A stretch of 64,000 nucleotides of DNA, from assembly GCF_964194155.1 (NCBI RefSeq), contig NC_135881.1, positions 117,986,001 to 118,050,000 of the forward strand, given 5' to 3'. This stretch comes from Cetorhinus maximus (taxonomy: Eukaryota). The notes beneath the pieces were generated by a model. It did not search any database and was not told where the DNA came from. It saw nothing but the letters and a program-made list of their open reading frames with translations. This document shows, in pieces, positions 1-64,000 of this stretch; the stretch's first letter is position 1; every line of letters starts with the position of its first letter. A program made the translations under genes and the position numbers.

Positions 1-105
1 ATGGTGGAACACGCCAAGGGAGACTTGGCAGCCCAGCCAAAAGTCCATTGATTTTCGGCAGGACCGGACGACCCCGGCAACAGGCAGGGCCGGAAAATCC
101 TGCCC
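1..105. mobile_element. End of a Harbinger-type MITE (window edge)
   Basis: Ends in GGAAAATCCTGCCC, the same AAAATYCNGCCC terminus as other MITEs in the window. Confidence 0.45.
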
Positions 106-1714
106 CAAACCTTTCTTTAAGCATTAAAACATTTGTTGCAATATGCAACAAATTATATGCAATAAAAAATAGCTGGCAGTATGTTTAAAGCTGTAAATTG
201 ATTTGAGTTCTCCTGATCTTCTCAAGCAGCTCGAGCTTCAAGATGGTGGTTTATCACATCATCAGTACATGTACCTCAGTTAAATTACAGCCTTAACCAT
301 TGCCTGCAATCTATTAGCCTATATATGTGTCTAAATTTTGTAGAAAATCTCTTTCCCAGATGTTACATGACAGAAAGTATGTGTTTGAAGCACTGTAGAT
401 TAAAGTAGTAATTAGCATCCATTCTTTAACCCATTGCAGGACACAACAGTACTTCCTCATCAAGTATAACAAGAATAATTGACTGAAACAAATCAATAAA
501 TTAAGACATTTTCTGTTGTTACCCTGATTCCCCAACTCTCCAATAATAATTATGAAAAATATTTTTGTCGGACTTTGTATGATAAAAACAGATTCATATT
601 TTAAGAGTTAAAATATTCGTACAGCTTTGAAAGAGAAGAATATTGTTGAAGCGTTTAGAGAACTTAAAGTAGCACAAATTAATTGATCTTGTCATAAATG
701 TTGCAAGCAACTGAGATAGCTATTCAAGCATTCATTTAATTAGCTGGTTAGTATAATGAAATTAAGAAAATAAGCTTAAAAATAGATATATTGCTCAATT
801 GGCTCAGGAGTACTCAAAGCTGTAGAGAATCATGTGATCTTGATAAATCCTGGCATTCCCTGTGTTAGTAGATAATCCATATTATGACACCTTTGTTTTC
901 AGTGACCTGTTCATTGGCGCAGTTTCTGTGACCTATTGTTTCATGTCAGAATGCCCCCATAAAGCCTCAGTGGGAGGTTCTGTTTTGAGCAAAAACATTC
1001 GGTGTTATTTTTCATGTTAAGAATCTGCCAAAGCCTGCAAGAGAAACAGCATGGTATTCATGGCCTGCTTTTTTATGCTTTTTTTTGCCCAAGATAATTG
1101 ATATCTCAGAACCTAAAGGTCTCAAAAGCGGAGGTGACAAATTATTACAATTCTGTCAGGCCAGGACCCGTGTGCTGTTTCCCTCATGGAGGTGGCTCTT
1201 TTGTTTGAGTCACAGATGCTTTTTTGTTTGGGAAGTAAGCAATGATTGTTGCTATACTGCTACACTAGGTGTTCTTTTACATCCAAGTTTCTCCCCTGTG
1301 GTCAGAGTCATATTACAGCTGGGAGTCCCCAAGAAGCCACAAAATAAAGGGCAAACTGTGTAACCTTCTCTTGTGTTTGAGTGCCGAGCGGGAGATGTGG
1401 GACAGAAATTGAGCTAATTGGAAAAAAATTCAGATCAACTATCCTATCCCTTGCAGCTAGAATTTCAACTTTTTTTTTAATAAAGGAAATGCAGTTGGAA
1501 CCAATTCCTACTGTGATTCTGTCATTGTGGAGGTTTGGACAGTTATTAATGCACAAATTGGTGGCATTATTGTCAACACACTGTTCAGAAAATGGCACAA
1601 GTCCAGCAGCAATTTCAGTACAGAATATTATTGCTTCAGTTTGGGCGGTAACCCTTGGAACTGAGTGCTATAATTGATGCTCCATTTTGCAGTGCAGTAT
1701 TCGGAGATTGCGAT

Positions 1715-1880
1715 GTGTCAGAGATGCAGTCCTTTGCAAGAGACTTTAAATCTAAAGACTGCTCTGCTTGTTTCAGGGGTTCCAGTAAACATTAAAGATC
1801 CCAGAACACTATTTGGGAAACAACAGGGAGGTCTTCCAATGTCCTCCTGACATTCTGCCCTAAGCCAATGCCACCAAATA
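1715..1880 (+). mobile_element. Decayed DeuSINE (SacSINE1/AmnSINE1-like central domain)
   Basis: Segment TTAAAGATCCCAGAACACTATTTGGGAAACAACAGGGAGGTCTTCCAATGTCCT resembles the Deu-domain as recalled; not aligned computationally. Confidence 0.5.
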
Positions 1881-3675
1881 CAGAAATAAAACCAGCAAAC
1901 AGTGGAAATATTCAGCAGGTCATGCAGCATCTGTGGAGAGAGAAAGAGGGCTTCATTGACCTGAAACCAATGGCCCAAATCTTCTGATATAGGAATAGGC
2001 CTCCGATTCAACTTATATCACTGATGCGCATCAGAACCCTGAAGAAGTCCCAACGTTCACACATTCGCAGTAGTTAAGCAGGAAGTTTAAAGTTCCGATT
2101 GCCAGTTTTACCCTGCCCGGATTGCTCCATGATGCCAATGACAGTGGGATCAGATGGCCAGAACCACCGAGACTTGGGCTTTTTACATGGATTTACTTAA
2201 GAGTTTTTCAAATCAGAGGCAGTGAAGCTCTAAGTAAATGAGCTGAGAGTCAAAGCATTCCAGCACCCACAGCAATGTTCAGCCAATGTCCTAGCAATGT
2301 TCACACCCCCTCTCATCAATGTTCACCTATCCCCCTCACCCAGCAATGTTCAACACCACCTCCCCACTTTGCGACAATGTTCACTCCCCCCACCCTTCCG
2401 CTGCCCCATCCCTTCCCAGCAATATTCAACCCCTGGCAATGTTCAACACCACCAACACCGCCACCAACCCCCCAAACCTTCCTCTCCCCCCCCTACCTCC
2501 ACCTACACTTTCTGACAATATTCACCACTTCCCATCCCATCCCAGCAGTGCAGCTGCACTCCCCCACCGTCCCCGAGATGTCACAGGATATTTTTACTGT
2601 ACATGGAAGGAGGAAAGAGTGATTATTGATTGTGCTTTAAACTCTGCTTCAGTCTCAGTTACTGTGCAGAACTTTCAGAGGGCCAGTGAATAAATGCTTA
2701 ACTGGGAGATGCTTGTCTGAGAAGGTATTGCCCAGATCACCTGCAAAATCACTGTATGGGTCAGGTCCATGTGGGGGTACAGTAAGAGGGATCGCCACTA
2801 TCTGTCCACCAATGCATTTGGGGGCTCAGGTGTGAGACAAGGAAGAGGGCCAATAATGTCACATAGAGCCAGGAAGCTGAGTTCAATGGGTGGTCGACTG
2901 ATTCAGTCACCCGTGCGTGTTCATCATCTCCCTCCTGACCATGCTCACCCCCCAACTCCCATCCTAGCAATGTCCAAATCCCCCCGGACTATGTTCACCC
3001 CTCCCACCCCCAGAGAGACCATGCTCACCCCCTCCTGCCCCTTGGACAGCACAGTGCTCACCCCCTCCCAAACACCCTCTCCTTCCAGAATCCCTGGCTC
3101 CTGTCTGACCAATGTTGGAAGAATCAGCATTGTCGGGGAATGCGGTGAGGGAGGCGGGGTTGAGCATTTTTGTGGAATGAGCTGGGGTGAATACTGTCTG
3201 GGGTGAAGTGGGATGGATACTATCAGGGGTGAGAGAAGGGGATTGAACATTGTAAGGGTGAGGGGGTGTTTGCAATGTCTGTGGGGTGACGCTGTGCAGT
3301 TTCAGAGGTTGATAGCTCCATTTAAAACAGTGTAGTCAATGATCAGAAGACAGACCTTAAGGGGCATGTCCTCAGTTCATAACAAGAAAAGGGGATATGA
3401 CTGTGCTGGAATTACATCCAAGAATTTGCCTCCCAACTCTGTTCGTCCCTGCATTCCTGCTGGAGCTGGCATCGGAAGGTGCAAAGGTTCCAGTGTAAAA
3501 TGCTAAGTGGCCAGTTTAAATCGTAGCCAGCATCAGATGCAGCCTGTCTGACACTGACCGGAAGATCTGGGCCATTAACTTTATGTCTTTCTTAGCAGGT
3601 GTTGCTTGCTGTGCTGATTTTTTCCCAGCATTTTTGTTTCTATTTTAGATTTCCAGCATTCGCAGTATTTTACTT
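1880..3675. mobile_element. Penelope-derived hairpin repeat (1880-1971 + 3574-3675) split by a MITE
   Basis: Left piece GGAAATATTCAGCAGGTCATGCAGCATCTGTGGAGAG...GACCTGAAAC and right piece ATTAACT...GATTTCCAGCATTCGCAGTATTTT match the layout of the intact copy at 36157-36411. Confidence 0.6.
1972..3573. mobile_element. Non-autonomous Harbinger-type element with internal CAATGTTCA arrays
   Basis: Imperfect TIRs GGCCCAAATCTTCTGA / CCGGAAGATCTGGGCC; flanks AAT and ATT; no coding capacity. Confidence 0.6.
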
Positions 3676-4072
3676 GTGTAACCAAATACGGAGTAGCTGA
3701 TTATTCATCTCTGTTTTATTTTGCTATGTACTAAATGATATTTGTATTTGTCAATGTAACATAGATTACAGTTTGATGTAATATCTTGCGTTTGGAGAAT
3801 TTGGGGCATTTTTGAGAAACATTGTAAAGGTAAATATACATAAATTTGTTTGACCCTCTTCAGTAGGACCTAAGCTAAAATTTCAAAACATGCAGAGAGC
3901 CTAATTGTACTCTGCAAAAAATAACAAATTAAAGAAGAGTTTGATTCATATTAAACTCTGGAACATTTTGAATTCTGTCTGTAAAACCTACCATGCTATT
4001 GGTTTCTTTCTTTTTCACACCATTCATTCAGGACTAAAAACCAGATTCAGTCACAAAAAAGTGGCACACCTT

Positions 4073-4452
4073 GGGCAGAACTTTATGCTGATTTCAGATG
4101 TGAAATCTCGCGAGATGACGTTGGGGGAGTGTCCCGACATCATCCCGTGCTCGTGCAATCTTTCGGTCGGTGGGCGCATGCAAAAGTCGGAAACGCGCCC
4201 GCCAACAATTAAAAGGGCAATTAAGCCCATTAATGGAGCAATTGACTCTGATTTTATGTGGTCCGTCCAACCTTATGGTTGGCGGATGGACGAATTGGCA
4301 AGGTGGCCTTTACATTTTCCATGAAAACTCATCCACAGGCCAATTAACGGCCAGCCAATGTGAAATTGGGGGCTGGTCGCAGTTGGTGGTCCGTTCCCCA
4401 GCTGATCCCGGGCCTGCCAATCCCACCCGCCGCCAACCTAAAAACTCAGGCC
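4073..4452. mobile_element. Harbinger-type MITE
   Basis: Termini GGGCAGAACTTT / AAAACTCAGGCC with 3-bp TSD CTT (4070-4072, 4453-4455); GC-rich island in AT-rich flanks. Confidence 0.6.
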
Positions 4453-5007
4453 CTTGTTTTGATGTACAATTACCCCAGAATAGATGTTACATCTATAACA
4501 GATATCTGAGGCTGGGCCCAACTATACCATTCAAATATAAACATTCCATGGCTTTCTTTGATGTGTTTGATTGGCATCTCTATTTGAGTTAGATGTTTAA
4601 ATTACTTTTGCCCAATTGAGATGTCTATCTAAAAATCATTGACAAGATAAAGGGCTAGAAAGACTTGATGGAAGATCAGCAGTGAACAGACACACTAAGC
4701 TTTAACTCAGTGGATGTAACTGTTTGTTTCTATCATTCTGTGCAGGAATAATTAAGCCTGTGGCCATTGTTACCTGCAGCATGTCAATGTTACTGTTCAC
4801 TTGTCAATTTAAGGTTTAAAGCCCAGTTGTCGGTTTACAGCCTAGGCTGTGGTTTATACAGTTCTTATTCTTTTGCCATGTGAAATCAAGCAAGATCACA
4901 CAGAATATATGATATAAGTTGTGAGCTGGAATACAAAGGGTCTTCTGTTCATCCCTACATTATTGAGATATTGGTTCAGAGGGTGTGAACTTGAGTAAAG
5001 AAATCTG

Positions 5008-5605
5008 GAGGAGAATTTTCTCCCCGTCGGGCAGGAGAGTTGGGAGGGGGCACGGGTGGGCGCAAAGCCGATCGCCATTTTACGTGGGCGTGCCAATTAA
5101 GGCCCGCCCAGTGTGACGCACACCCGGAAGCGCTCAGCGCTACCTGTGCGGGCGGGGGGAGGAAGGAGAGTTGGGTCCTGCACTCTTTCACGTGCATGCG
5201 CACAAAAGAGCGCAGAAATCTCCCTGAGGCACAGAGCTGCCTCAGGGAGATTAATTTTGGTCGTAAAGAAAAAAAAATTAGTCAGACATGTCCCCTCATG
5301 TGACATTGTCACATGAGCTGTGACATGTTTATGAATTTTTACAAAACATTTTTTTGAATTAATAAACCCTTCATGAAACCTCATCCCGCCCGTGCATGAG
5401 GTTCCATGAAAAATGCGAAGGTCGTCTGGGCTCTTCGCCTGCTCGCCAACCTTAAGGTTGGATGGGCAGCCCTGACAAGTACTTTAATTAGTTGAGTAAT
5501 GGCCTTAAAAAGCCTTTGACAGCTCGGTGGGCATGCAGCGACACAGGTGCGCGCCCGCCAAACTGAAAATCAGAATGACACGTGGTGACATCAGGATGCG
5601 CGCCT
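5008..5605. mobile_element. Harbinger-type MITE, truncated; same family as 24131-24798
   Basis: Collinear similarity to 24131-24798 (e.g. CCATTTTACGTGGGCG.GCCAATTAAGGCC, TGTCCCCTCATGTGACA.TGTCACATGAG). Confidence 0.7.
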
Positions 5606-5656
5606 GAGGAGAAACAGAATTAGTGTTTCAGGTCGATGGCCTTTCATCAGAACTGA
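5606..5656 (-). repeat. Penelope pLTR fragment with degenerate minimal hammerhead motif
   Basis: Minus strand reads CAGTT-CTGATGA-A-AGGCC-ATC-GACCT-GAAA-CACT-AATT; the core is intact but the ACGT palindrome is lost. Confidence 0.6.
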
Positions 5657-5729
5657 AATCTTTGTTTATTAAACACACATTTAGTTCCAGGCTTATGTGG
5701 TTAAAAGATTACCTTTTTTTCTCCCATTT

Positions 5730-8700
5730 CATAAGAACATAAGAAATAGGAGCAGGAGTAGGCCATTCAGCCACTCAAGCCTGCCCACCATTCACTAAGA
5801 TCAAGGCTGATCTGCCCAGGCCTCAGCTCCTCTTTCTTGCCAGCTCCTCATAGCCCTCAACTCCCCGATATTTCAAAAATTTATCTACCTCCTCTTTAAA
5901 TACTTTCAGTGATCTAGCCTCCACAACTCTCTGGGGTAGAGAATTCCAGACATTCACTACCCTCTGAGAGAAGAAATTCCTTCGCATCTCAGTTTTAAAT
6001 GAGTGTCCCCTTATTCTGTAACTATGTCCCCTAGTTCGAGATTCCCCCACTTGTGGAAACATCTTCTCAACATCTACCCTGTCAAGACCCCTCAGAATCT
6101 TGTACGTTTCAATAAGATCACCCCTCATTCTTCTAAACTCTAATGAATAAAGGCCTAACCTGCTTAGCCATTCTTGATATGTCAACCCCTTCATCCCAGG
6201 AATCAGCTGAGTGAATCTCTTTTGAACTGTCTCCAATGCCAGTATATCCTTTCTTAAATACGGGGACCAAAACCGTACACAGTACTCCAGGTGTGGCCTC
6301 ACCAACACCCTGTACAGTTGTAACAAGACTTCCCTATTTTTAAACTCCAACCCCCTAGCAATACAGGCCAAAATTCCATTTGCCTTCTTAATTACTTGCT
6401 GCGCCTGCATGCTAACCTTTTGTGTTTCATGCACAAAAACACCCAGATCCCTCTGTTCTGCACATTTTTGGAGCCTCTCTCATATAAATAATAGTCTGCC
6501 ATTTGATCCTTCCTACCAAAGTGCATGACCTCACACTTTCCTACGTTAAAATCCATCTGTCAAGTTTTTGCCCACTCACTCAACCGATCTATATCCCCTT
6601 GCAGATTCCTTATGTCCTCATCACAACATGCCCTCCCACCTATTTTTGTATTGTCAGCAAGTTTGGATATATTATACTCTGCCCCCTCCTCCAAGTCATT
6701 AATATAGATAGTAAATAATTGAGGCCTGAGGACTGATCCTTGTGGTACTCCACTAGCTACGTCTTTCCAACCTGGAAAAGACCCATTAATCCCGACACTC
6801 TGTCTTCTGTGTGTTAACCAATCCTCAATCCATGCTAATACATTACCCCTGATACCGTGAGCTCCTATCTTGTGCAATAACCTTTTATGTGACACCTTAT
6901 AAAATGCCTTCTGGAAATCCAAATACATTACAACTACCGGTTCCCCTTTATCAACTCTGCTTGTTATATCCTCAAAGAACTCCAGCAAATTTGTCAAACA
7001 TGATTTCCCTTTCACAAAACCATGTTGACTCTGTTTGATTGTGTTAAGCTTTTCTAAATGTCCTGCTATTTTTTCCTTGATAATGGACTCTAGCATTTAC
7101 CCAATGACAAATGTCAGGCTGACTGGCCCATAGTTTCCTGCTTTTTGTTTCCCTCCCTTCTTGAACAGGGGCGTCACATTAATGGTTTTCCAATCCGGTG
7201 GGACCCTCCCGGAATCCAGTGAGTTCTGGAATATTTCAACCAATGCCCCCACTATCTCTCCAGCCACTTCCTTTAAAACCCTTGGATGCAGGCCATCAGG
7301 TCCTGGTGACTGGTCTGCCTTTAGTCCCATTAGCTTGTCAAACACCTTGTCTCTCATGAGACTGTAACAAGATCTTTCCTCCCATTAGCTCCTTGCTTAT
7401 CTGGTATCGTTAGGATGTTTATAGTGTCCTCCACTGTGAAGACCGATTCAAAATATTGGTTTAAATTATCTGCCATTTCCTTGTTCCCTGTTATCAATTC
7501 TCCAGTCGCATCCTCCAAGGGTCCCACGTTCACTTTAACTACTCTCTTTTTATATATCTGTAGAAGCTCTTGCTGTTTATTTTTATATTTCTTGCCAAAT
7601 TACTTTCATAATCAGTTTTCTCCCTCTTTATTAGCTTTTTAGTCATCAGCTGCTGGTTCCTAAAATATTCCCAATCCTCTGGCCTGCCACTAGTTTTCAC
7701 CACTTTATATGCCTTAGTTTTTGATTGGATACTCTGCCTGACCATCTTTGTTAACCACAGGTGGTTCAACCTTCTTTTTCATCATTTTTTTTGACCGGGA
7801 TAAATTTTTGTCCAGCTTTATGAATTATCTGCTTAAATGTCTGCCATTGCTCATCCACTGGCCTTCCCCTTAGTCTATTTTCCCAGCCCGCTTTAGACAA
7901 CTCTTTCTTCATATCTCTGTAATTTCCCTTATTTAAGTTGAGGACACTGGTTTGAGACCCGATTTTCTCACCTTCAAACTGAATTTGAAATTCTACCATA
8001 TTGTGTTCGCTACCCCCTAGAGGACCCTTAGCTACGAGATCTCTTACTAATCCTACCTCATTACACATTACTAGATCAAAAATAGCCTGTTCCTGGATAG
8101 GTTCTGCAAAGTATTGCTCTAAGAAACAATCCCTGACGCACTCTACAAATTTGTCTTCCATGTTACCCCTGCCAATCTGATTTGTCCAGTCAATATGTAG
8201 ATTAAAATCACAAGTGACAATTGTAGTGCACTTCTTAAATGCCTCCATAATTTCCTGATTTATAAATTGTCTTACAGTGAGGCAACTCTTAGGGGGCCTA
8301 TAGACAGCTCCCACCCGTGACTTCTATCCCTTGCTATTCCTTATTTTCACCAAAACTGATACCACATCACAATCTATTGCACCTATATCACTATTCATCA
8401 CCACACTGATATCTTCCTTTATTAACAAAGCTACCCCACCTTTTCCTTTTTGCCTATTTTTCCGGAACGTCGAATACCCTTGAATATTGAATTCCCCGTC
8501 TTGGCCACCCTGCAACCACGTCTCTATAATAGCTATCAAGTCATATTCATTTATTTCTATTTGGACCATAACTCATCTATCTTGTTACAAATGCTGTGTG
8601 CATTCAGATAAAGAGCCTTAAGCTTTGAACTTTTACAATTATTACTCACCCTGGTTCTAATTTCTGCTGCACTTTTCTGCTTATATTTTCTGCCTCTTCC

Positions 8701-9470
8701 TGTCACACTTTGATTATTGTTCGCCTCTTCACTACCCTGCACCTCTGCTCTCTTGTTCTTTTTGATTTTTTAAGCTTCCCTTCAATTGAACCCTTCCCCC
8801 CTCACTAATTAGTTTAAAGTCCTATCTGCAACCCTAGTTATACGATTCACCAGGATGCTGGTCCCAGCATGGCTCAAATGAAGCCCGACACAATGGAACA
8901 GCTCTCTCCTTCCCCAGTACTGGTGCCAGTGCCCCATGAATTGGAATCCATTTCTCCCACACCAATCTTTGAGCCACGCATTTATCTCTCTAATCTTATT
9001 TACCCTACGCCAATTTGCACATAGCTCAGGTAGTAATCCGGAGATTATTACCTTTGTGGTTCTGCTTTTTAATTTAGCCCCAAGCAGCTTGTAGTCCCTC
9101 AGCAGAACTTCTTCCCTAGTCCTACCTATGTCATTGGTACCTAGGTGGACCACAACAACTGGATCCTTCCCCTCCCAGTCCAAGTTCCTCCCAGCCTAGA
9201 AGAGACGTCATTAACCTTGGCACCAGGTAGGCAACACAGCCTTTGGGACTCTCTGTCTTTGTTGCAGAGAACATTCCCTTAACTATGCTATCCCCTATTT
9301 CTACTACATTTCTCTTTTCTCCTCCTACTTGAATGGCGCCCTGTACCACGGGACTGTGGTCAGTTTGCTCATCCTCCCTGTAGTCTGTGCCCTCGTCCAC
9401 ACTGGGAGCAAGAACCTTATACCTATTGGACAAGGGCACTGGCTGAGCCTCCTCCAAAGCTAAATTCAAT
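5730..9470 (-). mobile_element. CR1 LINE, ~3.7 kb, frameshifted (ORF1 SGNH/GDSL esterase + ORF2 APE endonuclease-RT)
   Basis: ORF fragments: GDS / VVVHLGTND / HLSHAG (esterase ORF1, 8809-9470); LYLNAHSI.NK, IAIIETWL, VYRPP, DFN (APE); SPGPDGLHP, QHGFVKGKSCLTNL, YLDFQKAF, GVPQGSVL, KLADNTK (RT); 3' (TTCTTATG)n tail at 5730. Confidence 0.95.
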
Positions 9471-10952
9471 GTCATTTTCTCCTCATCATGACTTCTCTCC
9501 AAGAAATTTACTGTTCACCAAGGTCAGCCTTTTCCAAGTTTTTATCAACACGGCTTTGGGACAAAATCGCAAAAATGGTTGACACGGAATTGTCTATTCA
9601 ATAACAGAGTTGCTGAGGTGATTTACTCACAAGTTACCCAGGTTGTGTTTTGTAAAGCTCAAGATTAATGTTGAAAACTAAAGCATTTGGAAAGCTATAT
9701 TTATATTTCCCACATAACTTATGAGCATTTAAAAACTTTCATGAATTTTGAGACTCCTGAGCGAATTAAAAATGTTGGCAATAACAAACAGCGGTCCGTT
9801 CTCCCTTTATTGCAGCATCTGGTTACCTCTAGCAAATTTTCCCATAATTTTTTAGCTAAAATTAGAAACTAAAAGCCCAGGGAAAAGTGAAGGAGAATCC
9901 ATACTCACCAATCTGTGGTACCAAAGCACATTACCAAGAGTCATTCTTTAGGCCAAAATTATTTGTACATATCGAAAATGTAATACATGCCTCGGAGGGA
10001 GTTGAAGGCTGTACCTGATCTTGGGGCTTAGCTATTGTTCGTTTGTGAATTCCTTTTTCAGATTATCTGCCAGAGTTTCTCCAGGCATCGTCTATATACA
10101 AATAAATTGAGGAGAAAATTGATTCCATAGTGTATCCTTACAATCTCCATTTAGTTAGCCTTGCCTGCTTATCCTTGCCTGAATACAGCTGTTCTAAAGT
10201 TCCATAGGGGATTTGCACTAGCTGAAATATGGTTGTAGCATGCAAAATGATATCATGCCACCCCTGAACATCAGTACAAAGTCTCTTTTGCACTGTGGTT
10301 AACCTTTATGAATTTGCACTCTAAAAGTGCAATTTAAAAAAATCTACCCTTCTGGTTTAAATTCTTGTGCCCTTTAAATGTCCTGTGCAAAAGCAACAAT
10401 GTAAATTTATTTACTCTAGCTATTTTGATAGGAATCAAGATTCTGACTTCATGATATTGGTTTAAGGATCACACATCATTACAAGCCAGAAATGCTTGTT
10501 TATTAATCATGCATATAATACAGTGTATCAAGGAAGACTGAACCTTTTACAAGATGAGGCTTTGAGATATCTCAAGTGCTACCTACACAGGTGCCTTATC
10601 ACCTAGGTACTAAGGATGATTGGGTGGGTTCTGGTATGCATGTCCAATCCTTATCCCCAGATTTTCTGTCCAGTGCTCTTGCCAGGTGAGGGACAGTATT
10701 AATCATTATTTACAAAGGCATGGATTAATTAAGGACAGTCAGCACAGATTTGTTAAGGGAAGCTTGTGTCTGACTAGCTTGATTGAATTTTTTGAGGAGG
10801 TAAATGTGGGCCGGGGGGCATGATTAAGAATTTTGCAGAAGATGTAAAAATTGGATGTGTGGTTGAGAGTGAGGATGAAAGCTGTATGCTGAAAGAGGAA
10901 GCAGTTGAGATAGTGGATAGGTTAACAACTGACAAAGAGAGATATTAGAAAT

Positions 10953-11069
10953 AACAGCAAAATACTGCAGATGCTGGAAATCTGAAACAAAAATAGCTGG
11001 AAAAGCTCAGCAGGTCTGATAGCATCTGAGGAGAGGAATACAGTTAATGTTTCGAGTTCGTATGACTCA
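10953..11069 (-). mobile_element. Short truncated Penelope-derived insertion with 13-bp TSD
   Basis: AGATATTAGAAAT is duplicated at 10940-10952 and 11070-11082; the insert matches the PLE repeat (GCAGATGCTGGAAATCT...CTCAGCAGGTCTG...CAGTTAATGTTTCGAG). Confidence 0.8.
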
Positions 11070-11847
11070 AGATATTAGAAATGCTGGCTGCACTTAGAGT
11101 TAAGTCACGGAGACCAGATGAGATGCACCTGACGATGTTGAGGGAAGTAAGTGTACTGGCATGATCTTCTAACCCTCATTAGAAAAGGGAGTGGTGCCAG
11201 AGGACTGGAGAATTGCAAATGTTACACCCTTGTTCCAAAACAGGTGTAAAGATAAACCCAGGAACTATCAGCCACTCAGTTTAACCTCGGTGGTGGCACC
11301 ACTTTTAGAAATAATAATCCTGTTCAAAATGAACAGTTACTTGGACTAGTATGGATTAATTGAAGAAAGTCAGCGTGAATTTGTTAAAGGCAAATCGTGT
11401 TTAACTAACTTTGATGTAACAGAAAAGTTTGATGGGAGTAATGTAGTTGATGTTGTGTACAAGGACTTCCAAAAAGTGTTTGATACAGTGCTACATAATA
11501 AGCTTGTCAGCGAGTTTGAAGCCCATAGAATAAAAGGGACAGTGGTAGCATGGATTTGAAGTTGGCTGAATGACAGGAAATAGAGTAGTGGTGAATGGTT
11601 GTTTTTTAGACTGTGGGAAAATATCAATGATCTGGCCAGATGGGCAGAAAAGTGGCAAATGCAATTCAATCTGGAGAAGTATGAGGTAATGCATTTGGGG
11701 AAGCCAAACAAGGCAAGGGAGTAGGTAGGAAATGGTAGGATACTCAGAAGTGTACAGGAGCAGAAGGACCTTGGTATACATGAACAAAGGGGATGTTTTC
11801 CTTTATTCATTTACAGGGCATTATGCTAGAACTGTATAAACACACAA

Positions 11848-12985
11848 ATCATAGATTGATTACATTTAGAAGGAGACCATTCAGCCCATTGTGTCTGTGC
11901 CGGCTCAGTTTAAGGGCAACTCTACTTTCTCTCTCCCCTGTCATTTACCCCTAGCCCTAAATTTTTTTCTCTTCAGAAAATTATTCAATTCTCTTTTGAA
12001 AGTCATGATTTAATTTGCTTCCACCACACTCTCAGACAGTGCATTCCAAATTTAATCACTCGCTGTGTAAAAGGTTTTTCTTCATGTTACTTTTGGTTCT
12101 TTTGCCAATCACCTTAGGAACATAGGAACAGGAGTAGGCCATTCAGCCCATCAAGCCTGTTCCGCCATTCAATATGATCATGGCTGATCATCTTCAATGC
12201 CTTTTTCCAACACTATCCCTGTATCCCTTTACGTCACTGGTATTTAGAAATATGTCACGCTTTACTTTAAACATACTCAATGACTGAGCTTTCGCAGCCC
12301 TCTGGGGTAGAGATTTCCAAAGATTCACAGCCTCTGGGTAAAAAAATTTCTCCTCATCTCGATCCAAAGTAGCTTCCCCTTAATTTGAAATTGTTTCTCC
12401 GGTTCTAGACTCCACAACCAGGGTAGTCTAGAATCTACATCAACCCTGCTTATCCCTTTAAGTATTTTTTAAGTTTCAATGAGATCACCTCTCATTCTTC
12501 GAAATTCTAGAGAATACAGGCCCAGTTTCCCCAATCTCTCCTCGTAGGACAGTCCTGCCATTCCGCAAACAAGTCTGGTGAACCTTTGTTGCACTCCCCC
12601 TATGGCAATAATATCCTTCCTAAGGTAAGAGGTCCAAAACTGCACACAGTACTTCAAGTGCAATCTAACCAAGGTTCTATACAATTGAAGCAAGATTTCT
12701 CTACTGTACTCAAATCCTCTTGTGATAAAGGCTAAGATACTCTTGGCCTTCCTAATTACTTGCTGCACGTGCATGTTCGCTTTCAGCGACTTATTGACGA
12801 GGACTCCCTTTGTACATCTACATATTCTAATCTCTTAACATTAAGAATCACTCTGTACATCCTTTCCTCCTATGTGATTTTCCACTCATAAATCCACGTT
12901 GACTATGCCTGATCAGATCATTATTATCCAAGTGGCCGTTTATCACATCTTTTATAATAGATTCTAGTATTTTCCCTCCTACTGT
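11848..12985 (-). mobile_element. Two - strand CR1 3' fragments nested in the + strand CR1
   Basis: ORF 12469-12774 (LYRTLVRLHLKYCVQFW...LYSLEFRRMRGDLIET); tails at ~11850 and ~12116 (TAGGAACATAGGAACA). Confidence 0.8.
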
Positions 12986-13923
12986 ATAAGGTTGCTAGAT
13001 CACAGCTAGAGCACTGCGTAGACTTCTAGTTACTGTATTACAGGAAGCATGTGATCAGACTAGAGAGGTACCGAAGATATTTATGAAGAGGGTGCCAGGA
13101 ATTGAGAGTTTTAGCTTTGAGGAAAGATTGGATAGGCTGGGGTTAATTTTTCTGGAACAGAGGAGGCTGAGGGGAGATTTAATTGAAGTGTATAAAATTA
13201 TGAGGGGCCTAGATATAGTGGATAGGGAGGACCAATTTCCCTTAGCATAGAGGTCAATAACCAAGAGGCATAAAGTTAAAATAATTGGCAGAAGAGTTAG
13301 AGGGGAGTTGAGGAGAATTTATTTTTCACCCAGAGGGTGATGGGGGTCTAGAACTCACTTCCAGAAAGAATGGTAGAGGCAGAAACCCTCATCACATTTA
13401 AAACAATACTTGGGTATGCACTTGAAGTTCTGTAACTTGCAACATTATTGACCAAGAGCTGGAGCTGGAAAGTGGGATTAGGCTGGATAGCTCTTTTTCA
13501 GCTAGCACAGACACAATGTGCCAAATGGCCTACTTCTGTGCTGTAAACTTTCTATGTTCCTATGCTCAATGCCCATGCGGTAAAGACAAGAATCCACCCT
13601 GAAGAATCTACATTTAAAATCATTGGAAAATCTTATTTCAATACGCATTTGGTGCTCTAATCTCATTATTGTTTGTACTTGTTCTTTTTTAAACTGTTCC
13701 TGGCATTGTACCCCTTCTTGACAAATGACACATCTCTTTTAAAAGCAGCTTTAAAGCAGTTGCATTGGAAACAAGATGGTCAGCATCTGGATTCCAAACA
13801 CTGTGACCACCCATTCTGCTGGAATACCATTGTATGCCTTAAACCAAATTTTATGCAGAAGCAGATTTAAACACTGAGGAATGTATGTGATGAGTTAATT
13901 CTTACAGTTCTTCTTCTCAACAG

Positions 13924-14061
13924 CAGTTGCTGCCACATCACAGGATTCTGAACTGGGATGGATCAGTGAATGCACTAAATCTCTACACATCACCATCATT
14001 ACCCAATATTACTCTGGGTCTCCCAGCTCCAGCTGTCTCATCTGCCTCCTCTCACATTAAC
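13924..14061 (+). CDS. HDAC9: Class IIa HDAC (HDAC9-like) internal coding exon, 138 bp, phase 0/0
   Basis: Acceptor TTCTTCTTCTCAACAG|, donor |GTATGT; encodes QLLPHHRILNWDGSVNALNLYTSPSLPNITLGLPAPAVSSASSHIN with the class IIa hallmark LYTSPSLPNITLGLPA. Confidence 0.92.
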
Positions 14062-15224
14062 GTATGTAATAATTATAGGCTAAAGGATAACTTAATCTCT
14101 CTAATCTGTAACATCAGTTGAAGTACATAATAATCCTATATGACCCGCAACAACGCGGTCAGCCATTATAGTACGGTTACCATACTTTAAACAAAAATTA
14201 CATCTCTGGTATGAGGCCACAGAGTAATGGGATCTATGCCAGTGGTTCCACACACACAGCTGAGATCTTAATCTCAGTTGGAAGAATTACCAAGTGGAGA
14301 CCAGGTGCTTGCCCACAGGACATGAGAGAGAATAATTCCTGGGCTGGTGTCATAGTGGTTGATTCAAAGAAAACCATTGGAGGACTGGGAGCAGACTACC
14401 CACTTGCTCTTTGAGATGTAGACCTTGCATTATAGAAATAATCCAGAGAAAGAGATTTTTTAAAAACTGAAGAAAGGTCGTCTTAGCCCCTCCACTGCAT
14501 AGACTTTCTAAAGTACTTTGGACTCAGTGAGACTTCTGAAACAAATAAAGAATTATTCAGCTAGTGGAGGTGTTATCCTTCTTCACAGTACCTGCAAGAT
14601 TTCCAGGCAGCAATGAGGAAGTATGGCCAGAGGCTGTCATGTCAAACCTTCACTGCACAATCCTTAGATTTCTTGGTGCTCACAGGGCATCCTCTTGGGC
14701 CATGCGCAGTGTCATGATGGTAATGAGGTGGAAGAAGACATTTCCAGCCTCTCACCTCTCTTTTCTGCAGCTCTGACTGTCAACTCCCCCAACGCATTGT
14801 TGCAACTTGTGCCTAGACCCCAAGGTCCAGAGTGGTCTTGGGGGAGGCCTGAAGGTTGAAGGCAAGCAACCTCAAAAGATCTTGCAGGTGCTTTCCTTAT
14901 TATGTCACAGGGTGATGGTCCTGAAACTGCTTGCCAGGTGCTTGCAGCTGCACTGCTATTTTCTACCCTGCTTTCCGATGCCATGACATACAGGGCATGG
15001 ACCTGCGCTGGAAGTATGTTCAGGCCATCCAAATAGCCCAGGACAGGAAATTTAAAGTTTCCTACCTTGGACAGGTATAGCATACTTTAGGTATATTGTG
15101 GCTATCAGACGTCCAGCAAGGAGGTAGACAGTGAACATTCACCCTGGTTTATTTTTCTATATCTTTAAGCTATTTATTTTTCTCCCTTAGTCCAATAAGA
15201 AATCCTGTCTTCCATGTACAAATG

Positions 15225-17965
15225 TCAAAAATAAAAACAGATAATGCTGGAAATACTCAGCAGGTCAGGCAGCATCTGTGGAGATCCATCGTAAGGTCAG
15301 AAGTCAGGATGTTCGCTGATGATTGCACAATGTTCAGCACTATTTGCAACTCCTTAGATACTGAAGTAGTCCATGTCCAAATACAGAAAGACCTGGACAA
15401 CATCCAGGCTTGGACTGATAAGTGGTAAGTGACATTTGTGCCACACAAGTGCCAGGCAATGGCCATCTCCAACAGGTGGGAATCTAACCATCATCATTCA
15501 CCAACTATTGAAATTCAATGGCATTACCATCGCTGAATCCCCCACTATTAACATCCTGGGGGTTACCATTGACCAGAAACTGAACTGGACTAGCCATATA
15601 AATACTGTGGCTACAAGGGCAGGTCAGAGGCTAGGAATCCTGGGGCAAGTATCTCACCTCCAGACTCCCCAAAGCCTGTCCACAATCTACAAGGCATAAT
15701 TCAGGAGTGTGATGGAATACTCTCCACTTGCCTGGATGAGTGCAGCTCCCACAACACACAAGAAGCTTGACACCATCCAGGACAAAGCAGCCCACTTGAC
15801 TGGCACCCCATCTGCAAACATTCACTTCCTCCACTGATGTACAGTGGCAACAGTGTGTACCATCTACAAGATGCACTACAGAAACAGACCAAGGTTCCTT
15901 AGATATCACCTTCCAAACCCATGGCCCCTACCATCTAGAAGGGCAAGGGCAGCAGATACATGGGAACACCACTGGAAGTTCCCCTCCAAGCCACTCACCA
16001 TCCTGACTGGGAAATATATCACCGTTCCTTCACTGTCGCTGGGTCAAAATCTTGGAATTTCCCCCCTAACAGCACTATGGGTGTTCCTACACCACATGGA
16101 CGGCAGCAGTTCAAGAAGGCAGCTCACCACCACCTTCTCAAGGGAAATTACAGATGGGCAATAAATGGTGGCCTAGCCAGCGAAGCCCACATCCCCTGAA
16201 TGAAAAAAAAGCGTTAACATTTAAGGCTGATGGCCCTTCATCAGAACTAAGGAAGGATAGAAATGTAATAGGCTTTGAGCAGCTGAAAGGGAAGAGGAGG
16301 AGAGGAAGAACAAAAGGAAAAATCTGTGATATGGTGGAGGACAGGAGAGATTAAACAATCAAAGCTTGCATGGTGCAAAAGCCAAAGGGAGTGGTAATGG
16401 GTGTAGTAAAGAAACAAAAGACATGTCTAGATGAGGTGTGAATGGCTGCATGGCAGCCGTCAGAATGCAGAGTGAAGGAATAAAGAAATAAATGAGAAAA
16501 AGCTGAACCAGCGAACATAAAAAGAAACAAAACCGAGGCAGAGGTTATGGTCTTGTTGAACTCATTGTTGAATTCATTGTTGAGTCCAGAAGGCTGTAGA
16601 GTGCCAAGATGCAAGGTTAAGTGCTGTTCCTCAAATTTGAGTTGAGCTTCATTGGAACACTGCAGCAGGCCATGGATAGAAAGGTCAGAGTGAAAGCAAG
16701 GTGGAGAATTGAAATGACAAGTGACAGGAAGCTCAGGGTCATGCTAGCAGACTGAATGGAGGTGTACAGCAAAGTGTTCACTCATGCTGCGTTTGGTCTC
16801 CCTGATGTGGATGAAACCACATTGAGAGTAGCGAATACAGTATATTAAATTGAAAGAAGTACAATAAGTCACTGTTACACTTGGAAAGAGTGTTTGGGGT
16901 TTTGGATAGTGAGAAGGGATGAGGTGAATGGGCAGTTGTTGCAACTTCTGTGCTTGCATGGAAAGGAACCATAGGATAGGGAAAAGATGTTGGGGGTGAC
17001 TGAGGAGTAGACCAGGAAGTCATAGAGGGAATGATCCTTTTAGAATGTTGAAAGGGGAGAGCAGGGGAAGATGTGTTTGGTGGTACATGGGATCACGCTT
17101 GAGGTGGTGAAAATGGTGGAGTATAATCCATTGGATAAAGAGGCAGAACATAGGATGAAAGCTGGGGAATGGGGGAACCATCATGGTTCTGGAAAGAAGG
17201 AGAAAAGGTGATAGCAGAAATTGAGAAAGTTCAATGGGGCAGAGACTGGCTGAAATGATGGGTCAACCTAGGCAATCCTGTTTCTGGATTTTGGGAAGGA
17301 GGTAGAAGTAGGCTGTACATATGTGGGGGATTATGAGGCCGGAGGCTATGGGGGGAATATCTCCAGCGGAAATGAGATCAGTGACAATCTGGATAAAATA
17401 GCTTGATGTTCGGTCGTGGTGTCATGGTCGAGGGTGAGGTAGGAGAAATTGTCTGAGAGTAGACCTTCGGCTCTGCTAGTTAAAGACACCAGGCAATCAA
17501 GGAACCACCCTTGTCAGCAAATTTGACAATAATATTAGGGTTGGACCTGAGAGAACAAAGTGCTACATGTTCAGAGGAAGATAGGTTGGAGTGAGTGAGG
17601 GGAGCAGAGAATTTGAGACATCCAATGTCATGCCAGCAGTTCTCAATGAAAAGATCCATAGAAGGTGAAGGGCCAAAGGGAGGTGTCCTGGCAGAGGAAG
17701 AATACTAGAGATGGGTGAAAGGGTCCGCTAACTGGAGGGAAGACTCTGGCCAAAGAAGTGAGCACAGAGGTGGAGGTGACAGAATAAGAGCTCCATTTCA
17801 TGCCAAGTTCGAAATTCACTGAGGTGAGGGCATAAGGGAACGAAGCTGAGACCTTTGCTGAGGACAGATCATTTAGAGTCAGAGAGGGGAAGGTAACAAT
17901 CAAGAGCTGCTTAACATGGGAACTGTAAACATTTGGTCTGGAACAATGCCAACAACCATCAACTT
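15225..17965 (-). mobile_element. Penelope-like retroelement (Neptune-type), internally deleted, pLTR split by a LINE
   Basis: Minus-strand translation gives VLSKGLSFVP (~17850), LRSNPNIIVKFADKGG (DKG motif, ~17530), GIY-YIG remnant NLIYCIRYSQCGFIHIRETKR (~16800) and HLGTLQPSGLNNEF; degenerate hammerhead motif at 16212-16249. Confidence 0.85.
15285..16210 (+). mobile_element. 5'-truncated non-LTR retrotransposon (CR1/L2/Jockey group, distinct from the main CR1 family)
   Basis: MFADDCT, LGVTIDQKLNWTSHIN, MEYSPLAW, LDTIQDKAA; ends AATAAATGGTGGCC...TGAATGAAAAAAAA. Confidence 0.85.
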
Positions 17966-17967
17966 CA

Positions 17968-18696
17968 GGCTGTGGAGGCAGGATCAGAGGCAGACGGGCC
18001 CTTAATTTCCCACCAACAGGCATCATGCCGATCTCCATTATGGTCCCATCTCTGGGTCATTTTCAATCTAGGAGGATTGGGGGGGTGACAGCTAGCCTCC
18101 AACAAGTGGCGAGCAGCCCATTAGGCCAACTAAAAGGTCTATTGAGGTCAAGCTCCAAATGCCATCTGGAATTTTCCAGTTAGCACATGGGCCCCCCATT
18201 AAGGCAGAAACACAGCCAAGTCATGGAGGCAGTCTCCTCGGGATGGATTGAGAGGGGAGGGGTAGTGGGGGTGAGGCAGCACTTCATCCACCCCCAAATC
18301 CCCACCTTGGCATTCACCATAGCCATCAGGCCACAGCTGCGGCCGCTGACCATTCAGTGGAGTGCTTGCTTCCCGGCAATGATGGCCTGGCAGCTATGGC
18401 CTTTTTTACTGTGAAAAATCACTTCAGAAGATCCCTCTGTCTCTCTCTCTCTCTCTCTCTTTACCCCACCTACATCAGCAGCTCCCGTCTCTACCAATCA
18501 GGCTGCCAGTCTATGAATGCTGGAAGGCCTCCTATTGGACCCCCAGCCATGGGAGCTCACCCATCGTTTTTAATTGGATGGGAGTTCTGAAAGCCATTTA
18601 ATTGGCCACCTCCTCAAAAGTGACTTTCTGGGTCCTGACCTAGGTATGTGTGGAATCCCAAACCACATTTCCTCCTGACAGCAGAAATTCAGCCCC
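17968..18696. mobile_element. Harbinger-type MITE, degraded, containing a (CT)n microsatellite
   Basis: Right terminus GAAATTCAGCCC; internal motifs (TTAATTGG, GGAATTTTCC) shared with other MITEs; left end uncertain. Confidence 0.45.
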
Positions 18697-20239
18697 ACAT
18701 TTTTCGAAATTGGTTCAAACATACAGTATAGAGGGAAATTGGTCTTCAATGATAGTGCAAAATGGGCAAGAGCAAATTGTCAGCCCTCTTTGCACCCTCT
18801 TCGATTTTTTTTTCCAATTTCACCCCTATCTGTTTTATGTTTGAAACTTTTAAGTGACGATGAGGTTGAAAACAATAGCGGGTTGGACGTCCTGAATTTT
18901 CACTGTGCAGTGGTCCTGTGTTATGCTTCTTATAGTTACAGACCAACATAGCCCTTTTAAATTTATTTGTTTGTGCAAAGGTAAAAGTTTCAGACTAGCC
19001 TCCAACCTATTCAGCCATTCTGATAGTTTTCCACCACAAGTCTGGCAGGAGCTTGGCAGAATGGTTGCACTTAGGTTGATCCAATTCACACCAGCCCCTA
19101 ACTTTCTCTGGTGTTAACTCTCTTGACGCAGTGCAAAGTCAGTGATGTGGAGAGGGGAGGCATAGAGTGGAAGACATTGGGAGTCCTGTGATCTTGGCCT
19201 ACAAAAAGATAAGAATTTCTTTGGAAGCCAGTAAGAAGAGGCATACCAGCTTTTTCCAAGGCAAATATGGGGACGACTTTGGGGGTCAGGGGCATGGAAG
19301 TGATCTAGGCTCCCGAAGACCTAATAAAGTAACATTTCTTTCAGTGTTTCATGTGGCCCCTTGAAACGGAGCTGCTGGAGGCTGAAAGCAACTTTCTGAC
19401 CAGAGACTCCAACATTTCCTCTCCTGTTCTTCCATGACTTAACAGTAACACTGCATTTGTAGCATCCCAGGATAAGTTGGGTGCACAGGATTGGCCTGGA
19501 CATCAGTTGCTTTATTGCAATGATGTGACATCACAATACTGTACACATTCCAACCAGGTCAGCACGAGAGGCTACCAGGAGGTGTGGGCCTGATATAATT
19601 GCCAAGACTGTGGCCCAGGAATTTTCAGGCTTTCTGATTAAATATAAACACTTTTGACTTTTTTATATAAATTACTGAATGTATTTATCTATTGTGTGTG
19701 TGTTTGGAGTAATGTCTCCACATATATAAATGGCTAATGCTCTGGTCCCAATGGGCCAACCACTGTTGTTTATAAGGGCCTTTCAGCAGTGGCTGCTTCA
19801 TCTAGCCTTGCAAGAGAGACTGGTCCACCATCATTCCACCAGAGGCCTTTCAGGCCAGAGGCAAATGCAAACTGCACCAACCTTCAACTGAAAGAAGCCA
19901 TGTTGCCTGAAGTCATGAGGTGATCAATCTCCTTTGGGAACTATTGCCTTAGTCTGAGTATGGTTGTGGCCTATCAAAAAGCCTGAAATGGTTTTGTGCC
20001 AGTTCTCAAACTTTTAAAGATGGAATTCTGAAGGGAGCCCAAGAATGCACTCTCTTCCCCTGACCTGCCTGCTTGATTGAGGGTATGGGGTGGGGGACGG
20101 GGTGCTGGGGAATCTAGCAGATGTTCCGTTATTTTTGCAGAAATTATTACAATGGCAAAGAAAAACAAATTCTATTAAACTACATCCAAGGTATAAATTG
20201 CAACTTAAGTATTAATTTAAAAATAAACATTTGTTATAG

Positions 20240-20450
20240 GCCTCAACAACAAACCAAAATACCGACAGACATACCATGCAGGGATTGAATCAGGGAACAG
20301 CCCTTCCTGGACAGTTCAGAGGAAGTATTCCCTTATCTGCTTACTTGCCACCTGCTCCTTTTGATGGGAAGGTTAACAGCACCCATCATGCTCTGCTACA
20401 GCACGTACTTCTGATGGAACAGGCTCGAAAACAGAGTCCCCTCACAACTG
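20240..20450 (+). CDS. HDAC9: HDAC9-like coding exon, 211 bp, phase 0/1
   Basis: Acceptor TTTGTTATAG|, donor |GTGAGT; encodes ASTTNQNTDRHTMQGLNQGTALPGQFRGSIPLS...STHHALLQHVLLMEQARKQSPLTT(G). Confidence 0.92.
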
Positions 20451-22379
20451 GTGAGTTGAATTTGTAACTGAAACTTTTGGATTCTAACTGAAAGTTTGCA
20501 CTTTGCTGAGATTATTTATGTTCACTTGTGAGTTAATTTTGCAAGAGGGGCTTCTGTAAGTTGGAATTATATATTTGATTCAGAATTAATGTGTTTCAGA
20601 ATTATCACATGCGAGTGAGATTTCTACCCTGTATCTTGCTTAATGAAATGATAAACCTAAATAAAGTTAGGGTTTTTTAATATAGTGTGCAGAGAGAAAA
20701 TCTTCCCTCGCCCCTTTCTGAGATAATTTATGGACTACATCATTTTTAACAAATGGGCTGATGAGTTTGACTATTGAAAATTCTTAATTGCATACAATGA
20801 GGTTATGGGTTTTTTAAATTGCCAGGGAAACTAGACTGCACAGCCTCATAACTTGCAAGATTTATTTTCAAATGAATTAGTTGAAAACTCAGCAGTTTAG
20901 AAAGTCAACCACACTGTTCCTGATTTGAAAGCGTGATTTGGATGCCATAAGCCCTCACATTGGTGTGCAGAGTGTGCAGAGTCCAGCATATTGGATCAGG
21001 TTGCTTAGTAGGCATCAAGGGTGGGCTCCAGAAGCATTTAAAATGCCCAATTTTAATATTCAAGTAAGGGTCTGCCTCTACACTTGACTTGCTACATGAT
21101 AAACACATCCAACAAATCATGGCACTAACAGATAGCAAGGCCCTGCAGGTGCATCATTTCAAGGGCTCATCCACTCCATACAGATGTTTTACTGGTTTGT
21201 CCTCTTAAGCTGCTGGTCAACTTCTGGACCTTTTTTTGGCTATTACCTGTGTTCTACAGTTGAATTCTGGCTTCAATGAAGAAATCTGCACTGGTGCTTG
21301 ACTGCTTTGTAAACTGTTGGATTGTAGTTATGGGTGGTCAAGTAGGTCTGCCTGTGAGGCTGGAGGAGGAGGGGCATCAGCTAAGAAGGCTGGAGAGAGC
21401 AGGAGCAGTAGGGAAAAATAGGAAGAGGAAGCCACTGTCAGGAGGCCAGGCTCACTGCATGCCTTCAGGAAGCACTTCTCATACCTCAGCTTCACCCATG
21501 TCATTGTGAATATCTGTGCCTGGTTTCTGGCAGCAGCTGGAATGAAAATCCGGCCATTCTGGACTGTTTCTCCTGAGGTGGATTTGGCAAGTTGGAAAAT
21601 TTTCTGACCCTGCGCACCCGCCTCAAAGGAGAAGATCTGGGCCAGAATAGGTGAACCAGGGAGGGAAGGAGGATTGCCCAGGATTCATGTTCGCATTCAC
21701 TAATCATTGGCCTCTCCAGAAGATACTTGTAAATGGATGTTTGGAAATGATGGGCTTGGGGGCTTGGGGCGATGGGGGAGGGGGGCGTATGGTGTGGGGA
21801 TGTAAATCTTCAGTGCCTGGGTGCAGTCCAAAGAGGAAGATTGGCTGGGGTGGTTGCAAACATGTAACAGAGCCTGCCCAATTTTCCTTCTATTTGAATT
21901 AACAGAAACAAAATCAGATATGAGAGGCATGGAATCTTTTACCAGATTTCCTGCCTGCATTGTAGCAGATCATGTTTTACAGCCAGGCTTTAAAGAGGAA
22001 CATTTATTTCACTATCCAAAGCCTGAGGAACCATAAGCCAACAGGAGACATTACTCCTTGGAGAAATGAGATAAAAGAGAAAGACCTGAGTAAAGAAAGA
22101 AGAGTGCAGATTGAATATTACAGTGGGTTGAACATTGTGCATGAACATCTGGAACATGGGTACAAATTCAGCCAAAACTGAGAGCGTGAAAGTTTTCTGA
22201 TTTTATAAGATGCAATGATCTGAAATGAAAGGAATTTATGGAATTTTAGGCCATTGTCTAATTTGGCACTAATTGGCGCGAAAGAACTACACCCTTCTTT
22301 TGAAAGGCCATAAGATAATTGACATGGAAAATGTAAGTGGTAAAGTAGTGATTGGCCTTATAAGATTGAAAAAAACATT

Positions 22380-23031
22380 GGACTGAATTTTACACTGGGT
22401 GTGGTGTTCCTACCCCTAAGTGTAAAAGTCGGGGGCAAGCCTGCCCCTGCTTGGCCAGCTTGCTCCACACCCATCTAACAGATGTTGGACTGTTGAAGTA
22501 GGCCTCTGACCCGTCGGGGAGGAAGTCCTGTCTCTGAGAACTGCTGGCATTCAAACAACTTGCAGCTCTCTTGGCCCAGCAGCACCTCCAAGAGAGGTGG
22601 CCACTGCTTGAACTACAGGCAGTCCCCTGAAGAAGAGGAGAGAAAGTTAAATCCAGGATCTTGCCAGTGCAAGGCTGGCATGCCCTGGCAAGCATTATGG
22701 GGGCCCGGCATGCCCAAGGTTTGGGGGGATGGGAAACACAGTTTCACCTGATGGACTGGATACTCGGTGCTGGCTTCCCCTGCCATGGGTAAAATCCCAG
22801 CATTGACAGGAGGAGCCACTTTAGTGTCCATTAATTGTCCATTTAAGGACCTCAATTAGCCCATGGATGAGTTGGCTGCCTGCCACTAGTAAAATTTTGC
22901 CAGGGGTGATCTGGGCAGGGGTGGGTAGGTTATAAGCATGGTGCCACTTCAATGGTGCCAAATTTTACAGCCCCTTGTCCCCCTCCCCCTGCCTGCCATC
23001 CCGCCCCTCATCAGGCTGTAAAATTCTGGCC
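22380..23031. mobile_element. Harbinger-type MITE
   Basis: TIRs GGACTGAATTTTAC / GTAAAATTCTGGCC (12 of 14 match); TSD ATT at 22377-22379 and 23032-23034. Confidence 0.8.
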
Positions 23032-23314
23032 ATTGATGAAAAAAGAAGGGCATTTTACCGGCATTGGTAACACTCAACGAGAATAGTATCTTACCTGTCT
23101 CTGAAAATAGGAGAGTCACAGGCATTGAACACTTGTGTTAAAGTGCATCCTAAACCTGACTGATGACTTGGCAGCTTGTCCCACTATCACAACAGTTGGA
23201 CTTTTAGAAAGGCTCAAAACGTTGGGAATGGTTATAAAATTGGCTAAAAGAAATACTTACACTTACATAGCATCCTTCACAACCACCAGACATCTCAAAG
23301 CACTTTACAATATT

Positions 23315-24030
23315 GCAGTGGTATTTGCCACTAACAGGATGCTGCCGTCAACCAAAGAGACATTCTGCCTATCACACAAATGTGTAATGCGGTAAATGAA
23401 TTTCAGTGCCAGTATGATAGGTAGGCCGTAAGTCCGAAAAACTGGCGGATCGTATTAAACATCATGTCCCTTCCGCTGTGCACAATGGTCAAGGTTCAGA
23501 CCATACCCAAACAGCCTGTGCTTACAAAACTCAAAACACAGTGTCCAACATTAGATTTGATTCTGTGATTGGACAACATTTGCTAAATAATCCTCAATCT
23601 GCTAAGAATTACGCCGGCAACCAATTTAAGATTGTCAGTCGAGCTCGCAGTGTGGTTCACTTGCGAGTACTGGAAGCTACGTATATTAACACACAGGGCT
23701 CTGTTCTTTGCAGACAGAAAGAACATGTATGCACATTGCGCCTGTTTCAGCTAACCAAAATAAATGATAGCCATTCGCTGGTTCATTCCTCAGGGCAATG
23801 CCTTAACCAATCAGAGTCAAACAATGCTTAGCAGTTAACTGTCAGTCACCATTAACTGGTACATTCTCCATGTCAACGCCTCTATCAATCAATGTCCACT
23901 TGCCAACCAATCAGCACTGTGTCATACAGTATAAAGTTGTTGCTTCCCTGACATTGGTATTCTTGTGATTGTCCTGATGAGTGCAAGACGGACAGCTTCA
24001 ACAAAATGTATTTTTTCAGCAATACTCACA
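23315..24030 (+). mobile_element. Penelope-like retroelement 3' fragment (GIY-YIG domain + 3' UTR with decayed hammerhead)
   Basis: ORF 23478-23831 SVIGQHLLNNP...FKIVSRARSVVHLRVLEATYI...LCRQKE, with upstream EFQCQ..GR...LADRIKHH; motif TTGTC-CTGATGA-GTGCAAGAC-GGAC-AGCT-TC-AACAA at 23969-24004. Confidence 0.85.
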
Positions 24031-24130
24031 CTGAAAAATATTCATCCTACATAGCTACCACTTATTAGTCACATGAGAAATGTTTTGGTTTTGCCTGTAT
24101 TGGTTTTGCTAATGTCTAAGTTGTGTCAAT

Positions 24131-24798
24131 GGGAAAAATTTGCCCCCTGTCGAGGGGGGAAGTGCAGGACCGGGTGCGGGCAGGCCCGCCTCCAATCGGT
24201 ACCCTTGATTGGGGGCGCGCCACCATTTTACGTGGGCGGGCCAATTAAGGCCTGCCCAGTGTGATGTCCACCAGGAAGCGTTATGTGCTGCCTGTGTGGG
24301 TGGGGGGGGGGTTCCCTCAGCCGGGAGTGCGCTCTTTTGCACATGCGCACGAAAGAGCGCACTCAACTCCCTGAGGCTAAGTGCTGCTTCACGGAGATTT
24401 AAAAATGTTAAACAAATGATAGTAAGATTTCCCTGATATGTCCCCTCATGTGACACTGTCACATGAGTTGGGACATGTCCATCATTTTTACTGAAACTTT
24501 TATTAAATTTTTTAAAACCCTCATCCCGCCCGTGGATGAGGTTTCATGCATTTCCTTAAGCCCGCCAGGGCTCCTGGCCTGCCCACCAACCCTAAGGCAG
24601 GTCCATTAATTGTGTCAATTACTTTTTAAATGGCCTCATTAGGCCATTGACAGATCGGCGGGCGCACAGCTGATTTGGCTGTGCCCTCGCTTACCTGAAA
24701 ATGGAAATGACGGGGGGTGACGTTGGGAGTTCCACTCCACGTCATCTCGCGTCGGCGAGTGGGCCCCGCCCCTGCTCGTCGACTGGAAGATCCTCCCC
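24131..24798. mobile_element. Harbinger-type MITE
   Basis: Termini GGGAAAAATTTGCC / GGAAGATCCTCCCC; TSD AAT at 24128-24130 and 24799-24801; second copy at 5008-5605. Confidence 0.8.
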
Positions 24799-25374
24799 AA
24801 TGAAAATTGGACAATTATTATTTAAGGATTCAGATCATATGAAGGCTGTAACAGATTTGAGAACAACTGAAGAATCCACACTACCTAAGCAAATGCAGGG
24901 AAGCTTGATTCAATCAAGCTTCGTTCAGTAGAACCTTTTAACAAACAATGGGCCAGATTTTTGCCATGACAGAGGCTTTCCCAGAAATTGCTAAAAATTC
25001 TAAGTCCCACTCTCAAACCCAGCATTTCCCATCTTTGTAGGGGTGGGACTGAAGTCAGGCTGGGGTTCATGCAAGTGTGACTCACGGAGGCAGCTGGCCA
25101 TCTAAGTCACCAGCTGCCTCCATTGAAGTGTAATTCTGGTAGGCCAGGATGTGAAACCAAGAGTGTGCAGATTAGAACAGGTAAGAGGAGGTTTGAATTT
25201 GGTGGAGTCATTTGGATTGCCAAAGTACCCCTTTGGAGAGGTAAGGTATTCCTTTGGGTAGGGTCCCAGGTCACCTTTGCGAGATGTTATGCACCCTTTA
25301 GGGAGTTAAGGTACCCTTTGCAATAGTTAAAATTAAACATGATTATGCGCTTTTTATGCATAAGCCCATTGGAA

Positions 25375-25469
25375 TTGTCAAGCTGTCAAAGCACTGTCCA
25401 GCTGTCAAATAACTGTCCAGCTGTTAAAGAACTATCCAGCTCTCAAAGGGCTGTCCAGCTGTCAAGGAA
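25375..25469. repeat. 19-bp tandem repeat, 5 copies (CTGTCCAGCTGTCAAAGNA)
   Basis: Read directly from the sequence; two more decayed units extend to ~25525. Confidence 0.85.
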
Positions 25470-25886
25470 CCGTTGAGGAAGTATCAGAGCTCGCAATGAA
25501 GTGTCAAAGCTGTCAAGGAAGTGTCCAAGGATGCTAGGTGAGTTGGCATGGTGGGGCTAAGAGCAAAGTGGGGGACATAGGTTGGCATTGGTGGTGTGAG
25601 GGATCATGGGTGTGGGTGGGGGCATAGGCATGGATAGCACATGGAGAGTGTGTGGGGGGTTGAGAGGTGAGGGCTGATTTTGTTTAAATCTTTTATGTTA
25701 TTTATTTATTTATTTAAACACTGTGCCAGTGCACCAAGGCAGGCCTTCCACCCAGCCCACTATCACATCAGGCCTTCAGTAAACTGTAATCTTCAGTAAC
25801 CAATCAGACCTTCAATAAACATATTTAAAGGCCGCCCCTGCACAGAACTAGCACTCTTCAAGGGATTAGAAGCTGCTGCGAACTAA

Positions 25887-27577
25887 TGGCTGCCAAAGGG
25901 AGGAAACATGCCTCAAGCGCCTGATGTGAAGGCCCGCCACGAAGTCCTCCACCCCAATTCTGGCCAAAGACCAGCAAGCAAGGGGTCACCAATCCAGCAT
26001 GGGAGGTGGTGGCAGTGGTGGCCAGCACCAACACCCTGCAAAAGAGAACAGCCACCCAGTGTAGGAAGAGGATTAGAGATCTCCTCCGTTCCACCAGGGT
26101 AAGTCAATCTTCTCATCACGCTCAACTCACACACTCACAAACCCATCACAAATCCACAGGGATCTCACACCTCAAGAGACAACACCGCTAACTCTCACAC
26201 ACATCCTCACATCTCCATCAGGCTCGTATACTCTAGAGCTCGTGTCCTCATCCCGTCCATGTCTCCGCTCATCACACAAACATTCCAAGCAGTGCCATTT
26301 GTCCTGCTCTCTCCATCTGGTTTCATGCAGGAGAAGCCTTCTCACATCAGCAGGGAGAGGTCCCAGTCCTGGGGGGAAGTGGCTCATATTAGACCCTTCA
26401 CTCACCCTGAGGAGCATGCCATCACGCTGAATGGTGAGGATGTGGACTATGCCTGTGGCAACAGTGAGGTTGACAGCGAACACCTACATGAAGACCCTGA
26501 ACCAGCTCATCCTTCTCTATCACGGCTGTGAGTGCTCTCTCTCCTGCTTTTGACTCTGCTGTCATGCATTAATTATTTCTACTTTGGTTCACAGGGAGCT
26601 CTGCCAAGTGACCAACACCTTCAGCCAGCCAAATTCTCAGCTCCATCCAGGTCTGCACCTCCAGAAGAGGACACCTCCTCCATTAAAGAGATGCAAGTAA
26701 GCAACCTGGAAGACCCGTCACAGTGTTTACCCACCCCACCAGCTCAGAGACACACACGTCAGTGGGACCTATATTTAGAGCAGGCTCGGGTTCACAATCT
26801 GGCGGTCACCACACGGACACTTGACTCCAGCAGGAGGAGGCTTGTTCAGCCGAGTTCCCTGGCACTCGGAGGACTGCTGGGGAAGAGGTATCTGTGAGGT
26901 CTGAGTCAGATGACGAGTCTCTGGATGTGGCCTTTGAACTCATTGTACAGAGTCAGCAGAAGGCGGGGGAACATCATAGAGAGTTGTTGGAAGCCCTCAA
27001 CAGAGTGGCATGTGAGCCAGACGAGTGCATCTGTCTGCTCTCTGACAAAGTGATGCCCACATGTGCTCATATGGAGGTCTCCATGGATGAATGTCGGACG
27101 CCATGGTCCAGCAGAATGCGGAGATGCTCGCAGACCTGCACTCCATCACAGTAGCCATGGTTGAGTTCCTGCAGTGGCAATGTGAGAGGGAAACAGGGCA
27201 CCTCAACATCCCTCCAGGTGCTCCTTCCCCTCAAGGAGTCAGGCCACGGTGCTCGGGCACCCAAAGGGAGGAGGTGCGGCAGCTGGGCATCCTGGTTCAA
27301 CCACTCAGGCATCTCAGAGGCTTTCCTCTCTCTCCAGGGCCCCTTTGCCTGTGACCCCTCAACCTTGTCCTCTGTCACCACAGAGGAAGCAGCTGGCCCA
27401 CAGGAGGACACCGAAACAAGCTGGGGCCCTCAACGCCTCGGCTCTCACGAGGACCCATGCCATAGTCATCAGAGGCAACAGGGCCAATCATTGCACAGGC
27501 TGTTTCCACCCCTGCTGCGGATGTCAGGGCAGCACCTAGAAGGAGTACTAGGCCTAGAAAAGTTAAGAATTTCTGAT
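25887..27577 (+). pseudogene. Intron-containing Harbinger Myb/SANT-like DNA-binding protein pseudogene
   Basis: ARHEVLHP...PAWEVVAVVASTNTLQKRTATQCRKRIRDLLRSTR|GTAAGT; acceptor TTTCATGCAG at ~26330, donor GTGAGT at ~26528, acceptor TTCACAG at ~26594; frameshifts. Confidence 0.75.
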
Positions 27578-28457
27578 CACAAGTCGTTGCACGGCTGAAC
27601 ACATTTTGTCACTTCATAATCTGAAAATATATTCACTTTCACTGAATAACATGTAATAGTGTCTTTCAGCTTCATTTACAGGCTTCGCAAGTCCTCCCCC
27701 TGCATCCCTCCCACTACCCCCACCACCACTAGCAGTTCAGCTGCACGTAGCTGGACCACAAGCGATTCTGGACCGAAAAGTGTACGTGTGGCAGGGCCTT
27801 TCGGAGCTTTGTGCAAGCATTCTCCCAAGCCTGCAGAGCCTTTCTCTTCACACTTATCTCAATGTCCCAAGCATTTTCAATGCTGCCTGCTGGAGTTCGC
27901 TTTCAGTTGTCCATCTGAGCTAACCTGCATCTCCACCCACCCACTGATGGCACTCCCAAGCGGCACCTGTGCCTGCCCAACACGAGATTTCTCTCACTTT
28001 TGATTTCAAAAGCATGGTGGTTGTTAAGTATATTTTCAGCTCCTCGTCCTGTCCTGCCCTAAGTCATCCATGTCCTTTCTCCCAAAACCGTTGAGCCCCC
28101 GGTATCACCTTCCACCTCCCCACTGTCACCTACCAACCAGAACCCTTGTCATTCCAGGATGTCCAGGTGAACATGCACATTTCCTATCCTCCTGAGAATC
28201 TCACGTTCATACACGTTGGCCTCTCCGATCTCCTCCTTCCTACCCCCAGGGCCCGTGTCTTCTTCCGAGTCCCCGTCAACCACCCTGTCATCCCTTCTAC
28301 TGCTATCTTCGCACCCTCACCCTTCCACTTACCAGCTCACTCTGCTCTCTCTCATCCTCACAATTCCACCCGACCACGTCCACCTCATTTCACACCCCCA
28401 GAAGGCAGTCATCAACTCCACAGACTGCTCCTTTGCACTTTCACCTGGACATACACC

Positions 28458-28830
28458 CCCTTACTCCTTCCTCCACCTTTATTCCTTCCTCCACCCTTAT
28501 TCCTTCCTCCACCCTTATTCCTTCCTGCATCCTTACTCCTTCCTCCACCCTTACTCTCTCCTCTCCCTAGTTCCTTCCTCCCCCTGGACTCCTTCCCCTC
28601 TCCAAACACCCTCCTTCCCCCGGACTCCTTCCTTCTCCTGTCCTCCTCTGAACTCATTCCTCCCTCCAACATCCTGCCCCGCTCCAAACTCCTTCCTCCC
28701 CCCGGAGTCCTTCCCCCTCTGAACTCCTTCCCTTACACCTTCTTCCTCCCTTACACTTACTTCCTTAGATGCTGCATTCTCACTGTTACACCCTCCTCCT
28801 CTGTACTTCCTCCCCCCTCCATACCTTACC
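28458..28830. repeat. Polypyrimidine tract with 18-bp tandem units (CCCTTATTCCTTCCTCCA)
   Basis: About 5 near-perfect units at 28458-28557, then degenerate CT-rich units. Confidence 0.85.
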
Positions 28831-30678
28831 CCCCACCAACACCATCGTTACCCCACTCCCAACCTCATGCCTACTCACCAACACCATTGTTCCCCCATTC
28901 CTCATCTCATTCTGGCGGCAGCAGGAACTTGGCGGCAGACAATTAAGAGGCTGTCATCAGAGCCACCATCCAATTGAGGGAGACAGCCACAGCACACCCC
29001 CAGGTGCTGCTGCCCAGTTAGAGGGCCAACAGCTCAGTAACCACTAGAAGTGGCCATTGCTGAGGCTGCAGCTCCAGGATGAGGGCGTCTTAATGGCAAG
29101 GCGCCCTCGAAGACCAATAGGTTTTTTGGGAAGCTGGGGTCAAACAGGCAGGTCTTGGCATTTGTGGGCACAGGAGTCACAGAGGGCTGGCAAGGTAGGC
29201 TGAGATATAAGGTAATGTCCACTGGCAAAATGCCCAGGTTGGGAGGAAGTGGCCCATAATTGGCCATTTAAATGGCTCAAGGGCCTTCACACTGCTAAGT
29301 TTCCTGCTGCTGGTAATATGCCATGGCAGCAGGAAAACGTTGGCCTACCCTTCTGACTCCTTTGTCTTCCATATTTCCAGCCCTCCCACCTCCCAGCTTG
29401 ACCCAATGGGCTGGGAAAATTCAGCCCAGAAGGCAATTTGAATGCATGATAATTTTGAGGTTTTAACTGAAGGTGAGAATCCTACTATGCTGAAATATGG
29501 CCCAATCAAAAAATTATATTTAACATGCATTGGGCAAGGGGGAGAAAAAGGCTTTGCCAATTATTTTCCAGCATGTGGAACTGGCAATCAGCCCTCACAT
29601 CTTTGACCTGTCATTTCAGTAGAACACTTCAATCGTGATGCAGAAGTTTCAGGATCTCTGCAGTACATTTATACCCTTTCACTATAAACACATTGCTTAA
29701 ATCAAAGCTCTGGTGGCATTGAATATTTTTAGAACAGCTTTAAGCACTCAGGCCTGTGTTTGGTTTTATCCAGACTCAACTTTTTTAAGTGATTACTGTC
29801 ATTAAAAAAATCTGAAACTAACTGAAAAAAACTGTGTCTATAAATACCAGTTCAAACAAAGATTTGACATCAGTTTTTAATTTTTGTTTTGGCATCATTG
29901 GATATAAGATCAAAGTATTATTTTCTTTAAAGTACCACTCAGAAGAAATGAATAGAAATGCTCTTTTGCATGCACACTGTCAATCAGTAATGTCAACGGA
30001 CATCTTTCATGGAACAGTTGCCAAAAGTATTTAATATGGTAATAATCTTGCAGCAGCCATGGAATTCACTAATCAGATACAGTATGCCCCTCCTGTTGGG
30101 TAGATTTTGATATCTTTGTTCCTCATAGCGGCATAGCCATCATTCTGCTGCCTTGCAGATCTTTAAGGAGCGTGGCAAATAGAATCTTCCTTATTTTAAT
30201 TTGTCATCGATGTGACATTATCCATTTACACATCAGAAATCTCTAACTCTGGATAGTGGTTGCAAATCAGCTCTTCAGAACTCAAATGATAGCGCAAGAT
30301 AATTGGATTTTTTAGGGCTTGGCTTTGTGGAGAAAATAATGATGAGGATAACAATGCTCATCATTTTTTGTTATGTGGAAATTGGACAGCAACTTCTGGC
30401 AGCCGCACAAGTGCAGTTATATACAAAAATCCGAAAGTTGTTTTCTGAACTGCTCTGCTCCTCCCAAAACCACACAAAATCATCATTGCACTGTTTGTCT
30501 CAGGGGTCAAGTACATTGAATGGCATGAAGTTCCCGTGCATACCTCATAGATAAGGACTAGACACATGCTAAAAGTTAGGGCTCATCCATTCCATTCAAA
30601 GTACCCTTTTAACATTGTGGTAAGTCTTGATTATAGCCAAACAAACTCTCTGGCACTGAACAGTAACTCTCCAAATAT

Positions 30679-30797
30679 GGAGCGGAATTTTACAGCCTTG
30701 CCGCGGCGGGGAGGGAGCCATTAAATGCAGTGAGCCATTCTAAACTCCATTGACTTTGGCAGCAATGTAAATACCCCGCTACGGCAAAATTCCACAG
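30679..30797. mobile_element. Short Harbinger-type MITE
   Basis: GCGGAATTTTAC at the left and GCAAAATTCCAC at the right. Confidence 0.5.
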
Positions 30798-31004
30798 TGG
30801 ACTCTCATTCCTTTATCATTTAATTATTGTTGGAGATTTTTTTCATAATGTATTTTCTTTTACTTTTTTCTGTCACTTTTATTCTCTTTATCCAATCTTT
30901 CTTTTCCTCGCTTTATTTCACTTTCAGCACCTGATTTTACATTGAATTCACTATTCCACATAACACTTTTGGTTCAGTTTGCTGCCTATTAATGATTATT
31001 ACAT

Positions 31005-32612
31005 GACACGAGTAACATCCCCAATGTTCAAGAGAGTTGGGGGGCAGAGGTGAGTATGGTGGCCATTACCAAGGAGAAGGTGCTAGGAAAACTGAAAGGT
31101 CTGAAGGTGGATAAATCACCTGGACCAGATGGATTACACCCCAGAGTTCTGAAGGAGATAGCTGAAGAGATAGTGGAGGCGTTAGTGGTGATCTTTCAGG
31201 AATCACTAGAGTCAGGGAGGGTCCCAGAGGACTGGAAAATCGCTAATGTAACCCCCCAGTCGTTGGTAAGATTTTAGAGTCCATTATTAAGGATGAGATT
31301 TCAGAATACTTGGAAGTGCATGGTAAAATAGGGCAAAGTCAGCATGGTTTCATCAAGGGGAGGTCATGCCTGACAAATCTGTTAGAATTCTTTGAGGAGG
31401 TAACGAGTAGGTTAGACAAAGGAGAGCCAATGGATGTTATCTACTTGGACTTCCAGACGGCCTTTGACAAGGTGCCACACAGGAGGCTGCTCAGTAAGAT
31501 AAGAGCCCATGGTGTTAGAGGCAAGGTACTAGCATGGATAGAAGATTGGCTGTCTGGCAGGAGGCAGAGAGTGGGGATAAGGGGGTCCTTCTCAGGATGG
31601 CGGCCAGTGACTAGTGGAGTTCCGCAGGTGTCAGTGTTGGGATCACAACTTTTCACTTTATACATTAATGATCTAGATGAAGGAACTGAGGGCCTCCTGG
31701 CTAAGTTTGCAGATGATACAAAGATAGGTGGAGGGACAGGTAGTGTTGAGGAGGCGGGGAGGCTGCAGAAGGATTTGGACAGGTTAGGAGAATGGGCAAA
31801 GAAGTGGCAGATGGAATACAACGTGGGGAAGTGTGAGGTCATGCACTTTGGTAGGAAGAATAGAGGCATAGACTATTTTCTAAATGGGGAGAGAATTCAG
31901 AAGTCTGGAGTGCAAAGGGACTTTGGAGTCCTAGTCCAGGATTCTCTTAAGGTTAACTTGCAGGTTGAGTCGGTAGTTAGGAAGGCAAATGCAGTGTTGG
32001 CATTTATTTTGAGAGGACTAGAATATAAAAGCAGGGATGTGCTGCTGAGGCTTTATAAGGCTCTGGTCAGACCACATTTAGAATATTGTGAACAATTTTG
32101 GGCCCCGTATCTCAGGAAGGATGTGCTGGCCCTGGAGAGGGTCCAGAGGAGGTTCACGAGAATGATCCCAGGAATGAAAGGCTTAACATATGAGGACTCT
32201 GGGTCTATACTCGATGGAGTTTAGAAGGATGAGGGGGCATCTGATTGAAACTTACAGAATACTGAGAGGCCTGGATAGAGTGGACGTGGGGAAGATGTTT
32301 CCATTAGTAGGAGAGACTAGGACCCGAGGGCACAGCCTCAGAGTAAAGGGAAGACCTTTTAGAACAGAGATGAGGAGAAACTTCTTTAGCCAGAGTGGTG
32401 AATCTATGGAATTCATTGCCACAGAAGGCTGTGGAGGCCAGGTCATTGAGTGTATTTAAGACCGAGATAGATAGGTTCTTGATTGGTAAGGGGATCAAAG
32501 GTTACGGGGAGAAGGCAGGAGAATGGGGTTGAGAAACTTATCAGCCATGATTGAATGGCAGAGCAGACTCGATGGGCCGAATGGCCTAATTTCTGCCCCT
32601 ATGTCTCGTGGT
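31005..32612 (+). mobile_element. 5'-truncated young CR1 LINE (RT + 3' UTR)
   Basis: ORFs 31050-31277, 31310-32224 (304 aa: QHGFIKGRSCLTNL, YLDFQTAFDKVPH, FADDTK) and 32190-32459; ends CCTATGTCTCGTGGT. Confidence 0.95.
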
Positions 32613-32954
32613 ATTATTCAATCTGACTGGTTAAGGAGGTACACAGCTACCTGCCCTTTACACGTCACTGCATTTTTAGGATGGTTGACTGAACACAACT
32701 TGTTCAAATTACCATAGTAAGTCCATGGGCCAGTGCATGTCCAGCCATTTGTTTCACATTCAATATGGTCTATAATGTTCAGTGCTTGTGATTGAAGTAT
32801 GTATTTATGTTTTATCAAGTGACAATTTTTATTTCACTGCCTTTTGTATTTTGTCACTTTGAAATGAGTGCCTTTTCAGAGAGGGAGACTCTTTCGAGTT
32901 ACCAACAGTCACAGATTGCAACTTCTTTCGAGTACAATCACAGTTCTTGGTTTT

Positions 32955-33030
32955 CCGGGAGTGGGACATGAACCCACAGCCCTCTGATTCAAAGGCGAGG
33001 GTGCTATGAACTGAGCCACAGCAACTATTT
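32955..33030 (-). mobile_element. tRNA-derived SINE head
   Basis: Minus strand GCTGTGGCTCAGTTCATAGCACCCTCGCCTTTGAATCAGAGGGCTGTGGGTTCATGTCCCACTC with A-box-like and B-box-like segments. Confidence 0.6.
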
Positions 33031-34514
33031 ACCACATGCAGCTAATTTCCTTAACAGGTTTAATTATCAATAATGAACAAGACCATATCTTTGAAACCAA
33101 AATGAAGCATTATGTGCAGCTTGAACAGCAATGACAGCAGAAAATGGGCAATAATGAACACAGAGAGGAGCAGATAAAATTAGTTAACATTCTTTGCTAC
33201 ACTGTTACAGGAATGCATGAATATTTACATAAAATCAGCTGCCCTGGAAATTGGTGGGAAGCATTTATCAGCTTAAGTGTCAACATGTGCCTGCCTCAGA
33301 TATCCATTGCTGAACCTGCAAAATGACCTGGGCGCAGGGGCATGTTTTGCAGAATGAGGCTTATTATCATACCTTCTTAAAGGACACACTGAGACAAGTA
33401 CTTACTAAAGATTCATAAAACAGGCTAAATTTAACAATCAGAAACTAGTTATACAATTCCCAATTCACACTCAAACAAAAGCTACTTTTACAAAAACGCT
33501 TTCTGATTATTACTGAATTGTAAATAAAGTTATTGGTCCATCTCTAATCTGTGTGGTAATATCCACTATTTCAAAAAGAATTTCATACCTTAGTTTTAAG
33601 ACTATGTTAAATCCAGAAAATAGATAACAAACAAATGGGACATAGTTAACCCCTCACTCATGAACTGCAAGAATCTGGAAGAGAAAGAAGTACCATTTCC
33701 ATTAACAGAATACTTAGGCTGGAATGAACAAGTCCTCAATTTTTATGTTGGGATTCAACACATGGAACCTCCACTGTCATATCACCAAGGGAGATCCCTA
33801 GGAAGGTTCCCTAGTTTGCCTGCAAATGGTTGGGCCAATAGGGACCTATTATCCATGTTTGTGGCTCCATAGTGTAAGACAGAGAGGTACTGACCCCTTA
33901 AAAAAATTTGAAACAAAGCCTTCACACCCAGACCTTCAGGCTCACAGATCTTGCTCCCAGCCTGGTCTCTCACGTGTTCTCCACCTGACCCTGTTCCCTG
34001 TTGGGATAATATGTCTGGTCTGAACAAGAGTACTCCATCTCCATATACTGAAAGCCCAGGGCACAGGAACTCCAATATTCAATTCAATACTCACCTCAAC
34101 ATTCCTTACCGACAATAGCTTTTACAAAACAGGTGGAAACTTTACGTTCATGGTTCCTCCTGGAGTCTTGGACAGAAGGTTGGATCCCAACATATTTGTG
34201 TCCCAGTGCTTTTGATTTTTTTGGGCTATGGTCCTTGTGATTTGATATTATGGATATTTAAATTATTGCCAATTTTTTACTCTGAATGAAAATGCACCTA
34301 AAAGGACAAAGACAGCGGGAGTATGGGAACACAAGCAAATGCAAGTTCCCCCAAGTCACACACCATCCTGACTTGGAAGTACTGAAATACTACACTGTTA
34401 CTCGGTCAAATCCTGGAATTCCCTCCCTAAAGGCGTTCTGGGCGTACCTACACCACATGGTCTACAGTGGTTCAAGAAGGTGCTTGCCATCACCTTCTCA
34501 AGCAAAAATGGGGA

Positions 34515-34850
34515 GGCAGCATCATCGTGGCCATGTCACTGGACTAGTAATCCAGAGGCCCAGGCTAATAGTCTCGGGGCATGGGTTCAAAACCTATCAC
34601 GACAGCTGATGAAATTTTAAATTCAGTTAATAAGTCTGGAATTATAAGCTAGTCTCAGTAATGGTGATCATGAAACCATTGTTGATTGTCGCAAAAACCC
34701 ACCTAGTCCACTATTGCCCATTAGGGAAGGAAATCTGCCGTTCTTACCTGGTCTGACATTCATGTGACTCCAGGTCCCACAGTAATGTGGTTGACTCTTA
34801 AATACCCTCTGAAATGGCCGAGCAAGCCACTTAGTCGTATCAAACCACTA
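34515..34850 (+). mobile_element. tRNA-derived SINE
   Basis: GTCACTGGACTAGTAATCCAGAGGCC...GGGTTCAAAACC head followed by a repeat body; lies among fragments of the non-LTR family of 15285-16210. Confidence 0.6.
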
Positions 34851-36156
34851 TGAAGTTTAATTCCCTTCCTAACAGCACTGTGGGTGTACCTATACCACAT
34901 GGACTGCAGCGGTTCAAGAAGGCAGCTCACCACCACCTTCTCAAGGGCAATTAGGAGTGGTCTAAATCCCCACTGACCCAAAACTGAACTGGACCAGCCA
35001 CATTAATACTGTGGCTACAAGAGCAGGTCAGAGGCTAGGAATCCTGCCGTGAGTAACTCACTCTTGACTCCCCAAAACCTGTCCCCTATCTAGGCACAAG
35101 TCAGGAGTGTGATGGAATACTCCCAACTTGCCTGGATGAGTGCGGCTCCCACAACACTCAAGAAGCTCAGCACCATCCAGGACAAAGCAGCCTGCTTGAT
35201 TGGCATTCCATTCACCACCTTAAACATTGACTCCCTCCACCAGGAATGCACAGAGGCAGCAGTGTGTACCATCTACAAAATGCACTGCAGCAATTCACCA
35301 AGGCCCCTTTAACAGCGCCTTCCAGCCCCGTGACCTCTAACACTTGGAAGGAAAAGAGCAGCAGATGCATGGCAATACCACCACCTCCAAGCCACACCCC
35401 ATGTTGACTTGAAAGTATATGGCCATTCCTTCACTGTTGCTGGATCAAAATCCTGGAACTCCTGTAAGAATTTCCATTCCTGTCCCCTCTTACAATAGTT
35501 CTTGGACTCCAGGAATTACGAGAACAAAATGCTCGCGACACAGGGTTTGGCTCAACCTCAGACTCATTTGCTTATTGAACTCACAAATTCCCTCCACTAC
35601 AAAACCCTCTGTGATTTGACCAGAATTAACAGCAGTATCTCATAGTACAAACCCCGATACAAAAGGTTGACTGAAATTTACAAAATACCTCACAACACAA
35701 ATCCCTTGCTGATTTAGGTGAAAATTAAAATCACCCACACAACTGGCTGTCCCCGGTGTTGATTGTGGGCCTGGATGTGGAAATGACCGATCCCCATCCT
35801 TCTTCTCCTTGACTGCGGTGTCTGCTCTCCAATGTTGTCCACTTTTATGATGATTCATATCACACTGTCACAGGCACAGATCCTGTTACCATTCTGCTGA
35901 GTCGTCCAATGCTTCGCACCTCTTTACCTTGGGTTATTCAATGCCCTGTTCTAGACAGGACTGTATGGTCATAGTCAATTCTTCTGCTGTTTACACAACA
36001 GAAAACAATGTGCTCCCCTCCCCATGGTGAGGGCTACCTGGCTCCAAGGTTGACTGAGGTGTGAATGTTCCTTTCATTCCTGGCAGGAGCTAATTGGGTT
36101 ATGTAATGGCAGTTTCTCTGTGCCATTGTCCATGACAATGGCTCTCTTAGTCTCTT

Positions 36157-36411
36157 AAACAAAACAAAAACAGAATTACCTGGAAAAACTCAGCAAGTCT
36201 GGCAGCATCGGCGGAGAAGAAATCAGTTAACGTTTCGAGCCTCCATGGCCCTTCGGCAGAACTGCCTGCCGAAGGGCCATGGAGGCTCGAAACGTTAACT
36301 GATTTCTTCTCCGCTGATGCTGCCAGACTTGCTGAGTTTTTCCAGGTAATTCTGTTTTTGTTTTGTTTTGGATTTCCAGCATCCGCAGTAGCTTTTAGCT
36401 TTTTGTTTTTA
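36157..36411. mobile_element. Penelope-derived inverted-repeat insertion, 14-bp TSD, 103-bp hairpin
   Basis: TCTCTTAGTCTCTT at 36143-36156 and 36412-36425; arms 36157-36259 and 36266-36368 differ by one base. Confidence 0.9.
36224..36264 (-). ncRNA. Candidate minimal type I hammerhead ribozyme (A6C core variant)
   Basis: CAGUU-CUGCCGA-A-GGGCC-AUGGA-GGCUC-GAAA-C-GU-U-AACUG: stem I CAGUU/AACUG, 5-bp stem II, ACGU palindrome in place of stem III. Confidence 0.55.
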
Positions 36412-38235
36412 TCTCTTAGTCTCTTGTTGAGCCAGAGTTTCAGTTAGCTCCCCCTCTGTGAGTTACAGTTAACCCCTTAATGGCTGATCAGTTCACCTCT
36501 GCGTGCAGTTTTGAGGTTTAGCTGTTTTATATTCTTACAGCTCGGGGGTCATGTCCTTCACTCCCTTCCTAATAGCAATGTGGGTGTACCTACCACACAT
36601 GGACGGCAGTGGTTCATGAAGGTGGCTCACCACCACCTTCTCAAGGGCAATTAGGGGTGGGAAATAAATGCTGGTGTGGCCAGCGATGCCCAAATCCCAT
36701 GAAAGGATAAATAACAAAAAACAAATCCAATTCAGTCTTGGATGACTGCATGAAGCACTTCTGCATTACTGTAAGAGTTTATGACATCATCAAAAACATA
36801 CAAGTGTGTTACAGATTTACAGGTCTTTCTATCTGTTACTTAGTTCATCAATGACCAGATCACACATGTGAATACATTATGGAGAGATCACATCTTCCAA
36901 CTTTTTAAAAGTCCAATGTAGCAGACAGCTTTATTGCAATGTATGCCATGCAAATTCAATCTGGAAAAAAAAGCTGTTTCTGCTGAAGTTCATTGTCAAG
37001 TGATAGGAGAAAAGTAAAATAGCAATTGAATAATGTTCCTCAACTATTCCAAGAGGGCTCCTGCTGTAACTTTAGTGGAAGCCCACTGGAATTGCTGTAA
37101 ACTTAGCTGGGACCCTGTTGAACTGGGTCCAGGCTGCAGGACAAATTTTCTGGGATGGTCTGTGGGGAGAGAGTCACCAAATGTAGCTAAATGTAATCTC
37201 TGTGAAGAAGTGGTGTCATCCTAAATCAGTAGTTCCCATGACCTGGCATCATCAGTGTAACCTTGGAGGCTGGTACATGATGAACAGGGATGTATTGGTG
37301 CAATAAAGATCTCGAGCTGAAGCACACCTCAACCAGGACGATCCAGGCCAAAGAAACAATTTGTACCCTGAAGACTTCTAGTAGAGAAACTACTTTCTTA
37401 ATGTCTTGTCAAATATTTGGGCACCAATGTTCCTGTATTGCAAAGTGGGTCACAATAGTCCTTCTGAATCTGGAATCCAGACGCCCAATTTCCTGGAAAC
37501 TTGGGGAGGGCGGGCATCCAAGATGTGAGCAACGGTCTCATGCTATTTAGGTGCCCTCCCTCAGCCCCTTATTTTCTGGTGGGATCAGTGTTAGAGGAGA
37601 AATTGCTTTGACCATGGCCTATAGAATTTCAGACATAAGCCTTCTGATACTCTTTATAAATAAACACACATAGATTGAACCTGTAGTCATCACTGAAAAT
37701 TACTATTTTACAAAAAAAAGTTAGTCGAAAAAAATTAGCTGGTAAATGCAGAATACACACTCAAGCATTTTGGAATGTTTTGCCTTAACTATGGCATAAG
37801 AATAGCATAAGTCAATTCATGGGTAACTAATATGTGCTAGTTTTACACTAAAACCAGTACATGTGAGTGTCCTTGATCTTTACGCAGCTTTAAAAGGAAA
37901 TCTTTTTGTGGAGGCGGGAAACTAAATTCATATTTTGCATCAGACTTCACGAGAGAAAAGATGCTGTCAATATAGCAGTGAAGGAGGAGGGCAGTGGAGA
38001 AAGTTGATTGGATAAAATAGAAAAAAGAGGCATTGAAAAAAATCACCCTGTCTCGGTGGGATGTGGGATGCATCCCCGGTCGTTGAGGGAAGTAAGGGTG
38101 GAAAATTTGGAGATCCTGGCAACAATATTTTAATACTACTTAGATATGAGAGTAGTGCTGGAGGTCTGGGGGTTTGCAAATGTTACACCACACTTCTAAA
38201 AAGAGGAGAGGGATAAACCTCGCAATTACAGCACC

Positions 38236-39151
38236 TGAAAGGTGTGATATGACCTACTTCAGACAGAGGCACTTCAAAGGAAAAGATGCAATGCAAACTG
38301 AACTGTAATCTCCTGTGGTTGTGGAGATAATGGAAAATGATAATCATCTCAATCGAAACCACCACCCGTTAAGTCATATCCCAGACTGTGAACATGAACT
38401 GAAAACAGATCTAGGCGAAAGACATGTTTGTTTTTCCCTTCCAGGAATACACAAGGATAGGGGTTTAAAAAAGCAAACTGTAGGTCTAGTTCTGTGTGTT
38501 GGTCTGGTGTTCTTTCTGGTGTGTGTGTATGCTGTGAAGGTCACAGCTGAAGAACACCAACTGGGCGTCCCTGCAGTTTGTAGGTAAAAAGTCTTTCTCT
38601 CTGATTGCTGGAAGCAAGTCACAAGTCAGCAAAGCTACAGTTGAAAAGGAAACAGGACAACAACTTTTAGCTAACCTGCAGAACCAAGAATCTCCAAACC
38701 AACTGCTCAACTACCAAAGTCTGCGCTACTGGAATCACGCCAACTTAACAGCCACAATGTTTCACCATCTACTCCTCACAGACAAGCCAAAGGATTGATT
38801 TGCATATCTTTTTAACTTTTATTTTTGGACTCAATTTCTCATTTCTAATCATTAATAATGTATGTGTTTTTATTATTTTTTCTCACATTTAGTAATAAAC
38901 TTACTCTTTCTTTAACTCAAGAAAGCCTGGTTAAATTAGTTCCTTTTAAAACATAAATACATCTCGACTGGAACAAGGTAACCACGAGGAAAGGGATCCT
39001 TTTTAAATTAACCTTGTTGCGGCCAACTGAGGAGGTTGAATAAAGAAAGGGAGCCAGTTAATCCCTCCTCACCTAGGAGCGTAACAATTTAGGGTACCTC
39101 GTCCGGGATCAAAACAAATTGGGGGACCTCGCCCAGAGACCAGTTGTAACA
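38236..39151 (+). mobile_element. LTR of an ERV/Gypsy-like element with tRNA-Pro-like primer-binding sites
   Basis: AATAAA at ~38893 and a TAACA end at 39086, followed by TTTAGGGTACCTCGTCCGGGATC and a second copy TTGGGGGACCTCGCCCAGAG; left end and TSD uncertain. Confidence 0.55.
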
Positions 39152-39289
39152 GGTTAGGAATAAAAGCCAGCATGGATTTATTAAAGGCAAATTGTGTTTG
39201 ACTAACTTGATTGAGTTCTTGAGAAGTGTTAAATGATTCATTTTGGTAAAAAGAATAAGGAGAGGCAATGGCTGTTATTTTACAGCTCC

Positions 39290-40174
39290 CAATCAGAAGA
39301 CAATGGAGGAGGGGGTGGCAGTCATAGAATCACGAGGGGTGGTACCATGATAGATCTCTGTCGCAACACTGAGGTCACATTTTACCAATGGCGGACAACA
39401 ACTCATGGGCATGGAGCTTGCTTTCTTGAAATAGACAATTGACAGGTTAAGGATGAGCATTAAGGATCCAACAGACCGAATGTTGATGGGTCCCTCCACA
39501 TTTTAGGAGGAGTGTATGGGCATCAGGGGGCATTAGAGCCATGGCAGGTTTTTAAGGGCAGCAGTCAGGCAGCAGCTGAGGTCATTGCTGCAAAAGGGAG
39601 CCATTGGGTTGGGCAAATTGCCTTCATAGGACATCTGGTGCAGCACTGTCTGAGCGGTTAGCATGGAGAAGGGGGAGTTGAGGAGCCATTGATATGGGGT
39701 TGAGCCCCCATCCTGCCATTAGACATCTGACAGGGGGATCAATTGAGACAGGCCTGACAGGGGAATGTGATGGGTAGCATTGCAGCTTGCTATTCCTTTC
39801 CAAGGAGATGCTGCGGCCTCAACACTTTTGCAATTACATGGTGGGCTCTCCCTCCTCAGCATCCTACCATCACAGTTAACCAGTTGATGACTTCTAAGAG
39901 ACCAAGGTGTCGTTCACATCCTTGCAGAATGTAGAAGATTGTTGATGCACTTGCACACAGCAGCCAGGTTCTCCAGATGAGCCCATGACTGCTTATTTCC
40001 CCCGCGACCTCTCTCCAGGCTTGCTTGGATAGGCAGTTAGGTCCCTTCTTTTGGGCCCTGAGGAAGAGGACCTCCCACCTTGCCTGAGGAGCCTAGAGGA
40101 GATCACACAGGCCTATCACAACCTGCTCCTGGTTCCACCTTCCCTACCCTGTCAGATTACATAAAATCCTGGCC
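39290..40174 (-). mobile_element. Harbinger fragment with Myb/SANT-like remnant
   Basis: Minus strand LLQARWEVLFLRAQKKGPNCLSKQAWREVAGEISSHGLIWRTWLLC...NNLL; terminus CATAAAATCCTGGCC. Confidence 0.6.
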
Positions 40175-41364
40175 GATATAAACTAAATGGCATGGTAGAA
40201 GGAAGATCCTGGGTGGTCTCGCAGTTCAATGGCTACTCCCTACATGAACTCCTCGAGGCTACTCGGGTAAGGTGAGAGGTCCTCTTCCTCAGGGATCAAA
40301 GAAAGAGTCCTCACTGCCTAATCAGTGGTTTATGGAAATTTATCATATTTTCCTTGCATTTATACTCTTTGACTTTCTTTATAAAAATAAGGATCCTGTG
40401 TGCCTCCTCAACAGCCTTCATAGCTTGCTCTGCCACCTTTAATGCTTGTGTATGTATGTCCCAGATCTCTCTGTTCCTGTATCCCATTTAAAATTGTACC
40501 ATTTAGTTTATATTGGCCAGGATTTTATGTGGGCTGATAGGGCAACAAAGACGGAACCCGAAACAGGTTGGAGTATTGTGGCCAATTCTGGGCGCCAAAC
40601 TTTAGGGAAGATGGCAATGCTTTAGAGAGGGTGCAGAAGAGATTTACTAAAACTGAGTCAGCAATGGAAGACTTCAGTTCCATCGAGAGATTGGAGAATC
40701 AGGGGTTGTTCTCCTTACAGTGGAGAAAGTTAAGGGAAGATTTGATAAAGAGGTTCAAAATCTTAAATGGCTTTGATAGAGTAATTGGGGAGAAACCTGT
40801 TTACTGTGAGAAAAGGGTCAGTAACCAGATGGCACAGATTTAAGGTTATGGCAAAAGAACCAGAGGAATACATCAGGAAAACTAATTTTACCCAGCAAGT
40901 TGTAATCATCTGGAGTGCAGTGACTGAAAGGGTAGTGGATTAAAAATTATTCAATAATAATTTTTAAAAACAAATTGGATAAATATTTGAAGAGCAAAAC
41001 CTTGCAGGGCTATGAGGAATGAACAGGGGAGTGTGACGAATTGGGTAGCTTTCAAAGAGTGTAATGAACACCAGTGGCTAACTGATCTCCTTCTGTGCTT
41101 ATCATTCTATGATTCTGAGGGCGGAACCGTCCCAGATTTGCACTCAGTGCAGTAGCGAGCGGGAAAAAGAATATTTTACCCGCTGGCTGCAATGATGGCT
41201 TTTCACGCCGTATCACCCCAGTGCCATCTCATTAATCATGTATTCCAGGGAAACATGCCGATTCGCTGGCCACACCGTCACCTCACTGCTTTCTCACACC
41301 GGGCGCCTTATTTAAAGCACAGCCGCGCACACACCCACTTCCAGCCCAGGACTGCTACACAGAA

Positions 41365-43945
41365 GACAGGGCCCTGAAAGGCAAGAAGACTGCAGCCAGC
41401 GAATTCAATGTGGTGTCCCTGAAATGCCTTTTGGACACCCTGGAGGCCTGCCATGATGTCCTCTACCCCAGCTCTGGCTGCAGGAGGGGCAACAACATCA
41501 TCAATCCAGCTTGGGAGGTGGTGGTCAGTTCCATCGCCCTGCAAAATAGGACAGCCACCCAGTGCTGAAAGAAGATGAATGATCTCCTCCGTTCCACCAA
41601 GCTAAGTCACACTTTTCATCACTCTCAACTCACACACTCACAAACCCATCACACATCCACAGGGATCTCACTCACTGCCAATTCAAGGGACATCACCATT
41701 CATTCTCTCACACAAACCTTCATCGTCCTCATCCTGCCCATGGCACCACTCACTACCCACACATGCCAGACATACTTATCATCTGGCCTGCCAGGCATCC
41801 TTCTTACACCCTCTCCATCTGTATTCATGCAGGACAAGTTGGCATACAACAAAAGGGAGAGGTTGCAGACTGTGGAGGAATTCCTGAAATCAAGGTCCTC
41901 ATGGACTTTGAAAATAGAGTCATCCAGCTGGGCGGCGAGGATCTGGACCATTCCTGTGCTGACGCTGAGGTCAGTGGTGCTCAACCAAATGTGCATCCAG
42001 CAGTGCAACATCCATCAGACAACCATCCTGTGAGTGATGTATCCTGTTTCACAGGCCACTGCCATGCACTAATTATCTCTCCCTGCTTTTGCAAGCACAT
42101 CTGGGAAATAGTCAAGGGAGCCCTGTCAGGAAGGTATAATAATTCTCATAATGTTATTGGATTTTATTGTAAAGTAGAGTAATATCGGGGTCGCGTCTAT
42201 GTGTTTGGGTGTGTGACTTAATTGAATTAAAGGCAGCTGGTCTGAAGGCTTTGATGTGTTAGAATTAAGCTAGGTTTGAAATGTTAAGTAGGTAAACATA
42301 AGGGTAAAGGGAACATTTGCATTTTTAAATAAACCAGACTAGATTTATTTCAAAGGTAGGGGTGAAATGTGTACCCTAGCCAGGAAAAGTAAGAAACAGT
42401 GTGTTTATTTTTCCCAAAGATTACTGGTAAAATTGATACTATGAGAGATTTTTATTATCAGAGAGGTAAAGTCCAAAAACATAGTGAAACAATGGGAATT
42501 TGCATTCAAAGGGAAAAATACGTATAAAGGAGCGAAGGCTGTGTGTAAGGGAAGGAATTCTAAGACCTAACCAAGTATGAAATGCCTCCAGCATCTAAGC
42601 TTTAAGCTGCTGTTTCCAAAGAACTGAAGTTAAGAAAACTCACTTTGAATTCAACTGGTTCAGGGTATTGTATGTCACCTTGCCTGGGTCTTTTAAAATC
42701 TATGTGCCTTAACCTACTGTTGCCTTAATGAAAGTGTAACCAGAGTTAGATTAATTAGGGGATTTAGAAGTTATCATAGTAATAATTTGTAGATCTATGT
42801 ATGTATTTAAAATCATTTCTTCTATTAATAAAGGTTTAATTTAGTTTTGTAAGAAACCTATAAGACTTGGTGGTCTTATTACTATGAAATTCAAGGCTCA
42901 CATCTCGAAATTTATACAAATTGCAAAATAAGTTGTGGCAGTTGTTTCAAATTTCCCTCTGGGATTGATCAGCTAAGCATTTACCATCGGCTGTGCTAAA
43001 ACAGTCCATGACCCAGGCCTTCGACTCAAGCCCCGAAGACACCTCAGAAGAGGAATCTGCTGGAATCCTCATTAAAGACCCATCACAGCGCTCATACACA
43101 CTCTCCGCCAGTGCAGAGGCACACACCTCGGTGGGACTAAGCTTTGGAGTAGCCTTGGGGTTACAATCTGGTGAGGACATCGCACTTTCTGATCCGCAGC
43201 AGGCAGAGACAGGGACTTCCCAGGTTTCCTGCACTTAGAAGACTGCTGGAGACCAGAAATCTGCTGAGTCTGAGTCAGATGATGAGCCTCTGGACTCAGC
43301 CATACCTCAGTTGCTGGAGCTGCAAACGTAAACTTGGGAACATCAGGAAGGGATGTCCGCTGCACTCCTCAGATTGCAAGGCACAATGCAGCAGCCTGTC
43401 CACCTTCAATCTGAGGTTATAGTGCCGGCATGCCAATGCACCGAGGTCAACACTGGTAGGATGGCAGCCACCGTGGAGACCTTTGTCCCGGACATTGGTC
43501 CTGTAATGCTGCACAGGCTGAACTCCATTGCTGATGCCATAGTTGGCCTCCAACAGTGTCAATGCGAGGGGGGTGCGGGGGCAGCTTGATCTCACTCCAG
43601 CTTCCCCTTCTCCTCAAGGAGTCAGCCAGGGGCCCTTGGGCACCCTTAGGGAGAAGGATCAGCAGGTGCATGCCCCGGGGCCATCCATTCAGGTGACTCT
43701 GGGAGTATCCGACCCATCCGAATCCCTCTTGCCGTGAGTCCAACAACACCAGCTCCACAGGCCGAGGAGAGTGCCACTGCCACACAGCAGGATCCCAAAA
43801 GCAGGCCAGGCCCCTCCAGGTCTCGCTCCTCCAGAGGACGCCAGTCAAGGTCATCACAGACAGGGCGTTGCAGTCAGCAGGCTGTCTCTGCCTCCACTGT
43901 GGATGCCGGGGGAGCACCAAGACATGTTTAGGAAGGTCAAGAAGA
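41365..43945 (+). pseudogene. Harbinger Myb/SANT-like protein pseudogene (3 exons, solo LTR inserted)
   Basis: LLDTLEACHDVLYP...NPAWEVV...NRTATQC*KKMNDLLRSTK; exon 2 DKLAYNKRER..TGGG-like; stops and frameshifts. Confidence 0.78.
42124..43003 (+). mobile_element. Solo LTR (880 bp) nested in the Harbinger Myb gene
   Basis: TGTCAGG...TAAAACA; flanks GCCC / GTCC (4-bp TSD with 1 mismatch); TATAAA at ~42523 and AATAAA at ~42827; abrupt AT-rich block inside a GC-rich exon. Confidence 0.78.
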
Positions 43946-44634
43946 TGTACTTACACAGCCTGGGCATGGGTGTTAATTACTTGTACATAATGTTGACTTT
44001 GTTAAAAAAAACTCCCAAGAATGTCTCCCTGGCTATGGCTCCTTGTTATGATGAGCAGTGTACGTGTCACTCAGATGTCAAAGCTTGGTTCCTGCACAAG
44101 ATTAAGGCAGGTATCTCAGTCCAGGGCCTCATCCCTGTGCTTTGTGCAACCTTCCCAGCACACTGATGGTGCACCTTCAACTGTCACTGGTCATATCAGT
44201 CACGCCTGCACCTTGATAGGGCTTCTCATTGCTGTTCTATCATTCTTTGCATGTGCTCCCAGCACCTTTGAGGTGGGGCTGGCCCGCCATCCCATCAGCA
44301 TCTGTGTCCGATGACAGTGTATTCCTGAAGGGTTCAGCGCCATAGGATCAAGAGAAGTTAACGTTTCCCCGCTGCATCGCCATGATACGACCCTGTTCAG
44401 AGAGCACAAGTGATCTGCCGTCAGCCAGACAGGAGTCAGACATTCACATTGGCTATGTGAGGATCTATGGGGTATCCCCACTGCATGTCATCATCATCCT
44501 CCTGGAATGTAGGAACTATGGGCATCCGCTGCATCTCCATGACAGGAGCCTTATCACAGAAAGAATGTGCACTGCCATTGGCCAGACAGGAGCCAAACAT
44601 TAACAGATGCAATGTGAGGATCTATGGTGTCTCC

Positions 44635-45838
44635 TCACTGCATGTTGTCATCATCCTCCACGAATCTAGCAGTTATGAGTGCCTCCTGAACGTTCCTGCC
44701 TCGTCTGGCCAGTGCAGTGGCCTCATCGAAGTCATCCTTGCCTTCGAGGACCTCCTTATCCTCATTCCCATCGACATCCTCCTCATCGGAGGAGACTTGC
44801 AGCTCCTCAGCCAACTCCTCTCCCCCTTGCAGCGCCAGCTTGTGAAGGGCACAGTGGACGATGATGATGCGTGACATCCTCTGTGGACTGTATTTCAGGG
44901 CTCCACTAGACCGGTCCAGGCATCTGATGGTTTACTCCACCAAGATGCGAATTGCAGCACGAGCCTCATTTTACCTTCGCTCTGCTGCAGTCTGAGGCTG
45001 CCGCACGAGTGCCATCAGCTACACCCTCTACGGGTAGTCCTTGACCCCGGGGAGCAATCCTGCAACCTTTTTGGACCCTGGAAGACATCAGGGATCTGAG
45101 ACCTATTGAGAATGTGGGAGTTATGGACACTCCGTGGGAACCGTGCCCTGACCTGCAGGATGCGTTTGTAATGGTTGCGCACCAGCTGAACATTCAGCAG
45201 GTGGAAGTCCTCGCTGGTGACGTAGTCGACCGCTTGCCACGGAGATCTGAGTGCCACATGAGTGCAGTTGTTGTCACCCTGCACCTGTGGAAAACCTGAG
45301 ATCTGGGAAAATCCCAGCTCTTTTGCTTCCTGGCTTCCCTGACCCTAGAGGAAATGCACAAAGTTGTGTGCCTTGGCGAAAATGGCATCCGTGACCTCAT
45401 GGATGCATTTGTCTGTGGAGGCTTGTGATATCCCACAGAGGTCACCAATGGAGCCCTGAAAGGACCCACTGGCATAGAAATTGAATGCTGTGGTCACTTT
45501 CATTGCCGTGGGCAGTGGATTCCGTCCATGTCCCCATGGCGCCAAATCCCGCAGAAAGTGGCAGATGTGACCAACCAATTCCCTGGACATATATAGTCTT
45601 TGGCGAGACTGGTTCTCAGTCATCTTCGGGAATTAAAGGCGACGTCTATAGACCCTGGGTGTCGACTAGTGACAGCTCATTGTGGCTCTTCGGCAGTGTG
45701 TATGGGAGCCCCAGCCACCCCTTCTTCCTGAGCGTGCTGCTCCTCCCTCTGCCCAGCCAGGCACCCCTGTCGCTCTCTTCTCCTTCATCTCTGCTCTCTG
45801 TAAGCCATGAGGCATACTGCTAGGCCACCAGGCTCCAT
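44635..45838 (-). pseudogene. Harbinger (HARBI1-like) DDE transposase pseudogene
   Basis: FNFYASGSFQGSIGDLCGISQ, GDNNCTHVAL, FHLLNVQLV, ARFPRSVHNSHIL, GVKDYP, RILVE*, IIVHCALHKL plus acidic tail; the first two catalytic Asp are mutated and the ORF is frameshifted. Confidence 0.9.
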
Positions 45839-47814
45839 GCTCCTGATGTACTCCCCCTGCAGGATGAAAGAGTGAGACGTGTGGGTTAGCTTGGCTGTAC
45901 TAAGAACCTGTTTTGGTCAAGTCTGAAGGCCCCTTAATGCATCTTAGAGAGTGCTGGCCACCACTTGGATGGGCAGTGTTTAGTGCGCTGCATGGCTGCC
46001 TGAAACATCATCCACTCCGCCCCACTCCACCTGACTGATTGGCAGCAGCTTTGCCCACTGGACTGCATGCTGTGCTCTCAGCTCAGGCACAGGCATGCTC
46101 CTAACCCGCACTGTAAGGCTGCACTGTTAGCTTAAACCATGGGGAAGACTGGTTCAAACCTGAATGATGACATTGCAAGTGGCTGTGAGCATCTCCACCA
46201 GTGACTGCTCCATCGCTAGGTTTCGCAAGCAGATTACACAACTTGCCCAGTCATCCAAGTGCTCTACAGTCCACTAAAATGCTGATTAGTTTGCAGTCTG
46301 TGCCCAAGGGGTGAAAAGCTCTGACGCACTTGGTGGCCTCTGCGTTGCTTGAATGGGCAGATAAGCTAGGGGCCCAACTCAAAACATGTTAATGTGGCTG
46401 TGGCTGAATTGTCTCAGCTGTGGAGGAATGGTCACTTTATACAAAATTTCCCTAATGGCTGCTTTCTTCCTCCCCTGCCCCGCCCCACACCCCCCACCCC
46501 ACATGTGCTTGTGAACTACCATCAACCGCAGTGCAGCCCTTGCCCTGGCACTGCACTGTCAGCCAGCTGGAAAAATGCAACTTGCCTGTGCCCTCGCCTG
46601 AATGCCTGGCGCCACAAGCTTGAGGTCTAACAGGTGACCCTCCTGAGTGCTGCGCAATGTTCCTGTGCATTCACCTTTGAGTTTCCATCGAAGTGCGGCT
46701 CACCAGGTACATGCCTTATAAATGCTGTTGTGAAACACATTGGTGTGCAATCATACCGACTCAGGTGATGCAGCATGAGGGGATGAATCCAGCGAACAGG
46801 GCTCATAATGACATCCAGCGGGAAACACGGCTCGCCATTGACAGGCAGAGCGGATGATTGCAAACTGGTTTCACAATGTCGTGAAACCAATTTTTGGCCT
46901 TCCCACCATATTGTTCACTCGTGCCTGCCATGATGCCCAATGCCAGCGGGCATGGAAAATTCCACCCTGAGGATCCTCTGATGAATCCCTTTGCTACTAA
47001 GTGAGCTAGCTTTGTCCCCCATTAAAAGGACAGTTCTCGTGAGCTTTCTGTATTTACGTCAGTGATGAGCTGGTGTAGATTTACACTCAAATATTCAGAT
47101 ACAACATGGCCCAAAGTCACCTTACAGCAAAACAGCTGAGAATCCTGGAGTTGTGTGACAATTTTATTTGCAATTTTTCTTGCATTTTTATTTTTCAGAT
47201 CTGCTCTACAGCTGTTAGCCTCAATGCACCTGAAATTTTAGACATCTTGGTGACAATACTATCATTGATATTATGCTTTAGTATTTTAGACACCTCTGTG
47301 CACAAGCCATTAAAAGCAGGTGTGTAAGGTATTTCTATAAAAGGTAATGTGGCCAATTTTCTCGGGGACGCTGCATCTGTGTGCTGGATTGAGTTAATGT
47401 GCCTAAAGTATGTCAACCTATGCAGCCTTGAAGTGCCTAAATGTGATGGGCTAGTAAATTCAAAGCTATTTAACAGAATCACAGAATTGCTATGGCAAAG
47501 AAGGGGGCCATTCGGCCCATCATGTCTGCAAGAGGAACGAGATGGAATTAAGAGTCTCAGGGCCCTTTTTGTCCTGACGTTTGCATCTGGGTAATAGGCA
47601 ATTTCTGGGGGCATTTGTTATGAAAATATTTCCATTATTTATTGTGAATTGAGATGATTTTAAATAAATGTTACGTTTTAAACTCTGAATTCAGTTCAGT
47701 TCTCATAGGTTACCATGTAAGAACTATTATAGAAATCTCCACTATATAGGAATACGACATTGTAAAATATCATATCCAGGCTACTGTTAACTAAATCATT
47801 GTACTGTATTTTAG

Positions 47815-48041
47815 GTGTGGCTCCTCTTCATGCTCATTCTCCATTTGCAGCAGCAGGCGAGAGATTATCACCAACCCTCAGAGCTTCAAACAAGTTGCCA
47901 CGCCACAGGCCACTTAATCGAACACACTCTGCGCCACTCCCACAAAGCACACAGGCCCTGGCACAACTGGTTGTTCAACAGCAACATCAACAGTTCCTGG
48001 AAAAACAAAAGCAGTACCAGCAGCAGATGCAGTTGACCAAG
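47815..48041 (+). CDS. HDAC9: HDAC9-like coding exon, 227 bp, phase 1/0
   Basis: Acceptor TGTATTTTAG|, donor |GTCAGT; encodes (G)[10 protein letters not shown]...[50 protein letters not shown]. Confidence 0.95.
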
Positions 48042-48280
48042 GTCAGTGCTTCTTTTGTGTCAACAGTGAGTGGCAACTGGCATTTAAAATGTGCATGCCC
48101 ATGGAAAACCACTGAACACATCCTTCTTTACTCAAGCATGAGCTTAATAAACTTAAAGTGAATCTGAACCTGGCAGTTTGCATTGAAAAATAGTTCATAT
48201 TTAACATAAAATAAAAATAGAAAATGCTGGAGATATTCCAGCGGTCTGGCAGCGTCGGTGGAGAAAGAAACAGAGTCAAT

Positions 48281-49043
48281 TGGTGGAATTTAGTGTAATC
48301 CCTGCACCACCACACTGCCCCGCCTCCCCACCCCCACTGCCACCTTGGGAGCAGGTTGGGAGGCAGGAGGTGGCTGGATAATGGAGTATAAAGAGCCCGT
48401 CACCTTCCCGACTCCTCCCAATTAAGTCCAGGGCAGGAAAGTTCAAGGATGGCCTTCCCTCCTGGAGGCCAATTGAAGCCCTTAACCTGTCACCCCTGGC
48501 ATTGTACCAGTGGCAAGGATGCCATTGCCATGTGGGCAAGCCACCACATATACAGTGGCAGGCAATCGTGCAACCTGGCAGGGTCGTCCTTCCTATTTGG
48601 AAACCCTATGCCCAATGGAGGGATCCGGTGGTGGCAAGGGCTGTCCCCACAGGAAGATACCCCTGCCCCTTACACTGACCACCTCACCCTCCCACCACTC
48701 CACTCGCCGGGGAATGCCTGAATGGCCTTGGTGCATCCATTCCATTTAAATGTTTTCTGGGGCTCATTCGTCAATCCTTCTCCTGGGGTCCACTGAAGTA
48801 CCAGCAGTGGTTATTGCTTCTGGCTGTGCTGCTGGTTCTGAAGAGCTGCCAGCCTCTGATTAACCAACAGCTCTCAGAGGCAGGACATCCACCCTGGAGG
48901 ACTCAGGAGCCCCGACAGAAGACAGCAGATTGCCTGATTGGCCTTTCATTGCATCGAGGCACCCGGAAATGGCCACAGCAAGGGTGCCATCAGCTCTTCA
49001 GTTAGTGGATGGGCCCACCACCACAACTATTTAAATTCCGCCC
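48281..49043. mobile_element. Harbinger-type MITE inserted in a Penelope pLTR fragment (48205-48280 + 49044-49075)
   Basis: TIRs TGGTGGAATTTA / TAAATTCCGCCC; TSD AAT at 48278-48280 and 49044-49046; flanks rejoin as CAGAGTCAATGTTTCAGATGGATGATATTTCATCAGAA. Confidence 0.85.
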
Positions 49044-49299
49044 AATGTTTCAGATGGATGATATTTCATCAGAATGATATTTAATATGCAGGAGACTGAC
49101 ATGCCTGCCAGCCCTTGAGGCAACTGTGGTTCTCCTTCAGTTGTTAACTGTCACATACAGCAGGATGTAAGGTGGGTAGATGGTCTACATAATATTTTAT
49201 CTAAAGGTTATATAATGAACAAAATCAGACCAAAGGACTACCATTCCTCTGTTTGGAGCAAGAATGTGACAACTACAGTTTCTTTAAAAGCTGTATTGG

Positions 49300-50135
49300 T
49301 GAAAACAATAATTTCCTAGAATTGAACATTAAGAAGGCCAAAACTATTGTCCATGCACCACTTCCGCCACCATACCCCCACCTCCCCTACCTCCAACAAA
49401 CTCTGTTTCCCCTTCTGCTGACTTTATCCCGCTTCCCGTCCACTATCACAGACTGAACGAGGCTATTTGCAATTTCACAGTCTTGTCTGACGCTGAGCTG
49501 AGCTTCCATCCTCATAACCAGCTCTCCTTAATAAAGACTGACAACATCCAACTCCAAAACATCTTCCACCTATGCTCCTGCTTTAACCCGTCTGCTGCAG
49601 AAATCCTTATCCACTTCTTGATTTCACTGTTCCAATTCTCTTATGGCCAGCATCCCATCCTCTTTTTCTCTGCAAAAACTTAATCTCATCCAAATATGCA
49701 CAAAGTCCTACTCACCTATCACCCCTGTGCTTGCAGATCTGCATTAGGCCCCAGTTCATCAATATCCCAAATTTGAAATTCCCATCCTTTTGCTCAAATG
49801 CCTTCATAGTTTTAGTCTTCTCTGTATTTCTGTAACCACCTTCAGCCCAGCAATGCTCTGAGAACTACAACTCTAGCCTGCTACATATCCCACTCTCCTT
49901 TCATCCTTCGCAGTTGAATCTTCAATCATCTAGACCTGAAGTTCTAGAACACCCTTAGCCTCTGTACCTCTGTCTCCTTCTTTAACACCCTTGTTCAAAC
50001 CCATATTTTGACCAACATTTTAGTCACCCTTCCTAATATGGCCTTCTTTGGTTTGACAATAGCCTTTGGCAGATTATGCTTCTGTGGAATCATCATGAGA
50101 AGCTCCTGTGTTTAAATCTGCTATATAAATGTCTT
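49300..50135 (+). mobile_element. Old L2-like LINE 3' fragment
   Basis: Degenerate LNIKKAKTIV, DAELSFHPH, AAEILIH, ITPVLADLH; ends GCTATATAAATG. Confidence 0.6.
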
Positions 50136-50894
50136 GTCACTCATCACAGTCTAGTCATTAAACATGGGACCTCTCTGGCCCTTATGATTCAACTAATTGC
50201 TGAGTAAATTGAAAGGCATTTGCAATGCTTTAAATATCATTAAAAGCACTTTATTTATTTCAGTAACCTCTGCTTCTTGTTCTTACTCGTGAACTGTTGA
50301 TTTGCACACCAGCCTTTTGAGTTGATGTTTGTTTTCACTACTGCTAGATTTTTACAGGAGGGTTAGGATTTTAAAAGATGTGTTGAACTGCTCATTGATA
50401 CCAACATAAAAACGTTACGCCCTGCATGACACTTACACAGGCCCTGTGTTCTTGGGCCAGAGAGAAGGCTATGTCTCCCACCTGCTGAGGCAGACAGGTA
50501 TTACTTTCTTTGATGTGCTTTCTACTGAGCCTCATGCAGTCCTTCAGTGGCTCATTTAGTTGCATTCCTTCTCTCTCTCTCTGAAACTACTGTGGCTTAG
50601 AGAGCCCTGTAAATTATGTCCATTTTAATTTCCTGAATTGAAGCAGTTGTACATGAAAAATGGAAATTGTTGCAGGCTTATAACAGTAAATTTCACTCTT
50701 GTGTGAAAAGGCAATGGAGCTCTCTGCCTATTAACTTTTGTTTGATGAAATGCTATAAATAAAGTGACAGAATCAAGTTTTATATCTTCATCCTTAATTG
50801 TTTGCATTACCAGCGCTATACTATTACTGTGGAACTCATAAACATATACAACTGTAAGAAAGTCATTTTATTTTTTTTTAAAAATGATTATATT

Positions 50895-51630
50895 ACAACA
50901 ACAACAATTTGCATTTATATAACACCTATAATCAAATTAAATGTCCCGGGGGCTTCAATGGAGCATTATGAAATAAAATTTAACACTGTGTCACATACAG
51001 AGAAATTTGGGCAGATGGCCAAAAGCTTGCTCATAGAGGTAGGTTTTAAGGGCATCTTAAAGGAGGAAAGAGAGGTGGAGAAGTTTAGGGAGGGAATTCC
51101 AGAGCTTAATGTCCAGGCAGCTGAAGGCACGGCTACCAATGGTGGAATTAAAATCAGGGAAGTTCAAGAGGACAAAATTAGAGGATTACAGATACCTTGG
51201 AGGGTTATGAAGCTTGAGAAGATTAGAGATAGGGAAGGATTGGAAAACTAAGATGAGAATTTTAAAATCAAGGTGTTGCTTAACTGGGAGTCAATATAGG
51301 TAAGCAACCACAGGGGCAATGGATGAATGGGTTTTGGTGCAAATTAGGACATAGACAACAGAGTTTTGGATAAATGCAATTTATGAAGTGTAGAACATGG
51401 GTGCCAACTAGGAGTGCATTGGAAGTGGCAGTTCTAGGGGTAACAGAGGCATGGTTGAGTGTCTCATCAGCAGATAAGCTGAGGCAGGGACAGAGTCAGG
51501 CAATGTTACGGAGGTGGAAACGGACTGTCTTATTGCAGGTGCGGATGTGTAGTTCATCTTAGGGTCAAGTAAGACACCACAGTTGCTAACAGCCTGGTTT
51601 AGTCGTGGATAGTTGCCAGGGAGAGGACAC
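50895..51630 (-). mobile_element. L2-like LINE 3' fragment
   Basis: ACAACAACAACAATTTGCATTTATATAACACC is the reverse complement of a (TGT)n-tailed 3' end; body similar to the reverse complement of 49300-50135. Confidence 0.6.
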
Positions 51631-52663
51631 TTAAGAAGATATCAATGAGGTTGTGTGGCATATTGGGCTAAGAAGAATTGTCGATTGTGCTTTAACATCT
51701 TTGGTTAAGTTCCAGGCTGGACTGATGGGTTAAATACTTTTAGTTAATTTTTATTGTGTGTTCATCACTGGCAGCATACCCAAACTGAATAGCAAATACA
51801 AAAATATGTATATATTGCTGTGTATCTGCATTTAGAGACAGGCAGAACCACCAAATTAGATAGTTTCCTTTCCTGCCTCCAGAGGCCACAACCCAGTGTA
51901 AACTCTGGGGTACTATGCTTTCGGAGGTGAAAGTGATCAATAGACAAACTAATTGAAATAGTCAGGAGAAAACTTTTGTCTTCATTGGCTGGACAGTAAC
52001 CTAGTTTGCCAACTCATTGTACAACCCACTTCATTTTTGCTACATTCATTTCAATGGAATGAAACTGATAGTTCCTATGGCAAGTGAGTGGTCTGCTCAG
52101 GCAACCCAGTCAGGATATGAAGATGGCAATTTATCCCTAAAACCCTTGACAGCAAAGAAGCTTTTCCATCAGTAGGCTGCAAAGCCCTTCTTGAACACTG
52201 GGGAAGATAGAAACGTCAATGACACAGCCTGGAAATTTCCTCTTTAAAGCTATAGTGACAGAGCAGGAGCAGCTCTGAGGAAATTTGCAGCCATTTAGGA
52301 GACAGTTTTGGTGAATTCACTGGTCATAAGTCAATGTTGCAGAAAATGCAATGCCTCATAAGTAAAGTGGCTTTCGTAGCCACTGAACTGGGAACCAGCA
52401 TTGGAGAACAACCTCTGGAAGTAGTTCTCCTTTGTAAAGCAACTTAAATAAAATGAGTTAGGGTGATCTCAAATCATTCCCAGGTTTAGCAGGTCATAAC
52501 ACTAATCTAATTAGCACTAGCTGAGCAAGCTGACTCTATTATGTTAATGACAGATGTGGCGAGGAATGGAACACAATTTTTTCGTGCAGTGGGGCTTGCT
52601 CTTCCATGGTCTGAGCTAAACGGTGGTAATAGGCTTGTAAAGAAAGATTGATAATGATTCTAC

Positions 52664-53850
52664 GGACTGGATTTTTGTGAGGATGTGGGAAAGTTGCACC
52701 AGGAAATTTCCTAGCCCCGCAGACCCGTCCCCTTCAAACGAGCCCCCACCCACCATATTTTTACTCTGCGGGATTGTGGGTAGGATGGATTTGAGCCCAC
52801 CACCTCTAGAGGCAATTTGGAAGTGGCCATGGAAGCGGGTGAGTGAGGAGGTTAGAAGACACGCCTCGGTTTTCTCAGACTGGCCCATTTGTAGTATAGG
52901 CAGTTAGGCCCTCTAGCTCATGCCCTTCACACCTCCTCAGCAGCCCGCCCTACCCCCATGCCTCCTCCATGTGTCTCATGTCCCCTTACAACCCTATATA
53001 TAGAACCAATGAACCAGAACCAATAACAGTGGCGTGTTTGAAATGCTCATGAAAAAAATCCAAAGAACACCCAAAAAAAATCTACTTTCAAAAAAACTGC
53101 TGCTCTTCCAAATTTATAAAAGTGTCGATTAGATGCAGCCATTGATAGTATCAAAACAGAAGCTTTCCCCCTTCACACCTATTAATCTTGTTCAAATAAA
53201 CATGCAGACATTGAGATACCACATTAAATAAAATAATAACTTCTTAAACCTCATAAAGATGTCAATCAGTCGAAGCTAACACTCCCCCTCAAGCTGACTA
53301 AACAGATCCCCTGCTGAGCTGATTCCAGTAGTGAGTCTTGGAGCTCAGCCAAACATTCATAATGAGACCACCTGGAGAAACAAATGTCTGGCCATCTGAT
53401 AAAGGGGGTATAAGATGGCATTAAGGGGGCATGGGGAAATGAAGGGGGATGGAGAGGATATGATAGGGTATAGGGGATATAAGGGGACATGGGGATATGA
53501 GTGGAGAAGGGAGGAGGGAATGGAGGGGCATGGGTAAGACCTTTTAGACTTAGCTGTCAAAATGTTCCTGAACCTAGACTATGGTTCAAGGCTGCTCTGA
53601 GGAGTTGTGAACCATGAGTCCTTGAGAAGCTGGCCCCACTCCATGAAAATTGTGGGTGGTGTGATATGCCTAACCCAAAATGGAGCCAGCCGGGTTGGGA
53701 GTGCAGGATACAGGCTCACAACTGGTACCCTTATCCCAGGCCAGCAATAACTGCCAGCACCAGAAATGGGGTCAGGAATCCACAAATTGGGTCCTGCCTG
53801 TCATTTTTAAAGGCCTCTGGAGTTGGCCTGATTCTGTGAAACTCTCGGCC
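52664..53850. mobile_element. Non-autonomous Harbinger-type element
   Basis: Termini GGACTGGATTTT / AAACTCTCGGCC; TSD TAC at 52661-52663 and 53851-53853. Confidence 0.6.
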
Positions 53851-54507
53851 TACAAATTCATGCTGCTAGTATGATAAACTGAATAGACAGAAATCACTGA
53901 TCTGTGTGCCTGAATTTTTAACATGCGCTTCCAGCAGTATTTCCCAAAATTCAACACTAATCAGTATTGTACCTAACCTGAGAATGCTTATTGTTGTCTC
54001 TAGACAAAAAATATCACTAAAAATGTGCTCTTCAACATCATCCTCAATCAGTTTACAAGCAGAGGAAAGGAAAACATTTTTCTCCAGTGTTAGGTAGCAT
54101 TGCTGATTTGAGGAATCACTGATGAGGCAAGTTAGCTTGGCAGAATGGCCTTTACTCACTATGACCCAATGTTTCCCTATATATTTAGGTCTAATTTTCC
54201 ATCTTTAATTTTCCCTCCACTGTTCTCCATTTGCTACTCAAGTTGAACAGTTGGCATGTATTTTGTATTGTTCTATGGCTAGGCCAAAGCTAGGTATCTT
54301 CCATAATGCTGGGTCATAACTGTGCTCAAACAGCTTGGTTAGGGGAGCAGCTAGCTCGAGGTGCACAAGTCTTCAACACCACAACCAGTATATTTTTGTG
54401 CACTCAGACTTGTCTTAATGCAAAGTGGAGTGAATTGAATTATATAGACACTGGAATTAACGAAGATGGGAGCCGTTGAAGGATGCCAAATATAATTTTT
54501 GCTGCAG

Positions 54508-55866
54508 AGGCTGTATTTTCCCGATTCAACAGATCCACCTCGGTAGAAAGTATTCCTTCAGATCCCGTTTTCGCTCTGGGGGAGCCGAGGTGTGATACAG
54601 TTGGGCCCACCACCACCAGATGCAGAACAGAGGTGGCCACAGGGGATGCCAAATGTTGAGATGAGCTGATTAAAAGGCCGGCTCGGTTCTTGGGGACTTT
54701 GTCTCAGTTGTTTCATTAAATTTTAGGCTTTCTAACCCTCACCCCTCATACCAGCATTGACTCCCCAAGCCACCACCATACCCTCCTACCAACTTAATGC
54801 CAACCCTTGCACCCCACCCACCGCCATGGTTCCTTATAGCCCCCTGCCAACATAAGGCCAACTCATGCCAACCCATACCACCCTTAGGCCTTACACCCTC
54901 CATGCCAACTCAACCAGTATTAACCATGGACAGACTTCAGGAGTCATGTTGAGATTAAACAAAATAAAGGTCTAAATTCCTATCACAATCTTAACTATAT
55001 GAAAAAAGCTCCCACTCATGAAAGCCCATTCAAAACTTCTAAATCTCCTCAAGTGCTTAATCTCTTTCAAATATAAACTTCTATTCATAAACCTACATCA
55101 AAGACAGTTAATTGTTTGATAAACACTTTCAGCTGTCAATCAAACAGTGAACTTAGGACACCCCTTCTGACATAATTATAGCTTTTGGAAAACAACCAAC
55201 TGTCACAATGACATAATGATGGCACTTGGGAAAATGTCAACAAACAACTATTGTCACTCCTAGAACAGAGTTATTTGAACTCTCACTGACATCGGTAACC
55301 TGTTTTTTTTTAGTTTTTAAAGGGCTGGGGAATTAAATAATTTCCCAAAATGACAGTTCTACAGATCTTATCCGCCCTTCAAGAGCATTTATGTCTACTC
55401 TAAAAATTTGTGACTCCCACACTGCGGGTTGAGGCCCTTGTTACAGTGAAAATGCTGTTCGTTTGAACTCAGCACTGAAAGCTCTGAAAGCTGAAAGAGA
55501 GAAAACTGAAAGCTGCAGCACAGAGGGATTTGGGGGCCCTCAGGCATGAATCACAAAAAGCTAGCATGCAAGTTCAGCAGGTAAAAGGGAAGGCAAATGG
55601 AATGTTGGCCTTTATTTCAAAGGGAATGAAGTATAAAAATAGGAAGGTCTTGCTAAAACTATCCAAGGCACTAATTAGACCACACCTAGAATACTGTGAA
55701 CAGTTTTGGTCCCCTTATCTAAGGTTTTCTCTCATGTCTGAAGCACACCCTGCCATTTTCTACCACCGGAGAAGATCTGTTGTAAAAGGAGGCGGCACTT
55801 CCACATGCGGGTCCTGCCATTTTTAAAAGTCCACAGAGTCTCCATAAGTCCGCAAAATTCCAGGCC
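54508..55866. mobile_element. Non-autonomous Harbinger-type element containing a CR1 fragment (55500-55725)
   Basis: Termini AGGCTGTATTTT / AAAATTCCAGGCC; internal similarity to the reverse complement of 61362-62720. Confidence 0.6.
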
Positions 55867-56412
55867 TAGATGTTTGAAAACTCTTCAGGCTTGTTTTTCA
55901 CATTTGTGCGATGATTTGCCAGCTCCTTGAAAGCTATCGAATCAGTCCCACTCCACCATTTCTCCATAGCTCTGCAAAGATTTCCTTTTTAAGTATATGT
56001 TAAACTCCCTTTTGAAAGCTACTATTGAATCCGCTTCCGCCACACTCTCAGGCAGTGCATTCCAGATCACAACAACTCGCGACATAAAATAAATTCTCCC
56101 CATCTTGCTTATGGTTCATTTGCCAATTTCATTAAATCTGTATCCTCTGGTTACCACTCCTCTTACCAGTAGATATTGTTTTTCCTTATCTACTCTATCA
56201 AAACCCCTCCCAATATTTTCTCATGTTCCTGGTACCATTTTGGTAAATTCTCTACCTTGCTTTCCTCCTTAAGTCACTTCTTAAAATCTATTTCTTTAAC
56301 CAAGCTTTTTGTCATTTGACCTAATTATTAATTGTATCAATTGATATTAAGTGCATTCCGGTGCAAGGCATTGATTGGATGCTACTTGAGCACACGTAAA
56401 GAGACACGTAGA

Positions 56413-57920
56413 TCTTGTGACACTGTGGTAACATTCCTACCCATGGGCCAGAAGCTCCAGGTTTAGGTCCCACTTCAGGACTTGATGGCCATGGAAGGTG
56501 TGTTCATAATGTGGCCATTCAGGTGGATTATCAGCCTATAAATCCTCCCAGCATGCCTGATGGCAGGCACTAAGAGCAGGAGAGACTCCATAAGACCAAA
56601 AGATGTAGGAGCAGAAGTAGGCCATTCAGCCCATCAGGTCTGCTCCGCCATTCAATGAGACCATGGCTGATCTGATAGTCCTCAATTCTACTTTGCTACC
56701 TTTTCCCCATAACCCTTGGTTCCCTTATTGATTAAAAATCTGCCTATCTCAGCCTTGAATATACTTAACGACCCAACCTCTACAGCTCTCTGCGGTAAGG
56801 AATTCCACAGATTCACTACTGAGAGAAGAAATTCCTCCTCATCTCTGTCTTAAATGGGTGACCCCCTTACTCTGAGATTATGCCCACTGTTCATAGACTC
56901 TCCCCCAAGGGGAAACAACCCCTCAGCATTTACCCTGTCAAGCCCTCTAAGAATCTTATATGTTTCAATAAGGCTGCCTCTCATTCTTCTAAACTCCAAT
57001 GAATACAGGCCCAACCTACTCAACTTCTCCACATAAGAAAATCCATCCATACCCAGGATCAACCTAGTGAACCTTCTCTGGACTGCCTCCAATGCCAATA
57101 TATCTTTCCTTAGATAAGGGGACCAAAACTGATCACACTATTCTAGGTGTGGTCTAATTAGTGCCTTGTATAGATTTAGCAAGACTTTCCTAATTTTATA
57201 CTCCATTCCCTTTGAAATAAAGGCCAACATTTCATTTCCCTTCCCAATTACCTGCTGAACTTGTATGATAGCTTTTTGTGATTCATGCATGAGGGCACCC
57301 AAATACTCTGTGCTGCAGCTTTCTGCAGTCTTTCTCCATTTAAATAATATTCAGCTCCTCTATTCTTCCTGCCAAAGTGCATAACCTCACATGTTCTCAC
57401 ATTTTATTCTGCCAAGTTTTTGCCCACTCACTTAACCTGTCTATATCCCTCTGTAGACTCTTTGTGTCATCCTCGCCATGTGCCTTCCTACCTATTTTTG
57501 TGTCATCTTCAAACTTGGCAATAGTACATTCACTTTCCTCATCCAAGTCATTAATATATATTGTAAATAATTGTGGTCCCAGCACTGATCCCTGTGGCAC
57601 TCCACTAGTTACAGGTTGCCATCCTGAAAATGCCCCCCTTATCCCAACTCTCTGTCTTCTATTAGTTAGCCAATCCTCTATCTATGCTGATATACTACCC
57701 TCAACACATGGGCTCTTATCTTATTAAGTAGCCTTAGGTGCAGTACCTTATCAAACGCCTTTTGGAAATCTAAATATATTACATCTACTGGTTCCCCTCA
57801 GCCATGCTATAGAAGGCAACGGCAAACCACTTTAGTACTTCGCCAAGTATAATCATGGACTAATCCAGTAGAAGTCTATGGCTGCCAATGTCCTCTTATG
57901 GCATGGTACCTGAAGAAGGA
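56413..57920 (+). mobile_element. tRNA-derived SINE with RTE-like 3' part, split by a CR1
   Basis: Head GTGGTAACATTCCTACC...GGTTTAGGTCCCAC at 56413-56590; tail GAAGGCAACGGCAAACCACTTTAGTACTTCGCCAAG at ~57810-57850. Confidence 0.5.
56590..57798 (-). mobile_element. 5'-truncated CR1 LINE
   Basis: ORFs 57397-57600 (PQGSVLGPQLFTIYINDL...FEDDTK) and 56850-57098 (VQRRFTRLI...LYSLEFRRMRG). Confidence 0.92.
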
Positions 57921-58704
57921 GGATAATATGTAAATAGATACTTACTGACAAAGGAGTAGAATGGAGTCAGGAGATATATACCTGCAATGTTTCATTCTAT
58001 GAATAAATCTATTCCAAGTAAAGCCTTGCTCTGGTTTCTTCTTTCACCAATTATCTATCAGGAGTATAACAATGATAACTCCTTATGTGGTTCGGCATCA
58101 TATTTTGTTTTTGTTGTTGTTATTGTAAATCTCTTCTATATGTTCTCTGCACCTATTCGAGGTTGGTACTCAGAATTGGACACAATATTCTCACTGAGAC
58201 TCAACCAATATTTTATGAAGGGTTATCATAACATACTTGCACTTGTGTTCTGTGCATCTACTTAGAAAGTCAAGGATCTCATGCACATTTTTAGCAGCTT
58301 TATCATTTTGCCTTTAAGGCGAGAATCTTTGTTTATTGATTCTGTAAAACTTTGATTCTATAAAACTCAGAAAATCAACCCTATCTGTTATAATTTTTTA
58401 ATGATTTTTTAATGAGGGAAGTAATTGAGTTACTCTTGAAACTGATGTAAGTTTGAATATAGGGGGTAATTTTATGGTTTTGTACCCATATTTTCAACAA
58501 ATATGAAGTCCTATGGGCCCATTGATCTCTACGTCCACAAAATTCCTCATGCATGTTCTTGTTGGAGAAAGCATTTCTTCGAGAGCAGAAATTCATAAGA
58601 TTCACCATGTAGCTTTTGCATTTACCATATGTGGATATATGTGAAAAGATTTTCCATATTTTATGTTGCAAAGTAGATGAATTATTGTGATGATTTTATT
58701 ACAG

Positions 58705-58971
58705 ACACTTTCCAAACCCCACGAGCAGCTTCAACAGCCTGAAAGCCACCCTGAGGAGACAGAAGAAGAACTCTGCCAACAGCAGGCTATACAGGAGGAT
58801 GAGGGGCCTCCCTGTCATAGCAACAAGAGCCACAGCAATGGCACCTATGAGAGACCAACAGGAGAACTTCAGCCAAACATTGTGCAGGTGAAACAGGAGC
58901 CCCCAGACAGCGATGATGAAATCCAATTCAAACAGAGCGATCCTGAGGAGAAGGCAACATTTTTCCACCAG
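58705..58971 (+). CDS. HDAC9: HDAC9-like coding exon, 267 bp, phase 0/0
   Basis: Acceptor TTTTATTACAG|, donor |GTAAGT; encodes TLSKPHEQLQQPESHPEETEEEL...VQVKQEPPDSDDE...KATFFHQ. Confidence 0.93.
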
Positions 58972-59249
58972 GTAAGTAAAAAATTACATAATCTACTAAT
59001 GTTCAAAAAGAAGCCAGAGAAAGTCAGCAGCCTGAGTAACTTCAGCACTTGCCAGTGTTGTCAGCAGCAGTGAGATGTATGGTCAAGAAGAGTGACACAG
59101 ATTTTAAACTTATTGAATTGTATGGAGCTGTGTTTGTTAGTATCATATCTTCACACATACTTTTCCCCTCTTTTGGGGAGGTGTTAGAAGGATTAGCAGA
59201 CTGATTATCAACCTGTTGAACCACACTATTAACACTCCTTTCATAGCCA

Positions 59250-59328
59250 ACAAGTCATGGAGCAGGACTTGAACTTGTAGCTTCTGGCTTAGAGGCAGGG
59301 GCACGATCTTACTGAACTACAAGACCTC
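59250..59328 (-). mobile_element. tRNA-derived SINE head
   Basis: Minus strand GGTCTTGTAGTTCAGTAAGATCGTGCCCCTGCCTCTAAGCCAGAAGCTACAAGTTCAAGTCCTGCTCC, related to the head at 56413. Confidence 0.55.
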
Positions 59329-60259
59329 ACAGTTATTAGAGTAAGCTACCTCAAAACACGTTGCATTGTTGAACCAAAATGAATTAGCATTCTTTGTAGG
59401 TGACATTTTGCAAAGTAATGATGTTGGCTATTTGCTGAAGGTAAGGCCCAAGGTCAGCCACATTTTGTATTACCTCAACCCTGAGGTTTCAGCATTGTGT
59501 TGAACACATGCACTAGACAGACAGTGAAGTGTGGTAGTGATGAGTGCAGAATAGGATATGGAAACAATTGTCACTCTAGACCAATGGTTAAACTATATTG
59601 ACAACTGGTGTATAGCAGGATGTAAAGTTGTTCCATGGCTGGCAAAATTCACACATGTGTGCAACTCTCATGAATTACATGGACCTATTCCACTCAATTA
59701 TATTTTTTTCTGAAACTTGATCCTACTGCAGTTGCCAATCTTCTAGCACATATTTCTGGAGAATTGATCATGTGACGCCTATCCATTTTACATCAATCAT
59801 ATTATAATATGATTGTTCGATCATATGATACTTACCCACAGTTTGCAAATATTACTGTATTTAATCTCACAAAGGTTGGTCCACAGTAGTTGAGTATCTT
59901 TGTTGACAGCCTTGCGCCACCTTGTGTGAGAGGTTTTGTGAACCAGGAGGCTTCTCGCAGTCGGAAAGATATACACAGGGGCAAACCACAGGCGAGAAGC
60001 CCCACTTGTCTCCCTGATTTCCAACAGTAGTATTGAATGGTTCTAAAGCATTTGATTTGAAAGTTAATACATCAATATTTGTACTTTGCTGATCATAATG
60101 GTTGTGATCTAACATTGAGCCAGAGTCGTTTGATGGCTAAACAAATTTGCTTACTTGCATTCGTTAAAACTGTCATGTTGAAGTCTAGTGAAGGAAAATG
60201 GGCTGAGTTGATTTCATACAGGTTAATTTAAAATATGAGGACCACTCATGAATATAGCA

Positions 60260-60648
60260 ACATAGGAACATGGGACTTAGGAGCACGAGTAAGCCATTCG
60301 ACCCCTCAAGCCTGCTGCGCCCTTCAATAGGATCATGGCTGATCTGGTTGTGATCTGAACTCCACTTTCCTGTCTGCCCCCCATAATCCTTAACTCCCTT
60401 GTCTATCAAAAATCTGTCTAACTATGCCCTGAATAAATTGAATGACCCAGCCTCCATTGCATTCTGGGGAAGAGAATTTCACAGACTAAAGACCCTCTGG
60501 AAGAAAAAATTTCTCCTCATCTCCATCTTAAAAGGGAGATACCTTATTGTTAAACTGTGCCCCCTAGTTCTTGCCTCCCCCATGAGTGGAAACATCATCC
60601 TTGTATCTGTCCTATCAAGTCCGCCGGGGATCTTATATGTTTATAGGA
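60260..60648 (-). mobile_element. CR1 3' end
   Basis: CATAGGAACAT tail and 3' UTR/ORF2 C-terminus collinear with 5730-6110. Confidence 0.85.
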
Positions 60649-61361
60649 TATATTTTATATTTATATTTTATATTCTATATGAATGAAGCATATTGTACTG
60701 TATTCTTAAATTTTCAAGTCCACCTGTTTCCTTTGGGGTTCATGTATTCATCCAAGCTAGAATAGGAAAGATCATGCTGTCGGCACACACTTTCCTTGGT
60801 TTAGGATAGCATGAGGTATGAAATTATTCTGTCAAAGAAGCAACATTTTGTTCTTTTCCCAGCATCCACAGCAGCAGAGAAACCACTGTATCCCTAATGC
60901 CATGCAAGTGCATTTGGGTGCTGCTAAAGTGACAGGGCCAATAGAACGGTGCTAGACTACCCTCTGTCCTCTGCCTGGAGCGTCAATGGAATTAACTACC
61001 TATTGTCTCTAATTACAAACAAAAACACAGGCATAATTTTAAAGCTATTTCTCTCTATTTTATCAGGAGAGCTTTTTCTGACAACAACGAATGACTTGTT
61101 AACTGAATAGTTCCTCAAAGTCCTGAAGATAGCCAATGTAACAGACTTTACTGAATCCTGCTGTGCCTCATAACCTTGCAGAAAATATAGCTGACATGAA
61201 AAATATGATAGCTATGTATAGTATTTTGATTTATAGAAATAAGCTTGTATTATAACTTATTAAAACTAGAGAAGAATGCAGAGGCACTTGTAAATGAGGG
61301 CAAGCATTCTGAATTCCTACATTGGAGCATAGAAAAGGATTGTTGTTGGAGTGTAGAACAT

Positions 61362-62720
61362 AGGCCCAAATTTTTGCAAAGCTGGCAGGGCTGCCCACCT
61401 TAACCAAAATGGCGCCAGAGCCCAGAATGTGGAAGTCCCACCCTCCTGAATCCTGCACCCACCATTTTTGCCGGGGGTAGGGGGAGGGGGGGGAGGGGCG
61501 CAGGTGGGAATGAGGGCGGGACATATTTCACACATCCGCTCTTTACAGAGACAGCAGCACATTTAAAACTGCAACTGCCTTCAAATAAAAGCAGTTTTGG
61601 TTAGCCAGGTTTGTGGGCTTTACACATTTGAATGAAATGTCTAAACCTACTGGAGTTTTTTGGAGAGATCAAGTACCCCTTTGGGATCATTAAGAGTAGT
61701 CATGAAGGTGCATTAAAAAGTGGAGAATATCTGTTGAACTGTCATGCTGTCATCATTTAAATCCCCTGCCCTTTAAATTTTGAAAAAAAGAGTCAGCTTA
61801 CAGTTTAAAAAAATTGGTGCTTGCAATTTCAATAGGTGTTTGGTGACATAAGCGAGAGTGTTATCATTATAACAATATTTCTGCTTGACTGCTTCCATAA
61901 CCTATCATCATCACAGTGGGGAGCCTGTAAGTTCATAGTTTGATTGTCAGCCCCAAGCGGCTATAAAGAGACTAGCTGTCTTTGATGTGAGGCTATGGAT
62001 ACAATTGTTTGTGCTTATAAGGGATTAAGTACTTGAAGAGATTTAAATGTATGAATGGGCTTTTATCAATCAGAGTTTTTTTAATACAGTGATGCCTGTA
62101 ATAGGTACTTCAAACTTTATTTTATTTCATCTCACCATGGATCCTGAAACCTGCCCATGGTAGCTACTTGGCGAGTTGGCATGGAGGGTATAAGGGCAAA
62201 GAGTGATAGGTGGGGTCTTGGGTTGGCATGAGTTGGCACTAAGTTGACATAGGGGCTATAAAGGGCCATGGGGATGAATAGGAGTTCATGGATTGGCATG
62301 GAGGATATGAGGGGCAATGTGGGGTGGTTATATTGGCGTAGGTTGGTATGGAAGGTATGACAGAGCGGGGCGGGTAGAGGGGCATAGGTTGGCATGGATG
62401 GGGCATGGGGAGTGTGTGTGGAAGAGGTGAGTGGGTGTGAGGGGTGAGGGCTAGAGGGTTTTTTTTTGTTGTATTCTTATTATTACAACAGGGGCGAAAA
62501 TCCCAGAGCACCAAGGTGGGCCTTTTAAACAGCCCGCCTCGGCACTCGGCAACCCCTGTAGCCACCTCTGCACTGTTTCTGGGGGCTGCAGGCCCAACTC
62601 TAGTTAGCACCTGCTCCACTGGAAAAAAAATCCGGTGGGTCAGGACACTTTCTCCTGAGGCAGGTTTGCTAAGTTAGGAAATTTCCCGACTGTAACCGAC
62701 TGAGGAGCGAAAATTCTGGC
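61362..62720. mobile_element. Non-autonomous Harbinger-type element
   Basis: Termini GGCCCAAATTTTTGC / GCGAAAATTCTGGC; GGTTGGCATG repeats also seen at 25540-25670 and, inverted, at 54740-54910. Confidence 0.6.
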
Positions 62721-62779
62721 ATCAGTATGGGGTAAGTTTGGGTAAAATTGCAGTTTACCTTGGATGGAACTCAAGACTG

Positions 62780-63200
62780 GTAAGAAAAACATTGGAGATG
62801 TCAAGCCTGGAGATGGCAAAAGAATGGATGAGAGCTCAACAGTGATGAGGATGAAGAACAGATATGGCTAGTGTTGCAGAGGTGAAAGTGGACAGTTATA
62901 GTAATGAATAGGATATTCGGCTTGAAACCTAGCTCAACTGAGAGTAATGTAGCACACCAGGGCTGCATACCATTTGAGGAGGGATGTGGGGGACTTTTGA
63001 GCTAGAATGCAGAGTTTTTGACTGGGATGGTCCTGATCCTACTGATTTTACGTTGGAGAAAGTTCTTGCTCACCTATGAATTGATATCCACTGGAGGTGG
63101 ATTTCATCAACTTACATATAAAAGTTGGTCCTATTCTACGGGATGATTTTGCCAAAGCACAGGATGTAGATGATGAAAACAAGGGGACAAGGGGTAGAAC
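62780..63200 (-). mobile_element. Degraded L2-like fragment
   Basis: Similar to 51450-51630 (GTGTTGCAGAGGTGAAAG...TAGCTCA...CACCAGGGCTGC). Confidence 0.45.
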
Positions 63201-64000
63201 CAGATTGTCAACCATTTTCTTCCAAGTTTAATTTTTTATTGAAAAACATTTTTCAAGATTCACCAAAGGTTAAAAAGACATGAGGCTCTGTGATCCAACT
63301 TTCTCAGTGGGGAACAGCACTCACAGGATGTACCATGCAGGAAATTGTAGGCATGCAGCTGATGATCTTGCATTCATTCATTTTAGTTGATAGATAATCA
63401 TGAGCTGTGCTCTTGTGATTTTCGAAGCAGCAGTCCTTACAAGTGCTTCTCTCCTGTTATTGGATCACAGCATCAGTCCTTGAGCGAAGAGTTGAGAAAA
63501 ACCAAGTGTTACAGCCACATGAGGAGGGGTAAAAATGACCCCCCTATTATACCACTCAAGTTTGACCGTAACAGGGTTTTTTTTGTAAATTTAGCAAGGA
63601 TGAAGGCATTTACTCAGTGTCTGTGCTTAACCATTTATGTGCTGATTGCAAAGAAACTAGCCTGGCAGTCTTTCTTGTCTTTCTCAAAAACAAAAAGGGG
63701 TTCGTTTTTATCATGTTAAAAATCAACCCAGGTAAAGATATAAAAATATTCATAAAATGTAAATCCATGCCCAACCTTTGCAACACACTCACAGACACAC
63801 ACACACAAACATGCAAAAGCTATACAGTAGGGAGTTACTTTTTGTCCTAATTAAAATTCCATGCTAAAAAGTAAAAAAAAAATGAGAGTTCACTGTTTAT
63901 GAGTCCTTGGCTGGTATCTGTGGCTGCAGCAGATTTTTTGTCATAGTATTCTTAAATGCAATTGCCGGAGACAATAGGCAGAATTGTCCATTCCCTCTGG

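Follow-up and report, generated by a model that had tools for sequence, protein, structure and literature searches.

A 255-bp hairpin carrying a hammerhead motif lies in the Cetorhinus maximus sequence analysed here, a stretch of 64,000 nucleotides that we call the window, and it raises a double question: is it a small mobile element in its own right, as an earlier note made from the sequence alone proposed, or a piece of something larger, and what does its variant ribozyme core imply for the element that produced it?

The insertion and its parent element

The unit occupies positions 36157-36411 (255 bp). Its two 103-nt arms (36157-36259 and 36266-36368) carry a single mismatch (36210/36315) and are separated by 6 nt, and a 43-nt tail (36369-36411) directly follows the second of them. 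As the 6-nt loop is itself templated pLTR sequence (-6 to -1 relative to core C3), the left arm measures 109 nt and the join falls at 36265/36266. From left to right, we distinguish: the left target-site duplication (36143-36156); a tail-less, inverted arm on the minus strand (36157-36265; pLTR -6 to +102 relative to core C3), which matches the parent pLTR of the full-length copy L061; the head-to-head junction of two truncated copies (36260-36271), situated within a family hot spot discussed below; a tailed arm on the plus strand (36266-36411; pLTR 0 to +145), whose one-sided tail is a signature of Penelope-like elements (PLEs) and is explained in PMC11167929 as the stretch between two reverse-transcription start sites; and the right duplication (36412-36425), an exact 14-bp repeat of the left one. 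The complete minimal type I hammerhead motif with C at position 6 (C6) lies on the minus strand at 36224-36264 and reads CAGUU-CUGCCGA-A-GGGCC/AUGGA/GGCUC-GAAA-CGUU-AACUG, with the predicted cut between 36229 and 36228; its assignment draws on the sequence, and also on stem pairing and one compensatory pair among 44 distinct family sequences. The plus-strand core begins at 36266 and lacks the 5' strand of stem I. The earlier note had described this anatomy, from the 14-bp duplication and the arms with their one difference to the CUGCCGA core and its incomplete plus-strand counterpart, and every item is present.

Single contigs of X5 (organism B) and of X9 and X10 (organism C), which come from three studies, join position 36142 to 36412 and hold one copy of the duplicated bases, while X1 contigs (organism A) span both junctions of the filled site. 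The insertion is therefore real and postdates the split from those relatives, which bears out the recent mobility that the earlier note had suspected, and the 14-bp repeat is a true target-site duplication. Folding of the transcript of either strand gives a predicted duplex of -204 kcal/mol with both cores buried, so that RNA from 36157-36411 is expected to close into a 103-bp duplex and to stay uncleaved. A search of the whole window against Rfam gave no hammerhead match at E<=1, and the Rfam matches at the unit itself (MIR5534 and htlv_FSE) stay under their gathering scores and reflect the hairpin. Taken singly, the locus is a real, young and ordinary PLE insertion without sign of function.

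The parent can be named. L061 is a full-length copy organized as pLTR-ORF-pLTR. Between its pLTR and the right arm there is a single difference over 146 bases; relative to L061, the sole arm mismatch is a C-to-T change at a CpG in the right arm. Intact ORFs of 917 aa are found at five loci (L063, L091, L097, L102 and L123); the protein matches RVT_1 above the Pfam cut-off and GIY-YIG just under it (E 6.5e-4), and the Penelope origin put forward in the earlier note thus rests on an identified coding element. With a single ORF of reverse transcriptase and C-terminal GIY-YIG domain between pLTRs, the parent has the organization of EN+ PLEs. The L063 ORF also has, upstream of GIY-YIG, a CX4CxxC linker (CPRRRCNTC) that fits the CX2-5CxxC motif assigned to Neptune and Nematis in PMC8557442, and judged by its predicted protein the parent is an autonomous Penelope-like element, probably of Neptune type. 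The best named relative of the protein, with 69% identity, is from Chiloscyllium punctatum, as suits a shark host; some 185 nt separate the hammerhead core from the ORF start. Arm lengths in the family form a continuum from 0.1 to 3.3 kb that reaches the full-length coding copies; the 255-bp unit represents the short extreme of the head-to-head, 5'-truncated insertions made by this autonomous coding element.

A search of the genome with the unit returned 1,040 candidates, of which 40 were scored and match the whole unit at 94-100% identity; since this sample is biased toward query-like copies, we turned to pattern searches. With a 26-base pattern from the core, 903 matches were obtained in the genome, many of them arranged as inverted pairs with spacings of 13 nt to 4 kb, and a 35-base pattern downstream of it gave 6,655. 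Duplications of 12-16 bp flank 28 of the 30 closest loci fetched (two of the 30 being the same locus), and duplications of 9-16 bp were found at 60 of 61 scorable hairpin loci, a further 28 of the 89 being unscorable by our script. One hairpin with both arms tailed (L006/L011, G000:C5:116003575-116003877) gave no duplication with the script. Another locus (L144, G000:C1:45239308-45244109; also L040-L042) is a head-to-tail array of four 267-bp units, each running from pLTR -16 to about +250 and comprising hammerhead, tail and ORF start of the same family; it is a retrozyme-like tandem, able in principle to form hammerhead dimers.

The window holds other repeats as well. The insertion is adjoined by a very high-copy short repeat (36562-36711) that recurs at 16056-16208 and 34859-34960. 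Broken ORF pieces of a related PLE, with 62-71% protein identity to the parent, lie on the minus strand at 16582-17892, and older related pLTR fragments, 75-82% similar, at 10938-11056, 15226-15284, 1881-1945, 3612-3672 and 48208-48270. The minus strand also has a canonical CUGAUGA hammerhead-like motif near 5650, and LINE-like fragments of reverse transcriptase and endonuclease occur at 5075-8323, 31259-32617, 55500-57800 and 60261-60642. No host-gene Pfam domain was detected among the 17 of 28 long frames of the window that were scanned.

The variant core and its activity

The C6 core is a property of the lineage and not of this copy: it is present in 84 of 85 readable family cores and in the pLTRs beside intact ORFs, and a genome-wide search with the stem II of the query gave 3 non-C matches against 903 stem II matches. 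Older sister families yield 22,716 matches, and the first 100 of these, counted by hand, comprise 75 U6, 19 C6 and 6 A6 cores; a slightly relaxed A6 pattern matched 1,392 times, for the most part in one family with a different loop. The C6 family thus belongs to a lineage of more than 20,000 arms in which U or C predominates at position 6. In a tree of 93 pLTR rows, drawn from its midpoint on few columns and with a bootstrap that is not fully settled, the cores follow one another like the rungs of a ladder: the A6 family, then U6, then a C6 group whose stem II has a U-A pair, and last a C6 group with C-G in its place. The earlier note had read the core as an A6C change at family level that predates the inversion. 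Family level and age stand, and position 6 likely changed from A to U and then to C inside an older lineage, not by a direct A6C step.

Stems I and II and a minimal palindromic stem III, and hence the minimal type I hammerhead fold recognized in the earlier note, are all present. Across 44 distinct sequences 96.3% of the stem cells are paired (pairs counted directly), and the variable pair of stem II is C-G in 22, U-A in 21 and U-G in 1, a double change that was likely a single event. The canonical CUGANGA core is absent on account of C6, and in the 44 sequences the remaining core positions show little or no variation, a constancy that is partly imposed by the search patterns. The hammerhead fold thus appears to have been maintained after the loss of A6. 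A further C6 subfamily of several hundred arms (L274-L303) has a GUC cleavage triplet and a GUGAG loop, which means that H17 also varies (C or U) among the C6 subfamilies.

By analogy with other ribozymes, the C6 change likely makes the hammerhead cut slowly, yet the lineage kept spreading. The C6 hammerhead of phage Bcep176 is described in PMC3088659 with a kobs below 0.1 per minute, and according to PMC7151607 an A6C change strongly lowers the rate in magnesium, with a more than 10,000-fold difference of manganese over magnesium in another ribozyme. We looked for a footprint of cleavage in the genome: 11 of 100 arm ends fall exactly at +31, the predicted cut site, against 3.5-4.5 expected (global p 0.0007-0.006, local p 0.007-0.064), the count having been 17 of 100 before the missed GUC subfamily was included. 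An independent pattern check of the same span, counted by hand, gave 8 rows at +31 against 6 at +30; the 926 matches of that pattern are dominated by the GUC subfamily and are not a tally of cut-site ends. The small excess suggests that some templates may be cut.

It is accordingly possible, if on balance doubtful, that hammerheads with C6 or U6 retain a useful level of cleavage in vivo, helped by the protein of the element, by dimer formation or by manganese. The global test speaks for such activity, as do the conservation of the other core positions, discounted for what the search patterns force, and the stem II change from U-A to C-G that apparently took place on a C6 background; so do the protein-assisted cleavage reported for PAc (PMC11167929) and the activity of the Bcep176 C6 hammerhead with manganese (PMC7151607). 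The local p values, the fall from 17 to 11 and the near-equal counts of the independent check weigh on the other side.

cDNA stops and the origin of the hairpin

When hairpin centres were counted genome-wide in 31-nt intervals, the interval immediately before the core held 477, one placed further upstream 104 and one around the cut site 158, this last interval having a different anchor and one extra subfamily, so that the three counts share no exact common denominator. The pile-up just upstream of the core argues that the template was mostly uncut. We also sorted 99 arms by eye. Read-through past -45 is seen in 61, and the other 38 were scored as truncated; leaving aside three template misfits and four calls from a single tandem array, the truncated ends comprise 17 at -15 to -1 and 14 at +8 to +50, and one of these 14 coincides with the predicted cut site (+31). 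The ends peak at -8 to -4. The hot spot spans some 12 nt and is no absolute wall, given the 104 loci with centres beyond it. The same centres occur in older families at 2,578 loci, with U6 and A6 cores among them; the hot spot is therefore independent of C6, and a C6-derived microhomology as the source of the hairpin centre is ruled out.

We regard the 5' end of the RNA as the likeliest cause of the hot spot. The hot-spot sequence of the subfamilies matches BBCABW, which we take to be the initiator consensus, and is in this sense Inr-like. An internal promoter is described for the Penelope of Drosophila virilis (PMC2377424). No clear cap-G signature was seen at the hot spot. The alternative, which we think unlikely, is a site of processing or stalling instead of a transcription start, where a conserved YAG that opens stem I serves as 3' splice acceptor or a protein is bound. 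A pyrimidine tract and YAG stand just before UUCUG in all families, with CUAAC upstream in some, the D. virilis intron ends at helix I (PMC4209133), and full-length copies do read through the hot spot; however, most ends retain the AG and thus lie upstream of the would-be splice junction, and no stable structure is predicted upstream. The 15 of 39 joints shown from four possible RNA runs included no GT..AG joint there, which counts weakly because only contigs were available.

For the pairing of the arms we scored 31 head-to-head pairs from the first 100 matches of the downstream pattern on contig C1. Exactly one arm is tailed in 28 of the 31, and the 5' ends of the two arms lie within 20 nt of each other in 16 (2.8 expected by shuffling), or in 5 of 19 when long pairs only are taken (0.75 expected). 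The 3' ends fall into two groups, at about +95 to +110 and +145 to +150 (counted from core C3), and those of tail-less arms cluster in the first. In the pooled samples, both arms are of the same four-site subfamily type in 67 of 72 pairs against 13.8 expected, the five discordant pairs differing at one site each. Among 50 hairpin centres, 44 are distinct. Both arms thus derive from one source, with a centre made anew at each insertion. Among older head-to-head pairs, the arms of L269 and L270, and of a few more listed, differ at position 6 (U versus C), unlike the concordant arms of the young family.

Our preferred reading, to which we give a probability of about 0.8, is that the hairpin is a head-to-head pair of 5'-truncated pLTR copies, likely made in one event from an uncut template by priming on both target strands. 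The GIY-YIG domain would nick the two strands 14 bp apart, and the reverse transcriptase of the element would prime both cut strands in the same event. cDNA would start at two sites about 45 nt apart, here +102 and +145, as in the anole element in vitro; both cDNAs would run off near -6, likely the RNA 5' end, just upstream of the uncut hammerhead; and end-joining would link the two run-off cDNAs into a hairpin. The C6 ribozyme, predicted to be slow in magnesium, would be dispensable for insertion, its fold being retained. Two observations sit less well with this scheme. The upstream pLTRs of six near-full-length tandem copies begin at -653, -358, -252, -227, +35 and +87, and none near -6, so that a linear RNA from -6 cannot be the sole template and read-through, strand transfer or circles are needed; and the concordance of the arms is also compatible with the fold-back of one cDNA or with two RNAs from one locus.

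Fold-back self-priming, in which one cDNA halted near the hammerhead would turn back on itself at a short CAG/CTG repeat, be copied into the second arm and then be joined to the second nick, has been proposed for PLE palindromes (PMC3846280) and would account for the near-symmetric ends of 16 of the 31 pairs and for the concordant arm types. We hold it to be quite unlikely here, as the other 15 pairs are asymmetric with the longer arm on either side, both mirror forms of one centre occur relative to the tail, the clustered ends of tail-less arms fit a second priming site, and extension of both strands was demonstrated in vitro (PMC11167929). The proposal of the earlier note, a non-autonomous, retrozyme-like 255-bp unit transcribed, self-cleaving and copied whole, has become extremely improbable and gives way to a doubly truncated insertion of a coding element: the roughly 1,040 candidates, with 94-100% identity in the 40 scored, the long duplications and some recurring centres (4 of 50 identical) speak for it, but 44 of 50 centres differ, the recurring form spans several subfamilies and both orientations, arm lengths run without a break up to the coding copies, no head-to-tail array of the unit was found and its RNA would be a locked duplex. 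Placement among the non-LTR retrozymes was rejected as well, the hammerheads of the unit being an inverted pair only and not head-to-tail units, and so was propagation as a fixed non-autonomous form, on the distinct centres and the continuum.

Meaning and comparison with known systems

A broader view, which we offer as speculative and rather improbable, is that a large vertebrate PLE lineage has run through many subfamily generations without A6 (A to U to C), with the fold and some weak cleavage retained, and that its thousands of hairpin stubs are run-off 'strong-stop' cDNAs. Synthesis would be primed at the 5' pLTR-ORF junction and continue as far as the start of the RNA, a short way before the ribozyme; to yield a full-length copy, a strand transfer at the pLTR would be required. 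If so, the genome would hold a record of steps that are missing from the described PLE cycle. This family bears on the function of the PLE hammerhead and on the assembly of inverted and tandem insertions. It offers a young autonomous element with intact ORFs, a natural series of A6, U6 and C6 cores and hundreds of junctions that mark cDNA stops, which together make these questions testable in an in vitro system like that of PAc.

Within the literature searched, mostly the main texts of open-access papers, no description of C6 or U6 cores in a PLE lineage came to light, and none of two-strand priming in PLE genomic copies. The layout of inverted pLTRs with a tail and the A6C variant have each already been published (further background is given in PMC6765202 and PMC6155905). 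Closest in layout are the Pen2a_Av insertions of EN+ PLEs (PMC3846280; scheme in PMC8557442), which share the head-to-head inverted 5'-truncated copy, the one-sided tail, the target-site duplication and partial tandems; here, both arms are of about 100-150 bp, the tail measures 43 nt against 30-40 in those insertions, and the centres pile up just upstream of the hammerhead at hundreds to thousands of loci.

The mechanism has been studied in PAc, the Poseidon of Anolis carolinensis, whose protein, a predicted dimer, cuts and extends both strands, with two adjacent internal start sites that define the tail and mostly uncut RNA as template (PMC11167929). The likeness to the insertions studied here extends to all three of these features (adjacent internal starts, extension of both strands and an uncut template), and from it we infer that both-strand priming from two internal sites may operate here also. 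Compared with PAc, the shark parent has the CX2-5CxxC linker of Neptune and Nematis, which Poseidon lacks, its ORF begins past the core and not within stem II as in PAc, and its core is C6.

In the hammerhead itself, the family agrees with the metazoan PLE minimal type I motifs described in PMC4209133: an extra base between A9 and G10.1, a G10.1-C11.1 pair, a palindromic minimal stem III and a short stem I. Position 6 is C or U here, whereas the variant named in that description is U3-A8. The Bcep176 hammerhead (PMC3088659, PMC7151607) shares the natural A6C core change as a single phage motif with measured low activity in magnesium, whereas here the change is a sequence feature, fixed throughout thousands of retroelement copies in a vertebrate. 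The animal non-LTR retrozymes (bioRxiv 10.64898/2026.07.22.740005) are likewise non-coding, PLE-derived and equipped with a type I hammerhead, but they are described as head-to-tail tandem units, whereas ours is an inverted pair built at insertion. Seen against these systems, the hairpin is not a new kind of element; its variant core and the mapped cDNA stops of its family are useful for the mechanism of PLEs.
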